From positions 1 through 6,597 of the IMG/VR virus record IMGVR_UViG_3300029071_000005: a DNA stretch of 6,597 bases; one strand, written 5' to 3'. This stretch comes from a virus. Its lineage: Duplodnaviria; Heunggongvirae; Uroviricota; Caudoviricetes. Each line of letters starts with the position of its first letter. Within the stretch, counting starts at the first letter, position 1. This document shows positions 1 through 6,597 of this stretch, one piece after another. The notes below the pieces were generated by a model, which worked only from the letters and a program-made list of their open reading frames with translations, ran no database searches and was not told where the DNA came from. The position numbers were made by a program, and so were the translations under genes.

Positions 1-120
1 CGCCGCGCTCTGGAATTTTCGCCCCGCCGCGCTTATCAGGCTCTTACCAGCAAACGCCCCTTTGTTGGGGTGTCGCCAGTACGTGTTCACGCTGGGCGGA
101 AAAGGCAGGATCAGCTTCAT
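1..120 (-). CDS. rusA: RusA-like Holliday junction resolvase, N-terminal 40 codons only (gene runs off the window start)
   Basis: Minus-strand ATG at 120-118 overlaps the stop of the upstream gene (plus TCAT at 117-120 = ATGA on minus). Translation MKLILPFPPSVNTYWRHPNKGAFAGKSLISAAGRKFQSAA carries the LP-PPS-N-Y-RH N-terminal signature I recall for RusA-family resolvases. Partial, no stop within the window. Confidence 0.6.
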   Translation of the reverse strand, partial: MKLILPFPPSVNTYWRHPNKGAFAGKSLISAAGRKFQSAA

Positions 121-443
121 ACTTTCAGGTCCCTCTCATGTAACCAGTGGGTTGCACGCAGCCTTGCGTTTTCCTCACCGGCAAGCAGTGCGCGGATAAT
201 CCCGACTGCCTCGCTGTCGTCGTCCTTCACCGCGGTATGAAGCGTTATCCCCCGGGCCACACCACGCTTTATCGTGATGACGCCTTTTTTCTCCAGTGCG
301 CGAAGATGCTCCACCGCTGCATTCACTGAACGGTATCCCAGCATGGTTGCCACCTCCTGATTGGTTGGCGGGAAACCACGTTCTTTCTGATAAGAAATCA
401 GCATATCCAGCACCTGCTGCTGGCATTGAGTTAACGTCGTCAT
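117..443 (-). CDS. LexA-like DNA-binding domain protein lacking the S24 peptidase/dimerisation domain (108 aa)
   Basis: Track ORF 117..443. Residues 1-69 align without gaps to the E. coli LexA N-terminal winged-helix domain as I recall it (about half identical), with the recognition-helix segment SVNAAVEHLRALEKKG versus LexA SPNAAEEHLKALARKG. A hinge-like VGIIRALLAGEEN resembles LexA VGRVAAGEPLL, then the protein ends after about 25 more residues. ATGA overlaps at both ends (440-443 and 117-120). Confidence 0.75.
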   Translation of the reverse strand: MTTLTQCQQQVLDMLISYQKERGFPPTNQEVATMLGYRSVNAAVEHLRALEKKGVITIKRGVARGITLHTAVKDDDSEAVGIIRALLAGEENARLRATHWLHERDLKV

Positions 444-1093
444 GCCGCCATCTCCCTGACCAGTTTTTCCGCCTGCTGGCGAACCTGCGCCAGAAACGCC
501 TCACCACATGCCTCAAGTTCATCGCGCCCGATGTAGCTGATTGCCGGTCCCTTCCAGGTCTTATCGAAAACAGCAATAGCACCAGCGAAGAAAGCGCCTG
601 TCGGCACCTGCTTCTCATCCTTCGGGATAAACCAAGCAGGCAGTTCAAAACCAATACGCCCGCGAATAAAAGCAATATGATCCGCATCTTCCGGCCACCA
701 CACTTCGCTGGTGGCAGCTTTGATCAGGAAAACATAGCGCCCACCCTTATCACGCATGGCACTGGCATGTTTCATGATGTAACGCATGCCGGTGATGTAT
801 TGCCCCTCATGCTGACTGGCGCGGCTGTATGGGGGATTACCAAAGGCAGCCCCTTTAAGCTCCGCAAGACGTTCTGACCAGTCATGCGCCAGCGCGTTGT
901 CTTCCGCCGTGTAATACGCAGCACATTTGGCGTTATCACCGTCAGTGAACAGATCCAGAACAAACGGGCCAAACAGGGTGTTAATTCCCCAGAAAATGTT
1001 GTCCGGCGTGCGCCACTGATCACCCACTTCCTTCAGTTCATGGGCTGGTTTGTTCCGCAGTTCCACCAGCTCCTGGCAATATTTATTACTCAT
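440..1093 (-). CDS. Phage Dam-type DNA N6-adenine methyltransferase (orphan, no partner nuclease in window)
   Basis: Track ORF 440..1126. Contains the catalytic NPPY motif (GAAFGNPPYSRA) and the WRTPDNIFW...FVLDLFTDGDN N-terminal region typical of phage Dam-family methyltransferases. Start chosen at ATG 1093-1091 (MSNKY...) because it overlaps the upstream stop TAA 1095-1093 (TAATG); the alternative start at 1126 would give 228 aa. Confidence 0.85.
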   Translation of the reverse strand: MSNKYCQELVELRNKPAHELKEVGDQWRTPDNIFWGINTLFGPFVLDLFTDGDNAKCAAYYTAEDNALAHDWSERLAELKGAAFGNPPYSRASQHEGQYITGMRYIMKHASAMRDKGGRYVFLIKAATSEVWWPEDADHIAFIRGRIGFELPAWFIPKDEKQVPTGAFFAGAIAVFDKTWKGPAISYIGRDELEACGEAFLAQVRQQAEKLVREMAA

Positions 1094-1581
1094 TAAGCCC
1101 CCACGTAATTCCCTGACAGATACCACTCATCACCCGATACAGCGCGCTTGCTGCTTTTCCGTAAACACTGCTCACGACGCGCCAGAAAATTGTTTCGTTC
1201 TGGCTGGGAGTGGCTTTCACGGAATGCCGCCATCCACACCGTTGCAGCACGACGGTATAAGCCCCTGGACTCCAGTTCTTCCGCCTGGCGGGTCAGGCAC
1301 AAAATCACCCGGGGATCGTTAGTGCCGACATAGAAATTGCGCACAGGTCTGGTTTCACGAACTGGTTGTGGTTCCGGCTCCTGCGCTCTCTCAGTCAGGC
1401 GCGGGAAATGTCTGCGTGTATCCCCTTCACAACGGTGAGCCACACGCCCACTCTGACGTAACTTGCTTGCTGACTGCAGAACGCGCTGCCGTGAGTAACC
1501 TGCAAAAGCATCCGCAATGTCTCCGGAAGTACACCCCGGATGGGCTTCAATGAATTTCTGAACTTCATTCAAAAGACTCAT
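1093..1581 (-). CDS. Hypothetical regulator with PerC-like C-terminal motif and a possible N-terminal winged-helix region
   Basis: Track ORF 1093..1587. Motifs AEELESRGLYRRAATVWMAAF and RREQCLRK resemble the conserved core of PerC/Pch-family activators as I recall them. Start placed at ATG 1581-1579, 2 nt after the upstream TGA and 5-6 nt after an AGGGGG Shine-Dalgarno; GTG at 1587 is the alternative. Confidence 0.6.
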   Translation of the reverse strand: MSLLNEVQKFIEAHPGCTSGDIADAFAGYSRQRVLQSASKLRQSGRVAHRCEGDTRRHFPRLTERAQEPEPQPVRETRPVRNFYVGTNDPRVILCLTRQAEELESRGLYRRAATVWMAAFRESHSQPERNNFLARREQCLRKSSKRAVSGDEWYLSGNYVGA

Positions 1582-1583
1582 GA

Positions 1584-2402
1584 TCACCCCCTGAATCCTG
1601 CCGGGATCTGGCTGTAGTCCACGTTGTCGTAACTGGCTTTGAAGTACGGGTCCTCGCGTCTGGCTGCAGATACCGCAGGAACTTCCCAGGATTCTTCGAA
1701 ATGACGATCCGGACCAAAGAACGTGACAGCCTGTTTCACAAATTGTGTGCCGCTGTTACCCATCGCAGATACCCAGCCCGCGTAGCGTTTCACACCTTCC
1801 AGCATGGTTTCGGGTTTTACCCCCTCATTCAAACGGGCTTTCCAGGCTTTGAAGGCTGCAGATTTTGAATTGCCACCAGCACGTTTGGGGTATGCCAGCC
1901 ATGCCTGCTCAAACTCCGGAGAGTATTCCGGTCGGTTTGAACGAACTCGCACAGACTCATCAGCAGATGCACCAACAGCTATTGGTTCATTGACTGGTTC
2001 TTTGACTGGTTCAAAAGAGTGACTGGTTCTGGGTGAATCTCCTGCACCACCCCCTGGTGCAACTCCTGCACTACCTGGTGAATTTGCTGCACCAGATAGT
2101 GAATTATTTGCACTACCCCCTAGTGAATCTCCTGCACCATCAAGATGAAGGAGATAGATATTACTTGAGTTACCTTTTTCACCTTTCCGGGTGACTTTTT
2201 TTACCAGCCCGGAATCACAAAGGGCCGCAATATGATTCATCACAGAACGTTTGCTAATCTCGCACTGGTCAGCAATATGCTGGTAGCTGGGCCAGCACTC
2301 ACCCTGATCGCTGGCATTATCAGCCAGCTTGATCAGAACCAGTTTTCGCAATGGATTACCCACTCGAATTTTCATCGCTTTAACCATCAGCTCCATACTC
2401 AT
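1584..2402 (-). CDS. Phage replication initiator: N-terminal HTH domain, repetitive Gly/Ser/Ala/Pro linker, C-terminal replisome-organiser-like domain
   Basis: Track ORF 1584..2402. N-terminus KIRVGNPLRKLVLIKLADNASDQGECWPSYQHIADQCEISKRSVMNHIAALCDSGLV looks like the HTH module of phage replication initiators. C-terminal PEFEQAWLAYPKRAGGNSKSAAFKAWKARL matches the F-x-x-W-x-x-YPK...A...W motif I associate with phage replisome-organiser/DnaD-like domains. Start ATG 2402-2400 overlaps the upstream stop (ATGA). Confidence 0.8.
   Translation of the reverse strand: MSMELMVKAMKIRVGNPLRKLVLIKLADNASDQGECWPSYQHIADQCEISKRSVMNHIAALCDSGLVKKVTRKGEKGNSSNIYLLHLDGAGDSLGGSANNSLSGAANSPGSAGVAPGGGAGDSPRTSHSFEPVKEPVNEPIAVGASADESVRVRSNRPEYSPEFEQAWLAYPKRAGGNSKSAAFKAWKARLNEGVKPETMLEGVKRYAGWVSAMGNSGTQFVKQAVTFFGPDRHFEESWEVPAVSAARREDPYFKASYDNVDYSQIPAGFRG
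1991..2029. repeat. Three direct copies of TGACTGGTTC inside the replication-initiator gene
   Basis: TGACTGGTTC at 1991-2000, 2003-2012 and 2020-2029, with a degenerate TGGTTC at 1983-1988. Encodes a PVKEPVNEP stretch of the initiator. Confidence 0.6.
2032..2139. repeat. Five 18-bp iteron-like direct repeats (candidate origin of replication embedded in the initiator gene)
   Basis: GGTGAATCTCCTGCACCA 2032-2049, GGTGCAACTCCTGCACTA 2056-2073, GGTGAATTTGCTGCACCA 2077-2094, AGTGAATTATTTGCACTA 2099-2116, AGTGAATCTCCTGCACCA 2122-2139, spaced 21-24 bp apart. An AT-rich stretch follows at about 2140-2200. Same arrangement as lambda ori inside the O gene. Confidence 0.65.
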
Positions 2403-2623
2403 GCTGCACCTCCGAGATGCTTCATGTTTTTTCTGGAGCGAAAGGCTATAAGCGGCATACTGACGCGGTAATTACGGCCCAGCGGTTCACAAACCACCTT
2501 CTGACATTCACGGTCAACCAGGCTAACACGTAGAACATGCCCTGCAGGCGTGGTGTACCACTGACCCGGACGAGGACAACGGAAAGTCTGATTGGTAAAA
2601 CGTTTGAAAATATTCCGGATCAT
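2399..2623 (-). CDS. Hypothetical small protein (74 aa), possibly Cys-containing zinc-ribbon-like
   Basis: Track ORF 2399..2623. ATGA overlaps at both ends (2620-2623 and 2399-2402) link it to Rha and the replication gene. Contains the paired cysteines FRCPRPG...DRECQKVVCE. No family recognised. Confidence 0.5.
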   Translation of the reverse strand: MIRNIFKRFTNQTFRCPRPGQWYTTPAGHVLRVSLVDRECQKVVCEPLGRNYRVSMPLIAFRSRKNMKHLGGAA

Positions 2624-3165
2624 TTGCGCCCCCTTACCTCTGAAGGGTTCAGCGACAAATTTATGAGGCAGGCCAGCGCCGAAGCATCATTAATATAGTC
2701 ATATAAGCTAACAGCCAGCGGAGATTCGGCTTTTGCCAACATAGGATAAAGCTGCTGCAGCCAGACCTGATGAATTGATGAAATGTAGGAACAGAGAACG
2801 CTGGCGTTATGTGCAACGTCGCTCGGTACAGCGGGCCTTGAAAGCTGTTTCTCCATCTGGTTAAAGGCATTGATGTATGCCTCTTTGAACTGGGCAGCAC
2901 GTTTACCCGTGAAACCCATAGCAAGAAACGCAAAGCCGTCGCGGGTTATTTGATAGCAAGGTAGTTTGCGGCCTGTGCAATCGGTGTAATCACTCACCGA
3001 AAAATTGCGGGCAGTGAATGATGCGGAGCATTCAAGCGTGCGGATCTTTTTCAGTACATCGTCATGACGTTTGGAGAAGAAGTTGGCAACAGCCAGGGAT
3101 GAAGTAACAGCCTGACCATCAACGATGGCAATTTCAGGTTGAGTGAGGGTTGGGATCGTAGCCAT
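2620..3165 (-). CDS. Rha-family phage regulatory protein (181 aa as called)
   Basis: C-terminal 181 codons of track ORF 2620..3771. MATIPTLTQPEIAIVDGQAVTSSLAVANFFSKRHDDVLKKIRTLE...GRKLPCYQITRDGFAFLAMGFTGKRAAQFKEAYINAFNQME is a classic Rha N-terminal domain. Start chosen at ATG 3165-3163, preceded by AAAGAGG (GAGG 9 nt upstream). The frame stays open a further 202 codons upstream, so the true start is uncertain. Confidence 0.8.
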   Translation of the reverse strand: MATIPTLTQPEIAIVDGQAVTSSLAVANFFSKRHDDVLKKIRTLECSASFTARNFSVSDYTDCTGRKLPCYQITRDGFAFLAMGFTGKRAAQFKEAYINAFNQMEKQLSRPAVPSDVAHNASVLCSYISSIHQVWLQQLYPMLAKAESPLAVSLYDYINDASALACLINLSLNPSEVRGRK

Positions 3166-3333
3166 GATGGCAGCCTCTTTGGTGATTTTAAATAACTCAC
3201 CACCAAGGCTTTCCACGACCTTATTGGTGGTGAGACGTACAGGGGTGGAAATACCGGTCACCAAAGAACCCGGCCCAACCGAAGTTGGCCCTGCACGCCC
3301 CACCATAATTTGGGCGTAATGCTGCTCATGACA

Positions 3334-3357
3334 CAAAAAAACCGCAAGAGCGCGGTT
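3334..3357 (-). terminator. Candidate intrinsic terminator on the minus strand
   Basis: Minus-strand RNA AACCGC-GCUCUU-GCGGUU followed by UUUUUGUG (plus-strand A7 run at 3335-3341, arms 3340-3345 and 3352-3357). 6-bp stem, 6-nt loop, U-tract. Lies between the 59-aa ORF stop and the Rha start. Confidence 0.45.
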
Positions 3358-3442
3358 GTGCGCTTTGGTGAATTCCGGGTTTCCACGCCCGGCACCCGCT
3401 TTATAAGGTGCCTGAACAGTGTAACGTCCCGGAATGGCAGAA

Positions 3443-3622
3443 TCAATGTGCTGGTGGTCCTTCACACTCAACAAAATCACGCCTGAATTTCCACAAAGGA
3501 CTAAAGCACTCATGCGGGTAGTCTTTGCGAAGATAGATAACGCGCTGTGTTTCTGGCTCCCAACGAATAACATGAACATAAAGTCCTCTTCCGTCACGAA
3601 ACCAGCGGTTAAGTTCCTGCAC
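3443..3622 (-). CDS. Hypothetical 59-aa protein absent from the ORF track (GTG start, just under the 60-aa cutoff)
   Basis: Reading minus strand from GTG 3622-3620 to TGA 3445-3443 gives VQELNRWFRDGRGLYVHVIRWEPETQRVIYLRKDYPHECFSPLWKFRRDFVECEGPPAH, checked codon by codon. G-rich SD-like GGGGGG lies 6 nt upstream. It is out of frame with, and entirely inside, the N-terminal part of the 383-aa track ORF. No family recognised with confidence. Confidence 0.4.
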   Translation of the reverse strand: MQELNRWFRDGRGLYVHVIRWEPETQRVIYLRKDYPHECFSPLWKFRRDFVECEGPPAH

Positions 3623-3652
3623 AACTCGCCCCCCACAGTCAGGTAAAGTTCT

Positions 3653-3668
3653 CTGTGGTTACTTACAG
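3653..3668. promoter_or_regulatory. LexA (SOS) box core match CTGT-N8-ACAG
   Basis: CTGTGGTTACTTACAG at 3653-3668. It is the only exact CTGT-N8-ACAG I found in the window. Lies 31 bp upstream (minus strand) of the 59-aa ORF start, in the gap after the CII-like gene. The spacer is less AT-rich than strong chromosomal SOS boxes. Confidence 0.4.
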
Positions 3669-3767
3669 CCAGGTGATTTGGTAATCTGCATTCATGCCGT
3701 AACAACAGGTGTTCAGCCACGCGGACCACCAACTGTTGCGACCAACGGTTATTTGCCGTTAAACTGT

Positions 3768-4385
3768 TCATGCGTTAGTTTCTCCACAACCAGAAGCAAT
3801 CGACGCCACGACGCCCGGAGCTGCACACTCGCGGGCGTTACTCTTTTCCGGTGCACAAAAAACACGAAATAACAGTGTTAAATGCTCCTGCCACTTCGCC
3901 ATTACTTGGTAGCTGTTCTCTTCGATTTGCTCACGCTCAGCCTGGTCAATAACTCCATCAGCAGTTGCCTTGCGTAAGTACTGGGAATGCTTGCCAATCC
4001 ATTCTATTGACTCCATCAGCCGCTGATTAATGTCACCATTGCCAATGTCATCAATGACCACCAGCGGCACAAACACCCCATTACTACGACGGGCTATTGC
4101 ATCTGTTACATGCCTGGTACCACTGGCATCCTGTAAAACCATGGCCCACTCAAGTGGAAAAATTTGATCCCCACCGCTACGCAGTCTGTTATGCAATTGA
4201 TCTTTTGCTGGGGTGATATCATCAGATTTATACAAACCAAGAATTTCTGCTGCTTCCTCATAGCCATGAGGTAAATCAGCAATCGTTCTTCGTATTGCTG
4301 CCACCAGCCATGCTGGTTGTTTATCAACTTTCCATTCAGGTTCTTTACCCACGGCTATCTCCTTAAAACTGTGGTTACTTTCCAT
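3768..4385 (-). CDS. CII-like / YdaT-like early regulatory protein (205 aa)
   Basis: Track ORF 3768..4385. Second gene after cro-like, the position of cII. AAEILGLYKSDDITPAKDQLHNRLRSGGDQIFPLEWAMVL loosely parallels lambda CII AEAVGVDKSQISRWKRDWIPKFSMLLAVLEWGVV as I recall it. Start ATG 4385 overlaps the last 11 nt of the cro-like gene. Confidence 0.55.
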   Translation of the reverse strand: MESNHSFKEIAVGKEPEWKVDKQPAWLVAAIRRTIADLPHGYEEAAEILGLYKSDDITPAKDQLHNRLRSGGDQIFPLEWAMVLQDASGTRHVTDAIARRSNGVFVPLVVIDDIGNGDINQRLMESIEWIGKHSQYLRKATADGVIDQAEREQIEENSYQVMAKWQEHLTLLFRVFCAPEKSNARECAAPGVVASIASGCGETNA

Positions 4386-4623
4386 CTGATAAGTCTTTAA
4401 TCTTTTGAAAAATATCTGGACGTAATTTTTCTTTTGATACGCCAGTGGTCATTTCAATAAATATCGAGAGCTTTGCAGGGGGACGCTTTTCTCTGTTCAA
4501 CCAGTTCCAGACATGTTGTTGCTTTACTAAACGACCACTGCTGGCTGTGAGCTTCCGAGCCAATTCTGATTGACCACCAGCCAGAGCGATTGCCTCTGAT
4601 AAGGCTAATTGCTCAGGTGTCAT
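4375..4623 (-). CDS. Cro-like / YdaS-like HTH transcriptional regulator (82 aa)
   Basis: Track ORF 4375..4623. HTH segment GGQSELARKLTASSGRLVKQQHVWNWL. Transcribed divergently from the repressor; GGAG lies 6 nt upstream of the ATG; a TATAAT -10 lies upstream on the minus strand. Confidence 0.8.
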   Translation of the reverse strand: MTPEQLALSEAIALAGGQSELARKLTASSGRLVKQQHVWNWLNREKRPPAKLSIFIEMTTGVSKEKLRPDIFQKIKDLSDGK

Positions 4624-4647
4624 AGCTTTCTCCTATCTGTAAGTAGT

Positions 4648-4731
4648 AAAGTTGTTGATAACTTCGATTATACAACCACAACAACTTTTATCACAACTTT
4701 TAGATGTTGGAAAGCTAAAACATAAAGTTGT
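4648..4731. promoter_or_regulatory. OR-like operator region: four copies of the 8-9 bp motif AAAGTTGT/ACAACTTT, including an imperfect 16-bp palindrome
   Basis: AAAGTTGT at 4648-4655 and 4724-4731; ACAACTTTT at 4681-4689 and 4693-4701; palindrome AAGTTgttgatAACTT at 4649-4664. Sits between the divergent repressor and cro-like genes. Confidence 0.65.
4667..4696 (-). promoter_or_regulatory. Candidate pR-like sigma70 promoter for the cro-like operon
   Basis: On the minus strand: -35 TTGTGA (plus 4691-4696), 18-bp spacer, -10 TATAAT (plus 4667-4672), about 40 nt upstream of the cro-like ATG. Overlaps the operator repeats. Confidence 0.55.
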
Positions 4732-4760
4732 AACCTCAATAAAAACGAGGGGGATATGTT

Positions 4761-5447
4761 GTGAAAACATTGGCAGAAAGACTAAAAAGCGAAAGAGAAA
4801 AAGCAGGAATGAGTCAGGCGCAACTAGCTGAAAAAATTGGGCTTTCACAACAATCCGTAGCGAAAATCGAGAATGGAGAAACTCAACAGCCTCGGAAAAT
4901 TAAAGAGATTGCTAAAGTGTTAGGGGTTTCTCAAAAGTGGTTGCAATTGGGCATTGAGGATAACGCGTCTTTCCCAGACCTTGTTGTAAAGGAGGCTGAA
5001 AGTACAGCATTAGATCCTGACATTTTTGCAAACATTCCAGTCCTAGATGTCGAGTTATCAGCGGGTAATGGATGTTTGGCTGAAATAGTTGAATCAACTG
5101 TAGACTGGTTCCCGCTAAGAAGGATTGATTTAAGAAAAGCTGGTGTATGTGTCTCCAATGCAAAGATCGTAAAAATTTGGGGCAATAGTTTACTACCTGT
5201 ACTTAACAATGGAGATTTTGTTGCTGTTGATGTTTCCCAAACGGTTCCTATTCGTGATGGGGATCTTTATGCCATACGTGATGGCGTATTACTTAGAGTT
5301 AAAATATTGATCAATTTACCTGACGGTGGTCTGATTCTAAGAAGTTTCAATAAAGATGAGTATCCAGATGAAATACTCACCTTCGAAGATAGGCGTTCCA
5401 GAATTCACGTTATAGGTAGAGTATTCTGGTCATCGCGCACTTGGTAA
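4761..5447 (+). CDS. CI-like prophage repressor: N-terminal XRE-type HTH plus C-terminal S24 (LexA-like) autopeptidase domain
   Basis: Track ORF 4761..5447, GTG start 10 nt after GAGGGGG. HTH is MSQAQLAEKIGLSQQSVAKIENG. S24 signatures: candidate Ala-Gly cleavage site in LSAGNG, Ser motif WGNSLLPVLNNGDFVAVD (compare LexA GMSM...GDLLAV), Lys motif LLRVKIL (compare LexA VTVKRLK). Confidence 0.85.
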   Translation: MKTLAERLKSEREKAGMSQAQLAEKIGLSQQSVAKIENGETQQPRKIKEIAKVLGVSQKWLQLGIEDNASFPDLVVKEAESTALDPDIFANIPVLDVELSAGNGCLAEIVESTVDWFPLRRIDLRKAGVCVSNAKIVKIWGNSLLPVLNNGDFVAVDVSQTVPIRDGDLYAIRDGVLLRVKILINLPDGGLILRSFNKDEYPDEILTFEDRRSRIHVIGRVFWSSRTW

Positions 5448-5474
5448 TGCATCAAAAAACCTTCCTTCAGAAAT

Positions 5475-5579
5475 TTAGTTACCATTATTACCCGCCTTTT
5501 CAATCTTCCTCCCGTGATTTGAGAGTTTCCAATCACGGAAGGAAAGTGTCCCTTGTGTAATTAAAAGCGCATCGTCCAT
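5475..5579 (-). CDS. Candidate 34-aa small ORF antisense downstream of the repressor
   Basis: ATG 5579-5577 preceded by a perfect AGGAGG (plus CCTCCT 5585-5590) at 5-nt spacing. Translation MDDALLITQGTLSFRDWKLSNHGRKIEKAGNNGN, stop TAA 5477-5475. It is the C-terminal part of track ORF 5475..5663, whose upstream start would lie inside the operator-like block. Confidence 0.3.
   Translation of the reverse strand: MDDALLITQGTLSFRDWKLSNHGRKIEKAGNNGN
5504..5546 (+). other. Stable hairpin about 57 nt after the repressor stop (possible repressor 3' end structure; no U-tract)
   Basis: Inverted repeat TCTTCCTCCCGTGATT (5504-5519) and AATCACGGAAGGAAAG (5531-5546), about 13 bp with one mismatch and an 11-nt loop. 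Not followed by a T-run on the plus strand, so not a classic intrinsic terminator. Confidence 0.3.
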
Positions 5580-5640
5580 ACAACCTCCTTTTTTGATAAC
5601 CCTTGCCCTCATTTCACATCCGTCAAAACCACATAAAGTT

Positions 5641-5690
5641 GTTGACAACAACCAAAACAACAACTAGATTACAACTTAAAGATGTTGCAG
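5641..5690. promoter_or_regulatory. OL-like operator block homologous to the OR-like region
   Basis: CATAAAGTTGT at 5641-5651 is identical to 4721-4731. TAAAGTTGTTGAcAAC resembles 4647-4663 (TAAAGTTGTTGAtAAC). ACAACT-type half-sites recur at 5667-5672 and 5680-5685. About 55-60 bp of shared sequence with indels relative to 4645-4710. Confidence 0.6.
5651..5679 (+). promoter_or_regulatory. Candidate pL-like sigma70 promoter, plus strand
   Basis: -35 TTGACA (5651-5656, perfect), 17-bp spacer, -10 TAGATT (5674-5679), embedded in the operator-like repeats. Would transcribe towards boxA and the ORF at 5830. Confidence 0.55.
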
Positions 5691-5761
5691 TAACGAACAG
5701 GTAGGACGCCCACGAAGTAGCCGCCCGGGGCATATGAAGTCCAGGATGATTCGTTAGCAAC

Positions 5762-5784
5762 AAAAAAGCGCCCTACAGGACGCT
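5762..5784 (-). terminator. Candidate intrinsic terminator on the minus strand
   Basis: Minus-strand RNA AGCGUCC-UGUA-GGGCGCU (7-bp stem with one G-U pair, tetraloop) followed by UUUUUU (plus-strand A6 at 5762-5767). The same sequence folds less well on the plus strand (C-A mismatch). Confidence 0.45.
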
Positions 5785-5786
5785 TA

Positions 5787-5798
5787 GCTCTTTAACAA
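5787..5798 (+). promoter_or_regulatory. boxA-like antitermination element
   Basis: GCTCTTTAACAA at 5787-5798 matches the rrn/lambdoid boxA consensus (TGCTCTTTAACAA) at 12 of 13 positions. About 100 nt downstream of the candidate pL-like start and 32 nt upstream of the ATG at 5830. No clean boxB-type hairpin seen 3' of it. Confidence 0.5.
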
Positions 5799-5829
5799 TC
5801 TTGGTATCCCCGTAACAAAAGAGGGTTCT

Positions 5830-6123
5830 ATGGTCATATTCTGTGCTTACGTTCATCCTAATGGATTTTTTATCAGTACCAACCAACAAGACGAATTCTG
5901 GATTCTACTTAGTAAGCAGGTCGGATGGGGACGATTCTGTCTAATCCGACCAGAATCAGAATTTACAGAGAATGGAGGGCTTTTTGAATTACGTGAAATA
6001 CGTCCGGCAGATGGTCAAGCCCCTGACCAAGTAATCGAATCGTCAGCTGTTTTATGGCGTCGGCAGGAAGCGTTCGAAGCTGAGAGAGTAATTTCTTCTT
6101 ATCTTCAGTCGTGGCAGAAGTAG
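5830..6123 (+). CDS. Hypothetical protein (97 aa) in the position of a first pL-operon gene; function unknown
   Basis: Track ORF 5830..6123. Good RBS (AGAGGG, 4 nt before the ATG). Downstream of the plus-strand promoter and boxA. No arginine-rich N-terminus like lambda N. Its 3' 160 bp overlaps the convergent minus-strand ORF 5963..6466, so one of the two calls may be wrong. Confidence 0.35.
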   Translation: MVIFCAYVHPNGFFISTNQQDEFWILLSKQVGWGRFCLIRPESEFTENGGLFELREIRPADGQAPDQVIESSAVLWRRQEAFEAERVISSYLQSWQK

Positions 6124-6466
6124 AACTATTGATGATACGTTCAAGTTCACAGAGAGTCTCATCATGCAATCTTATTGTCATAATCCCAAGAATAGCTTTA
6201 AGACCTCCATCATCACGAATGAAATCAATTCCATCTTTAGTAATTCTTAATTCAGGAATATTTATATTTATGCCATCCAAGTAATAATCAAGAGCATTCT
6301 TAATCAAGCCATGTTCTTCGAGATAAATTAAGTTCGAAATTAGGACATTATCATCTCCAAATGCGTCACGAACAGACTGCAACGCATCATCAGAAATTTC
6401 ATAAGGATGAGCATCATACAGTATTTGTAACAACTGCCTTTGTGCACTTCTATCAAATTTGTCCAT
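5963..6466 (-). CDS. Hypothetical protein (167 aa) encoded mostly in a visibly AT-rich segment
   Basis: Track ORF 5963..6466. 114 stop-free codons in AT-rich DNA (about 6124-6466) are unlikely by chance. Sequence is protein-like, with a possible winged-helix segment (LISNLIYLEEHGLIK). GGTGA lies 9 nt upstream of the ATG. No family recognised. Confidence 0.6.
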   Translation of the reverse strand: MDKFDRSAQRQLLQILYDAHPYEISDDALQSVRDAFGDDNVLISNLIYLEEHGLIKNALDYYLDGININIPELRITKDGIDFIRDDGGLKAILGIMTIRLHDETLCELERIINSSTSATTEDKKKLLSQLRTLPADAIKQLTIRLLGQGLDHLPDVFHVIQKALHSL

Positions 6467-6597
6467 CTTAAATAATCACCATGTTATTGGGGGTATCAAG
6501 ATTAACCGAATCCTTGTTGTTGGGGAATAACCAGGTCCACCTCGCCTGATGTGGCTAAAAGCAGGCACATAACAGCTAAGTATTTTCAACCAGAGAG

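What the first reader, a model, noticed from the sequence alone, without database searches (positions are those of the whole stretch)
117..443. Prophage-encoded LexA DNA-binding domain with hinge but no peptidase domain: possible non-cleavable LexA mimic
The 108-aa product aligns without gaps to the N-terminal about 70 residues of E. coli LexA and keeps an almost identical recognition helix (NAAVEHLRAL versus NAAEEHLKAL). It continues through a hinge resembling the LexA cleavage-site region (VGIIRALLAGEEN versus VGRVAAGEPLL) and then stops, so it has no Ser/Lys catalytic domain or LexA dimerisation domain. It is translationally coupled inside the early operon (ATGA overlaps with the Dam gene and rusA), so it does not look like a stray fragment. 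A protein shaped like the LexA N-terminal cleavage product could occupy SOS boxes without being removed by RecA, or could regulate phage sites such as the CTGT-N8-ACAG box at 3653-3668. I do not know of a characterised function for such a protein in this context.
Basis: partly seen in the sequence, partly recalled or inferred. Interest (0 to 1): 0.75.

Follow-up and report, generated by a model that had tools for sequence, protein, structure and literature searches.

The report
Phage mini-LexA lacking the cleavage domain
A very common E. coli prophage gene encodes just the DNA-binding head of the SOS repressor LexA plus a short helical tail, so it probably acts as a LexA stand-in that DNA-damage signalling cannot destroy, but nobody has tested it.

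Summary
Window 117-443 (-) encodes a 108-aa protein. Residues 1-68 are a LexA winged-helix DNA-binding domain (Pfam E 2.9e-19; gap-free alignment to E. coli LexA 2-70). There is no S24 peptidase domain, and ATGA overlaps join the gene to Dam upstream and rusA downstream.

It is not a remnant. It matches PHROG 362 over its full length, is under purifying selection (pN/pS 0.09), occurs in 2233 of 5426 complete E. coli genomes, and was followed by rusA in 80 of 80 viral loci.

The "hinge" is a conserved two-helix tail whose Ala-Gly is not conserved. The box at 3653-3668 is a weak, chance-level match.

New finding: in four divergent relatives the gene sits in Gifsy-type operons headed by canonical SOS boxes. 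There it lies beside DinI or an isolated RecA C-terminal domain, and after a probable antirepressor. Four of the five LexA DNA-contact residues are kept.

Best reading (about 0.4): a RecA-proof LexA surrogate that dimerises through its tail and re-occupies SOS boxes during lytic growth. Main rival (about 0.3): a phage-specific regulator like GIL01 gp6. I found no experimental study of this family.

The parts
117..443 (-). Gene for the 108-aa stand-alone LexA DNA-binding-domain protein (PHROG 362); the stop codon is 117-119
   Evidence: ORF list. Pfam PF01726 E 2.9e-19. PHROG 362 residues 1-108 against 1-106 of 106, E 3.8e-59. pN/pS 0.087 over 42 haplotypes with no internal stops.
240..443 (-). 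Codons 1-68: LexA-type winged helix-turn-helix domain
   Evidence: AF2 secondary structure H6-22, H28-35, H40-52, E56-58, E66-68. Foldseek to 3jso and 1lea at rmsd 1.1-1.3 A, 51% identity. pN/pS 0.017.
288..329 (-). Codons 39-52: recognition helix SVNAAVEHLRALEK. It keeps LexA contact residues S39, N41, A42 and E45; E44 is replaced by V
   Evidence: Alignment to LexA. The contact-residue list S39, N41, A42, E44, E45 comes from PMC3091678. Family alignments.
222..239 (-). Codons 69-74: acidic, low-confidence linker (HTAVKD)
   Evidence: AF2 pLDDT below 50 at residues 71-74. This is the position where the family alignment has indels.
120..221 (-). Codons 75-108: family-specific two-helix tail (DDSEAVGIIRALLAGEENARLRATHWLHERDLKV), the candidate dimerisation module
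   Evidence: AF2 H75-87 and H93-102, pLDDT 85-87. The pattern 'R.LL....AR.RA...L...G' is conserved in relatives at 33-49% identity. pN/pS 0.21. No PDB or Pfam match.
177..182 (-). Codons 88-89 (Ala-Gly), which align with the LexA Ala84-Gly85 cleavage bond; judged vestigial
   Evidence: MAFFT and HMMER alignments. Not conserved in the family: G to N, A to V, E to K in close relatives, and absent in distant relatives.
440..1093 (-). Phage Dam-type N6-adenine methyltransferase, whose stop overlaps the mini-LexA start (ATGA). The ORF finder extends it to 1126; the start at 1093 follows the mEp460 annotation and the PADLOC model
   Evidence: Pfam PF05869 E 1.1e-45. PADLOC MTase_II from residue 12. 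mEp460_045 is 654 bp.
1..120 (-). 5' part of rusA (Holliday-junction resolvase), whose start overlaps the mini-LexA stop (ATGA); it runs off the window
   Evidence: Translation MKLILPFPPSVNTYWRH.... Annotated RusA in mEp460 and in E. coli genomes. The same junction occurs in 80 of 80 IMG/VR loci.
1093..1587 (-). PerC/YfdN-like regulator gene upstream of Dam, in the same operon
   Evidence: Pfam PerC E 1e-9; PHROG 1324.
4667..4696 (-). P_R-like sigma-70 promoter (TTGTGA-18-TATAAT) upstream of the cro-like gene. It is the only promoter-like site on this strand upstream of the gene, so it is the inferred source of its transcript
   Evidence: Promoter scan. Gene order cro-like, cII-like, Ash/Rha, O-like, PerC, Dam, mini-LexA, rusA.
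3653..3668 (.). It is listed only to record that it is not supported as a target
   Evidence: One exact match. PWM score 7.6, below all 19 reference boxes, with about 0.8 expected by chance. It lies inside the Ash/Rha ORF and is conserved in mEp460 as coding sequence.

Best explanation
The gene encodes a RecA-insensitive LexA surrogate.

Shown: it is a LexA-derived winged-helix domain, closest to enterobacterial LexA. It keeps four of the five DNA-contact residues. It has no S24 peptidase domain and no conserved cleavage bond. It carries a conserved C-terminal helical hairpin. It is transcribed with lytic-phase genes: in the window from the P_R early-right operon, and in divergent relatives from an SOS-box promoter of the Gifsy type.

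Inferred: two copies pair through the helical tail. This gives a dimer of flexibly tethered LexA heads, the same design as LexA itself. That dimer binds CTGT-N8-ACAG SOS boxes on the host chromosome and on phage DNA. Because RecA* cannot trigger its cleavage, it restores repression at SOS promoters after host LexA has been destroyed. Such repression would end the SOS response early. It would silence the phage's own SOS-triggered genes after their pulse, and it would hold down SOS-controlled antirepressors of rival prophages and other SOS-induced host functions while the phage replicates.
For: LexA_DNA_bind over the full domain, gap-free to E. coli LexA 2-70. The model superposes on DNA-bound LexA at 1.1 A. 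S39, N41, A42 and E45 of the contact set S39/N41/A42/E44/E45 (PMC3091678) are retained; S39 is invariant and N41 nearly invariant across the family. The N-terminal domain is under very strong purifying selection, pN/pS 0.017. There is no S24 domain, the NCBIfam lexA score is below cut-off, and the Ala-Gly is not conserved.

The tail is conserved to 33% identity and is predicted helical with confidence. Other stand-alone LexA heads have instead duplicated the head in one chain (P0127, P0135, P0138), which suggests that two heads are needed.

Context. In L007, L008, L091 and L097 the gene lies in an operon that opens with a terminator, a promoter and strong canonical SOS boxes (PWM 20-27). In that operon it follows DinI (L091) or an isolated RecA C-terminal domain (L097, PF21096 E 9e-10), then a small GTG-start ORF. 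This is the architecture shown experimentally to trigger Gifsy induction (PMC3121763).

CTGT-Nk-ACAG is enriched only at k = 8 in these phages: 5 observed against 0.5 expected in mEp460, 3 against 0.05 in L008.

From established knowledge (my memory, not checked here): the isolated LexA N-terminal fragment still binds operators weakly, and LexA heads fused to foreign dimerisation modules repress SOS operators.
Against: Hydrophobic-moment analysis of the tail was uninformative. E44 is never retained, and E45 is replaced (L, I, T, G, D) in 5 of 14 family members; that is unexpected if all members must read the invariant host box.

The window itself has no strong SOS box (best score 11.4), and some relatives (L003, L006, L099) have none within about 6 kb. 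The SOS boxes in type-B operons are fully explained by host LexA: Gifsy-2 has the same box and operon with a DUF1367 gene in the same slot. The context is therefore guilt by association only.

The one characterised truncated LexA homologue, GIL01 gp6, recognises a different site and activates transcription (PMC6182141).
Confidence: 0.4

Rival explanations
1. A phage-specific transcription factor with its own operator, as repressor or activator. On this reading the LexA head was captured and retuned to a phage site that controls nin-region, Q or late genes, as GIL01 gp6 does at promoter P3. The tail would serve for dimerisation or RNA-polymerase contact.
For: The gp6 precedent: a truncated LexA homologue that binds a non-SOS site overlapping the -35 element and activates late genes (PMC6182141). 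Positions 42-45 of the recognition helix vary across the family and E44 is always lost. The gene is always placed just before rusA, DUF968 and Q. PHROG annotates the family only generically as a transcriptional repressor.
Against: No candidate operator was found. The gene travels with many different immunity, replication and late modules, which argues against a fixed cis target nearby. S39 and N41 are conserved as in LexA. There is no BLASTP similarity to gp6, and the recognition helix differs (SHKTAHRYL against SVNAAVEHL).
Confidence: 0.3
2. A DNA-binding accessory of recombination, replication or methylation rather than a transcription factor. For example, it could load or direct RusA, or control the neighbouring methyltransferase, much as small DNA-binding proteins of the lambda nin region do.
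For: ATGA coupling to rusA in 80 of 80 viral loci, and RusA adjacency in 9 of 11 divergent settings. A methyltransferase of varying family (Dam, C5, C5+D12 fusion) lies directly upstream in the window, L006, L008, L092/93 and L099.
Against: RusA is missing next to the gene in L091 and L094, and the methyltransferase is missing in L003, L007, L091 and L097. The nin region is a mosaic of unrelated accessory genes, so adjacency is weak evidence. Nothing in the protein beyond a sequence-specific wHTH suggests junction or enzyme binding.
Confidence: 0.1
3. A protein-level decoy: the tail, descended from the LexA linker and cleavage region, binds host LexA, RecA* or ClpXP. It would modulate LexA cleavage or turnover, with DNA binding secondary.
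For: The tail aligns to the LexA cleavage-site region: A88-G89 with A84-G85, and the Pro of type-B proteins with LexA P87. The gene co-occurs with other RecA-directed modulators in the same operon, DinI and a RecA_C mini-protein.
Against: The Ala-Gly and flanking residues are not conserved. The region is predicted helical, not an extended strand-loop. The DNA-binding domain is the most strongly constrained part of the protein, pN/pS 0.017 against 0.21 for the tail.
Confidence: 0.08
4. A decaying remnant of a full-length LexA or cI-type repressor gene with no present function.
For: The domain architecture is that of a truncated LexA, and the NCBIfam lexA hit is partial.
Against: The protein matches over the full length of a family whose profile is 106 aa. 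The ORF is intact in 81 of 81 copies with pN/pS 0.087. The tail is conserved down to 33% identity. The next gene starts inside the stop codon, leaving no S24-like sequence downstream. The gene is present in 2233 of 5426 complete E. coli genomes.
Confidence: 0.02

Closest known systems
E. coli LexA, in particular its N-terminal domain (residues 1-84, the fragment left after RecA*-stimulated self-cleavage)
   Same: Same fold and register (2-70 to 2-70, 51% identity, rmsd 1.1 A). Same recognition-helix motif S-x-N-A-A-x-E-H-L, wing R-G-I, and a flexible linker after the wing.
   Different: No S24 peptidase and dimerisation domain, no Ser119/Lys156, and a score below the NCBIfam lexA cut-off (70.6 against 110.95). 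E44 is replaced by V. It carries a 34-residue two-helix tail that LexA lacks. It is phage-encoded and sits in a lytic operon.
GIL01 / Bam35 gp6 (Tectiviridae of Bacillus thuringiensis), 'truncated LexA homologue' (PMC6182141)
   Same: A phage-encoded LexA DNA-binding domain without a catalytic domain, in a phage whose switch is wired to host LexA.
   Different: gp6 is 66 aa with no tail, derives from a Bacillus-type LexA, and has a different recognition helix with the key residue K38. It has no BLASTP similarity to the window protein. It binds a non-SOS site and activates late promoter P3. The function of the window protein is untested.
Non-cleavable LexA (Ind-) alleles, and LexA-head fusions to foreign dimerisation modules (laboratory constructs; recalled from memory)
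   Same: The proposed mechanism is the natural equivalent: LexA heads held as a dimer by something other than the S24 domain, and therefore immune to RecA*.
   Different: Those are engineered or mutant host proteins. Here the design would be a natural phage gene, with unproven dimerisation and specificity.
Other phage-borne SOS modulators: DinI homologues, GIL01 gp7, and the LexA-controlled antirepressors GfoA/GftA of Gifsy phages (PMC3121763)
   Same: Relatives of the window gene lie in the same SOS-box-headed operon as DinI and a probable antirepressor. The shared theme is phage manipulation of the RecA-LexA axis.
   Different: Those proteins act on RecA, on LexA or on phage repressors by protein-protein contact. 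This one is a sequence-specific DNA-binding domain. In Gifsy-2 the equivalent slot holds a DUF1367 protein ('irsA homologue'), not a LexA head.

Membership tests
Canonical LexA repressor (NCBIfam TIGR00498 equivalog) | N-terminal LexA-type winged-helix DNA-binding domain | tested here: met
   PF01726 positions 1-65 of 65, E 2.9e-19. PDB 1lea and 3jso matches.
Canonical LexA repressor (NCBIfam TIGR00498 equivalog) | C-terminal S24 peptidase and dimerisation domain with the Ser119/Lys156 dyad | tested here: not met
   The protein ends at residue 108. There is no Peptidase_S24 hit, although the window's cI does hit it. rusA starts within the stop codon.
Canonical LexA repressor (NCBIfam TIGR00498 equivalog) | Conserved Ala-Gly self-cleavage bond in the linker | tested here: not met
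   A88-G89 aligns with A84-G85 in this copy. However, it varies in close relatives (G to N, A to V) and is absent in distant ones. The segment is predicted helical.
Canonical LexA repressor (NCBIfam TIGR00498 equivalog) | Whole-protein score above the curated cut-off | tested here: not met
   70.6 bits against a cut-off of 110.95; the match covers model positions 1-91 of 203 only.
Canonical LexA repressor (NCBIfam TIGR00498 equivalog) | Binds CTGT-N8-ACAG SOS boxes as a dimer | not testable with these tools
   Only indirect evidence: 4 of 5 contact residues are kept.
PHROG 362 (stand-alone LexA-head proteins of enterobacterial lambdoid phages) | Full-length match to the roughly 106-aa profile, including the two-helix tail | tested here: met
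   Residues 1-108 against 1-106 of 106, E 3.8e-59. Type-B relatives also match PHROG 362.
PHROG 362 (stand-alone LexA-head proteins of enterobacterial lambdoid phages) | Location in the nin-like region between the replication genes and Q, immediately before rusA | tested here: met
   Window gene order. mEp460. 80 of 80 IMG/VR loci. Divergent loci L003, L006, L007, L008, L092, L097, L099.
GIL01 gp6-type truncated LexA activators | Detectable sequence relationship to gp6 and its recognition helix (K38) | tested here: not met
   BLASTP finds no alignment. The helix is SHKTAHRYL in gp6 against SVNAAVEHL here, and gp6 has no tail.
GIL01 gp6-type truncated LexA activators | Activates a phage late promoter from a site overlapping the -35 element | not testable with these tools
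   No target site was identified.
Gifsy-type LexA-controlled induction operon (terminator, promoter + SOS box, dinI, antirepressor, ...) | Canonical SOS box and promoter directly heading the operon that contains the gene | tested here: not met
   Not met for the window: no box scoring 12 or more, and the gene lies within the P_R operon. Met for relatives L007, L008, L091 and L097.

The most novel reading that the evidence does not exclude
A large share of E. coli prophages, including Stx2a and Stx2c converting phages, carry their own RecA-proof LexA. Made only once the lytic programme starts, it would switch the host SOS regulon back off despite persisting DNA damage. It would also block SOS-dependent induction of rival prophages. 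This would be a natural 'lexA(Ind-)' used for phage-phage hierarchy and host takeover. In some phages it would be part of a three-piece SOS-manipulation operon with DinI or an isolated RecA C-terminal domain and an antirepressor.
Probability: 0.3. Interest if true: 0.8.

Novelty: new variant of a known kind. Interest (0 to 1): 0.6.

Why it matters
If the protein re-represses SOS boxes, prophage induction in E. coli would include an active, phage-driven shut-off of the SOS response. That bears on three things: how long SOS mutagenesis and filamentation last in induced cells, which co-resident prophage wins when several are triggered together, and Shiga-toxin phage biology, since the gene is in Stx2a and Stx2c phages. 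The gene is in about 41% of complete E. coli genomes yet has no experimental literature that I could find. The hypothesis can be tested directly with simple reporters and EMSA. Even the rival reading, a retuned LexA head acting as a phage regulator, would extend the single known case (GIL01 gp6) from tectiviruses of Gram-positive bacteria to lambdoid phages.

Tried and rejected
1. "The gene is the irsA homologue of the Gifsy SOS operon." Rejected: Gifsy-2 STM1020 in that slot is DUF1367 and is unrelated by BLASTP.
2. "The Ala-Gly hinge is a functional cleavage site." Rejected on conservation.
3. "The box at 3653-3668 is the target." Rejected as chance-level.
4. Alternative CTGT half-site spacings (0-16, inverted and everted). 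None is consistently enriched except k = 8.
5. AF2 homodimer via a colon-joined sequence.
6. The afdb50 fold library was unavailable. The BFVD search showed only that stand-alone LexA heads of 65-150 aa are common in phages, none with a characterised name.
7. A tail-only profile against the PDB gave no significant hit. The full model matches only over the wHTH domain.
8. The hydrophobic moment of the tail helices is not different from shuffles.
9. Sampling divergent loci from IMG/VR failed. The alignment query returned only 98-100% identical copies, a second alignment had no usable conserved stretch, and the P0142 query found nothing. Divergent contexts were obtained instead by exact-protein look-ups.
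10. PADLOC gave no defence-system match for the protein or for the cI-adjacent ORFs.
11. Ten literature searches found no study of this family. The LexA-DNA structure paper could not be retrieved, so the contact residues are cited from PMC3091678.
12. A with/without-gene control for SOS-box density was not run. Gifsy-2 already shows that the boxes do not require the gene.
Full report
**What is at 117-443**

The minus strand carries an ATG-to-TGA ORF of 108 codons. Its start overlaps the stop of a Dam-type methyltransferase gene (ATGA at 440-443). Its stop overlaps the start of rusA (ATGA at 117-120), and a GGAG lies 8 nt upstream of the ATG.

Pfam assigns residues 1-65 to LexA_DNA_bind over the whole 65-position model (E 2.9e-19, 69 bits). 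The NCBIfam lexA equivalog matches only model positions 1-91 of 203 and stays below its cut-off (70.6 against 110.95). The best PDB sequence match is the E. coli LexA DNA-binding domain, residues 2-70 to 2-70 without a gap, with NAAVEHLRAL against NAAEEHLKAL.

An AlphaFold2 model (mean pLDDT 79.7) has the LexA topology for residues 1-68. It then shows a low-confidence acidic linker at 69-74 and two confident helices at 75-87 and 93-102. Foldseek superposes only the first ~70 residues on LexA structures (3JSO, rmsd 1.1 A, 51% identity). The tail matches nothing.

**It is a real, widespread gene, not a fragment**

- The protein matches PHROG 362 end to end (1-108 against 1-106 of 106, E 3.8e-59).
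- The same gene, at 95-100% nucleotide identity, is in mEp460, SfV, SfII, SfIV, phage cdtI and in Stx2c- and Stx2a-converting phages. Deposited annotations vary: 'LexA DNA binding domain protein', 'LexA-like protein', 'transcriptional repressor' or 'hypothetical'.
- It occurs in 2233 of 5426 complete E. coli genomes, with up to four copies per genome.
- Among 81 full-length copies there are 42 nucleotide haplotypes but only 13 proteins, and no internal stops. pN/pS is 0.087 overall, 0.017 for the DNA-binding domain and 0.21 for the tail.
- In 80 of 80 IMG/VR loci rusA follows with the same ATGA overlap. The upstream gene is Dam in 64 loci and PerC/YfdN in 15.

**The 'hinge' is a conserved helical tail**

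An exhaustive profile search of 1.84 billion representatives found 11,301 LexA-head proteins. A small set of them match through the tail at 33-49% identity.

In the alignment the tail keeps a two-helix pattern, roughly EAV..IRALL - turn - AR.RA...L...G, with A97 and L101 invariant. The 'AGE' that resembles the LexA cleavage site does align with LexA A84-G85-E86, and a Pro in the more distant proteins aligns with LexA P87. The tail therefore probably descends from the LexA linker and cleavage region.

The Ala-Gly itself is not conserved. Close relatives read LLANEEN, LLVGEEN and LLAGKEN. Distant ones read VERES, TRKEN, SGGD, AEEP, DDQP and ADTP. With no catalytic domain and no conserved scissile bond, cleavage is not a family function. 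The tail is the obvious candidate for the missing dimerisation function, but I could not test this.

Other stand-alone LexA heads have duplicated the head within one chain (P0127, P0135, P0138). This suggests that such derivatives still need two heads.

**DNA specificity**

The DNA-contacting residues of E. coli LexA are S39, N41, A42, E44 and E45 (PMC3091678). The window protein keeps S39, N41, A42 and E45 and has V at position 44. Across the family S39 is invariant and N41 nearly so. E44 is never kept, and E45 is replaced in 5 of 14 members. A CTGT-type half-site is therefore likely for the window protein, but specificity may have drifted in some relatives.

The window has no strong box. That site lies inside the Ash/Rha ORF. 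With one mismatch allowed, CTGT-N8-ACAG occurs 3 times against 2.4 expected.

**Genomic settings**

*Type A* comprises the window, mEp460, L003, L006, L092/93 and L099. The gene is inside the early-right operon of phages whose cI has an S24 domain. It comes after the replication genes, with or without PerC and with or without a methyltransferase (Dam, C5, or a C5+D12 fusion). It comes before rusA, sometimes KilA-N, then DUF968 and Q. In the window the only promoter-like site upstream on this strand is the P_R-like TTGTGA-18-TATAAT at 4696-4667.

*Type B* comprises L007, L008, L091 and L097, whose proteins are 38-41% identical to the window protein. An intrinsic terminator-like hairpin (seen in L007 and L008) is followed by a promoter carrying one or two perfect SOS boxes (PWM 20-27). 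In L091 the -10 element TATACT overlaps the box. The operon then runs in this order:

1. DinI (L091), an isolated RecA C-terminal domain of 95 aa (L097, PF21096, E 9e-10), or neither
2. A 75-82-aa GTG-start ORF (PHROG 1813)
3. The mini-LexA
4. A 66-67-aa ORF (PHROG 1212)
5. RusA (absent in L091)
6. DUF968
7. Q (the L097 contig ends before a Q gene is seen)

This is the architecture that Lemire et al. showed to be the LexA-controlled trigger of Gifsy prophage induction: terminator, SOS box, dinI, a small GUG-start antirepressor, then 'irsA' (PMC3121763). I checked whether irsA is the same family. It is not: Gifsy-2 STM1020 in that slot is DUF1367. Gifsy-2 also shows that the SOS box needs no mini-LexA.

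Strong SOS boxes recur elsewhere in type-A phages:

- at the dinI promoter
- inside the cI ORF (21 of 80 loci)
- between rusA and KilA-N (8 of 80 loci)
- at the methylase gene downstream of Q (20 of 80 loci)

In total there are 69 boxes scoring 16 or more in 1.03 Mb, against about 2 per Mb in random sequence. These loci are related, so the count is not independent. CTGT inverted repeats are enriched only at the LexA spacing of 8.

**Mechanism**

I commit to the RecA-proof LexA surrogate model at about 0.4.

*Shown:*
- LexA head of enterobacterial type
- Contact residues largely kept
- No peptidase domain and no conserved cleavage bond
- A conserved helical tail
- Lytic-phase or SOS-triggered transcription units
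- Neighbours that manipulate RecA and LexA

*Inferred:*
- Tail-mediated dimerisation
- Binding to SOS boxes
- Restoration of repression after host LexA is cleaved

In type-B phages this gives the same negative-feedback logic as host lexA, but it cannot be overridden by RecA*. Likely benefits are silencing of rival prophages' SOS-controlled antirepressors and of SOS functions harmful to phage yield. From memory, the isolated LexA N-terminal fragment binds operators weakly, and foreign dimerisation modules restore repression. That makes the design plausible.

The main rival (0.3) is a retuned phage regulator like GIL01 gp6. gp6 is a 66-aa LexA head with no tail that binds a non-SOS site and activates late promoter P3 (PMC6182141). 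It shares no BLASTP similarity with the window protein, so the two are independent captures. Lesser rivals are a RusA or methylase accessory (0.1), a protein-level decoy (0.08) and a dead remnant (0.02).

**Novelty**

The gene is annotated in databases, and stand-alone LexA heads are common in phage proteomes. The existence of the kind is therefore known, and one member of the kind (gp6) is characterised. This enterobacterial family differs in origin, in its tail, in its constant position before rusA, and in its occurrence inside SOS-box operons. I found no experimental work on it in ten full-text searches. I rate it a new variant of a known kind, with interest 0.6.

Noticed in passing
L097 4242-4597: A 95-aa phage protein consisting of an isolated RecA C-terminal domain (PF21096, E 9e-10). 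It sits under tandem SOS boxes (TACTGTATAAAAATACAGTT, score 26.2, and an overlapping second box, score 17.6). [quoted passage not shown]
   Followed up: partly
L009 (mEp460) 31970-31989; also L010 24763-24782: A perfect SOS box, TACTGTATGTAAAAACAGTA (score 25.8), lies inside the coding sequence of the S24-type cI repressor, between its HTH and peptidase parts. It is present in 21 of 80 IMG/VR loci. Its function is unknown; it could be an internal promoter or a roadblock.
   Followed up: no
L009 41021-41040; L008 7739-7758: A canonical SOS box lies at the 5' end of, or just upstream of, a DNA methyltransferase gene located between Q and the lysis genes. It is present in 20 of 80 IMG/VR loci at about +4.2 kb from the mini-LexA start.
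   Followed up: no
L043 8765-8784: An SOS box (TACTGTATTTATGAACAGTG) lies in the 150-bp gap between rusA and a KilA-N domain gene in 8 of 80 loci. This suggests an SOS-controlled KilA-N or antirepressor-like gene right next to the mini-LexA-rusA pair.
   Followed up: partly
proteins P0127, P0135, P0138: Proteins of 160-220 aa made of two tandem LexA DNA-binding domains and no S24 domain. They look like single-chain pseudo-dimers of the LexA head. Their origin and context were not examined.
   Followed up: no
window 2620-3771 (-): The annotated 383-aa Ash+Rha ORF starts with ATGA coupling to the cII-like gene, but PHROG 821 covers only residues 61-383. A terminator-like hairpin (3357-3340, minus strand) lies inside the ORF. 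The true start, or an internal regulatory element, is unclear.
   Followed up: no
window 5766-6466: Next to cI lie a 167-aa ORF (5963-6466, minus strand; PHROG 3983, function unknown) and an overlapping 97-aa ORF on the plus strand, followed by a strong terminator at 5785-5766 (minus strand). This is the usual slot for lysogen-expressed accessory or exclusion genes. There is no Pfam or PADLOC match.
   Followed up: partly
L007 4713-4961; L008 4724-4951; L091 797-1024; L097 4722-4955: Small GTG-start ORFs of 75-82 aa lie directly after the SOS box or the dinI gene; three of the four were scanned and match PHROG 1813 (function unknown). By position and start codon they resemble the Gifsy antirepressors GftA and GfoA, although the L091 ORF shows no BLASTP similarity to the Gifsy-2 protein. 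The phages in L007 and L097 carry YdaT-type early genes, and L007 has a short repressor without an S24 domain.
   Followed up: partly
window 1-6597: No complete E. coli genome or phage record covers more than 80% of the window. The right-hand immunity region (4400-6597) combines with the left-hand replication and nin genes in a mosaic not seen as such in the collections searched.
   Followed up: no

What the first reader, a model, noticed from the sequence alone, without database searches (positions are those of the whole stretch)
1093..1581. PerC-like motif fused to an extra N-terminal domain
The C-terminal half carries the AEELE-RGLYRRAA-W and RRE-CLRK signature I associate with PerC/Pch virulence-gene activators, but the protein is roughly twice the usual length and has a winged-helix-like N-terminal region (NEVQKFIEAHPGCTSGDIADAF...). 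PerC homologues on prophages can cross-activate host virulence regulons, so the architecture is worth a look if the host is a pathogenic E. coli. The match is recalled by eye, not scored.
Basis: partly seen in the sequence, partly recalled or inferred. Interest (0 to 1): 0.35.

Follow-up and report, generated by a model that had tools for sequence, protein, structure and literature searches.

The report
Prophage YfdN: winged-helix plus PerC

Summary
The observation and the interpretation both hold. Window 1093-1581 (minus strand) is an intact 162-aa ORF. Residues 98-151 match Pfam PerC (PF06069) at E=1e-9, 39 bits against a cutoff of 22.6, and align to EPEC PerC at 32% identity. Residues 1-60 are predicted with high confidence as a winged helix-turn-helix, and a family profile of this domain hits MarR (E=6e-6) and BlaI (E=8e-5).

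The gene is not new. It is yfdN of E. coli K-12 prophage CPS-53, which RefSeq annotates as 'PerC family transcriptional regulator'. It matches at 95% identity or more in about 2600 of 5426 complete E. coli genomes and occurs in phages mEp460, SfV, SfII, SfIV, ST64B and Stx2c phages. PHROG 1324 covers its full length.

The two-domain build is conserved down to 24% identity across Enterobacterales. The gene nearly always sits translationally coupled just after the phage replication-initiator gene. The C-terminal module also overlaps the ANR (Aar) anti-activator family, which works by protein-protein contact.

The likeliest function is a DNA-tethered PerC/ANR-type modulator made with the phage early genes. 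Whether it activates ler is untested. Interest is low.

The parts
1093..1581 (-). yfdN coding sequence, 162 aa plus stop (alternative GTG start at 1587 gives the 164-aa RefSeq form)
   Evidence: ORF list and sequence. 100% identical copies are annotated 'PerC family transcriptional regulator', and 99.6-99.8% copies carry the gene name yfdN. The K-12 yfdN deletion primers of PMC5931665 match the flanks at 48/50 and 47/50 bases. PHROG 1324 matches the full length at E=5e-78.
1399..1581 (-). N-terminal winged helix-turn-helix domain (residues 1-61): helices 3-13, 19-25 and 31-44, then beta-hairpin wing 47-52/55-60
   Evidence: AlphaFold2 pLDDT 85-92. Foldseek finds ArsR/SmtB, MarR, BlaI/MecI and Fur, rmsd 1.7-2.6 A over 56-68 columns. 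Domain profile A4 hits MarR 2fa5 at E=6e-6 and BlaI 1p6r at E=8e-5. Helix 3 plus wing has 8 K/R against 2 D/E, pI 11.6.
1318..1398 (-). Pro/Glu-rich flexible linker (residues 62-88), variable in length and sequence across the family
   Evidence: pLDDT below 50 for residues 63-84. This is the gapped, unconserved region of alignment A2.
1132..1317 (-). PerC/ANR-type three-helix module (residues 89-150; helices 90-105, 109-122, 126-149). The Pfam PerC match covers residues 98-151, nt 1129-1290
   Evidence: Pfam PF06069 E=1e-9. 32% identity to EPEC PerC. hhalign probability 97.6%. NCBIfam ANR_neg_reg at 22.5-24.4 bits, below its cutoff of 32. The module superposes on a 60-aa phage ANR protein model at 0.6 A rmsd over 56 columns. 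L103, R111 and A112 are invariant and A100, A113, R136 and C139 nearly so in 35 diverse members.
1096..1131 (-). Conserved C-terminal tail DEWYLSGNYVGA (residues 151-162), predicted disordered
   Evidence: L155, G157, Y159 and G161 are conserved in 21-32 of 35 family members. pLDDT is below 50. The tail has no counterpart in EPEC PerC.
1584..2402 (-). Upstream replication-initiator gene (HTH_36 plus a DnaD-like C-terminal part). Its stop TGA at 1586-1584 lies 2 nt before the yfdN ATG
   Evidence: Pfam and PHROG hits. In 88 of 91 related loci the ORF that ends 2 nt before, or overlaps by 4 nt, the yfdN start is a Rep-like protein.
1587..1625 (-). Conserved C-terminal tail of the Rep protein, NVDYSQIPAGFRG. 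Its last codons, AGG GGG, also serve as the yfdN Shine-Dalgarno sequence
   Evidence: The tail is shared by Rep classes that otherwise differ. 97 of 106 IMG/VR Rep ORFs with this tail are followed by a YfdN-like ORF.
440..1093 (-). Downstream phage Dam methyltransferase. Its ATG (1093-1091) overlaps the yfdN stop as TAATG
   Evidence: Pfam Dam E=1e-45 and NCBIfam phage_N6A_met E=2e-76.
117..443 (-). Next gene in the same operon: a LexA DNA-binding-domain-only protein (108 aa)
   Evidence: Pfam LexA_DNA_bind E=3e-19, with no S24 peptidase domain. It is a conserved neighbour in distant loci.

Best explanation
The ORF is yfdN, a gene of the early-right operon of lambdoid prophages. The gene order is cro-like, cII-like, Rha/Ash, small ORF, replication initiator, yfdN, Dam, LexA-DBD.

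Shown here: the protein has two folded parts joined by a disordered linker. The first is an N-terminal winged helix-turn-helix with a very basic recognition helix and wing. The second is a C-terminal three-helix module homologous to PerC/Pch that also overlaps the ANR (Aar) family. This two-part build is a conserved family, not a one-off fusion. The gene is translationally coupled to the replication gene upstream and to Dam downstream, so it is made with the early lytic genes after induction.

Inferred: the winged helix anchors the protein to specific DNA. The PerC/ANR module then does what its stand-alone relatives do, which is to contact nucleoid or regulatory proteins. Pch displaces H-NS/StpA/Hha complexes. 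Aar binds H-NS and AraC-type activators directly. YfdN would then be a DNA-tethered modulator of H-NS-type silencing or of a transcription factor, acting on phage or host promoters. The sign of regulation and the targets, including ler, are unknown.

The identity and architecture are near certain. The confidence given applies to the inferred mechanism.
For: Identity.

PerC homology.

Winged helix.

Conserved two-domain family: 35 representatives at 24-71% identity all hit Pfam PerC and share the N-terminal domain.

Overlap with ANR: 30 of 42 C-terminal domains hit NCBIfam ANR_neg_reg at E<=0.01, best 6e-12. The module superposes on a phage ANR model at 0.6 A rmsd. The nearly invariant C139 parallels the 'very highly conserved cysteine' of ANR proteins (PMC4038620).

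Protein-contact fold: the C-terminal domain alone finds only TPR-like and MIT three-helix protein-binding folds, weakly, and no DNA-binding fold.

[quoted passage not shown] Aar has no DNA-binding ability and binds AggR and H-NS (PMC4983702 and PMC5570504).

Operon context: stop/start junctions, and no promoter-like site or minus-strand terminator between the genes.
Against: No experiment on YfdN exists in the papers searched. It was only deleted as a precaution and was still listed as uncharacterised in 2025.

Foldseek E-values for both domains are above 0.01, so the fold assignments rest on probabilities, rmsd and the separate profile hits.

DNA binding by the winged helix is inferred, and some winged helices bind proteins. 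RPA32 C-terminal domains appear among the hits.

The authors of PMC4764244 could not co-precipitate H-NS with PchA, so a direct H-NS contact is not established for the PerC branch.

The tight linkage to the replication gene is not explained by a purely transcriptional role.
Confidence: 0.55

Rival explanations
1. YfdN is an ANR-type negative regulator (anti-activator). Like Aar or EcCIMP1_025, it would dampen virulence or host regulons rather than activate them.
For: Most C-terminal domains of the family hit the ANR model (30 of 42, best E=6e-12). The module superposes almost exactly on a phage ANR protein model. A PerC-annotated protein from a phage-inducible chromosomal island silences LEE1 in C. 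rodentium, and its authors suspect it is an ANR (PMC11773190). PchE represses curli and flagella (PMC6265319 and PMC7369912).
Against: The window protein itself scores below the ANR cutoff (22.5-24.4 bits against 32) but above the PerC cutoff. ANRs are under 10 kDa, lack a DNA-binding domain and accompany an AraC-family gene. No AraC-family gene is in this window.
Confidence: 0.2
2. YfdN is an accessory of the phage replication module, sitting where lambda P sits. Its TPR-like module might dock onto the conserved C-terminal tail of the Rep initiator, or recruit a host replication factor to the origin.
For: In 88 of 91 loci YfdN or a YfdN-like gene starts 2 nt after, or overlaps, the stop of a Rep-like gene. 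This holds when YfdN is only 25-28% identical and when the Rep class changes. Rep proteins share the tail ...DYSQIPAGFRG, and 97 of 106 Reps with that tail are followed by YfdN. No helicase or helicase-loader domain is recognisable in the window. TPR and MIT folds typically bind peptide tails (general knowledge), and these are the fold hits.
Against: There is no homology to any replication protein, and every detectable relative is a regulator. Nearly identical yfdN alleles sit behind Rep alleles that are only about 30% identical, so there is no co-variation apart from the tail. Some elements have the Rep tail but no YfdN (L166, L132, L208). One Stx2a prophage carries yfdN split by IS629. The 106 loci are mostly near-identical, so the counts are not independent. 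Synteny in lambdoid mosaics can be purely historical.
Confidence: 0.1
3. YfdN is a functional PerC/PchABC equivalent that activates ler/LEE1 when its prophage is induced in an attaching-effacing E. coli.
For: True homology to PerC over helices 1-3. yfdN is present in O157:H7 genomes and in Stx2c/Stx2a phages. Uhlich et al. thought it prudent to delete K-12 yfdN before measuring ler-lacZ (PMC5931665).
Against: YfdN lacks PerC model positions 59-90 and has an unrelated tail. PchD and PchE, also PerC homologues, have minimal or no effect on ler. PerC-like genes of the chromosomal islands EcCIEDL933 and EcCICFT073 had no effect, and EcCIMP1_025 represses. yfdN is common in non-pathogenic E. coli, including K-12.
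Confidence: 0.1
4. The long ORF is an artefact: two neighbouring genes fused by a frameshift or a lost stop codon.
For: PHROGs also holds separate families for the N half (phrog_23071) and the C half (phrog_2608). Many truncated fragments exist in databases.
Against: About 30 representatives of 138-165 aa at 24-47% identity keep both domains in one frame, with a variable linker. PHROG 1324 covers the full length. Thousands of intact 162-164 aa copies exist.
Confidence: 0.01

Closest known systems
YfdN of E. coli K-12 prophage CPS-53/KpLE1 (b2357, UniProt P76510); equivalent to SfV orf40, ST64B Sb43 and the mEp460 homologue; PHROG 1324
   Same: It is the same gene. Identity is 95-100% in E. coli and Shigella phages and 67% in ST64B. 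Length, two-domain build and position (Rep, YfdN, Dam) are the same. The ST64B record itself notes similarity to b2357/P76510.
   Different: Nothing of substance. This window's allele is identical to those in strains ExPEC XM, PU-1 and G12. The immunity region next to it (4400-6597) differs from the best-matching phages.
PerC of EPEC (pEAF/pMAR2 per operon, 89 aa)
   Same: Homologous over PerC residues 6-61, at 32% identity, including the LE-KG-YRRAA-W and RR--C motifs. Both match Pfam PF06069.
   Different: PerC stands alone, is plasmid-borne in the perABC operon, and has a different C-terminal third. YfdN adds a winged helix and linker at the N-terminus and its own WYLSGNYVG tail. ler activation is shown for PerC and untested for YfdN.
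PchA/B/C of EHEC O157:H7 (about 104 aa; prophage-encoded LEE1 activators) and the weaker PchD and PchE
   Same: Same Pfam family and prophage or island location. Pch acts by relieving H-NS/StpA/Hha silencing (PMC4764244), which is the model borrowed here.
   Different: Pch proteins lack any recognisable DNA-binding domain. PchD (ECs1388, OI-43/48) and PchE (ECs1588, OI-51) are distinct genes from yfdN.
ANR family (Aar of EAEC, Rnr, Cnr; NCBIfam NF033650)
   Same: Same three-helix module with a conserved Cys in helix 3. 30 of 42 family C-terminal domains hit the ANR model. The module superposes at 0.6 A rmsd on a phage ANR model. ANRs work by protein-protein binding to AggR-type activators and H-NS.
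   Different: ANRs are under 10 kDa single-module proteins found next to AraC-family regulators. The window protein scores below the ANR cutoff, and no AraC-family gene is nearby.
MarR / BlaI-MecI / ArsR-SmtB winged-helix DNA-binding domains
   Same: Same fold and topology for residues 1-60, with a significant profile match.
   Different: YfdN lacks the dimerisation helices of MarR, the C-terminal dimerisation domain of BlaI and the metal sites of ArsR. It carries only the bare winged-helix core.

Membership tests
PerC family (Pfam PF06069) | Profile match above the curated gathering score | tested here: met
   39 bits against 22.6, E=1e-9, residues 98-151. All 35 diverse family members also match.
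PerC family (Pfam PF06069) | Direct homology to the founding protein, EPEC PerC | tested here: met
   BLASTP 32% identity over 56 aa, E=2e-7. hhalign probability 97.6%, E=3e-12.
PerC family (Pfam PF06069) | Full-length coverage of the 90-position model (small stand-alone protein of about 90-105 aa) | tested here: not met
   Only model positions 5-58 are matched. The protein is 162 aa with an extra N-terminal domain and a different tail.
PerC family (Pfam PF06069) | Activation of the ler/LEE1 promoter | not testable with these tools
   No experiment on YfdN was found. It was deleted from the reporter host but not assayed (PMC5931665).
YfdN family (PHROG 1324; RefSeq yfdN) | Full-length match and near-identity to annotated yfdN genes | tested here: met
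   phrog_1324 E=5e-78 over residues 1-161. 99.6-99.8% identity to copies named yfdN, and 100% to copies named 'PerC family transcriptional regulator'. The K-12 yfdN primers flank the ORF.
YfdN family (PHROG 1324; RefSeq yfdN) | Position between the replication-initiator gene and Dam or the LexA-DBD gene in a lambdoid early operon | tested here: met
   Window gene order. Same order in O157 prophage L001, in ST64B and in distant loci.
ANR family (NCBIfam NF033650) | Score at or above the curated cutoff (32 bits) | tested here: not met
   22.5 bits for the whole protein and 24.4 bits for the C-terminal domain alone. Other members of the YfdN family do pass E<=0.01, best 6e-12.
ANR family (NCBIfam NF033650) | Three-helix fold with a conserved cysteine in helix 3 | tested here: met
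   Helices 90-105, 109-122 and 126-149 at pLDDT about 90. C139 is present in 34 of 35 members. rmsd is 0.6 A to a phage ANR model.
ANR family (NCBIfam NF033650) | Protein under 10 kDa, no DNA-binding domain, encoded alongside an AraC/XylS regulator | tested here: not met
   The protein is 162 aa with a winged helix. No AraC-family hit among the window ORFs.
Winged helix-turn-helix DNA-binding domains (MarR/BlaI/ArsR type) | H1-H2-H3 plus beta-hairpin wing topology that superposes on solved members | tested here: met
   AlphaFold2 topology at pLDDT 85-92. rmsd 1.7-2.6 A over 56-68 columns, Foldseek probability about 1.0 but E=0.08-0.3.
Winged helix-turn-helix DNA-binding domains (MarR/BlaI/ArsR type) | Sequence-profile similarity to known members | tested here: met
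   Profile A4 hits MarR 2fa5 at E=6e-6 and BlaI 1p6r at E=8e-5. Pfam Penicillinase_R, MarR_2 and HTH_24 hits occur in several family members. phrog_1687 MarR E=8e-5.
Winged helix-turn-helix DNA-binding domains (MarR/BlaI/ArsR type) | Actual DNA binding | not testable with these tools
   Only indirect evidence: helix 3 plus wing has 8 K/R against 2 D/E.

The most novel reading that the evidence does not exclude
YfdN-type proteins are a dedicated partner of the phage replication initiator rather than a virulence regulator. The winged helix would place them at or near the origin. The TPR/MIT-like PerC module would capture the conserved C-terminal tail of Rep (...DYSQIPAGFRG), or clear H-NS from the AT-rich origin. 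The stand-alone PerC, Pch and ANR regulators would then be descendants of a phage replication-module adaptor that lost its DNA tether.
Probability: 0.07. Interest if true: 0.55.

Novelty: already known. Interest (0 to 1): 0.15.

Why it matters
As a discovery it matters little. The gene is named, annotated as PerC-family, and present in thousands of genomes.

Its residual value is as a pointer. YfdN matches at 95% identity or more in about half of complete E. coli genomes, including O157:H7 and Stx-converting phages, yet it has never been assayed. It pairs the poorly understood PerC/ANR module with an obvious DNA-binding domain, which could make it a convenient handle for working out how that module acts.

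If it did modulate ler or H-NS silencing on prophage induction, it would add one more link between phage induction and virulence regulation.

Tried and rejected
(1) Profile searches of PDB sequences found nothing related to the whole protein or the C-terminal module. No solved PerC or ANR structure is detectable by sequence.

(2) Foldseek on the C-terminal domain alone gave only weak TPR-like and MIT hits, E>=0.6. I use these as a hint, not a classification.

(3) Porter et al. 2005 (PMC543544), the key paper on PerC-like proteins, is not held. What is said about it here comes second-hand.

(4) I checked whether YfdN is one of the assayed Pch proteins. It is not: PchD is ECs1388 and PchE is ECs1588, on OI-43/48 and OI-51. 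A literature search for 'pchX' gave nothing relevant.

(5) The search for related loci with the full 35-sequence alignment failed because the alignment had no stretch conserved enough to search with. A narrower alignment worked.

(6) Locus L013 (Pararhodobacter) was a false positive, with no PerC hit and an unrelated context. The family as sampled is confined to Enterobacterales.

(7) The IMG/VR scans returned mostly near-identical copies. Their counts show linkage but are not independent observations.

(8) A filamentation screen in UTI89 flagged a 2.5-kb region containing 'yfdN2' but did not resolve the causal gene. An overexpression screen listed yfdN among the genes that alter glycogen content. 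Neither result defines a function.

(9) The fusion-artefact reading was rejected (see rival explanations).
Full report
WHAT IS THERE

The finding's coordinates hold an intact minus-strand ORF. It runs from ATG at 1581-1579 to TAA at 1095-1093 and encodes 162 aa. An in-frame GTG two codons upstream (1587) is the start used by RefSeq's annotation pipeline, giving 164 aa. All distant homologues begin MSL..., which favours the ATG.

- NEVQKFIEAHPGCTSGDIADAF is residues 5-26.
- AEELESRGLYRRAATVW is residues 100-116.
- RREQCLRK is residues 135-142.

THE PerC CALL IS RIGHT

- Pfam PerC (PF06069) matches residues 98-151 at E=1e-9, 39 bits against a gathering score of 22.6.
- I fetched the founding protein, PerC of EPEC E2348/69 plasmid pMAR2 (89 aa). 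YfdN residues 98-153 align to PerC residues 6-61 at 32% identity, E=2e-7.
- A 42-sequence profile of the C-terminal module matches PerC with hhalign probability 97.6%, E=3e-12.
- Only model positions 5-58 of 90 are covered. The last third of PerC has no counterpart, and YfdN ends in its own conserved tail, WYLSGNYVG.

THE WINGED-HELIX CALL IS RIGHT

- AlphaFold2, run on a 16-sequence alignment, gives helices 3-13, 19-25 and 31-44 followed by a beta-hairpin (47-52, 55-60) at pLDDT 85-92.
- Next comes a disordered Pro/Glu-rich linker (63-84), then three helices (90-105, 109-122, 126-149) at pLDDT about 90, then a disordered tail.
- Foldseek against the PDB superposes the N-domain on ArsR/SmtB, MarR, BlaI/MecI and Fur/PerR winged helices. 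The rmsd is 1.7-2.6 A over 56-68 columns and the probability is about 1.0, although E-values are only 0.08-0.3.
- Independently, a 35-sequence profile of the N-domain hits a MarR regulator (2fa5, E=6e-6) and the BlaI DNA-binding domain (1p6r, E=8e-5) among PDB sequences.
- Several family members hit Pfam Penicillinase_R, MarR_2 or HTH_24.
- The recognition helix plus wing carries 8 Lys/Arg against 2 Asp/Glu.

IT IS A KNOWN GENE

- The 489-bp stretch matches in 2668 of 5426 complete E. coli genomes, and 2607 records match at 95% identity or more.
- RefSeq annotates it 'PerC family transcriptional regulator', often with the gene name yfdN.
- yfdN is a gene of the K-12 cryptic prophage CPS-53/KpLE1. 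The primers that Uhlich et al. used to delete K-12 yfdN match the two flanks of this ORF at 48/50 and 47/50 bases.
- The same protein is encoded by phages mEp460, SfV (orf40), SfII, SfIV, several Stx2c and Stx2a phages and, at 67% identity, Salmonella phage ST64B (Sb43, whose record already notes similarity to b2357/P76510).
- PHROG 1324 ('transcriptional activator') covers the whole length at E=5e-78.
- The protein database holds thousands of 162-164-aa copies named PerC family.

In the literature searched, yfdN is called 'the K12 unique PerC homologue'. It was removed from a ler-lacZ reporter host as a precaution but was not itself assayed (PMC5931665). It is distinct from pchD (ECs1388) and pchE (ECs1588), and it was still listed as an uncharacterised protein in 2025.

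THE TWO-DOMAIN BUILD IS A FAMILY TRAIT

An exhaustive HMMER search of 1.84 billion cluster representatives found 104 hits:
- About 30 are 138-165-aa proteins at 24-47% identity that align end to end with both domains.
- The rest include fragments and short (62-92 aa) PerC-only proteins.

In a 35-sequence alignment of the two-domain proteins:
- The linker varies in length and sequence, while both domains are conserved.
- L103, R111 and A112 are invariant.
- A100, A113, R136, C139 and G161 are nearly invariant.
- All 35 match Pfam PerC.

This rules out a fusion artefact. One variant (P0184) has two tandem winged helices. Genome loci found with the family profile come from Escherichia, Shigella, Citrobacter, Leclercia, Enterobacter and Kosakonia. 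A Pararhodobacter candidate was a false positive.

CONTEXT

The window is the immunity and early-right region of a lambdoid prophage:
- 4761-5447 (+): cI-like repressor.
- 4375-4623 (-): Cro/YdaS-like protein.
- 3768-4385 (-): YmfL/CII-like protein.
- 2620-3771 (-): Ash+Rha protein.
- 2399-2623 (-): small ORF (phrog_1153).
- 1584-2402 (-): replication initiator (HTH_36 plus a DnaD-like C-terminal part).
- 1093-1581 (-): yfdN.
- 440-1093 (-): Dam.
- 117-443 (-): LexA DNA-binding-domain-only protein.

The junctions are tight. The Rep stop TGA lies 2 nt before the yfdN ATG. The yfdN TAA overlaps the Dam ATG as TAATG. The Dam stop overlaps the next ATG. No promoter-like site and no minus-strand terminator-like site lies in 400-2700. 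yfdN is therefore part of the early lytic transcript.

The linkage to the replication gene is striking:
- In 88 of 91 related loci, the ORF ending 2 nt before the yfdN start (81 loci) or overlapping it by 4 nt (8 loci) is Rep-like.
- This holds for YfdN homologues of only 25-28% identity.
- It also holds when the Rep protein belongs to a different allelic class, for example 272, 313 and 330 aa at about 30% identity or less.
- These Rep proteins share a C-terminal tail...NVDYSQIPAGFRG, which persists in degenerate form in the distant loci.
- Of 106 IMG/VR Rep ORFs ending in this tail, 97 are followed at once by a YfdN-like ORF.
- Exceptions exist: Rep followed directly by a methyltransferase in L166, L132 and L208.
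- The samples are dominated by near-identical prophages, so the counts are not independent.

Downstream neighbours vary among Dam, a D12/C5 methyltransferase fusion and the LexA-DBD gene.

HOW IT PROBABLY WORKS

The C-terminal module is the same module as in the ANR family:
- 30 of 42 family C-terminal domains hit NCBIfam ANR_neg_reg at E<=0.01, best 6e-12. The window protein itself stays below the cutoff at 22.5-24.4 bits against 32.
- The model superposes on a 60-aa 'ANR family transcriptional regulator' of an Aeromonas phage at 0.6 A rmsd over 56 columns.
- ANR proteins are three-helix proteins with a highly conserved cysteine (PMC4038620). That matches C139 here.
- Alone, the module finds only TPR-like and MIT three-helix protein-binding folds, weakly, and no DNA-binding fold.
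- Its G-x-Y-x-x-A-x-x-x-W-x-x-A pattern fits the second helix of a TPR motif. This is my own reading of the sequence, not a scored result.

The stand-alone relatives act on proteins of the nucleoid or on activators:
- Aar has no DNA-binding ability and binds AggR and H-NS directly (PMC4983702 and PMC5570504).

The simplest reading is that YfdN tethers such a module to DNA through its winged helix and modulates H-NS-type silencing or a transcription factor at particular sites when the prophage is induced. This mechanism is inferred, not shown.

The direction of regulation cannot be predicted. PchABC activate ler. PchD and PchE hardly do. PchE represses curli and flagella. A PerC-like protein from a phage-inducible chromosomal island silences LEE1.

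RIVALS

(a) An ANR-like negative regulator.

(b) An accessory of the replication module in the position of lambda P, perhaps docking on the Rep tail. This is suggested only by synteny and by the absence of any recognisable helicase loader in the window. It is weakened by the lack of co-variation with Rep alleles, by elements that have the tail but no YfdN, and by an Stx2a prophage with yfdN split by IS629.

This is possible but untested, and it is disfavoured by the missing C-terminal third of PerC.

(d) A fusion artefact. This is refuted.

VERDICT

Observation confirmed and interpretation supported. The feature is an already-known, widely annotated prophage gene of untested function, and it is ordinary in this genomic context. 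Interest is low.

Two modest additions come out of this check. The PerC and ANR models describe one and the same three-helix module. The YfdN family pairs that module with a winged helix and is almost invariably coupled to the phage replication-initiator gene.

Noticed in passing
window 1587-1625 (-), and loci L003, L005-L011, L096 onward: The replication-initiator proteins upstream of yfdN end in a conserved tail, ...NVDYSQIPAGFRG-COOH. The tail is shared by Rep classes that are otherwise only about 30% identical or unalignable, and it is degenerate (IPxGFRG / ENAGFRS) in distant genera. Its last codons, AGG GGG, double as the yfdN ribosome-binding site. Its function is unknown; it may be a docking peptide.
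   Followed up: partly
window 117-443 (-): A 108-aa protein consists only of the LexA DNA-binding domain (Pfam LexA_DNA_bind E=3e-19), with no S24 self-cleavage domain. It is a conserved member of the same operon in distant loci. It could act as an uncleavable LexA mimic.
   Followed up: no
window 440-2402 (-): A chain of translationally coupled genes: Rep stop 2 nt before the yfdN ATG, yfdN TAA overlapping the Dam ATG (TAATG at 1091-1095), and Dam stop overlapping the next ATG at 440-443. No promoter-like or minus-strand terminator-like sites lie between them. The SfV record nevertheless annotates -35/-10 signals for dam inside the homologous gene.
   Followed up: partly
window 2620-3771 (-): A long ORF (383 aa as listed) combines an Ash domain (residues 117-213) with a Rha domain (223-308). 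PHROG 821 covers only residues 61-383, so the true start is probably internal.
   Followed up: no
window 4400-6597: G+C drops from about 0.53-0.57 in the replication/yfdN/Dam part to about 0.39-0.42 in the immunity region. The best-matching phages cover only positions 1-4375, so this window joins a common early-gene block to a rarer immunity module. A 167-aa ORF of unknown function (5963-6466, -; phrog_3983) lies beyond the cI-like repressor, where lambdoid phages often carry exclusion or defence genes.
   Followed up: no
protein P0184; locus L009 5429-7252: Two variants on the theme. P0184, a 214-aa family member, has two tandem winged helices before the PerC module. In Kosakonia, a 607-aa C5-plus-D12 DNA methyltransferase fusion occupies the Dam position after the YfdN-like gene.
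   Followed up: no
phage record AP012537.1 / NC_049941.1 (Stx2a_WGPS2): In this Stx2a-converting prophage of O157:H7, the yfdN homologue is interrupted by IS629. This suggests the gene is dispensable, at least for maintaining the prophage.
   Followed up: no

What the first reader, a model, noticed from the sequence alone, without database searches (positions are those of the whole stretch)
1983..2200. Iteron array and AT-rich stretch embedded in the replication-initiator gene: probable origin
Five 18-bp direct repeats (consensus about RGTGAAYYTSCTGCACYA) recur with a 21-24 bp period at 2032-2139. Three to four TGACTGGTTC repeats flank them at 1983-2029, and an AT-rich stretch lies on the other side (about 2140-2200). 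All are inside the initiator ORF, where they encode the Gly/Ser/Ala/Pro-rich linker between its HTH domain and C-terminal domain. This is the same logic as ori-lambda inside gene O, here with a different initiator family and different iteron sequence. No helicase-loader gene (P or DnaC-like) follows; the next genes are the PerC-like and Dam genes.
Basis: partly seen in the sequence, partly recalled or inferred. Interest (0 to 1): 0.55.

Follow-up and report, generated by a model that had tools for sequence, protein, structure and literature searches.

The report
Phage replication origin inside initiator gene
The repeats are real and are most likely the replication origin of an E. coli lambda-like prophage, sitting inside its own initiator gene as in phage lambda; next to them is a short DNA box kept almost unchanged in related prophages of many bacteria, and its role is unknown.

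Summary
There are five 18-bp quasi-palindromic repeats (GTGMA-N5-TKCAC cores) at 2032-2139, spaced 24/21/21/24 bp. Three exact TGACTGGTTC copies and one degenerate copy lie at 1979-2029. A moderately AT-rich, low-stability stretch lies at 2140-2185. All are inside the minus-strand initiator gene (1584-2402), mostly in the part that codes a predicted disordered linker.

The window matches known phages (2H10, SfV, Stx2c phages, mEp460, ST64B). Comparison supports the origin reading. Every relative fetched by its N-terminal peptide alone (80 of 80) has its own iteron array at the same place. Iteron class follows the recognition-helix sequence. Synonymous sites are free in the DNA-binding domain (codon identity 0.41) but nearly frozen from the first iteron onwards. 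Iteron number varies from 1 to 9 among near-identical initiators.

New here: the TGACTGGTTC repeats belong to a near-invariant box, AGAAYCAGTCACTCTYYTGAAYCAGTCA. It abuts the last iteron across Gammaproteobacteria, whatever the iteron class, C-terminal domain or helicase partner. The DNA is conserved, not the peptide.

No helicase or loader gene follows here, nor anywhere in the annotation of phage 2H10; most relatives have one. Function is inferred, not shown. This is a new member of a known kind (oriλ-type), with one unexplained conserved element.

The parts
1584..2402 (-). Replication initiator gene (272 aa). It has an N-terminal winged-helix DNA-binding domain, a disordered linker and a C-terminal helical domain.
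   Evidence: ORF. Pfam HTH_36 E = 2.8e-11, DnaD_N weak. PHROG phrog_270 'replication initiation protein' E = 1.5e-88. The gene is 100% identical to phage 2H10 and 98-99% identical to SfV, Stx2c phages and mEp460. AlphaFold domains. The N-terminal domain matches only generic winged helices, including the DnaD N-terminal domain 2v79.
2032..2139 (.). Array of five 18-bp iterons (2032-2049, 2056-2073, 2077-2094, 2098-2115, 2122-2139). Each is a quasi-palindrome GTGMA-N5-TKCAC. These are the proposed binding sites for dimers of the initiator's winged helix.
   Evidence: 0 of 200 shuffles. Synonymous-site conservation is 0.7-1.0 over aa 98-124. Iteron class follows the recognition-helix motif. Copy number ranges from 1 to 9 in near-identical genes.
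2003..2030 (-). Conserved box AGAACCAGTCACTCTTTTGAACCAGTCA (coding strand). It is two GAACCAGTCA 10-mers 17 nt apart, directly abutting the last iteron.
   Evidence: It is present with few changes in all relatives. Codon identity given the same amino acid is 0.92, against 0.41 in the N-terminal domain, in 31 non-redundant genes fetched by N-terminal peptide only. Variant codons are almost all non-synonymous, and the first 10-mer is read in another frame in some intact genes. All 120 exact matches in viral contigs lie inside this gene family.
1979..2000 (-). Further 10-mer copies at a 12-nt period: GAACCAGTCA (1991-2000) and the degenerate GAACCAATAG (1979-1988).
   Evidence: Copy number is 2-4 among close relatives (PhiR63_1 has one more, EH0430 one fewer). 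There are 2-4 copies in 78 of 80 distant relatives. A mosaic breakpoint lies right after them in ST64B and PhiR49_2.
2140..2185 (.). Moderately AT-rich, low-stability stretch on the N-terminal side of the iterons. It codes the wing of the winged helix. It is a candidate unwinding region, not shown to be one.
   Evidence: GC is 0.367. Its 30-bp windows are among the least stable 5% of the window. Third codon positions of this segment are richer in AT than those of aa 1-65 in 29 of 32 relatives (Wilcoxon p = 4e-6). There is no synonymous-site sequence conservation.
1584..1930 (-). Coding region of the C-terminal domain (about aa 158-272). It is the proposed adaptor to the helicase-loading system. 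The last ~30 aa are a separately exchangeable tail.
   Evidence: pLDDT is about 90 for aa 160-240. Pfam has no hit. PHROG matches are to the C-terminal parts of 'replication initiation' and 'DnaD-like helicase loader' families. The same domain occurs on a gene annotated as phage replication protein O in Stx1_14040 and on PhiR49_2. In both it sits directly upstream of two genes annotated as DnaC/helicase-type replication proteins; Pfam supports IstB-like and DnaB-like for the clusters they belong to. The tail alone matches other initiators that lie next to PerC-like genes.

Best explanation
Window 1979-2185 is the vegetative replication origin of a lambdoid E. coli prophage (SfV / 2H10 / Stx2c-phage type). 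It is embedded in the gene of its own initiator.

Proposed mechanism:
1. The early rightward transcript runs leftwards in this window, from the cro side. It expresses the 272-aa initiator (inferred from gene order).
2. Dimers of its N-terminal winged helix bind the five quasi-palindromic iterons, GTGMA-N5-TKCAC. The iterons are spaced 21/24 bp, about two helical turns, and build an O-some-like complex (inferred from covariation, not shown).
3. The duplex opens next to the array. The more likely site is the conserved GAACCAGTCA-repeat box. It abuts the last iteron and occupies the position that the AT-rich region has in oriλ. The alternative is the AT-rich stretch on the other side. This step is the least certain.
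4. The C-terminal domain brings in the replicative helicase. In relatives this domain class sits upstream of a phage DnaC-like loader plus a DnaB-like helicase. This phage has neither, so it would use host DnaC-DnaB (inferred).

The DNA elements can sit inside a gene because they are translated into a disordered Gly/Ser/Ala/Pro linker whose sequence is free to vary.
For: The repeats are real and non-random.

The gene is a phage replication initiator by family and is annotated as such in SfV, ST64B, mEp460 and 2H10.

The architecture is family-wide. Twenty N-terminal clusters from phages and viral contigs and 80 of 80 prophages fetched by N-terminal peptide patterns only all have the same order: winged helix, then 3-7 iterons of their own class, then the box, then a variable C-terminal domain.

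Specificity covaries. Helix motif S(K/R)RSV(M/I)NH goes with GTGCA..TKCAC, SRSTVK with GGGGCAG..CTGCCCC, CSKSAVR with TATGCCA..TGGCAC, and DRSTVR with TGTAGGCCCAGAAAGCAC. Mantel r = 0.60, with 0 of 2000 permutations reaching it.

The constraint is on the DNA. Synonymous codon identity is 0.15-0.6 across aa 1-87 and 0.7-1.0 from the first iteron to the end of the box; it is 0.41 against 0.92 in the summary measure. About 23% of iteron spacings in relatives are 22 or 23 nt, so the same DNA repeat is translated in different frames (examples). Inverted iteron copies occur within the Pseudomonas arrays, seen by reading the sequences printed.

Copy number varies by whole units, with 1, 2, 5, 7, 8 or 9 iterons in initiators otherwise identical apart from a few substitutions. 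The mode is 5.

The region is a predicted disordered linker.

Phage 2H10, a complete phage genome record, has the identical gene and no annotated helicase, loader or primase gene among its 58 genes.

The same inference is standard for other lambdoid initiators: λ O, P22 gene 18 and L gene 18 each have their own iterons inside the gene (PMC8022706; PMC7466680).
Against: There is no experimental evidence for binding, unwinding or autonomous replication for any member of this family. I found no paper on it.

Covariation of helix and iteron is partly expected from linkage alone, because the two are only about 100 nt apart.

Neither flank is strongly AT-rich: 63% AT at 2140-2185 and about 57-60% in the box.

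No DnaA boxes or IHF sites mark the region.

No small plasmids use this gene as their only replicon. The plasmid-database hits are about 40-kb phage-like records or large records.

Variants with one or two iterons are common (the 250-aa form is on 64 contigs). Either few iterons suffice or many of these prophages are defective.
Confidence: 0.78

Rival explanations
1. The iterons are initiator-binding sites, but they serve autoregulation, copy control or exclusion (titration or handcuffing, as with plasmid iterons or the λ 'inhibition phenotype'). Replication actually starts elsewhere in the phage.
For: Binding sites inside a gene could block or tune its own transcription. Plasmid iterons have both roles (own knowledge). 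λ ori iterons on plasmids cause a replication-inhibition phenotype (PMC3349717, listed). No strongly AT-rich unwinding element is present.
Against: The arrangement is the same as in proven origins of other lambdoid initiators. The array is always joined to the conserved box, whatever the promoter context. No promoter-like site lies in 1400-2800. No other repeat array was reported: Tandem Repeats Finder over the whole window gave only two other low-scoring short repeats.
Confidence: 0.1
2. The conserved box is not an origin element. It is kept either as a short linear peptide motif (PRTSHSFEPV.EP) that binds a host protein, or as a conserved 'linker' sequence where homologous recombination swaps N-terminal and C-terminal modules.
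For: The box lies exactly at the junction between the N-terminal+iteron module and the exchangeable C-terminal modules. Mosaic breakpoints fall right after it in ST64B and PhiR49_2. The same C-terminal class is joined to at least five iteron classes, and the window's iteron class is joined to more than one C-terminal class. The peptide is also well conserved in most members.
Against: The peptide reading is contradicted. Codons are identical far beyond what the protein needs (0.92 against 0.41). The changes that do occur are almost all non-synonymous. In intact genes the first 10-mer is read in another frame, giving PEPVTLEPV.

The pure recombination-linker reading does not explain three features: the internal direct-repeat structure, the amplification to 2-4 copies at a 12-nt period, and the fixed contact with the last iteron. 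Recombination at the box may simply be a consequence of its conservation.
Confidence: 0.1
3. The repeats are only a by-product of a low-complexity, slippage-prone linker, and have no function as DNA.
For: All five iterons are in one reading frame in this window, giving a G-[AS]-A-x-x-S-[LP] peptide repeat. Copy number changes by slippage-like unit steps. The region is disordered.
Against: Synonymous sites are nearly frozen in the linker but free in the folded domain, the opposite of what a neutral linker predicts. Out-of-frame and inverted copies in relatives keep the DNA but change the peptide (sequences printed). Different subfamilies have entirely different repeats with the same length, dyad symmetry and spacing.
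Confidence: 0.02

Closest known systems
oriλ inside gene O of phage λ, and the six-iteron origins of Stx phages 933W and P27
   Same: The origin lies in the middle of the initiator gene, in the linker between an N-terminal DNA-binding domain and a C-terminal recruiting domain. It has 4-6 direct repeats of about 18-20 bp with internal dyad symmetry, spaced about two helical turns. Iteron number varies between relatives (PMC7466680). The gene sits in the same place in the early right operon, after cro and cII.
   Different: The initiator has no Phage_rep_O match; it is an HTH_36 protein. The iteron sequence differs. λ has a strongly AT-rich tract on the 3' side of its iterons in the direction of the gene (own knowledge). 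Here that position holds the GAACCAGTCA box, and the only AT-rich stretch is on the 5' side. No P-type loader gene follows.
Predicted origins in P22 gene 18 and phage L gene 18
   Same: Distantly related or unrelated initiators each carry their own iterons within their coding region. The origin is inferred from repeats plus genetics of the module (PMC8022706).
   Different: P22 gene 18 is followed by a DnaB-type helicase gene, and L gene 12 is inferred by homology to be one too (PMC8022706). That paper mentions no conserved box shared across iteron classes.
Iteron origins of theta plasmids (RK2, F, pPS10, R6K, P1), with 13-mer repeats in the unwinding element that Rep proteins bind as single strands
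   Same: An iteron array lies directly next to a short element made of about 12-13-nt periodic repeats. The initiator is built from winged helices. Dimers bind palindromic sites. (Own knowledge of Rep-DUE work; general background in the review PMC5043065, listed but not read.)
   Different: There are no DnaA boxes. The periodic repeats here are not AT-rich. The origin is inside the rep gene rather than upstream of it. No plasmid in PLSDB uses this gene as its sole replicon.
'Eru' replication-region types of non-lambdoid Stx phages (Llarena 2021, Fagerlund 2022)
   Same: The window has what those papers describe for types with a Rha-family gene and an HTH_36 protein near cI (PMC8951638). The same initiator is found in many Stx2c, Stx2a and Stx2k phages.
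   Different: Those papers classify gene content only. They do not mention iterons, repeats or an origin (0 occurrences). I did not align the window to their type sequences.

Membership tests
oriλ-type phage origin (iterons inside the initiator gene) | Several direct repeats of about 18-20 bp with internal dyad symmetry in the central part of the initiator gene | tested here: met
   Five copies at 2032-2139, with core GTGMA-N5-TKCAC; 0 of 200 shuffles.
oriλ-type phage origin (iterons inside the initiator gene) | Repeats lie between an N-terminal DNA-binding domain and a C-terminal domain, in a flexible linker | tested here: met
   HTH_36 at aa 17-67. pLDDT is below 50 for aa 91-157, between two confident domains.
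oriλ-type phage origin (iterons inside the initiator gene) | Strongly AT-rich unwinding tract directly next to the iterons | tested here: inconclusive
   2140-2185 is 63% AT and among the least stable 5% of 30-bp windows. It lies on the opposite side from λ and has no sequence constraint. The λ-equivalent side holds the box, at about 57-60% AT.
oriλ-type phage origin (iterons inside the initiator gene) | The initiator binds the iterons specifically | not testable with these tools
   There is only indirect support: iteron class follows the recognition-helix motif (Mantel r = 0.60).
oriλ-type phage origin (iterons inside the initiator gene) | The fragment replicates autonomously when the initiator is supplied | not testable with these tools
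   No experiment was possible. No small natural plasmid with this gene is in PLSDB.
λ O protein family (Pfam Phage_rep_O) with a P-type helicase loader | The initiator matches Phage_rep_O | tested here: not met
   The Pfam scan at E <= 0.01 gives HTH_36, DnaD_N (weak), B-block_TFIIIC and HTH_20 only. PHROG names such as 'O-like' are annotations.
λ O protein family (Pfam Phage_rep_O) with a P-type helicase loader | A loader or helicase gene lies directly downstream of the initiator | tested here: not met
   Downstream are PerC-like, Dam and LexA-DBD genes. None of the 58 annotated genes of phage 2H10 is a helicase, loader or primase. Among the 39 compared relatives, 32 have as next gene a DnaC/IstB-like (14), λ-P-like (11) or Toprim primase-helicase (3) gene, or a DnaB-like helicase one or two genes downstream.
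Iteron-type theta plasmid origin | DnaA box(es) next to the iterons or unwinding element | tested here: not met
   TTWTNCACA with up to 1 mismatch gives 14 matches against 15 expected. The only one in the region (2175-2183) has a mismatch.
Iteron-type theta plasmid origin | Periodic 13-mer-like repeats in an AT-rich unwinding element next to the iterons | tested here: inconclusive
   There are 10-mers at 12- and 17-nt spacing abutting the last iteron, with 2-4 copies in relatives. They are not AT-rich, and unwinding was not tested.
HTH_36-type phage replication initiators (PHROG 270 and relatives) | Significant match to the family profile over most of the protein | tested here: met
   phrog_270 E = 1.5e-88 over aa 3-271. 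There are 5583 protein clusters at E <= 1e-10.
Eru-type Stx-phage replication region with Rha and HTH_36 genes (described as Eru6 in PMC8951638) | A Rha-family gene and an HTH_36 protein gene lie next to cI, with no O/P genes | tested here: inconclusive
   The gene content fits, and the initiator is found in Stx phages. The window was not aligned to the paper's reference sequences.

The most novel reading that the evidence does not exclude
The GAAYCAGTCA-repeat box is a previously undescribed, sequence-specific core element of a very large class of prophage origins; the initiator family has 5583 protein clusters. It is shared from Escherichia to Pseudomonas, Vibrio, Shewanella and Cardiobacteriaceae. 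It is read either by the conserved part of the initiator (possibly as single-stranded DNA, as plasmid Rep proteins read their 13-mers) or by a host factor common to Gammaproteobacteria. It would be the actual site of opening and helicase entry. It would work with as little as one iteron and with any helicase system: DnaC-type, λ-P-type, gp4-type or host only.
Probability: 0.35. Interest if true: 0.6.

Novelty: new member of a known kind. Interest (0 to 1): 0.42.

Why it matters
This initiator type drives replication of many Shiga-toxin phages (Stx2c, Stx2a, Stx2k), of serotype-converting SfV and of Salmonella ST64B. Toxin output depends on phage replication. The papers that classify these 'non-lambdoid' replication regions list genes but no origin.

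Placing the origin at 1979-2185 gives a defined target for replication and incompatibility studies, and for ori-plasmid tools. The helix-to-iteron table is a ready-made natural data set on winged-helix specificity.

The invariant box is a testable candidate for a common step in origin opening across thousands of prophages. It also explains where the N-terminal and C-terminal modules of these initiators are exchanged.

Tried and rejected
1. My first reading gave iteron spacings of 24/21/22/23, with copy 4 out of frame. That was a counting error. One search gives 24/21/21/24, all in frame in this window. Out-of-frame copies exist only in relatives.

2. The first codon-identity test was circular, because those loci had been fetched by an exact search for the box. 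I repeated it on loci fetched by N-terminal peptide patterns only.

3. DnaA boxes and the IHF consensus show no enrichment and no convincing site in the region.

4. No sigma-70 promoter-like site lies in 1400-2800. One terminator-like hairpin on the antisense strand at 2179-2194 is within chance expectation.

5. Rfam finds no RNA family in the origin region.

6. I considered a -1 frameshift at TCT TTT G in the box, with an immediate UGA that would give an N-terminal-only protein. I dropped it because the T run is not conserved; TCT, CTT and TTA variants occur.

7. A search for natural mini-replicons in PLSDB found only about 40-kb phage-like records or large records.

8. A sequence search of solved structures found no relative. 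Foldseek against PDB matched only generic winged helices for the N-terminal domain and gave nothing for the C-terminal domain.

9. Literature searches for the box sequence, the peptide, and iterons in this family found nothing relevant. The review by Weigel and Seitz (2006), which from memory describes phage replication modules including initiator-only modules, is not held.
Full report
**What the window is**

The 6.6-kb window is the immunity and early-right region of a lambdoid E. coli prophage. Its early genes run on the minus strand. The parts are:
- a cI-like repressor at 4761-5447 (+);
- a cro/YdaS-like gene at 4375-4623 (-);
- a CII-like gene at 3768-4385 (-);
- a Rha/Ash-type gene within 2620-3771 (-);
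- a small ORF at 2399-2623 (-);
- the initiator at 1584-2402 (-);
- a PerC-like gene at 1093-1587 (-);
- Dam at 440-1126 (-);
- a LexA-DNA-binding-domain protein at 117-443 (-).

The initiator gene is 100% identical to that of Escherichia phage 2H10. It is 98-99% identical to those of SfV, mEp460, 1720a-02 and many Stx2c/Stx2a/Stx2k phages. It is 88.5% identical to that of Salmonella phage ST64B. Its protein has a Pfam HTH_36 domain and matches PHROG 270, 'replication initiation protein', at E = 1.5e-88. The gene is therefore known and annotated. The question is whether the repeats inside it are an origin.

**The observation**

- Five copies of the 18-bp repeat lie at 2032, 2056, 2077, 2098 and 2122. 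There are 6 matches in the window against 0.11 expected, and none of 200 shuffles reached 6.
- Each copy is a quasi-palindrome, GTGMA-N5-TKCAC.
- Spacing is 24/21/21/24 bp, so in this window all copies are in one reading frame.
- TGACTGGTTC occurs exactly at 1991, 2003 and 2020. A degenerate copy lies at 1979-1988. The 2020 copy is in a different frame from the other two.
- The stretch 2140-2185 is 63% AT. It falls in the least stable 5% of 30-bp windows.
- In an AlphaFold model, aa 1-88 form a confident winged helix, aa 91-157 have pLDDT near 30, and aa 160-240 form a confident helical domain. The iterons and 10-mers code aa 89-141, so nearly all of them lie in the low-confidence linker.

**Close relatives**

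An alignment of seven close relatives shows unit-wise changes.
- Phage cdtI has eight iterons, through a 66-bp duplication.
- PhiR63_1 has one extra 12-nt GAACCAGTCAAA unit, and Stx2c_EH0430 has one fewer.
- Among 51 distinct gene sequences of this cluster in viral contigs, 48 have five iterons, two have four by the strict pattern and one has seven. There are two to four 10-mers.
- In the protein database, initiators otherwise identical apart from a few substitutions have 1, 2, 5, 7, 8 or 9 iteron-coded units. The five-unit form is by far the commonest (2852 member sequences). One rare form has lost the last iteron together with the box.
- In ST64B and PhiR49_2 the N-terminal domain, iterons and 10-mers stay highly conserved. 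The sequence diverges sharply right after the 10-mers. The DNA-binding domain and the repeats are therefore inherited as one unit.

**Distant relatives**

I fetched homologues of the protein from annotated phages: Vibrio D160, D59 and 381E49-1, Stx phage 24B 'O', Stx2_EH2085, Salmonella SI8 and S107, and Klebsiella ST15-VIM1phi2.1. Each has, at the same place, its own array of about 18-bp quasi-palindromic repeats with 21-24-bp spacing. The repeat sequence differs from the window's. Copy number runs from one in SI8 to seven in EH2085.

In every case the array is followed directly by nearly the same 28 bases, AGAACCAGTCACTCTTTTGAACCAGTCA. These contain the window's TGACTGGTTC repeats on the other strand.

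All lie inside genes of this family, in the same position.

More remote initiators keep the plan with a degenerate box, read from the sequences printed (loci):
- Psychrobacter phage Y8A has GAACCTATCAAT three times.
- Pseudomonas phage MD8 has four GAACC units at an 11-12-nt period.
- Vibrio 236O40-1 has two GAACCAGT units only 15 nt apart.

**An unbiased sample**

The box search makes any conservation test on those loci circular. I therefore drew a second sample from one genome per species, using only two peptide patterns of the N-terminal domain. The 80 best loci come from Pseudomonas, Aeromonas, Shewanella, Marinomonas, Microbulbifer, many Enterobacterales, Wohlfahrtiimonas, Zymobacter, Cellvibrio and Cardiobacteriaceae.
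- All 80 have an iteron array followed by 10-mer repeats. An automatic count finds 3-7 iterons and 2-4 10-mers in 78. The other two were checked by eye.
- In 31 non-redundant genes (below 80% nucleotide identity in the first 198 nt), the chance that two genes use the same codon, given the same amino acid, is 0.41 in the winged helix and 0.92 in the box.
- A column-by-column profile shows the baseline (0.15-0.6) holding through aa 87, including the AT-rich wing-coding stretch. It then jumps to 0.7-1.0 from the first iteron to the end of the box.
- Variant codons in the box are almost all non-synonymous: T to I, F to S, R to G, P to S. Only one of the nine core codons shows synonymous variants.
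- In several intact genes the two 10-mers are 15 nt apart instead of 17. The first is then translated as PEPVT rather than RTSH.
- For the iterons, 23% of 288 spacings are 22 or 23 nt. The same DNA repeat is then read in different frames, for example PMPSDGT against GVCHEIA, or GAGDSP against VVQEIHQ.
- Some arrays contain inverted copies, seen by reading the sequences printed.

The conserved entity is therefore the DNA, not the peptide.

**Link to the protein**

Grouping 192 genes by aa 45-64, the recognition helix, gives a consistent pairing with the proximal iteron:
- S(K/R)RSV(M/I)NH with TRGTGCAGGAGMTKCACC;
- SRSTVK, GRSTVK and ARSTVK with TGGGGCAGGAGCTGCCCC-like sites;
- CSKSAVR with TATGCCA-N5-TGGCAC;
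- DRSTVR with TGTAGGCCCAGAAAGCAC;
- TRRSAI with TAGTGAAAATATTTCACC.

A Mantel test on 102 distinct pairs gives r = 0.60, with 0 of 2000 permutations as high. Part of this is expected from linkage. The stronger argument is the pattern itself: all copies within an array are alike, arrays differ between subfamilies, and length, symmetry and spacing stay constant. That is what binding sites of a co-evolving dimeric protein look like.

**Helicase recruitment**

The C-terminal domain and the downstream genes are exchangeable modules. Among 40 compared loci, the gene after the initiator was classified by Pfam on cluster representatives. It is:
- a DnaC/IstB-like ATPase in 14, often followed by a DnaB-like helicase;
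- a λ-P-like protein in 11;
- a Toprim primase-helicase in three;
- a DnaB-like helicase directly in one;
- something else in the rest.

The window's C-terminal class is a broad BLAST cluster. In seven relatives it is followed by a DnaC-like gene, and in six of those by a DnaB-like gene as well.

The window, one Leclercia prophage and the cdtI, SfV and 2H10 phages have no loader or helicase gene there. The annotated 2H10 genome has none among its 58 genes. By inference this phage relies on host DnaC-DnaB. That is not shown. The last ~30 residues form a separate mosaic piece that travels with the PerC-like gene.

**Which flank opens**

In λ the AT-rich tract follows the iterons in the direction of gene O (own knowledge; general layout in PMC7466680). 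Here that position is taken by the box.
- The box is only about 57-60% AT. It is richer in AT than the gene average in 17-20 of 20 clusters. It is always in contact with the last iteron.
- A gene annotated as replication protein O in Stx1_14040 has 12-nt-period repeats (CAGAGAATAC-like) after what look like its own iterons, judged by eye. Periodic short repeats beside iterons may therefore not be unique to this family.
- The AT-rich stretch on the other side (2140-2185) has no sequence constraint. It does show an AT bias at third codon positions in 29 of 32 relatives. This could reflect selection for easy melting, or codon preferences of its Lys/Asn-rich peptide.

I favour the box as the core of the origin, with low confidence.

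**What is known and what is new**

Inferring an origin from iterons inside a lambdoid initiator gene is established practice. [quoted passage not shown] The λ-type Stx origins have been studied biochemically (PMC7466680).

For the HTH_36-type initiators I found no description of iterons or an origin. The two papers that define the 'Eru' replication types of Stx phages do not mention them. Neither the box sequence nor its peptide appears in a relevant paper.

The family-wide box is the one element I cannot place in any known scheme.

**Limits**

Everything about function is inferred from sequence comparison. No binding, unwinding or replication data exist for this family in what I could search. 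The two samples are dominated by prophages, some of which are defective; four of the 80 genes are frameshifted.

Noticed in passing
window 3223-3310 (-) and 3335-3411 (-): Rfam finds a C4 antisense RNA (83.6 bits) and an isrK Hfq-binding sRNA (67 bits) inside the long mechanical ORF 2620-3771(-). The 5' third of that 'Rha/Ash' ORF is therefore probably not coding. The layout resembles the P1/P7 c4-ant or Gifsy isrK-antirepressor modules (resemblance from own knowledge). The real Rha-type gene would start further down (Pfam hits only at aa 117-308).
   Followed up: partly
window 1584-1680 (aa 242-272 of the initiator) and the PerC-like gene 1093-1587: The last ~30 residues of the initiator match, on their own, the ends of otherwise different initiators. 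Where the hit rows list the neighbouring feature, it is a PerC/YfdN-like gene. A mosaic junction therefore lies inside the 3' end of the initiator gene. Phage cdtI keeps the tail but lacks the PerC-like gene.
   Followed up: partly
L015 1451-1495 (Stx1a phage Stx1_14040, gene annotated as phage replication protein O): Four CAGAGAATAC-like units lie at a 12-nt period directly after what look like the gene's own iterons, judged by eye. This gene carries the same C-terminal domain class as the window's initiator (72.5% identity over aa 142-250) and is followed by two genes annotated as helicase/replication proteins.
   Followed up: partly
proteins P0158, P0146 and P0153 (E. coli variants of the window's initiator); L006 (Salmonella phage SI8): Among near-identical initiators, one form has a single iteron unit (242 aa) and one has two (250 aa, seen on 64 contigs). 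One form has lost the last iteron plus the whole box (247 aa). Salmonella phage SI8, an annotated complete phage genome from irrigation water, has one iteron plus the box. Whether these forms are functional is unknown.
   Followed up: no
L139 (Vibrio phage 236O40-1) and Pseudomonas prophages L143, L146, L148: The window's iteron in its + strand form (GGTGAATCTCCTGCAC) appears on the coding strand of these genes, so it is inverted relative to the gene. In Pseudomonas both orientations occur within one array. This fits a dimer site with two slightly different half-sites, GTGCA and GTGAA (seen by reading the sequences).
   Followed up: no
window 4640-4745 and 5630-5695: On either side of the cI-like gene there are similar clusters of short repeats (AAAGTTGT / ACAACTT / AGATGTTG). 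They look like two operator regions, OR-like between cI and cro and OL-like beyond cI. This was seen by reading the sequence only.
   Followed up: no
window 2179-2194 (+): A terminator-like hairpin, TCACCTTTCCGGGTGA, followed by a T run lies on the strand antisense to the initiator gene, inside the AT-rich stretch. One such site is within chance expectation for the region (1 found, 1.3 expected).
   Followed up: no
L153, L189, L205, L214 (genome loci): Four of the 80 prophage initiator genes are frameshifted within the iteron array. They terminate in or just after the box, which then reads PEPVTLLNQ-stop. The repeat array seems to be a hot spot for inactivating indels.
   Followed up: no

What the first reader, a model, noticed from the sequence alone, without database searches (positions are those of the whole stretch)
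2620..3771. 383-codon open frame versus a 181-aa Rha gene: over-extended ORF or genuine N-terminal extension
The recognisable Rha domain starts at the internal Met (MATIPTL...) with its own GAGG ribosome-binding site. The same frame stays open for 202 further codons up to an ATG (3771) that overlaps the stop of the CII-like gene. The upstream segment has an odd composition (Cys/His/Arg-rich), contains a terminator-like hairpin and the LexA box, and harbours the out-of-frame 59-aa ORF. I read the long ORF as an annotation trap, but a real fusion or a recently lost stop cannot be excluded from sequence alone. Another in-frame ATG at 3306 would give a 47-aa extension.
Basis: partly seen in the sequence, partly recalled or inferred. 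Interest (0 to 1): 0.45.

Follow-up and report, generated by a model that had tools for sequence, protein, structure and literature searches.

The report
Rha gene with RNA-spanning leader ORF
The 383-codon frame is not a single protein: an ordinary 181-residue Rha phage regulator with its own start is preceded by a stretch holding a promoter, two small regulatory RNA genes and a small gene in another frame. That stretch has been kept readable by ribosomes, as in satellite phage P4, without encoding a conserved protein.

Summary
ORF 3771..2620(-) has 383 codons, and its ATG overlaps the stop of the CII-like gene. The Rha domain begins at Met203 (ATG 3165) behind a GAGG.

The upstream 202 codons contain, in order:
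- a DUF4222 gene in another frame (3622..3443)
- a promoter homologous to P1's c4 promoter
- an IsrK-like sRNA with a terminator (3411..3335)
- a C4/CI-type antisense RNA (3310..3223), whose loops pair with the Rha ribosome-binding site

In the long frame these codons show no protein-level constraint (pN/pS about 1). The C4 RNA shows strong covariation. An AlphaFold model of the "Ash" part has no fold.

The frame is nevertheless not an accident:
- 24 of 27 distinct leaders keep the C4 AUG (3306) in frame with Rha, with no stops.
- In 12 of 16 genomic contexts the long frame starts on the stop codon of whatever gene lies upstream.

This matches the P4 eta/kil nested genes. There, translating the long frame lets upstream transcripts escape RNA immunity, while the short product starts internally.

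Verdict: a new member of a known kind. Pfam's "Ash" domain is the translation of these RNA genes.

The parts
2620..3771 (-). 383-codon open frame, an eta-like read-through ORF ending in Rha. Its ATG 3771-3769 overlaps the TGA 3770-3768 of the upstream CII-like gene.
   Evidence: RefSeq and GenBank annotate it as one CDS in E. coli 510016, mEp460, cdtI and ST64B Sb41.
3768..4385 (-). CII/YmfL-like gene (Pfam Phage_CP76). Its stop codon overlaps the start of the long frame in the motif ATGA.
3653..3668 (.). CTGT-N8-ACAG box, a candidate LexA site that is not conserved outside the E. coli relatives.
3443..3622 (-). DUF4222 gene (59 aa, GTG start), in a different frame from the long ORF.
   Evidence: Pfam E 9.5e-14 and phrog_1343. 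Variable sites fall on its third codon positions, 3/15/4 when counted by long-frame position. pN/pS is 0.13 in its own frame against 1.69 in the long frame.
3418..3446 (-). Putative sigma-70 promoter of the RNA module: -35 TTGATT 3446-3441 (overlapping the DUF4222 stop), a 17-nt spacer, -10 TACACT 3423-3418, and a start near 3411.
   Evidence: It aligns position for position with the annotated P1 promoter P1c4/P51b, TTGACC-17-TATAGT. It is nearly invariant in 11 loci. It scores 8 of 12 consensus matches, so the promoter scan did not flag it. Mosaic breakpoints in IMG/VR relatives lie just upstream of it.
3335..3411 (-). IsrK-like sRNA, equivalent to the seqA/a1b1 region. It carries target sites a1 (GTGGAAA, 3386-3380) and b1 (TCACCAAAG, 3371-3363) and an intrinsic terminator at 3357-3335.
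   Evidence: Rfam RF01394 scores 67 bits against a gathering score of 50, E 3.8e-13. The terminator was found. Complementarity to the C4 loops is shown.
3223..3310 (-). C4/CI-type antisense RNA. Loop b' is at 3269-3258 and a' at 3251-3245. The conserved AUG 3306-3304 lies at the base of the main stem.
   Evidence: Rfam RF01695 scores 83.6 bits against a gathering score of 45, E 6e-16. Covariation: 98.6% of cells paired, 15 pairs and 88 cells with changes on both sides, 0 of 500 shuffles as good, and slid controls of 12 cells or fewer.
3166..3306 (-). 47-codon leader ORF starting at the C4 AUG, homologous to Gifsy-1 orf45 but fused in frame to Rha. It contains target sites a2 (3216-3210) and b2 (3185-3176); b2 overlaps the Rha Shine-Dalgarno GAGG at 3177-3174.
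   Evidence: pN/pS is 0.90.
2620..3165 (-). Rha-family regulator (antirepressor-like), 181 aa, starting at the internal Met.
   Evidence: Pfam and TIGRFAM hits. Homologues align from residue 1. Variable sites by codon position are 49/43/103. pN/pS is 0.36.
2399..2623 (-). 74-aa ORF whose ATG overlaps the Rha stop in the motif ATGA. It is the next gene of the operon.
   Evidence: phrog_1153 E 1.5e-45. Annotated as a hypothetical protein in all relatives.

Best explanation
The region is a P4/P1/Gifsy-1-type RNA immunity module placed in the early rightward operon of a lambdoid prophage, between the CII-like gene and the replication genes. The 383-codon frame is its eta-like read-through ORF, with Rha nested at the end.

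Proposed mechanism, with the basis for each step:
1. An internal promoter (3446-3418) makes a short IsrK-like RNA that stops at the terminator 3357-3335. Some transcripts read through. This is inferred from homology to P1 and Gifsy-1.
2. Read-through RNA is processed to a C4/CI-type RNA. In P1 the annotated mature 5' end is the G of the conserved AUG.
3. The C4 loops a' and b' pair with a2 and b2, covering the Rha Shine-Dalgarno. They also pair with a1 and b1 inside IsrK. The pairing potential and its co-variation are shown here. Its effect is inferred from P1, P4 and N15: translation is blocked and/or transcription terminates early. Rha and the downstream replication genes therefore stay off in the lysogen.
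4. The short products start at ATG 3165 (181-aa Rha). They probably also start at the C4 AUG 3306, which would give a 228-aa form. This AUG is the homologue of the Gifsy-1 orf45 start, whose translation is needed to express the downstream antirepressor.
5. When transcription arrives from upstream (the Cro/CII operon), ribosomes finishing the CII-like gene can restart at the overlapping ATG 3771. They would then translate through the promoter, IsrK terminator and C4 region. This would prevent the RNA structures and pairings from forming, so upstream transcripts escape the RNA immunity, as reported for P4 eta. This step is inferred from frame conservation, start/stop overlaps and the P4 precedent.

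The amino-acid sequence of the first 202 codons is not what is selected. Only their translatability is.
For: RNA genes and their targets:
- Rfam hits for IsrK and C4.
- C4 covariation.
- Three-way complementarity of a'/a1/a2 is a perfect 7 nt in all 23 loci, with about 11 different alleles. The b' loop matches the cognate leader over a mean of 9.0 nt, against 4.25 nt for non-cognate leaders, and the match ends in the Shine-Dalgarno.

Positional homology of the Rha start:
- P1 layout: promoter, a1, b1, c4, a2, b2, then GAGG plus 8 nt plus ATG of icd.
- Gifsy-1: IsrK, C4, orf45 and anrP.
- P4 kil start AGGAGGCTGCCATCATGGCTAC against the window's AAGAGGCTGCCATCATGGCTAC.

No protein-level constraint upstream of Met203.

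Selection for an open frame:
- 24 of 27 distinct leaders have lengths of 135, 138 or 141 nt and no stop in the Rha frame. The other frames carry 64 and 37 stops.
- 1-nt indels are compensated downstream.
- The frame is open in 74 of 78 informative IMG/VR relatives. It is also open in ST64B, Citrobacter and a Stx1a phage that has a different upstream gene.
- The long frame starts on (ATGA, GTGA, TGATG) or 3 nt after the stop of the upstream gene in 12 of 16 contexts. The upstream genes are a CII-like gene, an HTH protein, a 63-aa ORF, DUF4222, a helicase, or another Ash-Rha ORF.

P4 precedent:
- Summary of Forti et al. 1999 in PMC10111431.
- The P4 sequence has three ATGs giving 197-199 codons that overlap the ORF88 stop, the C4 AUG in frame, and a 65-codon kil.
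- Pfam Phage_ASH hits both that P4 ORF and this window.

Gifsy-1 orf45 translation and coupling: PMC4825925.

Folding: two alternative folds of similar energy are predicted, -104.9 and -101.6 kcal/mol, with z = -3.5.
Against: - There is no direct evidence of translation or transcripts for this locus.
- The long frame overlaps a real gene (DUF4222) in another frame for 180 nt, which is awkward for a translated ORF.
- Segment 3771-3623 shows no clear signal in any frame (pN/pS 0.49, 1.20 and 0.58).
- Natural variants break the frame. 118970_sal3 has a +1 T. L120 has a 1-nt deletion in the terminator T-run. L020 and L023 have stops between IsrK and C4. L165 has a 1-nt deletion in the leader.
- Distant relatives (Aeromonas, Erwinia, Marinomonas) and P1 have the RNAs without the open frame, so it is not essential to the RNA system.
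- ATG 3306 has no obvious Shine-Dalgarno.
- The promoter was not picked up by the consensus scan.
- The primary P4 paper could not be read here.
- Many of the compared loci are related by descent, so the counts overstate independence.
Confidence: 0.55

Rival explanations
1. Only the last 47 codons of the extension matter. Translation starts at the C4 AUG (3306), as for Gifsy-1 orf45, and/or at 3165. The 155 codons from 3771 to 3307 are open through chance plus shared ancestry and are never translated in that frame.
For: - pN/pS is about 1 or uninformative over 3771-3307.
- A real gene in another frame lies inside this stretch.
- An internal promoter means the main module transcript starts at about 3411.
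- The chance of openness is modest once DUF4222's own codon bias is allowed for: about 0.095 x 0.6 x 0.32.
- The frame is broken between IsrK and C4 in L020, L023 and L120.
Against: - The start/stop overlap with the upstream gene recurs in 12 of 16 contexts, with six kinds of upstream gene.
- The frame stays open across unrelated upstream sequence, including about 700 nt antisense to a TumE/HVO_A0114 gene pair.
- P4 eta has the same layout and is reported to be translated.
Confidence: 0.25
2. The ORF is a pure annotation artefact. The only product is the 181-aa Rha from ATG 3165, the whole 202-codon upstream frame is accidental, and gene callers simply take the longest ORF.
For: - Rha homologues start at the internal Met.
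- The C4 target b2 covers its Shine-Dalgarno, as for P1 icd.
- The upstream frame shows no coding periodicity.
- Annotators disagree. Phage 1720a-02 and 118970_sal3 are annotated differently from mEp460, cdtI and RefSeq.
Against: - Only 0.08% of shuffles give a 202-codon open frame.
- 24 of 27 distinct leaders are in frame with no stop, while the other frames carry 101 stops in total.
- Frameshifts are compensated downstream.
- The start overlaps the upstream stop across many contexts.
- The homologous AUG is used in Gifsy-1.
Confidence: 0.1
3. It is a genuine two-domain protein, with a folded, functional N-terminal "Ash" domain (Pfam PF10554) fused to Rha, as current databases and some papers assume.
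For: - Pfam Phage_ASH scores 58.9 bits over aa 117-213, above the family's cut-off.
- PHROG families 821, 995, 3960 and 6928 include the extension.
- RefSeq annotates many "ash family proteins".
- PMC8951638 describes Rha proteins with an Ash domain.
Against: - The Ash match coincides exactly with the IsrK and C4 RNA genes here, in P4 and in N15.
- pN/pS is 0.9-1.0.
- Changes are compensatory for RNA stems.
- Identical nucleotides are translated as PVRLTT or LYVSPP, and as AHNRALAVF or RTTALLRF, in different members.
- The AlphaFold model has pLDDT 47.5, pTM 0.11 and no secondary structure.
- A promoter and a terminator lie inside the "domain".
- The real P4 epsilon protein belongs to a different Pfam family, PF25738.
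Confidence: 0.05

Closest known systems
Satellite phage P4 immunity region: eta/kil nested genes with seqA, CI RNA and seqC (Forti et al. 1999, as summarised in PMC10111431)
   Same: - A long ORF whose ATG overlaps the stop of the upstream gene.
- A constitutive promoter inside the ORF.
- An IsrK/seqA-like element and a C4/CI RNA inside the ORF, in the same frame.
- A nested shorter product starting about 55 nt after the RNA, from an almost identical ribosome-binding site and start (GAGGCTGCCATCATGGCTAC).
- Pfam Phage_ASH hits both ORFs.
   Different: - The nested product here is a 181-aa Rha regulator, not the 65-aa Kil.
- The host element is a lambdoid prophage, and the upstream partner is a CII-like gene rather than an AlpA/Vis homologue.
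- The long frame additionally runs across a DUF4222 gene in another frame.
- Nothing has been tested experimentally here.
Phage P1/P7 immI operon: c4 antisense RNA, icd and ant1/ant2
   Same: - A homologous promoter, and the order a1, b1, C4 RNA, a2, b2.
- b2 overlaps the Shine-Dalgarno of the first gene, and the GAGG-to-ATG spacing is the same.
- The regulated genes are antirepressor-type.
- Specificity loops co-vary with their targets.
   Different: - In P1 the frame from the C4 AUG has a TAA at codon 15, so there is no read-through ORF.
- The P1 first gene is icd, followed by ant, rather than Rha.
- P1 gives no Rfam isrK hit at gathering score, only c4-a1b1.
Salmonella Gifsy-1 isrK-orf45-anrP locus (PMC4825925)
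   Same: - IsrK sRNA with a terminator, read-through into a C4-like RNA (STnc1160), and a leader ORF starting at the same conserved AUG inside C4.
- An antirepressor-type gene follows, with the same Shine-Dalgarno layout.
   Different: - orf45 stops on the anrP start (ATGA). Here the leader is fused in frame to the downstream gene.
- AnrP has an ORF6N domain, not Rha.
- The Gifsy-1 module sits after the Q gene, not between CII and the replication genes.
Phage N15 anti-immunity region (CA RNA; Ravin et al. 1999, cited from my own knowledge)
   Same: IsrK and C4 Rfam hits followed by small ORFs. The annotated gp32 overlaps the C4 hit and gives a Pfam Ash match.
   Different: The downstream genes differ, and the region was not examined further here.

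Membership tests
C4 antisense RNA (Rfam RF01695; P1/P7 c4, P4 CI) | Match to the covariance model above the gathering score | tested here: met
   83.6 bits against a gathering score of 45, E 6e-16, full length 1-87.
C4 antisense RNA (Rfam RF01695; P1/P7 c4, P4 CI) | Long closing stem with two internal hairpins, supported by compensatory changes | tested here: met
   In 25 sequences, 98.6% of cells are paired. 15 pairs and 88 cells have changes on both sides, 0 of 500 shuffles do as well, and slid controls give 12 cells or fewer.
C4 antisense RNA (Rfam RF01695; P1/P7 c4, P4 CI) | Loops a' and b' complementary to a1/b1 upstream and a2/b2 downstream, with b2 at the ribosome-binding site of the controlled gene | tested here: met
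   a' matches a1 and a2 over 7 nt. b' matches b2 over 10 nt and b1 over 9 nt. b2 overlaps GAGG. The sites co-vary across 23 loci.
C4 antisense RNA (Rfam RF01695; P1/P7 c4, P4 CI) | Processed from the operon transcript (RNase P in P1/P7) and acting in trans as a repressor | not testable with these tools
   Only sequence features are visible: an invariant ACCACC 3' end, and the annotated P1 mature 5' end falling on the G of the conserved AUG.
IsrK sRNA (Rfam RF01394) and the Gifsy-1 isrK-orf45-anrP arrangement | Covariance-model match with an intrinsic terminator | tested here: met
   67 bits against a gathering score of 50. Terminator hairpin 3357-3340 plus a T-run.
IsrK sRNA (Rfam RF01394) and the Gifsy-1 isrK-orf45-anrP arrangement | Leader ORF starting at the AUG inside the C4-like RNA | tested here: met
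   ATG 3306 is at C4 position 5-7, as for orf45 in Gifsy-1.
IsrK sRNA (Rfam RF01394) and the Gifsy-1 isrK-orf45-anrP arrangement | Leader ORF stop overlapping the start of the downstream gene (AUGA coupling) | tested here: not met
   Here the leader runs in frame into Rha without a stop. The AUGA form is seen in Gifsy-1 and Erwinia L072.
P4 eta/kil-type nested read-through ORF | Long ORF that starts at the stop of the upstream gene and spans the internal promoter, the seqA/IsrK element and the CI/C4 RNA in one frame | tested here: met
   Window. P4. The start/stop overlap is seen in 12 of 16 contexts.
P4 eta/kil-type nested read-through ORF | Shorter product nested in the same frame, starting just after the RNA at an RNA-controlled ribosome-binding site | tested here: met
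   The Rha ATG 3165 context is almost identical to the P4 kil ATG 8365 context.
P4 eta/kil-type nested read-through ORF | Translation of the long ORF prevents termination of transcripts coming from an upstream promoter | not testable with these tools
   Only indirect support is available: the frame is kept open without amino-acid constraint.
Rha family regulator (Pfam PF09669, TIGR02681) | Profile match above the cut-off and a homologous N-terminus | tested here: met
   106.2 bits against a cut-off of 29.9, and 102.6 bits against 45.95. Homologues align from Met203.
Pfam PF10554 Phage_ASH, taken as a protein domain | Profile match above the cut-off | tested here: met
   58.9 bits against a cut-off of 26, aa 117-213.
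Pfam PF10554 Phage_ASH, taken as a protein domain | Sequence conserved because of selection on a folded protein | tested here: not met
   pN/pS is 0.90-0.99. Members show frame switches. The AlphaFold model has pLDDT 47.5 and no secondary structure. The match coincides with two RNA genes here, in P4 and in N15.
DUF4222 (PF13973) | Profile match and purifying selection in its own frame | tested here: met
   E 9.5e-14. pN/pS is 0.13.
LexA (SOS) box | CTGT-N8-ACAG palindrome, conserved and placed at a promoter | tested here: inconclusive
   The pattern is present once, with 0.10 expected by chance. It is not conserved in ST64B, Citrobacter or the Stx1a phage. No promoter was detected around it.

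The most novel reading that the evidence does not exclude
In a large clade of enterobacterial lambdoid prophages, ribosome transit itself is the selected function of a 100-400-codon frame. The frame is kept open, and hooked to whatever gene lies upstream, across a promoter, a terminator, two RNA genes, an overlapping DUF4222 gene, or even the antisense strand of a toxin-antitoxin pair. This lets early-operon transcripts override RNA-based immunity. It would also produce N-terminally extended Rha isoforms. The start codon of the shorter leader (AUG 3306) would be destroyed whenever RNase P releases the C4 RNA, making RNA processing and translation mutually exclusive fates of one transcript.
Probability: 0.4. 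Interest if true: 0.55.

Novelty: new member of a known kind. Interest (0 to 1): 0.45.

Why it matters
- Mechanism. The result extends a translation-versus-RNA-immunity switch, worked out only in satellite P4 and in related form in P1, N15 and Gifsy-1, to a very common family of E. coli, Shigella and Salmonella prophages. This family includes Stx-converting phages. The query region gives some match in 2947 of 5426 complete E. coli genomes. There the switch would gate an antirepressor-like Rha protein and the replication genes, and so prophage induction.
- Annotation. RefSeq, Pfam (PF10554 "Ash") and several PHROG families treat the translation of two RNA genes as a protein domain. Published surveys have used PF10554 as a marker for P4 epsilon, or as an uncharacterised domain of Rha proteins. 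Its conservation is better explained by the RNA genes.

Tried and rejected
- Codon-usage log-odds, trained on the window's other genes. The long frame scores as well as Rha (0.02-0.27 per codon), mainly because the other frames contain stops. The test is uninformative.
- Consensus promoter scan of 3100-3850 found nothing. The module promoter was identified only by alignment to the annotated P1 promoter.
- LexA box as the key regulator. The pattern is real but is not conserved beyond close relatives, so I did not build on it.
- My first working conclusion was that the whole extension is spurious and PF10554 is simply an artefact. I revised it after finding the frame conservation, the start/stop overlaps and the P4 eta precedent. 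The region is probably translated but is not protein-constrained.
- The idea that long upstream frames in Edwardsiella and Izhakiella encode extra domains was rejected. They run antisense to TumE and HVO_A0114 genes.
- The search for homologous proteins with the Ash segment returned mostly partial ORFs. It was useful only for the alignment and frame-switch evidence, not for a survey of domain architectures.
- The primary P4 paper (PMID 10464191, PMC94026) is not held.
- A search for any paper flagging PF10554 as RNA-derived found none.

Full report
**Observation.** The window carries the immunity and early region of a lambdoid prophage:
- an S24/HTH repressor at 4761..5447(+)
- a Cro/YdaS-like gene at 4623..4375(-)
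- a CII/CP76-like gene (YmfL) at 4385..3768(-)
- the ORF in question at 3771..2620(-)
- a 74-aa ORF, a replication gene (HTH_36/DnaD_N), PerC, Dam and a LexA-DNA-binding-domain protein

The ORF has 383 codons. Its ATG (3771-3769) overlaps the TGA of the CII-like gene, and an in-frame TAA lies two codons further up. The Rha domain starts after Met203 (ATG 3165), which has GAGG 8 nt upstream. The hairpin, the 59-aa ORF, the ATG at 3306 and a CTGT-N8-ACAG box are all present. The box is weak evidence: 0.10 are expected by chance, and it is not conserved in ST64B, Citrobacter or a Stx1a phage. The "Cys/His/Arg-rich" remark holds only for His.

**What lies inside the 202 upstream codons.** Rfam finds an IsrK sRNA (3411..3335, 67 bits) and a C4 antisense RNA (3310..3223, 83.6 bits), both on the strand of the ORF. 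The 59-aa ORF is a DUF4222 gene.

Just upstream of IsrK lies TTGATT-17 nt-TACACT (3446-3418). It aligns position for position with the annotated P1 promoter P1c4/P51b and is nearly invariant among relatives. Mosaic breakpoints in IMG/VR relatives fall just upstream of it, so the recombining unit begins there.

The Pfam "Phage_ASH" match (aa 117-213) coincides exactly with IsrK plus C4 plus the leader.

**The RNAs are real and target the Rha start.** On 25 C4 sequences from E. coli, Salmonella, Citrobacter, Serratia, Edwardsiella, Pantoea, Erwinia, Aeromonas and Marinomonas, 98.6% of cells pair. 15 pairs (88 cells) changed on both sides, no shuffle reached this, and slid controls gave 12 cells or fewer.

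The a' segment of C4 has a perfect 7-nt complement both inside IsrK (a1) and in the leader (a2) in all 23 loci, with about 11 different alleles. The b' loop matches its own leader over 9.0 nt on average, against 4.25 nt for non-cognate leaders. That match ends in the AGAGG that serves as the Rha Shine-Dalgarno.

This is the layout annotated in P1: a1, b1, c4, a2, b2, then GAGG plus 8 nt plus ATG of icd. The Rha ATG 3165 therefore sits where the RNA-controlled start codon sits in P1 (icd), Gifsy-1 (anrP) and P4 (kil).

Independently, tblastn matches of Rha relatives from 74 species start at residue 1 of the 181-aa form. In Aeromonas, Erwinia and Marinomonas the frame closes a few codons upstream, although IsrK and C4 are still present.

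**No protein-level constraint upstream of Met203.** Variable alignment columns, counted by long-frame codon position 1/2/3, are:
- 49/43/103 in Rha
- 25/28/28 in C4 plus leader
- 17/20/17 in promoter plus IsrK
- 10/15/13 in 3771-3623
- 3/15/4 over DUF4222, which corresponds to that gene's third positions

Pooled pN/pS values are:
- 0.36 for Rha
- 0.13 for DUF4222 in its own frame, against 1.69 in the long frame
- 0.99 and 0.90 for the two RNA segments
- 0.49, 1.20 and 0.58 for the three frames of 3771-3628

"Ash family" proteins from the databases read the same nucleotides in different frames: PVRLTT or LYVSPP, and AHNRALAVF or RTTALLRF. An AlphaFold model of the Ash region built with a 27-sequence alignment has pLDDT 47.5, pTM 0.11 and no secondary structure. 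Codon usage did not discriminate.

**The frame is nevertheless kept open.** Among 27 distinct sequences between the C4 AUG and the Rha AUG, 24 have lengths of 135, 138 or 141 nt. None of these has a stop in the Rha frame, while the other two frames carry 64 and 37 stops at 26 positions. Single-base indels inside C4 are compensated further on.

The full frame is open in 74 of 78 informative IMG/VR relatives. It is also open in ST64B (despite a 6-nt deletion and many substitutions), in Citrobacter, and in a Stx1a phage with a different upstream gene.

The most telling result concerns the start of the long frame. In 12 of 16 genomic contexts its first start codon overlaps (ATGA, GTGA, TGATG) or lies 3 nt after the stop of the upstream same-strand gene. 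That gene may be a CII-like gene, an HTH protein, a 63-aa ORF, DUF4222, a helicase, or another Ash-Rha ORF.

In Edwardsiella and Izhakiella the frame even stays open across about 700 nt antisense to a TumE/HVO_A0114 pair.

Shuffles give a 202-codon open frame in 0.08% of trials. The DUF4222 overlap alone is unsurprising given that gene's T-ending codons.

Exceptions exist: L008, L020, L023, L120, L165, and the distant clades.

**Comparison with known systems.** The closest match is the P4 immunity region. According to the summary of Forti et al. 1999 in PMC10111431:
- It contains the constitutive promoter, seqA and the CI RNA.
- Kil is its C-terminal part, made from an internal start.
- Translation of eta from upstream-promoter transcripts prevents termination.

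I verified the sequence features on P4 itself:
- ATGs at 8767, 8764 and 8761 (199, 198 and 197 codons) overlap the ORF88 stop.
- The IsrK and C4 Rfam hits lie inside the ORF, with the C4 AUG in frame.
- A 65-codon kil starts in the context AGGAGGCTGCCATCATGGCTAC, almost identical to the Rha start here.

Pfam Phage_ASH hits that P4 ORF (still annotated "cI gene product"). The real epsilon protein belongs to PF25738.

In Gifsy-1 the leader ORF orf45 starts at the same AUG inside C4, is translated, and is needed for expression of the antirepressor AnrP. Here that leader is fused in frame to Rha instead of stopping on its start.

P1 lacks the open frame, with a TAA at codon 15.

**Interpretation.**
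- The functional Rha protein starts at Met203, and possibly also at 3306.
- The upstream 202 codons are not a protein domain.
- Their translatability appears to be selected. By analogy with P4, this would let ribosomes coming from the early operon run through the promoter, terminator and C4 region and so override the RNA immunity that otherwise keeps Rha and the replication genes silent.

The RNA genes, their targets, the lack of amino-acid constraint and the frame conservation are shown here. The translation, its antitermination effect and the roles of IsrK and C4 at this locus are inferred.

**Novelty.** The mechanism is known in P4. Embedded CI and seqA homologues in Bro-network genes of satellites have been noted, and c4 plus isrK in APSE phages. 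This is therefore a new member of a known kind, in lambdoid prophages with Rha as the nested product.

The practical by-product is that the "Ash" domain (PF10554), "ash family protein" names and several PHROGs represent translated RNA genes. I found no paper stating this.

Noticed in passing
L021 2367-2453 (Providencia alcalifaciens); L046 2362-2452 (Ca. Phlomobacter): An sRNA-Xcc1 (RF02221) match occupies the position just upstream of Rha homologues where C4 sits in other loci. This suggests sRNA-Xcc1 is a functional analogue or relative of C4. The APSE phage paper also reports sRNA-Xcc1 upstream of an ORF6N gene.
   Followed up: partly
L022 1299-1493 and 2258-2446; L072 2004-2082 and 2361-2447; L119 53-904: Some genomes carry tandem IsrK-C4(-Rha) modules. 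The second long ORF starts on the stop codon of the first Ash-Rha ORF.
   Followed up: partly
L003 2809-3354 (E. coli EC25): The same DUF4222-IsrK-C4 leader sits in front of a different 77-aa ORF that begins MAT... at the homologous ATG. It has no Pfam match. RefSeq calls the fused frame an "ash family protein".
   Followed up: partly
window 117-443 (-): A 108-aa protein consists of a LexA DNA-binding domain only (PF01726, E 2.9e-19) with no S24 cleavage domain. It is a possible uncleavable LexA mimic. It might relate to the CTGT-N8-ACAG box at 3668-3653.
   Followed up: no
window 2399-2623 (-): A 74-aa ORF (phrog_1153, no Pfam match) has an ATG that overlaps the Rha stop. Its N-terminus MIRNIFK... 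appears fused upstream of the Ash translation in database proteins P0014 and P0022, which hints at recombination between modules.
   Followed up: no
L019 1513-2146 (-); L016 1498-2185 (-): A TumE toxin and HVO_A0114-type HTH gene pair lies on the opposite strand between DUF4222 and the IsrK promoter. The Rha-frame ORF stays open across its antisense strand.
   Followed up: partly
window 3762-3744 and 3735-3705: An inverted repeat AACGG-N7-CCGTT sits in a strongly conserved 38-nt block right after the CII-like stop. It is followed by a hypervariable patch, which carries a 6-nt deletion in ST64B.
   Followed up: no
L013 2210, L014 1622, L015 135, L016 1409, L017 1619, L019 1292; window 3447-3443: In other species the DUF4222 stop overlaps the start codon of the long ORF (ATGA or GTGA). 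In the window the junction reads CATTGA, with no start codon and a different frame relation, and the frame instead runs back through DUF4222 to the CII-like stop.
   Followed up: partly
L008 about 1745 (Salmonella phage 118970_sal3), against L004 (ST64B): A single extra T breaks both DUF4222 and the long frame in an otherwise near-identical phage. It is either a sequencing error or a natural frameshift.
   Followed up: no
L085 1543-1545 (P1) and window 3306-3304: The annotated mature 5' end of P1 C4 RNA is the G of the conserved AUG. Processing that releases C4 would therefore destroy the leader-ORF start codon.
   Followed up: partly

What the first reader, a model, noticed from the sequence alone, without database searches (positions are those of the whole stretch)
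4624..5700. Repressor gene flanked by two homologous operator blocks with oppositely wired promoters
The block at 4645-4731 (between the repressor and cro-like genes) and the block at 5641-5690 (downstream of the repressor) share the AAAGTTGT/ACAACTTT half-site family, including an identical 11-mer (CATAAAGTTGT) and a 15/17 match (TAAAGTTGTTGA[T/C]AAC). In the first block the strong promoter elements are on the minus strand (TATAAT at 4667-4672). In the second the same repeats surround a plus-strand TTGACA-17-TAGATT promoter, and the segment carrying the minus-strand -10 is missing. This matches an OR/OL arrangement and gives a concrete prediction of the repressor's operator half-site.
Basis: seen in the sequence. 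Interest (0 to 1): 0.5.

Follow-up and report, generated by a model that had tools for sequence, protein, structure and literature searches.

The report
Prophage repressor with two operator blocks
This is the on/off switch of an E. coli lambda-like prophage: a 434-like repressor gene flanked by two related sets of repressor-binding sites. It is an ordinary kind of switch, but this version has not been described and its binding site can now be predicted.

Summary

- **Genes.** The window is a lambdoid E. coli prophage. It has a CI-like repressor (4761-5447, +; HTH plus S24 peptidase) and a divergent Cro-like YdaS-family gene (4375-4623, -).
- **Repeats.** AAGTTGT/ACAACTT occurs six times in 6.6 kb, always inside the two blocks.
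- **Operator.** It is best read as a 15-bp dyad, ACAACTT-N-AAGTTGT. Four copies exist: 4693-4707, 4717-4731, 5628-5642 and 5671-5685 (0.04 expected by chance). Conserved orphan half-sites accompany them.
- **Conservation.** In about 40 distinct relatives (58-100% repressor identity, Escherichia to Proteus and Serratia) these sites are invariant, while the PR start region and the PL spacer vary freely.
- **Repressor.** Its DNA-binding domain resembles the phage 434 repressor and keeps the Gln-Gln pair that reads ACAA in 434.
- **Block relationship.** OL is a direct copy of part of OR, not a mirrored one. It lacks the 11 bp that carry the PR -10.
- **Verdict.** No binding data exist. This is a new member of a known kind, of modest interest.

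Seen in passing: the PL transcript starts with a covarying, widespread 63-nt RNA that has no Rfam family.

The parts
4375..4623 (-). Cro-like gene (82 aa, YdaS-family HTH), first gene of the PR operon
   Evidence: ORF. Pfam YdaS_toxin E=3.6e-14; phrog_35. Homologues sit next to the repressor in all relatives and share the helix KQQQVWNW.
4649..4655 (+). Orphan half-site AAGTTGT, at about +6 to +12 of PR. The partner half (4641-4647) is not conserved.
   Evidence: Invariant in 12 lineages while the flanking 4656-4665 varies freely. Present in all 41 unique OR sequences.
4667..4672 (-). PR -10 hexamer TATAAT
   Evidence: Relatives keep TATAAT, TATTCT, TACAAT or TATATT at the same place.
4671..4676 (+). 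Invariant TACAAC abutting the PR -10. It carries an ACAAC half-site core.
   Evidence: Invariant columns.
4681..4687 (+). Orphan half-site ACAACTT inside the PR spacer, 12 bp before the next dyad
   Evidence: There is no dyad partner.
4691..4696 (-). PR -35 TTGTGA (18-bp spacer), overlapping dyad OR-b
4693..4707 (+). Dyad OR-b, ACAACTTTTAGATGT (12/14 to the consensus). It overlaps the PR -35 and is centred about -43 from the inferred PRM start.
   Evidence: The same site is present in every relative.
4707..4736 (+). Inferred PRM: TTGGAA, 18 bp, TAACCT (TAAAAT in the Providencia and Proteus relatives)
   Evidence: Read from the sequence and from alignment A2. The promoter scan does not call it. 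This is inference.
4717..4731 (+). Dyad OR-c, AAAACATAAAGTTGT (12/14), inside the PRM spacer and touching its -10. Probably the autorepression site.
4761..5447 (+). CI-like repressor, 228 aa. It has a 434-like HTH, an Ala101-Gly102 putative cleavage site, and Ser143 and Lys181 in the S24 domain.
   Evidence: Pfam HTH_3 and Peptidase_S24. PDB match to 434 repressor residues 1-69, E=1.2e-14. Motif positions. phrog_4.
5599..5626 (-). Inferred weak leftward promoter: TTGACG, 16 bp, AAGGGT (AAGGAT in relatives). It lies upstream of the remnant of a BRCT-domain gene.
   Evidence: ATCCTT and TCAAAC are conserved across lineages. The geometry relative to dyad OL-a matches that of PRM relative to OR-b. 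The promoter scan does not call it. This is inference.
5628..5642 (+). Dyad OL-a, ACCACATAAAGTTGT (12/14; ACAACATAAAGTTGT, 13/14, in Providencia and Proteus). It abuts the PL -35.
5642..5670 (+). PL promoter: TTGACA, 17 bp, TAGATT
   Evidence: The -35 is invariant and the -10 is TAGATT, TAAATT or TAATAT in relatives, while 11 spacer positions vary freely.
5660..5665 (+). Orphan half-site ACAACT, just before and overlapping the PL -10
   Evidence: Conserved columns. There is no dyad partner.
5671..5685 (+). Dyad OL-c, ACAACTTAAAGATGT (13/14), covering about -6 to +9 of PL. Its centre is 43 bp from OL-a in every relative.

Best explanation
The two blocks are the right (OR) and left (OL) operator regions of a lambdoid prophage immunity switch.

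The repressor (4761-5447) is a CI-type protein. It has a 434-like helix-turn-helix domain and a LexA-like self-cleaving domain. It most likely binds as a dimer to a 15-bp dyad, ACAACTT-N-AAGTTGT (ACAA-N7-TTGT).

At OR:
- Dyad OR-b (4693-4707) covers the -35 of the leftward cro promoter PR. It sits about -43 from a weak rightward promoter for the repressor gene (PRM), a position from which it could activate that promoter.
- Dyad OR-c (4717-4731) lies inside that promoter and would shut it off at high repressor levels.
- Conserved orphan half-sites (4649-4655, 4672-4676, 4681-4687) surround the PR -10 and start site. They probably help repression through cooperative binding, or they serve the Cro-like protein.

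At OL:
- Dyad OL-a (5628-5642) abuts the -35 of the rightward promoter PL.
- Dyad OL-c (5671-5685) covers the PL start site.

OL is a direct copy of the left and middle part of OR. It differs by an 11-bp deletion that removes the PR -10 and by a T-to-C change that turns TTGATA into TTGACA. The same sites therefore control a promoter that fires the other way.

Shown here: the genes, the repeats, their conservation, and the promoter matches for PR and PL. Inferred: binding, the dyad geometry, PRM, activation, and cooperativity.
For: - Gene identities.
- The repressor DNA-binding domain matches the 434 repressor (E=1.2e-14) and keeps the Gln-Gln-Ser of the recognition helix.
- The half-site 7-mer occurs 6 times, only inside the two blocks.
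- The 15-bp dyad with up to 2 mismatches gives exactly 4 hits, against 0.04 expected.
- The same four dyads are found in all seven first relatives. The OL spacing is a constant 43 bp.
- There are 41 unique OR and 42 unique OL sequences from prophages whose repressors are 58-100% identical. They keep the half-sites invariant while the PR start region (4656-4665) and the PL spacer (5648-5658) are hypervariable.
- In dyad OL-c, lineages carry the mismatch in either the left or the right half but never in both, so every copy scores 13/14.
- PR and PL are the only strong sigma-70 matches in the region. PL is also called in a relative.
- The Cro-like protein is conserved together with the operators.
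- YdaS-family proteins act as Cro analogues and bind an equivalent intergenic region in prophage CP-933P (PMC8630535).
Against: - There is no binding or transcription data for this repressor.
- The dyad consensus was derived from these same sequences and their relatives.
- Only two full dyads exist per block, and none covers the PR -10 or start site. How PR is fully shut off therefore rests on orphan half-sites of unknown role.
- The orphan half-sites lie 11-12 bp from a dyad, too close for two dimers to bind side by side.
- PRM is a weak match that the promoter scan does not call.
- A 15-bp spacing differs from the 14 bp of 434, so contacts cannot simply be transferred from the 434 structure.
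Confidence: 0.8

Rival explanations
1. The functional unit is the single 7-8 bp half-site, used in arrays of direct and inverted copies. It is not a 15-bp dyad. The repressor or Cro would bind these arrays in a mixed geometry, as proposed for prophage CP-933P.
For: Three or four conserved half-sites have no dyad partner: 4649, 4672, 4681 and 5660. Read along the PR sense strand, three half-sites form a direct array spaced 12 and 9 bp apart. The CP-933P footprints cover palindromes with degenerate half-sites plus direct repeats (PMC8630535).
Against: The four full dyads are far above chance. Their weaker halves are themselves conserved. The mismatch in OL-c moves between halves so that each copy keeps 13/14. 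HTH plus S24 repressors are known to bind as symmetric dimers (established knowledge for lambda, 434 and P22).
Confidence: 0.12
2. The repeats are sites for a different protein only, and the CI-like protein binds elsewhere. The candidates are the Cro-like YdaS protein or the CII-like YmfL activator.
For: The Cro-like protein is conserved with the sites and also carries a Gln-Gln motif in its likely recognition helix. Lambda CII binds direct repeats (established knowledge).
Against: The ACAA outer bases fit the 434-like Gln-Gln helix of the repressor. No other repeated motif is present in OR or OL. In known lambdoid switches CI and Cro share operators. CII-type sites would be expected inside or beyond cro, not at OL.
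Confidence: 0.05
3. The similarity between the two blocks is a recombination or duplication scar with no operator function.
For: The blocks align directly over about 60 bp with only two indels, as a recent duplication would.
Against: The half-sites are invariant in lineages whose repressors are only 58-70% identical, while the bases between them have diverged completely. This holds at both loci. The sites sit on the only strong promoters.
Confidence: 0.02

Closest known systems
Phage lambda OR/OL genetic switch (CI, Cro, PR, PRM, PL)
   Same: Divergent cI and cro genes with back-to-back promoters. The repressor has an HTH domain and a LexA-like cleavage domain. A second operator set lies over PL, downstream of cI. 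One site is placed to activate the repressor's own promoter and one to repress it.
   Different: The operator sequence and length differ (15 bp here, 17 bp in lambda). There are two full dyads plus orphan half-sites per block, not three operators. OL is a direct copy of OR rather than its mirror image. Cro belongs to the YdaS family. The repressor gene has a Shine-Dalgarno sequence and a GTG start.
Phage 434 repressor and its 14-bp operators (ACAA-N6-TTGT; PDB 1per, 2or1, 1rpe)
   Same: The DNA-binding domain is homologous (E=1.2e-14). The Gln-Gln-Ser of the recognition helix and the Arg equivalent to Arg43 are kept. The operator has ACAA and TTGT at its outer ends.
   Different: The spacing is N7, not N6. 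Position 5 is an invariant C. The residue equivalent to Gln33 is Lys. The inner half-site bases (CTT) are conserved. The immunity is different and the C-terminal domain is not comparable, because the 434 structures cover the N-terminal domain only.
CP-933P cryptic prophage PaaR2 / YdaS / YdaT immunity region (Jurenas et al. 2021, PMC8630535)
   Same: A CI-like repressor and a YdaS-family Cro analogue bind overlapping sites in a short intergenic region with two promoters. Some palindromes have one degenerate half. Direct and inverted repeats are mixed. Related repeats lie at a PL promoter.
   Different: The repeat sequence is different (GTTTAGTAA, 18-bp palindromes). PaaR2 is translated without a leader and sits in an operon with a toxin-antitoxin pair. 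Here the CII analogue is YmfL-type, not YdaT.
Phage HK022 put RNA (relevant only to the PL leader RNA noticed in passing; PMC9378689)
   Same: A structured RNA of about 60-70 nt at the very start of the PL transcript, in a lambdoid phage with no recognisable N gene, followed by terminator-like hairpins.
   Different: No sequence or covariance-model similarity to putL or putR. The architecture is an outer stem enclosing two hairpins, rather than two side-by-side stem-loops. No second copy lies downstream of PR within the window.

Membership tests
Lambdoid CI/Cro immunity switch | Divergently transcribed repressor and cro genes separated by a short control region with back-to-back promoters | tested here: met
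   The genes are at 4761-5447 (+) and 4375-4623 (-), 137 bp apart. PR is called by the scan. PRM is inferred only.
Lambdoid CI/Cro immunity switch | The repressor has an N-terminal HTH domain and a C-terminal S24 (LexA-like) domain with an Ala-Gly site and a Ser/Lys dyad | tested here: met
   Pfam HTH_3 (residues 8-57) and Peptidase_S24 (98-222). AG is at 101-102, the GNS Ser at 143 and the RVK Lys at 181. Cleavage itself was not tested.
Lambdoid CI/Cro immunity switch | The same operator motif is repeated at OR and at a second site (OL) that overlaps an outward promoter beyond the repressor gene | tested here: met
   Conserved in relatives.
Lambdoid CI/Cro immunity switch | Three tandem operators per control region, with OL the mirror image of OR (the lambda paradigm) | tested here: not met
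   Each block has two full dyads plus orphan half-sites. The blocks align in direct orientation. This feature belongs to lambda itself, not to the whole class.
Lambdoid CI/Cro immunity switch | Repressor and Cro physically bind the operators and control PR, PRM and PL | not testable with these tools
   Needs EMSA or footprinting and reporter assays.
434-type repressor/operator pair | DNA-binding domain homologous to the 434 repressor, with the Gln-Gln recognition helix | tested here: met
   phmmer against the PDB, E=1.2e-14. SQQSVAKIEN aligns with TQQSIEQLEN. QQ is kept in all relatives.
434-type repressor/operator pair | 14-bp operator ACAA-N6-TTGT | tested here: not met
   The outer ACAA and TTGT are present, but the spacing is N7 (15 bp) in all four dyads and in all relatives.
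HK022 put antiterminator RNA (for the PL leader element) | Sequence and structure homology to putL or putR | tested here: not met
   The covariance model R1 built from 89 sequences finds nothing in the HK022 put regions. Rfam has no put family to test against.
HK022 put antiterminator RNA (for the PL leader element) | Structured RNA of about 70 nt immediately downstream of PL | tested here: met
   The element is at 5693-5755 and starts about 15 nt after the predicted PL start. It holds the same position in SfV, ST64B and ZF40.
HK022 put antiterminator RNA (for the PL leader element) | Promotes terminator read-through by binding RNA polymerase | not testable with these tools
   Needs read-through assays and rpoC zinc-binding-domain mutants.

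The most novel reading that the evidence does not exclude
The OL block may be more than a PL operator, in two ways.

1. In the ancestral arrangement kept by nearly all relatives, repressor bound at dyad OL-a sits about -43 from a weak leftward promoter. This is the same geometry as OR-b and PRM. The prophage repressor could then directly switch on an accessory BRCT-domain gene in lysogens.

2. The PL transcript begins with an undescribed, strongly covarying 63-nt RNA (5693-5755). It is shared by many N-less lambdoid phages of different immunity types. It could be a new class of cis-acting RNA that makes RNA polymerase read through terminators, working like HK022 put but unrelated to it.
Probability: 0.3. 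Interest if true: 0.6.

Novelty: new member of a known kind. Interest (0 to 1): 0.3.

Why it matters
**A testable operator for a common immunity type.** The region is present in 72 of 5,426 complete E. coli genomes. The exact repressor sequence is on at least 1,000 contigs. Relatives occur in Providencia, Proteus and Serratia, plus one contig labelled Pseudomonas. Databases name the repressor only as an XRE or HTH regulator.

**What the operator allows.**
- Predicting which prophages are immune to one another.
- Designing induction-proof or inducible variants.
- Adding a 434-like repressor with N7 spacing to the set of orthogonal repressor-operator pairs.

**How an OL can arise.** The direct-copy relationship of OR and OL shows one route: duplicate part of OR, delete 11 bp and change one base, so that the same sites control a promoter facing the other way.

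The switch architecture itself would not surprise a specialist.

Tried and rejected
- **16-bp palindrome AAGTT-N6-AACTT at 4649-4664.** Rejected as the operator. The right half is not conserved in any relative.
- **Perfect 15-bp palindrome GTTGTTGACAACAAC at 5638-5652.** Rejected. Its right arm lies in the hypervariable PL spacer.
- **434-style 14-bp sites (ACAA-N6-TTGT).** None are present.
- **Third full dyad per block.** None reaches 10/14 at the expected positions.
- **Known phage with this immunity.** No GenBank phage matches the repressor region at the DNA level. The best protein match is 44%.
- **Literature search for the operator sequence.** Only irrelevant hits.
- **Literature search for the leader-RNA core.** No paper.
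- **Rfam.** No family for the leader RNA or for HK022 put.
- **Homology of the leader RNA to HK022 put.** Rejected by the covariance-model search.
- **King et al. 2011, on new antiterminator RNAs.** The paper could not be retrieved.
- **Locus L002 (93% identical 'plasmid' copy).** Set aside as noisy, because the repressor gene is fragmented in its annotation.
- **Strong leftward promoter for the BRCT gene in a relative.** The promoter scan finds none, so that promoter stays an inference.
Full report
**What the window is.** The 6.6-kb window is the early region of a lambdoid E. coli prophage. On the minus strand, from right to left, it carries:
- a Cro-like YdaS-family gene (4375-4623);
- a CII-like YmfL gene (3768-4385);
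- an antirepressor module;
- a replication-initiator-like gene;
- a PerC-like gene;
- a Dam methylase;
- a LexA-DNA-binding-domain protein.

A 228-aa repressor gene lies on the plus strand at 4761-5447. Near-identical DNA occurs in E. coli chromosomes next to ymfL and yfdN/P/Q/R genes. No GenBank phage carries this immunity region at the DNA level. The best protein match among phages is 44% identical. Public databases name the repressor only generically.

**Check of the observation.** All sequence statements are correct.
- The 11-mer CATAAAGTTGT is at 4721-4731 and 5632-5642.
- TAAAGTTGTTGA[T/C]AAC is at 4647-4662 and 5634-5649.
- The 8-mer AAAGTTGT/ACAACTTT has five exact copies and the 7-mer AAGTTGT has six. 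All lie within 4649-4731 and 5636-5677, against 1.25 copies of the 7-mer expected in the whole window.
- The promoter scan finds TTGTGA-18-TATAAT on the minus strand, with the -10 at 4672-4667. It finds TTGACA-17-TAGATT on the plus strand at 5642-5670. Nothing else of that quality is in the region.
- A pairwise alignment of the blocks is collinear on the same strand. It places an 11-nt gap in the second block opposite TTCGATTATAC, which contains the PR -10.
- The second block starts at about 5628 rather than 5641.

**The operator.** Reading the repeats against relatives shows a 15-bp dyad, ACAACTT-N-AAGTTGT.
- With up to two mismatches it occurs exactly four times in the window, against 0.04 expected: 4693-4707, 4717-4731, 5628-5642 and 5671-5685.
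- The same four sites score at least 11/14 in each of seven first relatives. Two of these come closer to a perfect palindrome: ACAACATAAAGTTGT and ACACCTTAAAGTTGT.
- The two OL dyads are 43 bp apart, centre to centre, in every relative. The two OR dyads are 24 or 25 bp apart.
- Conserved half-sites without a partner are also present: AAGTTGT at 4649-4655, ACAAC at 4672-4676, ACAACTT at 4681-4687 and ACAACT at 5660-5665.

**Conservation.** I collected relatives from complete E. coli genomes, from one genome per species and from viral contigs.
- Their repressors are 58-100% identical to this one. They come from Escherichia, Providencia, Proteus and Serratia, plus one contig labelled Pseudomonas lundensis.
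- There are 41 distinct OR and 42 distinct OL sequences.
- In a gap-free comparison of 12 lineages, these stretches are invariant or nearly so: AAGTTGT (4649-4655), TACAAC (4671-4676), almost all of 4680-4736, 5621-5647 and 5659-5688.
- In the same comparison, the PR start region (4656-4665) and the first 11 bases of the PL spacer (5648-5658) have diverged completely (also alignments A2 and A3).
- The PR -10 changes only among functional variants: TATAAT, TATTCT, TACAAT and TATATT.
- In dyad OL-c, lineages have either a perfect left half with one mismatch on the right, or the reverse. Each therefore keeps 13/14. This looks like selection on site strength.
- This pattern excludes a functionless duplication.

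**Fit to the repressor.**
- The N-terminal 65 residues match the phage 434 repressor DNA-binding domain (E=1.2e-14). The recognition helix reads SQQSVAKIEN, against TQQSIEQLEN in 434. The Gln-Gln pair is kept in all relatives.
- From established structural work on 434, Gln28 and Gln29 read the outer ACA of the half-site ACAA. This agrees with the invariant ACA found here. That Lys replacing Gln33 reads the invariant C at position 5 is my speculation.
- The spacing is N7 rather than the N6 of 434, so this is not a 434-type operator in the strict sense.
- The C-terminal half is an S24 domain, with Ala101-Gly102, Ser143 and Lys181. That fits RecA-stimulated self-cleavage.
- The Cro-like protein is conserved with the module and has a KQQQVWNW helix. 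[quoted passage not shown]

**How it most likely works.**
- OR-b overlaps the PR -35. It is centred about 43 bp upstream of the start of a weak rightward promoter, TTGGAA-18-TAACCT (4707-4736; TAAAAT in two relatives). This resembles lambda OR2, which represses PR and activates PRM.
- OR-c lies inside that promoter, like OR3.
- At OL, OL-a abuts the PL -35 and OL-c covers about -6 to +9.
- The orphan half-sites lie around the PR -10 and start site and just before the PL -10. Their role is open. They may be weak sites filled cooperatively, Cro sites, or part of a mixed direct/inverted array as discussed for CP-933P.
- PR and PL are scan results. PRM, activation and cooperativity are inference.

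**Relation of the two blocks.** Unlike lambda, where OL mirrors OR, OL here is a direct copy of the left and middle of OR.
- The half-dyad at 4641-4655 corresponds to OL-a, the orphan at 4681 to the orphan at 5660, and OR-b to OL-c.
- The copy lacks 11 bp, and TTGATA has become TTGACA.
- The site that covers the -35 of PR therefore corresponds to the site that covers the start of PL, and the reverse also holds.

**Things beyond the finding.**
1. *Deleted BRCT gene.* In all lineages except the window's own, a 296-aa BRCT-domain gene lies on the minus strand between the repressor gene and OL. The window keeps only an internally deleted remnant (5475-5579, -), with about 714 bp missing. Upstream of it, conserved TTGA.. 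and AAGGAT elements sit in the same geometry to OL-a as PRM does to OR-b. The repressor may therefore activate this gene in lysogens. This is inference, and the promoter scan does not call the promoter.
2. *PL leader RNA.* The PL transcript starts with a 63-nt element (5693-5755).
   - Its 19-nt core is found in at least 120 viral contigs and in 54 GenBank phages, including SfV, SfII, SfIV, ST64B, ZF40 and mEp237. In SfV, ST64B and ZF40 it sits just downstream of an unrelated cI gene, and in all four phages examined (these three and mEp237) a promoter-like sequence lies just upstream.
   - Across 89 distinct sequences, two stems covary strongly. Cells paired are 98.3%, against 21-41% when the partners are slid. 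Cells with changes on both sides number 250, against 74 in shuffles.
   - It has no Rfam family and no similarity to HK022 put under a covariance model. No paper in the library contains its core sequence.
   - It is followed by a hairpin (5766-5785) and an exact rrn-type boxA, GCTCTTTAACAA (5787-5798).
   - A role in terminator read-through is a reasonable but untested guess.
3. *Second immunity layer.* A C4 antisense RNA (3223-3310, -) and isrK (3335-3411, -) precede a Rha-type antirepressor gene (2620-3165, -).

**Verdict.** This is an undescribed but ordinary member of the lambdoid immunity switches, with a 434-like repressor and a predicted 15-bp operator. Interest is modest. The PL leader RNA is the item most worth a separate look.

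Noticed in passing
window 5693-5755 (+): A 63-nt structured RNA at the 5' end of the predicted PL transcript. Its 19-nt core GGACGCCCACGAAGTAGCC occurs in at least 120 viral contigs and in 54 GenBank phages (SfV, SfII, SfIV, ST64B, ZF40, mEp237 and others). In SfV, ST64B and ZF40 it lies just after an unrelated cI gene, and in those three and mEp237 a promoter-like sequence lies just upstream. Two stems covary strongly (98.3% paired; 250 cells changed on both sides). It has no Rfam family, no model-level similarity to HK022 put, and no paper containing the core. It may be a cis-acting antiterminator.
   Followed up: partly
window 5766-5798: The hairpin AAGCGCCCTACAGGACGCTT (5766-5785) reads as an intrinsic terminator on the minus strand, for the convergent 167-aa gene. 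It is followed on the plus strand by GCTCTTTAACAA (5787-5798), which I recall (not checked here) as identical to the rrn boxA. PL transcription must pass this point to reach the early-left genes.
   Followed up: no
window 5475-5579 (-); L003 2329-3219 (-): A remnant of a 296-aa BRCT-domain gene (phrog_3989, function unknown). The gene lies between the repressor gene and OL in every other lineage. About 714 bp are deleted in the window's lineage only. Its upstream region keeps a conserved weak promoter-like pair placed relative to dyad OL-a as PRM is relative to OR-b.
   Followed up: partly
window 2620-3424 (-): C4 antisense RNA (3223-3310, 83.6 bits) and isrK (3335-3411, 67 bits) lie upstream of a Rha-type antirepressor-like gene (2620-3165). 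This looks like a P1 immI-like second immunity layer within the PR operon. The 383-aa ORF in the mechanical list (2620-3771) runs across these RNA genes, so its upstream two-thirds is probably not coding.
   Followed up: partly
window 117-443 (-): A 108-aa protein that consists of a LexA DNA-binding domain with no S24 cleavage domain (Pfam LexA_DNA_bind, E=2.9e-19). It would be a non-cleavable LexA-like protein encoded by the prophage.
   Followed up: no
window 5963-6466 (-): A 167-aa AT-rich gene of unknown function (phrog_3983). It is transcribed against PL, between OL and the early-left genes, and has its own terminator. It looks like an inserted accessory gene. The overlapping 97-aa plus-strand ORF (5830-6123) has no family match and is not annotated in RefSeq relatives.
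   Followed up: no
window 5671-5685 and the same site in relatives: In dyad OL-c the single mismatch is at position 4 of either the left half (ACACCTT with AAGTTGT) or the right half (ACAACTT with AAGATGT or AAGGTGT), never both. Every lineage therefore keeps 13/14. This suggests selection for a fixed, less than maximal site strength.
   Followed up: partly
L002 (NZ_CP081716.1, 37.7-kb 'plasmid' of E. coli CX04): A 93%-identical copy of the immunity region lies on a 37.7-kb circular record annotated as a plasmid, with the repressor gene broken into fragments. This may be an excised or episomal prophage, or a noisy assembly.
   Followed up: no

What the first reader, a model, noticed from the sequence alone, without database searches (positions are those of the whole stretch)
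5757..5830. Near-consensus boxA next to a convergent terminator, without an obvious boxB
GCTCTTTAACAA (5787-5798) matches the rrn-type boxA at 12/13 positions, which is very unlikely by chance, and lies where a nutL site would be expected (after the pL-like promoter, before the first plus-strand ORF). The expected boxB hairpin 3' of boxA is not apparent; the only good hairpin is immediately 5' of boxA and folds better as a minus-strand terminator (7-bp stem, UGUA loop, U6). This could be an antitermination site used by a non-N system, or a nut site with an atypical boxB.
Basis: partly seen in the sequence, partly recalled or inferred. Interest (0 to 1): 0.5.

Follow-up and report, generated by a model that had tools for sequence, protein, structure and literature searches.

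The report
Ribosomal-type boxA in prophage early leader
A prophage of the SfV/KplE1 group carries, just after its repressor-controlled early promoter, an exact copy of the short RNA signal that E. coli uses to keep ribosomal RNA transcription from stopping early; it probably lets early phage transcription cross a backwards-facing inserted gene, but this has not been tested experimentally.

Summary
GCTCTTTAACAA sits at 5787-5798 (+), one base after a hairpin (5766-5785) that is a good intrinsic terminator only on the minus strand. The site lies 117 nt downstream of a repressor-controlled pL-type promoter in an SfV/SfIV/KplE1-like prophage.

It is not a lambda-type nut site. There is no boxB 3' of it, no N gene, and no second boxA on the pR side.

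It fits the ribosomal (rrn) type. It matches the published functional consensus GYTCTTTAANA. Its 3' extension (AATCTGG) matches 16S-23S spacer boxA sites. A hairpin sits directly 5' of it, as in both rrn sites.

The hairpin+boxA unit recurs in prophages of at least 10 named Enterobacterales genera, behind many different immunity regions. In nearly all cases (11 of 13 species-level loci, all 15 IMG/VR loci) it stands in front of a reverse-oriented gene that pL transcripts must cross.

Best reading (about 0.55): an N-independent Nus-factor loading site that makes pL transcription Rho-resistant across about 1.1 kb of mostly untranslated RNA. The hairpin stops the inserted gene's transcript before pL and cI. 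All function is inferred.

Separately, a covarying structured RNA with no Rfam match occupies 5689-5757.

The parts
5636..5677 (+). pL-type early-left promoter (TTGACA 5642-5647, 17-nt spacer, TAGATT 5665-5670) with flanking operator 7-mers AAGTTGT (5636) and ACAACTT (5671)
   Evidence: Promoter scan, 10/12 match. The operator 7-mer is found only here and at the pR/pRM region. The position downstream of the cI-like repressor gene 4761-5447 (HTH_3 + Peptidase_S24) matches SfV/SfIV annotation.
5689..5757 (+). Conserved structured leader RNA at the 5' end of the pL transcript. This is context, not part of boxA. An outer stem and an inner stem both covary around an invariant core AGGCAGGACGCCCACGAAGUAGCC.
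   Evidence: Present behind many different promoter/operator types (about 40 by my visual count). Covariation score 0.58 against 0.17 in shuffles, 0 of 500 shuffles as high. RNAalifold gives 9 of 13 pairs with compensatory changes. The covariance model R1 scores 83.9 bits here. No Rfam match.
5760..5785 (-). Intrinsic terminator of the reverse-oriented gene: stem-loop 5785-5766 followed by U6 (5765-5760). It is weak when read on the + strand.
   Evidence: Terminator scan. Free energy -11.5 (minus) versus -7.5 (plus) kcal/mol. In relatives the A/U-tract and the stem are kept. The loops vary and read on the minus strand as UUCG, UACG, UGCG, UGUA and others.
5787..5798 (+). boxA, GCTCTTTAACAA. 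The rrn-like similarity extends to about 5804 (AATCTTGG; most relatives have AATCTGGAT).
   Evidence: Exact match. Fits GYTCTTTAANA (PMC5725501). Compared with the rrnB leader and spacer and with rrn spacers of other gamma-proteobacteria. Conserved in 19 of 19 hairpin-bearing variants.
5830..6123 (+). 97-aa open reading frame starting 31 nt after boxA. Doubtful as a gene.
   Evidence: No Pfam, PHROG, PADLOC or NCBIfam family. Not called by PGAP in two genomes carrying the same cassette. It overlaps the reverse gene by 160 nt.
5963..6466 (-). Reverse-oriented inserted gene (moron), 167 aa, function unknown
   Evidence: phrog_3983, E = 2.6e-59. Annotated as WP_000357060.1 in E. coli genomes. No Pfam, PADLOC, NCBIfam or PDB relative.
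6159..6278 (+). C-rich, G-poor stretch of the pL-sense RNA, antisense to the inserted gene. Candidate Rho loading region.
   Evidence: C/G ratio 2.4-2.9 in 80-nt windows. GC skew -0.33 to -0.35. Inference only.
6499..6597 (+). Right-hand conserved junction block shared with SfIV, SfV, mEp460 and others. The variable cassette lies between boxA and this block.
   Evidence: Megablast hits to query positions 1138-1198 (window 6537-6597) in many phages. Read directly in SfV and SfIV.

Best explanation
The 12-mer is an rrn-type, N-independent boxA written into the leader of the repressor-controlled early-left (pL) transcript. After induction, the nascent GCUCUUUAACAA RNA would bind host NusB-NusE(S10). 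With NusG, NusA and SuhB this would convert RNA polymerase into a Rho-resistant form, as at rRNA operons and CRISPR arrays. That would let pL transcripts cross about 1.1 kb of mostly untranslated RNA and reach the early-left genes (yfdP through xis/torI). The untranslated stretch is the antisense of the reverse-oriented 167-aa gene plus a GC-rich non-coding stretch. The hairpin immediately 5' of boxA is the unidirectional terminator of that reverse gene. It is strong in the minus transcript, so the inserted gene's transcription does not run into pL and the convergent cI. It is weakened by a C.A mismatch in the plus transcript, so pL transcripts pass. Hairpin plus boxA form a conserved roughly 45-nt unit. 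This unit marks the upstream boundary of a slot where reverse-oriented cassettes are exchanged. Shown: the sequence anatomy, the conservation and the association with reverse genes. Inferred: Nus factor binding, Rho resistance, and the need for it.
For: The motif is an exact boxA and fits the experimentally derived consensus GYTCTTTAANA.

Its 3' extension matches the E. coli rrnB 16S-23S spacer (GCTCTTTAAAAATCTGGAT). It is identical over about 19 nt to rrn spacers of Xenorhabdus, Vibrio and Veronia.

Both rrnB sites also have a hairpin 1-3 nt upstream of boxA.

All 19 distinct hairpin variants in held loci carry boxA. The only boxA substitution seen (C10A, 2 variants) falls on the N of the consensus. 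The loop, the spacer base and the downstream sequence all vary.

The unit occurs behind at least 7 pL/operator types in IMG/VR loci. It also occurs in prophages of E. coli, Shigella, Edwardsiella, Symbiopectobacterium, Buttiauxella, Sodalis, Kosakonia, Mangrovibacter, Citrobacter and Izhakiella. It is present in 854 of 5426 complete E. coli genomes.

It is always in the pL sense. All 15 distinct boxA+ IMG/VR loci have a reverse ORF directly after it, against 32 of 83 boxA- loci. So do 11 of 13 species-level loci.

In L070 and in Edwardsiella (L235), boxA precedes a reverse gene without the terminator hairpin. BoxA is therefore not merely part of the terminator.

The distance to the first forward ORF of at least 80 aa is longer in boxA+ loci: median 849 versus 424 nt, p = 0.004, on non-independent data.

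No strong + strand intrinsic terminator lies in the pL path. The antisense RNA has a C-rich, G-poor stretch.

There is precedent for boxA-only protection of long untranslated RNA: CRISPR arrays (PMC7665894). Viral contigs also show a consensus promoter plus boxA 13 nt before arrays of 23-27 tRNA genes.
Against: There are no functional data of any kind.

About a third to three quarters of related prophages lack the unit: 64% of E. coli genomes with the leader RNA carry it, about a quarter of IMG/VR loci. These include SfV and SfII, and 32 of 83 boxA-less loci have reverse genes in the same place. So boxA is not required for the arrangement.

The association with reverse genes is partly built in, because the adjacent hairpin is those genes' terminator.

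The unit sits at recombination junctions. Part of its conservation could therefore reflect recent horizontal spread rather than selection on boxA. Stems and boxA are nearly invariant, so there is no covariation to read.

The upstream structured leader RNA may itself be an antiterminator, which would make boxA redundant.

In SfIV-type cassettes a real small + gene (phrog_1744) starts 46 nt after boxA. This geometry also fits suhB-like negative control.
Confidence: 0.55

Rival explanations
1. It is a lambda-type nutL. BoxA would cooperate with an unrecognised boxB (the 5' hairpin or the structured leader RNA) and an unrecognised phage N-like protein.
For: The position just downstream of pL is that of nutL. 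A conserved structured RNA lies 30 nt upstream and a hairpin lies 1 nt upstream. Classic boxA-then-hairpin sites with the same boxA core exist in other viral contigs (L026, L091, L022).
Against: No hairpin lies 3' of boxA, and the downstream sequence is not conserved. There is no second boxA at up to 2 mismatches in 14 kb covering the pR operon. No N gene is annotated, and no N-like family is hit. The SfIV genome paper reports only Q. The leader RNA and boxA occur independently of each other. The 5' hairpin has minus-strand terminator features. YfdP/YfdQ, the first conserved early-left genes, are present in only 32 of 92 leader-bearing loci.
Confidence: 0.05
2. It is a negative, suhB-type boxA. 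Nus factors bound near the ribosome-binding site would repress translation of the small + strand ORF that follows and so promote Rho termination. This would damp pL expression rather than extend it.
For: BoxA lies 31 nt before the ATG at 5830. It lies 46 nt before the phrog_1744 ORF in SfIV-type cassettes. This is inside the 50-nt range used to find suhB-like targets (PMC5725501).
Against: The window's 97-aa ORF has no family and is not annotated. In many variants (L027, L049, L053, L059, L096, L231, L235 and others) boxA is followed directly by the 3' end of a reverse gene, with no + ORF. A brake placed before the integration/excision genes has no obvious rationale.
Confidence: 0.08
3. The conserved sequence works on the minus strand. 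UUGUUAAAGAGC next to the terminator hairpin and U-tail would be the 3' end of the inserted gene's mRNA. It could be a 3'UTR-derived small RNA whose seed is complementary to boxA of host rrn transcripts or of superinfecting N-dependent phages.
For: In most loci the complement of boxA lies between the stop codon of the reverse gene and its terminator. This is the usual layout of 3'UTR-derived small RNAs (established knowledge). The extended similarity to rrn is equally an extended complementarity.
Against: L070 and L235 keep boxA but have no terminator hairpin. The putative seed abuts the hairpin with no spacer. No data show such an RNA. Any convergent transcript pair is complementary here regardless.
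Confidence: 0.07
4. It has no function of its own. The rrn-like sequence would be a passenger in a recombination linker that flanks exchangeable cassettes, spread recently among mosaic phages.
For: Similarity between relatives breaks 2-3, 10 or 20 nt after boxA. The same cassette, including hairpin and boxA, is 99.8% identical behind a different immunity region. Many relatives do without the unit.
Against: The unit is present in at least 10 named genera with diverged flanks, loops and spacer base. In 19 of 19 variants the 12-mer changes only at the consensus's degenerate position. The sequence equals the highest-affinity rrn form rather than a decayed copy. It is also kept without the hairpin.
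Confidence: 0.12

Closest known systems
rrn operon boxA (leader and 16S-23S spacer) and the NusB/NusE/NusG/NusA/SuhB ribosomal antitermination complex
   Same: Same 12-mer as the rrnB leader. Same 3' extension as spacer sites (AATCTGGA). A hairpin lies 1-3 nt upstream, in the boxB position. It sits near a promoter and is followed by long untranslated RNA.
   Different: It lies in a phage early operon under repressor control. There is no boxC-like GU-rich element. The upstream hairpin is a terminator for the opposite strand. The downstream RNA is antisense to a gene, not a structural RNA.
BoxA upstream of CRISPR arrays (Salmonella and many other genera; Stringer et al. 2020, PMC7665894)
   Same: A stand-alone boxA with no phage protein, placed between a promoter and a long untranslated transcript that Rho would otherwise truncate.
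   Different: The CRISPR case is shown experimentally; this one is not. Here the untranslated RNA arises from a reverse-oriented inserted gene.
Lambda nutL/nutR (boxA + boxB + N)
   Same: The position just downstream of pL, and use of a boxA.
   Different: No boxB 3' of boxA, no N, no nutR. The boxA is the rrn consensus rather than lambda's CGCTCTTA.
suhB 5'UTR boxA (Baniulyte et al. 2017, PMC5725501)
   Same: Fits the same consensus. It lies within 50 nt of a possible start codon in some variants.
   Different: suhB boxA promotes Rho termination through translational repression. Here a downstream + gene is often absent.
HK022 put RNAs (protein-independent antiterminator RNAs at the start of pL and pR transcripts)
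   Same: Relevant to the neighbouring leader RNA at 5689-5757, not to boxA. Both are conserved structured RNAs at the very 5' end of a pL transcript in phages without N.
   Different: No sequence or model similarity: model R1 does not hit HK022. The architecture differs, with a closing stem plus inner hairpins against two side-by-side stems. There is a single copy, with none on the pR side.

Membership tests
rrn-type BoxA (Nus factor loading site, N-independent) | RNA-sense match to the functional consensus GYTCTTTAANA | tested here: met
   GCTCTTTAACAA at 5787-5798 (+). Consensus taken from PMC5725501.
rrn-type BoxA (Nus factor loading site, N-independent) | Lies on the transcribed strand, downstream of a promoter | tested here: met
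   117 nt after the -10 of a 10/12 sigma-70 promoter flanked by operator repeats. Sequence-level evidence only; no transcript data.
rrn-type BoxA (Nus factor loading site, N-independent) | Conserved in relatives beyond its flanks | tested here: met
   19 of 19 hairpin-bearing variants. The only change falls at the N position. Loop, spacer base and downstream sequence vary. Caveat: several loci were fetched with boxA itself as the probe.
rrn-type BoxA (Nus factor loading site, N-independent) | Followed by long untranslated, Rho-susceptible RNA | tested here: inconclusive
   About 1.1 kb to the first conserved forward gene, much of it antisense to a gene, with a C/G ratio up to 2.9. A possible 97-aa ORF, and real small ORFs in some relatives, could be translated.
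rrn-type BoxA (Nus factor loading site, N-independent) | Binds NusB-NusE and recruits SuhB; mutation causes Rho-dependent loss of downstream transcription | not testable with these tools
   Needs EMSA, ChIP and reporter assays.
Lambdoid nut site | boxB hairpin a few nucleotides 3' of boxA | tested here: not met
   No stable or conserved hairpin 3' of boxA.
Lambdoid nut site | N-family antiterminator gene downstream of nutL | tested here: not met
   No such gene is annotated in 14 kb of the same prophage. There are no family hits for the local ORFs. An undetectably divergent N cannot be excluded.
Lambdoid nut site | Second site (nutR) downstream of pR/cro | tested here: not met
   No boxA with up to 2 mismatches elsewhere in the window or in the early operons of L005; the only other 2-mismatch match lies about 6.8 kb downstream in dsdA, outside the prophage.
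Intrinsic (Rho-independent) terminator, minus strand | GC-rich stem-loop followed directly by a U-tract, downstream of a gene | tested here: met
   8-bp stem, UGUA loop, U6. Free energy -11.5 kcal/mol. In relatives it lies 20-240 nt after reverse-gene stop codons. Termination activity was not tested.
suhB-type negative BoxA | boxA within about 50 nt upstream of the start of a genuine gene whose translation it represses | tested here: inconclusive
   The ATG at 5830 is 31 nt away, but that ORF has no support. SfIV-type relatives have a real ORF 46 nt away. Many relatives have none.
HK022 put antiterminator RNA (considered for the neighbouring leader RNA) | Sequence/structure similarity to putL/putR, and paired sites after pL and pR | tested here: not met
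   Model R1 finds nothing in HK022 at E up to 1. There is a single copy in 14 kb. Functional analogy was not tested.

The most novel reading that the evidence does not exclude
The prophage family may run early antitermination with no phage protein, using two cis RNA modules. The first is the covarying leader RNA at the 5' end of every pL transcript (5689-5757), acting as a new put-like polymerase-modifying RNA. The second is an optional rrn-mimic cassette: a hairpin in the boxB position plus boxA. That cassette would act as a bifunctional insulator, terminating the lysogen-expressed reverse gene on one strand and loading host Nus factors on the other. It would thereby license a slot where reverse-oriented accessory genes can be inserted into an early operon without polarity.
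Probability: 0.15. Interest if true: 0.8.

Novelty: new member of a known kind. Interest (0 to 1): 0.5.

Why it matters
BoxA-only antitermination has been shown for rRNA operons and CRISPR arrays. In temperate phages, boxA is known as part of N-dependent nut sites. A consensus rrn-type boxA in the early leader of a very common N-less prophage group (SfV/SfIV/KplE1-like) would show that phages also borrow the host ribosomal antitermination system directly. The unit is present in 854 of 5426 complete E. coli genomes. It would also give a concrete, testable answer to two questions. How do these prophages express excision and early-left genes across backwards-facing accessory genes? How can such genes be inserted in an early operon without polar effects? 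Rho is already known to silence prophage genes, so a built-in anti-Rho signal bears on prophage induction and maintenance.

Tried and rejected
1. HK022 put. I reconstructed putL from the genome and from the numbering in PMC9378689. Only short shared words (ACGAAC, CAGGAUGA) appeared. Model R1 does not hit HK022. Homology rejected.

2. Rfam. Nothing on boxA, the hairpin or the leader RNA at E up to 10. The weak Phe_leader hit on the minus strand (E = 0.89) is treated as noise.

3. Function of the cassette genes. Pfam, PADLOC, NCBIfam and PDB gave nothing. PHROGs gave only families of unknown function.

4. A protein partner for the leader RNA. YfdP, YfdQ and YfdR are present in only 32-45 of 92 leader-bearing loci.

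5. Coding test of the 97-aa + ORF by comparison with a 93%-identity hit. The cassette turned out to be 99.8% identical, so the comparison is uninformative.

6. The fold in which boxA pairs with the first bases of the transcript. Those bases are the operator half-site of this immunity type only, so it is not conserved.

7. Papers that could not be read: King 2011 on put-like RNAs, Menouni 2013 on Rho and KplE1, and Allison 2002 on SfV.

8. The + strand hairpin plus UCUUU as a terminator for pL. It is weak (-7.5 kcal/mol with a C.A mismatch) and has no proper U-tract.

Full report
**Setting**

The window is the immunity and early region of a temperate phage of the SfV/SfIV/KplE1 (CPS-53) group. 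A cI-like repressor (HTH_3 + Peptidase_S24) is encoded at 4761-5447 on the + strand. A cro-like gene and the replication-side genes run leftwards on the minus strand.

An almost identical prophage sits next to dsdC in E. coli NZ_OW967966. There the early-left operon continues into yfdP, yfdQ, yfdR, yfdT and torI.

Downstream of the repressor gene is a 10/12 sigma-70 promoter on the + strand, TTGACA-17-TAGATT at 5642-5670. The 7-mer AAGTTGT/ACAACTT occurs six times in the window. All six lie around this promoter or in the divergent promoter region at 4649-4731. The promoter is therefore the pL equivalent, under the same repressor as pR.

**The observation**

GCTCTTTAACAA is at 5787-5798 (+), 117 nt after the -10. 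It is the only site in the window with up to two mismatches. At up to one mismatch, shuffles give 0.07 matches on average.

The E. coli rrnB leader, read directly, has TGCTCTTTAACAAT.

The hairpin at 5766-5785 is terminator-like only on the minus strand: 8 pairs, UGUA loop, U6. It folds at -11.5 kcal/mol on the minus strand and -7.5 on the plus strand, where the U-G pair becomes a C.A mismatch. No convincing hairpin follows boxA.

**What surrounds it**

Comparison with SfV and SfIV and with hundreds of other loci shows a modular leader, in this order:

- The pL transcript begins with a roughly 69-nt conserved block (window 5689-5757).
- Next, in some phages, comes the unit A5-8 + hairpin + boxA.
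- Next comes a variable cassette.
- Last comes a conserved right-hand block (window from about 6499, and 6537-6597 in the widest set) that leads into the early-left genes.

In the window the cassette is a 167-aa gene on the minus strand (6466 to 5963). It belongs to phrog_3983, of unknown function, and NCBI annotates it as WP_000357060.1. SfIV has a different reverse gene (phrog_5286) and a small forward gene (phrog_1744).

It has no family support, is not annotated, and overlaps the reverse gene by 160 nt.

**The hairpin is the reverse gene's terminator**

Across 19 distinct variants of the unit in held loci, plus 12 hairpin-bearing loci from a one-genome-per-species scan, the A-tract (a U-tract on the minus strand) and the stem GCGCCC/GGACGC are kept while the loop varies.

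- Read on the minus strand, the loops include UUCG, UACG and UGCG. These are the extra-stable UNCG type common in terminators (my own knowledge).
- The one imperfect stem position is G-U on the minus strand and C.A on the plus strand in nearly all variants.
- Reverse-gene stop codons lie 20-240 nt from the unit.

This is a unidirectional terminator. It stops the inserted gene's transcript before it reaches pL and the convergent cI gene, and it hinders pL transcripts little.

**BoxA is not a lambda-type nut site**

- Nothing conserved or hairpin-like lies 3' of it. Similarity between relatives ends 2-3, 10 or 20 nt after the 12-mer.
- No second boxA with up to two mismatches lies elsewhere in the prophage sequence examined, including the pR operon; the one other 2-mismatch match in the 14 kb falls in the host gene dsdA.
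- No N-like gene is annotated or detectable.
- The SfIV genome paper lists only a Q antiterminator (PMC3851460).

**BoxA is of the ribosomal type**

- It fits GYTCTTTAANA, the consensus derived from rrn and suhB sites and from mutational data (PMC5725501).
- The common form of the unit reads GCTCTTTAACAATCTGGAT. The window has a one-base insertion, CTTGG.
- The rrnB 16S-23S spacer reads TGCTCTTTAAAAATCTGGATC. The spacers of Xenorhabdus, Vibrio, Veronia and others read CTTTGCTCTTTAACAATCTGGAA. The resemblance therefore extends about seven bases past the classical 12-mer.
- In both rrnB sites a hairpin ends 1-3 nt before boxA, as it does here.
- In 19 of 19 hairpin-bearing variants the 12-mer is intact. 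The exception is C10A in two variants, which gives the E. coli spacer form. This falls on the consensus's N position.
- The base before boxA is A, C, T or absent.

**Distribution**

The leader block is in 1339 of 5426 complete E. coli genomes. In 854 of them the match runs through boxA.

In IMG/VR loci fetched with a probe from the leader block, independent of boxA, about a quarter carry the unit. It stands behind at least seven different promoter/operator types.

The species-level scan finds it in prophages of E. coli, Shigella, Edwardsiella, two Symbiopectobacterium species, Buttiauxella, Sodalis, two Kosakonia species, Mangrovibacter, Citrobacter, Izhakiella and an unnamed enterobacterium.

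It also occurs without the leader block, for example in Klebsiella phage Kp4882-1 and six other loci. The two modules are therefore independent. SfV and SfII lack the unit altogether.

**Association with reverse genes**

- All 15 distinct boxA-bearing IMG/VR loci have a minus-strand ORF directly after boxA, against 32 of 83 loci without boxA.
- 11 of 13 species-level prophage loci do as well.
- The distance from the leader to the first forward ORF of at least 80 aa has a median of 849 nt with boxA and 424 nt without (p = 0.004). The loci are not phylogenetically independent.
- Part of this association is built in, because the hairpin belongs to the reverse gene.
- In L070 and in Edwardsiella (L235), however, boxA precedes a reverse gene with no hairpin at all. 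BoxA is therefore not just terminator context.

**Mechanism proposed**

After induction, pL transcripts contain GCUCUUUAACAA about 110 nt from their start. NusB-S10 would bind it and, with NusG, NusA and SuhB, form the rrn-type complex that excludes Rho. This rests on established knowledge of rrn antitermination and on PMC5725501, PMC7665894 and PMC12360218.

That protection would be useful here for three reasons:

- The next roughly 1.1 kb, up to yfdP, is antisense to a gene or is GC-rich non-coding sequence.
- The antisense RNA has a stretch with a C/G ratio of 2.4-2.9.
- No strong + strand intrinsic terminator lies in the path, so Rho is the expected obstacle.

Precedents exist for boxA acting alone before long untranslated RNA. 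One is CRISPR arrays. Another appears in the viral contigs fetched here: a consensus promoter followed by boxA 13 nt before arrays of 23-27 tRNA genes.

Every functional step is inference; nothing has been measured. I put this reading at 0.55.

**Rivals**

- A lambda-type nut site with a hidden N: 0.05.
- A suhB-like brake on the following small ORF: 0.08.
- A minus-strand role, such as a 3'UTR small RNA complementary to boxA: 0.07.
- A functionless passenger in a recombination linker: 0.12.

The last rival draws strength from two facts. The unit sits exactly at mosaic junctions, and the whole cassette is 99.8% identical behind another immunity region. Against it stand the spread over many genera with diverged flanks and the restriction of change to the degenerate position.

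**Novelty**

The motif and the machinery are known. The context is a repressor-controlled early operon of an N-less prophage group, fused to a reverse terminator at the edge of a cassette slot. I found no description of this context in the papers I could search. I file it as a new member of a known kind.

**Seen on the way**

The block at 5689-5757 is a structured RNA. Its outer stem (five pairs) and inner stem (five pairs) both change by compensatory substitutions across many immunity types (about 40 by my visual count).

- The covariation score is 0.58 against 0.17 in shuffles, with 0 of 500 shuffles as high. It drops to 0.12 or less when partners are slid.
- RNAalifold recovers the same stems.
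- It has no Rfam match.
- It is not detectably related to HK022 put.
- It is present once per prophage.

Its function is unknown. Its position invites the idea of a cis-acting regulator of pL transcription.

Noticed in passing
window 5689-5757 (+): A roughly 69-nt conserved structured RNA at the 5' end of the pL transcript, found behind many different promoter/operator types (about 40 by my visual count). Two stems have abundant compensatory changes: CCTGG/CCAGG, CCGGT/ACCGG, CCGAC/GTCGG and others, and CGAAC/GTTCG versus GTCATC/GATGAC versus CCACC/GGTGG. The core AGGCAGGACGCCCACGAAGUAGCC is invariant. It has no Rfam match, is not hit by or similar to HK022 put, and occurs once per prophage. 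It may be a new cis-regulatory RNA of early transcription.
   Followed up: partly
window 3223-3310 (-) and 3335-3411 (-): Strong Rfam matches to C4 antisense RNA (83.6 bits) and to isrK (67 bits), with a weak c4-a1b1 target match at 3372-3424. They lie upstream of a Rha/anti-repressor-like ORF inside the long ORF 2620-3771. This looks like a P1/P7-type or Gifsy-type antisense-controlled anti-repressor module in the pR operon.
   Followed up: no
L064 7882-8020 (-), L100 6130-6270 (+), L048 about 3560-3900 (+): In IMG/VR viral contigs, a consensus promoter (TTGACT-17-TATAAT) followed by AGCTCTTTAACAATTTGG lies 13 nt upstream of arrays of 23-27 tRNA genes. L048 has a similar promoter+boxA inside a tRNA array. 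This suggests phages use rrn-type boxA to protect long untranslated tRNA transcripts.
   Followed up: partly
L231 2468-2500 (+); L061; L053; L242. Not in the window.: A second small conserved leader module, AACGTTCCGCYGGCCRGCG..AAGGCA, contains a hairpin with apparent covariation (CGCT/AGCG, CGCC/GGCG, CGTC/GACG). It follows the leader RNA in about half of the IMG/VR loci. In some phages it directly precedes the hairpin+boxA unit.
   Followed up: no
window 6537-6597 and beyond (L005 7850-8240): The conserved right junction block leads into about 350 nt of GC-rich non-coding sequence before yfdP. PGAP calls this sequence a frameshifted hypothetical gene. It gives a sub-threshold match to the Salmonella sRNA family STnc100 (35.6 bits, gathering score 47) on the + strand.
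   Followed up: no
window 5620-6597 versus L252 (E. coli EP91A): The hairpin+boxA+cassette+right block is 99.8% identical in a prophage with a different pL region, where the upstream gene is a ParA family protein. The recombination junction falls inside the 3' half of the leader RNA, whose inner stem differs by compensatory changes.
   Followed up: partly
window 5830-6123 (+) / 5963-6466 (-); L001 3091-3560; L002 3138-3765: Cassettes in this slot repeatedly show a forward ORF and a reverse ORF that converge and overlap at their 3' ends. The forward partner is a real family in SfIV (phrog_1744) and is annotated in SfV (orf33), but it has no support in the window.
   Followed up: partly
window 6472-6499 (-): The only promoter-like site for the 167-aa reverse gene (TTGATA-16-GATTAT) ends 5 nt before its ATG. 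Either the mRNA is leaderless or the real promoter lies in the conserved right block further upstream.
   Followed up: no

What the first reader, a model, noticed from the sequence alone, without database searches (positions are those of the whole stretch)
5830..6597. AT-rich moron-like gene beyond the OL-like region, overlapping convergently with the N-position ORF
From about 6124 to 6480 the sequence is visibly more AT-rich than the rest of the window and encodes the N-terminal two-thirds of a 167-aa minus-strand protein with no family I can name (possible winged-helix segment LISNLIYLEEHGLIK). The composition boundary coincides with the stop of the plus-strand ORF 5830..6123, yet the minus ORF runs 160 bp further into it. 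The region between the repressor and the leftward early genes is where lambdoid phages often carry exclusion or defence cargo (rexAB, sieB), so a foreign gene here is a candidate for that role, but nothing in the sequence shows its function. Only 131 bp of upstream context is in the window.
Basis: partly seen in the sequence, partly recalled or inferred. Interest (0 to 1): 0.55.

Follow-up and report, generated by a model that had tools for sequence, protein, structure and literature searches.

The report
Two phage genes interlocked tail-to-tail
The AT-rich "moron" is real, but it is half of a mobile prophage module in which two protein genes on opposite strands share about 160 bases of DNA, and the second gene has gone almost entirely unannotated.

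Summary
The minus ORF 5963..6466 ("A", 167 aa) and the plus ORF 5830..6123 ("B", 97 aa) overlap by 161 nt, and GC drops from 46.6% to 33.8% at B's stop codon.

Neither is.
- A belongs to a large, unnamed phage family (phrog_3983; 1138 clusters at 50% identity).
- In 87 of 89 related loci, a B homologue lies antisense across A's 3' end, always in the same relative frame.
- B's non-overlapping 44 codons have no stops in 57 unique sequences. The other five frames have 105-230. pN/pS is 0.46.
- A's synonymous variation halves where B begins to overlap it.
- Synonymous recoding of A would leave B's frame open in only 0.3% of cases.

The pair moves as a unit between classic moron sites. B usually sits on the strand of the flanking lytic operon, often just behind an antitermination-controlled terminator. 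A is antisense.

A has an acidic winged-helix domain plus a helical domain. B is a five-strand beta domain plus a helix. Neither matches Pfam, PADLOC or PDB convincingly, so function is unknown.

My inferred model is a reciprocal antisense switch, with A expressed in the lysogen and B as its lytic-phase counter-factor.

The parts
5963..6466 (-). Gene A: 167-aa protein (WP_000357060.1, 'hypothetical protein'). Acidic winged-helix domain (residues 1-85), conserved DDGGL linker (86-96), four-helix C-terminal region (97-167).
   Evidence: (phrog_3983, E 2.6e-59).
5830..6123 (+). Gene B: 97-aa protein, unannotated in RefSeq. Predicted five beta-strands (residues 3-58) plus a C-terminal helix (78-96). 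Residues 1-44 are encoded outside A; residues 45-97 are encoded antisense to A codons 115-167.
5963..6123 (.). 161-nt dual-coding overlap. B codon position 1 pairs with A position 1, B2 with A3, and B3 with A2. GC is higher here, and A's synonymous variation is suppressed.
   Evidence: (all 76 overlaps are 2 mod 3).
5821..5825 (+). Shine-Dalgarno-like GAGGG, 4 nt before B's ATG.
   Evidence: An SD-like motif precedes B in 35 of 57 unique loci, against 9% of random 15-mers.
5766..5785 (-). GC-rich hairpin AAGCGTCCTGTAGGGCGCTT followed by TTTTTTG on the minus strand. Probable terminator of the A mRNA, lying beyond B's start, so A's 3' UTR is antisense to all of B. On the plus strand it is a weaker terminator in front of B.
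   Evidence: Comparable hairpins with an A-tract and a T-tract occur upstream of B in many loci. SfV authors annotated the equivalent hairpin as a terminator.
5787..5798 (+). boxA-like GCTCTTTAACAA directly after the hairpin (nut-like leader element of the phage backbone).
   Evidence: CGCTCTTTAA occupies the same place in the Mangrovibacter locus L013. Naming it boxA rests on my knowledge of the consensus.
5642..5670 (+). PL-like promoter TTGACA-17-TAGATT (10 of 12 matches), pointing through the leader, through B, and then antisense through A.
   Evidence: This is a consensus match only.
6472..6499 (-). Candidate promoter of A, TTGATA-16-GATTAT. Its -10 ends 5 nt before A's ATG, and no clear SD is present, so the mRNA may be leaderless.
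   Evidence: 9 of 12 matches, which is chance level for the region. Weak evidence.
6482..6525 (-). Direct repeats CCCCAATAACA (6482-6492) and CCCCAACAACA (6515-6525), 33 nt apart, bracketing A's promoter region. Candidate operator.
   Evidence: The same -60/-27 geometry, with different repeat sequences, is seen in L011, L014, L076, L033 and L004.

Best explanation
SHOWN: the region holds two real protein-coding genes, not one. A is 5963..6466 on the minus strand. B is 5830..6123 on the plus strand. They converge and share their last 161 nt in a fixed frame relation. The pair is conserved and travels as one unit among temperate phages of Enterobacterales, Pseudomonas, Acinetobacter and some Xanthomonadales and Burkholderiales. 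It lands in classic moron sites: beside cI, between Q and the holin, between Rz and terminase, and in an immI-like region.

INFERRED FROM CONTEXT: A is usually antisense to the surrounding lytic operon, or sits behind cI or an Mnt-like repressor. It appears to have its own promoter, and its transcript ends at a hairpin beyond B's start. A would therefore be made in the lysogen, and its mRNA would cover all of B in antisense. B usually lies on the operon strand. It is often the first ORF behind a terminator that needs N- or Q-type antitermination. Here that is the PL-like promoter, then the hairpin and boxA-like element, then B. B would therefore be made only once lytic transcription is committed. 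That transcription then runs head-on through A. The shared DNA would act as a reciprocal antisense and transcriptional-interference switch that also makes the two genes inseparable.

SPECULATIVE: A is a prophage-beneficial factor, such as exclusion, defence or host modulation, that acts through protein contacts of its acidic winged-helix domain. It would hinder the phage's own lytic growth. B is its lytic-phase counter-factor, giving self-immunity.
For: Both genes are real:
- A is full-length conserved down to 35% identity, with 1138 clusters at 50% identity.
- 87 of 89 A loci carry a B-HMM hit antisense at A's 3' end. All 76 well-defined overlaps (152-218 nt) are in the same relative frame.
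- B's 44 non-overlapping codons have 0 stops in 57 unique sequences, against 105-230 in the other five frames. pN/pS is 0.46, against 1.0 or more in four other frames. Mismatch by codon position is 0.40/0.30/0.59.
- Among pairs with identical amino acids, the fraction using different codons in A falls from 0.57 (codons 1-113) to 0.26 (115-167). The minimum, 0.14, lies under B's VLWRxxEA motif.
- Synonymous recoding of A's C-terminus gives 5.0 B-frame stops on average, with P(open) = 0.003. Observed: 0 stops in 52 loci.
- Independent gene callers call both genes, overlapping, in L121-L125.
- Where A has decayed, the part under B survives (L094-L096).

Context:
- The neighbouring ORF on B's 5' side is on B's strand in 49 of 55 unique loci.
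- That neighbour is a Q antiterminator, of three unrelated Pfam families, in 6 of the 15 loci whose neighbours I scanned. A holin lies on the far side in L018.
- A hairpin with a T-tail of at least 5 T lies upstream of B in 24 of 57 loci, mostly about 20-25 nt before the start.
- A follows cI in AbIPP1 and an Arc/Mnt-like gene in GF-2.
- Window promoter, terminator and boxA-like sites.
Against: - There are no expression data for either gene. The promoter calls are at chance level for the region.
- A-only loci exist (Kluyvera L098/L015, L082, and several Xanthomonadales and Burkholderiales). B-only remnants also exist. The partnership is therefore not obligate.
- In Acinetobacter loci, B points against the neighbouring early operon, so its orientation is not always with the operon.
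- There is no hit to any defence model. There is no evidence that the two proteins bind each other.
- The 87 of 89 figure comes from loci chosen for similarity to A (39-60% identity). In a species-representative genome sample, only 12 of 23 loci had a B hit.
Confidence: 0.6

Rival explanations
1. Single-gene reading. Only the 167-aa minus gene is real. The plus ORF is a chance or shadow ORF that stays open because of A's amino-acid sequence.
For: PGAP and all phage records annotate only A. B matches no Pfam, PHROG, NCBIfam or PDB entry.
Against: B's N-terminal 44 codons lie outside A. They are conserved as protein across genera, with coding periodicity and zero stops. Given A's protein sequence, B's frame would be open in only 0.3% of synonymous recodings. 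A's synonymous sites are suppressed exactly in the overlap. SD-like motifs precede B in 35 of 57 loci.
Confidence: 0.04
2. Reverse reading. The plus ORF is the real gene (an N-like early protein), and the minus frame is the shadow in 5963-6123 or throughout.
For: B has an SD sequence and sits where N sits in lambda, behind a PL-like promoter and a boxA-like element.
Against: A is a full-length conserved family, including its C-terminal third (LRxLPADAIKHL...LPDAF). pN/pS is 0.445 outside the overlap and 0.63 inside it. A has a confident two-domain model. B has no arginine-rich motif and occurs in non-PL contexts.
Confidence: 0.02
3. Toxin-antitoxin-like addiction module. One protein is a toxin and the other its antidote. 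The 3'-3' overlap provides type-I-like antisense control.
For: Two small, tightly linked, mobile genes sit in prophage accessory sites. The convergent 3' overlap recalls type I systems (my knowledge of those systems). B's predicted five strands plus a C-terminal helix are superficially CcdB/MazF-like.
Against: Both A-only and B-only loci persist. The genes are not co-directional. There are no PADLOC or Pfam TA hits. Both proteins are acidic and soluble, not small hydrophobic peptides.
Confidence: 0.12
4. Independent neighbours. A and B are both real genes, but their overlap is a historical accident (a stop-codon loss that extended B into A). They have no functional or regulatory coupling.
For: A-only and B-only loci exist. 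No interaction has been shown.
Against: The overlap, its frame and its extent (152-218 nt) are kept across loci with only 30-45% protein identity and in at least six different genomic contexts. The pair moves together. B's most conserved motif lies inside the overlap.
Confidence: 0.18

Closest known systems
P22/lambda sieB-esc-sas superinfection exclusion (PMC12197685; the gene layout is from my own knowledge)
   Same: A prophage-expressed accessory gene lies next to the immunity region, antisense to the early-left operon. The phage's own escape is coupled to an antisense transcript over the same DNA.
   Different: There is no homology. SieB is a membrane protein, and Esc is an in-frame product of the same strand. 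Here the counterpart is a separate protein read from the opposite strand. The module is not tied to the PL region.
BstA with its aba self-immunity element (PMC8585504)
   Same: A single prophage-encoded protein whose antidote is physically embedded in its own locus, so the phage can still grow lytically. In the Proteus locus L004, the A/B module lies next to a BstA_C gene.
   Different: aba is a DNA element, not a protein gene. BstA is unrelated in sequence. A defence activity for A is not shown.
Antisense (antiparallel) overlapping genes of bacteria, e.g. the EHEC candidates asa and others (PMC6294744, PMC9927249)
   Same: A long protein-coding ORF lies antisense to an annotated gene and is missed by annotation pipelines.
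   Different: The EHEC cases rest mainly on expression evidence. Here there is only evolutionary evidence, but it spans several orders of Proteobacteria. Only the 3' thirds overlap, and each gene has its own non-overlapping domain.
MarR/PadR/YjcQ (DUF2513) winged-helix proteins
   Different: The window protein hits no Pfam model. The domain is acidic, with an acidic 'recognition' helix. The C-terminal domain and the DDGGL motif have no counterpart.
Type I toxin-antitoxin loci with 3'-overlapping convergent transcripts (my knowledge)
   Same: Convergent transcription units whose 3' ends are complementary over roughly 100-200 nt.
   Different: Both partners here encode conserved soluble proteins of about 100 and 167 aa. 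No small hydrophobic toxin is present.

Membership tests
Antiparallel overlapping protein-coding gene pair (as a class) | Both frames stay open across homologues in a fixed relative frame. | tested here: met
   76 of 76 overlaps are 2 mod 3. There are 0 B-frame stops in 52 loci, against 5.0 expected.
Antiparallel overlapping protein-coding gene pair (as a class) | Purifying selection on each protein outside the overlap. | tested here: met
   pN/pS is 0.46 for B and 0.445 for A. The other frames give 1.0 or more, or are full of stops.
Antiparallel overlapping protein-coding gene pair (as a class) | Reduced synonymous variation of one gene exactly where the other overlaps it. | tested here: met
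   The fraction falls from 0.57 to 0.26, with the step at about codon 115-120. pS falls from 0.81 to 0.40.
Antiparallel overlapping protein-coding gene pair (as a class) | Both products are expressed (RNA, ribosome footprints, protein). | not testable with these tools
   No expression data were available.
MarR/PadR-type winged-helix transcription factors | Winged-helix fold. | tested here: met
MarR/PadR-type winged-helix transcription factors | Profile match to the family. | tested here: not met
   There is no Pfam or NCBIfam hit for the window protein. There is no PDB sequence hit.
MarR/PadR-type winged-helix transcription factors | Basic DNA-contacting recognition helix and wing. | tested here: not met
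   The domain has pI 4.36 and net charge -9. The H3 region averages 1.0 K+R against 2.9 D+E across the family. The wing is mildly basic.
Pfam DUF2513 / YjcQ | Score above the Pfam gathering threshold. | tested here: inconclusive
   The window protein gives no hit. 18 of 59 relatives hit DUF2513, with best E 5.4e-6. This points to a distant relationship of the N-terminal domain only.
Lambda N-type antiterminator (for B, the 'N-position ORF') | Arginine-rich RNA-binding motif at the N-terminus, and restriction to the PL-nut position. | tested here: not met
   B starts MVIFCAYVHPNGFF. Its homologues lie after Q, after Rz and elsewhere. The definition of the motif is from my knowledge.
Known anti-phage defence systems (PADLOC-DB 2.0) | HMM match to a component of a listed system. 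| tested here: not met
   A gives only a CARF_m5 match at E 0.013, and B gives nothing.
SieB superinfection exclusion | Homology to SieB. | tested here: not met
   A falls in phrog_3983 (function unknown). No named Pfam or PHROG family is hit.
Type II toxin-antitoxin | Co-directional bicistronic operon with a recognisable toxin fold. | tested here: not met
   The genes are convergent. There are no TA families in Pfam or PADLOC. hhalign against CcdB and MazF gives probability below 1%.

The most novel reading that the evidence does not exclude
A/B is a new kind of prophage accessory system in which the effector gene and its antidote gene are physically interlocked on opposite strands of the same DNA. 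They cannot be separated by recombination, and their expression is mutually exclusive: A in the lysogen, B only under N- or Q-antiterminated lytic transcription. This would give the prophage a host-protecting or host-modulating activity with built-in self-immunity.
Probability: 0.25. Interest if true: 0.85.

Novelty: new variant of a known kind. Interest (0 to 1): 0.72.

Why it matters
Long antiparallel overlaps between two protein genes are considered rare and are often disputed in bacteria and phages. Here the evolutionary evidence is unusually clean and spans many genera, so it gives a solid test case.

It also shows a systematic blind spot. B is absent from RefSeq and PGAP annotation, from PHROGs and from Pfam. 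The module nonetheless occurs in 77 complete E. coli genomes and in hundreds of viral contigs.

If the lysogeny/lysis switch or self-immunity idea holds, it would be a compact, portable regulatory design. It could be tested directly with one silent point mutation.

Tried and rejected
- Pfam, NCBIfam, PADLOC and PHROG scans of A and B gave only phrog_3983 (function unknown) for A.
- PDB sequence searches with both profiles found nothing meaningful.
- The afdb50 library was unavailable.
I used database homologues instead.
- The idea that B is a CcdB/MazF-like toxin found no profile support.
- The idea that A is a canonical DNA-binding repressor is weakened by its acidic winged-helix domain.
- Rfam found nothing in 5400-6597. 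The PL leader fold is not unusually stable (z = -0.73).
- Literature searches for DUF2513, YjcQ, the accessions, and overlapping genes in prophages found nothing on this family.
- The search for related loci with the broad A and B alignments failed for lack of a conserved stretch.

Full report
SETTING

The window is the immunity region of a CPS-53/KpLE1-, SfV- and SfIV-like lambdoid prophage of E. coli. A cI-like XRE/S24 repressor lies at 4761..5447 (+) and a cro-like gene at 4375..4623 (-). In a full-length match (E. coli E189), yfdP-yfdQ-yfdR early-left genes lie to the right.

The flanks of the finding (about 5691-5800 and about 6480-6597) are shared with many E. coli prophages and with phages SfV, SfIV, SfII, Kati and others. 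These carry different genes between the flanks. The exact insert 5830-6466 is present in 77 of 5426 complete E. coli genomes, always at 99% identity or more. It is always annotated as one 'hypothetical protein'.

THE OBSERVATION

The minus ORF 5963..6466 (167 aa, 'A') and the plus ORF 5830..6123 (97 aa, 'B') overlap by 161 nt. GC is 33.8% in the A-only part (6124-6466) and 46.6% in the overlap. It is 40.7% in the neighbouring immunity region and 51.4% in the rest of the window. The description is accurate.

GENE A IS REAL

- A matches phrog_3983 end to end (E 2.6e-59, function unknown) and nothing in Pfam, NCBIfam or PADLOC.
- Thirty full-length homologues down to 35% identity were found by word search.
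- A profile search found 1138 clusters at 50% identity with E up to 0.001, nearly all 155-175 aa.
- The C-terminal third, the part overlapped by B, is well conserved: LRxLPADAIKHLTxxLLxxGLxxLPDAF.
- tblastn finds the family in phages of Edwardsiella, Pseudomonas, Klebsiella, Escherichia, Acinetobacter and Halomonas.
- A species-representative genome scan adds Xanthomonadales, Burkholderiales, Moraxella, Snodgrassella and one alphaproteobacterial MAG.

The winged-helix domain is acidic. In the window protein it has pI 4.36 and net charge -9, and the family mean net charge is -4. Its H3 'recognition' helix carries more acidic than basic residues. I therefore do not call A a DNA-binding regulator.

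GENE B IS ALSO REAL

This is the main result. In the first eight divergent loci carrying an A homologue, there was always an antisense ORF of 95-156 aa. These loci were from Proteus, Serratia, Edwardsiella phage GF-2, a Pseudomonas phage, E. coli phage PhiR49_2, an Acinetobacter phage, Salmonella and Mangrovibacter. The ORF overlapped A's last 150-218 nt and ran 124-256 nt beyond A's stop. The products align with the window's plus ORF, including the part encoded outside A: M.I....HPNGFF....QDFW..LS..GWGRF.

I then fetched 80 viral contigs encoding A relatives.

- Prevalence: 87 of 89 loci have a B-HMM hit antisense at A's 3' end.
- Frame: in all 76 loci with a well-defined B, the overlap length is 2 mod 3. 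The frame relation is therefore fixed: B1 pairs with A1, B2 with A3, and B3 with A2.
- Stops: on 57 unique sequences, B's 44 non-overlapping codons contain no stop. The other five frames contain 105-230.
- Selection: pN/pS is 0.46 at a saturated pS of 0.76, the same as A's own non-overlapping part (0.445). Four other frames give 1.0 or more. Mismatches by codon position are 0.40/0.30/0.59.
- Synonymous suppression: along A, the share of identical-residue pairs that use different codons is about 0.57 for codons 1-113 and 0.26 for codons 115-167. The minimum, 0.14, is at codons 131-140, which lie under B's most conserved motif VLWRxxEA. NG86 pS of A falls from 0.81 to 0.40.
- Recoding test: if A's C-terminal protein sequence is kept and synonymous codons are redrawn from the family's own usage, B's frame acquires 5.0 stops on average. 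It stays open in 0.3% of trials (0.7% for the window). The observed count is 0 stops in 52 unique loci.
- Ribosome binding: SD-like motifs precede B in 35 of 57 loci, against 9% of random 15-mers. The window has GAGGG 4 nt before the ATG.

It follows from dual coding: in the fixed frame relation, B-frame stops correspond to the triplets TTA, CTA and TCA on A's strand, and these are avoided across the overlap.

WHY B WAS MISSED

Only 86 clusters among 5.8 billion resemble B. No PHROG, Pfam or PDB entry matches it. RefSeq holds only partial B entries at contig ends. Some assemblies in the collection do call both genes as overlapping convergent genes (L121-L125).

In an Acinetobacter genome and a Gilliamella genome, B is called because A has decayed. 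What remains of A is just the stretch under B. This again points to selection on B.

A-only loci also exist:
- Kluyvera (L098/L015), L082, and several Xanthomonadales and Burkholderiales.
- In the species-representative sample, only 12 of 23 A loci gave a B hit.
- A few more have a divergent B-like ORF in the same frame.
The pairing is therefore the rule in the Enterobacterales, Pseudomonas and Acinetobacter branch, but it is not universal.

B's model has mean pLDDT 73.9. It shows five beta strands (residues 3-58) and a C-terminal helix (78-96). The thought that it might be CcdB- or MazF-like found no profile support.

CONTEXT AND LIKELY LOGIC

The pair travels as a unit and is found in these places:
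- beside cI (window; Mangrovibacter L013; Proteus L004, next to a BstA_C gene; Acinetobacter AbIPP1 and L121)
- between lysis genes and terminase (PhiR49_2; Serratia L005 lies next to a terminase)
- in an Arc/Ant immI-like region, directly behind an Arc/Mnt-like gene (GF-2)
- in a P2-like Cox/integrase region (Salmonella L011)
- near Mu-F/portal genes

With A placed on the plus strand, the nearest large ORF on B's 5' side is on B's strand in 49 of 55 unique loci. On A's 5' side it is on B's strand in 40 of 51. The module therefore usually sits in an operon transcribed in B's direction, with A antisense.

I scanned the neighbour on B's 5' side in 15 loci. In six of them the gene just upstream of B is a late antiterminator Q, from three unrelated Pfam families. 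In L018 a holin lies on the far side of the module. A hairpin with a T-tail of at least 5 T lies upstream of B in 24 of 57 loci, mostly about 20-25 nt before the start. Many have an A-tract on the other side as well, so they may terminate in both directions. That is the pR'-tR' position.

The window has the equivalent early layout:
- a PL-like promoter, TTGACA-17-TAGATT, at 5642-5670
- a hairpin at 5766-5785 that is a good terminator on the minus strand and a weaker one on the plus strand
- a boxA-like GCTCTTTAACAA at 5787-5798
- then B

From this I infer, without expression data, three things. A is made in the lysogen, and its mRNA ends beyond B's start, covering B in antisense. B is made only from antiterminated lytic transcripts. 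Those transcripts then collide with A's transcription. Whether B also acts on A as a protein, and what A does, is unknown.

The best analogies are P22 sieB/esc/sas (PMC12197685) and BstA with its embedded aba self-immunity element (PMC8585504). Neither is homologous to A or B.

A weak extra lead concerns A's promoter region. Direct repeats CCCCAAYAACA lie 33 nt apart and bracket it (6482-6492 and 6515-6525). The same geometry, with different repeat sequences, recurs in five other clades.

VERDICT

The cargo here is a two-gene, tail-to-tail interlocked module. Its second gene is essentially unannotated. The coding status of both genes is well supported. The regulatory switch is a reasonable inference. 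The biological role is open.

Noticed in passing
window 5475-5594, minus strand: A 35-codon ORF (MDDALLITQGTLSFRDWKLSNHGRKIEKAGNNGN) starts at the ATG at 5582 and is preceded by a strong AAGGAGG. It lies between the cI stop and the PL-like promoter and converges on cI. Pfam gives no hit, and it is not annotated in the E189 record.
   Followed up: partly
window 5642-5800: The PL-like promoter is followed by a conserved leader of about 110 nt that ends in a hairpin plus a boxA-like GCTCTTTAACAA. The order is hairpin first, then boxA. The element belongs to the phage backbone and is shared with SfV, SfIV and Mangrovibacter prophages, whatever cargo follows. Rfam has no match.
   Followed up: partly
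window 6482-6525; L011, L014, L076, L033, L004 upstream of A: Pairs of 10-14-nt direct repeats lie 33-34 nt apart at about -60 and -27 from A's start. Their sequence differs between clades (CCCCAACAACA, ACCCCTACAG, CACCACAACATCA). They look like an operator, but the binding protein is unknown, and A's winged helix is acidic.
   Followed up: partly
L094 (Acinetobacter sp. C32I) 4001-4361; L095/L096 (Gilliamella apicola): These are 'B-only' remnants. B is intact and annotated, while A is reduced to the 40-55 codons that lie under B.
   Followed up: partly
L004 (Proteus sp. G2658) 1786-4577: The A/B module sits directly beside a BstA_C-domain gene and the cI-like repressor. Two accessory loci are stacked in the same hotspot.
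   Followed up: no
L001 (E. coli E189) 11979-13027: At the far end of the same prophage, next to the truncated tRNA-dihydrouridine synthase gene, lies a Panacea-domain protein with a small upstream partner. This may be a toxin-antitoxin pair (annotation only).
   Followed up: no
L067-L085 clade, about 3640-5115: In one large clade, B starts within 15 nt of the end of an upstream co-directional gene of about 485 aa, or overlaps it. That gene has no Pfam match, which suggests translational coupling of B to an unknown phage gene.
   Followed up: partly
A residues 86-96 (window about 6179-6211): The most conserved motif of family A is D86, G87, G88 and L89 with A91 and I92. It is the only segment that AlphaFold models with pLDDT below 50. 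This hints at an interaction or oligomerisation element rather than a simple linker.
   Followed up: no
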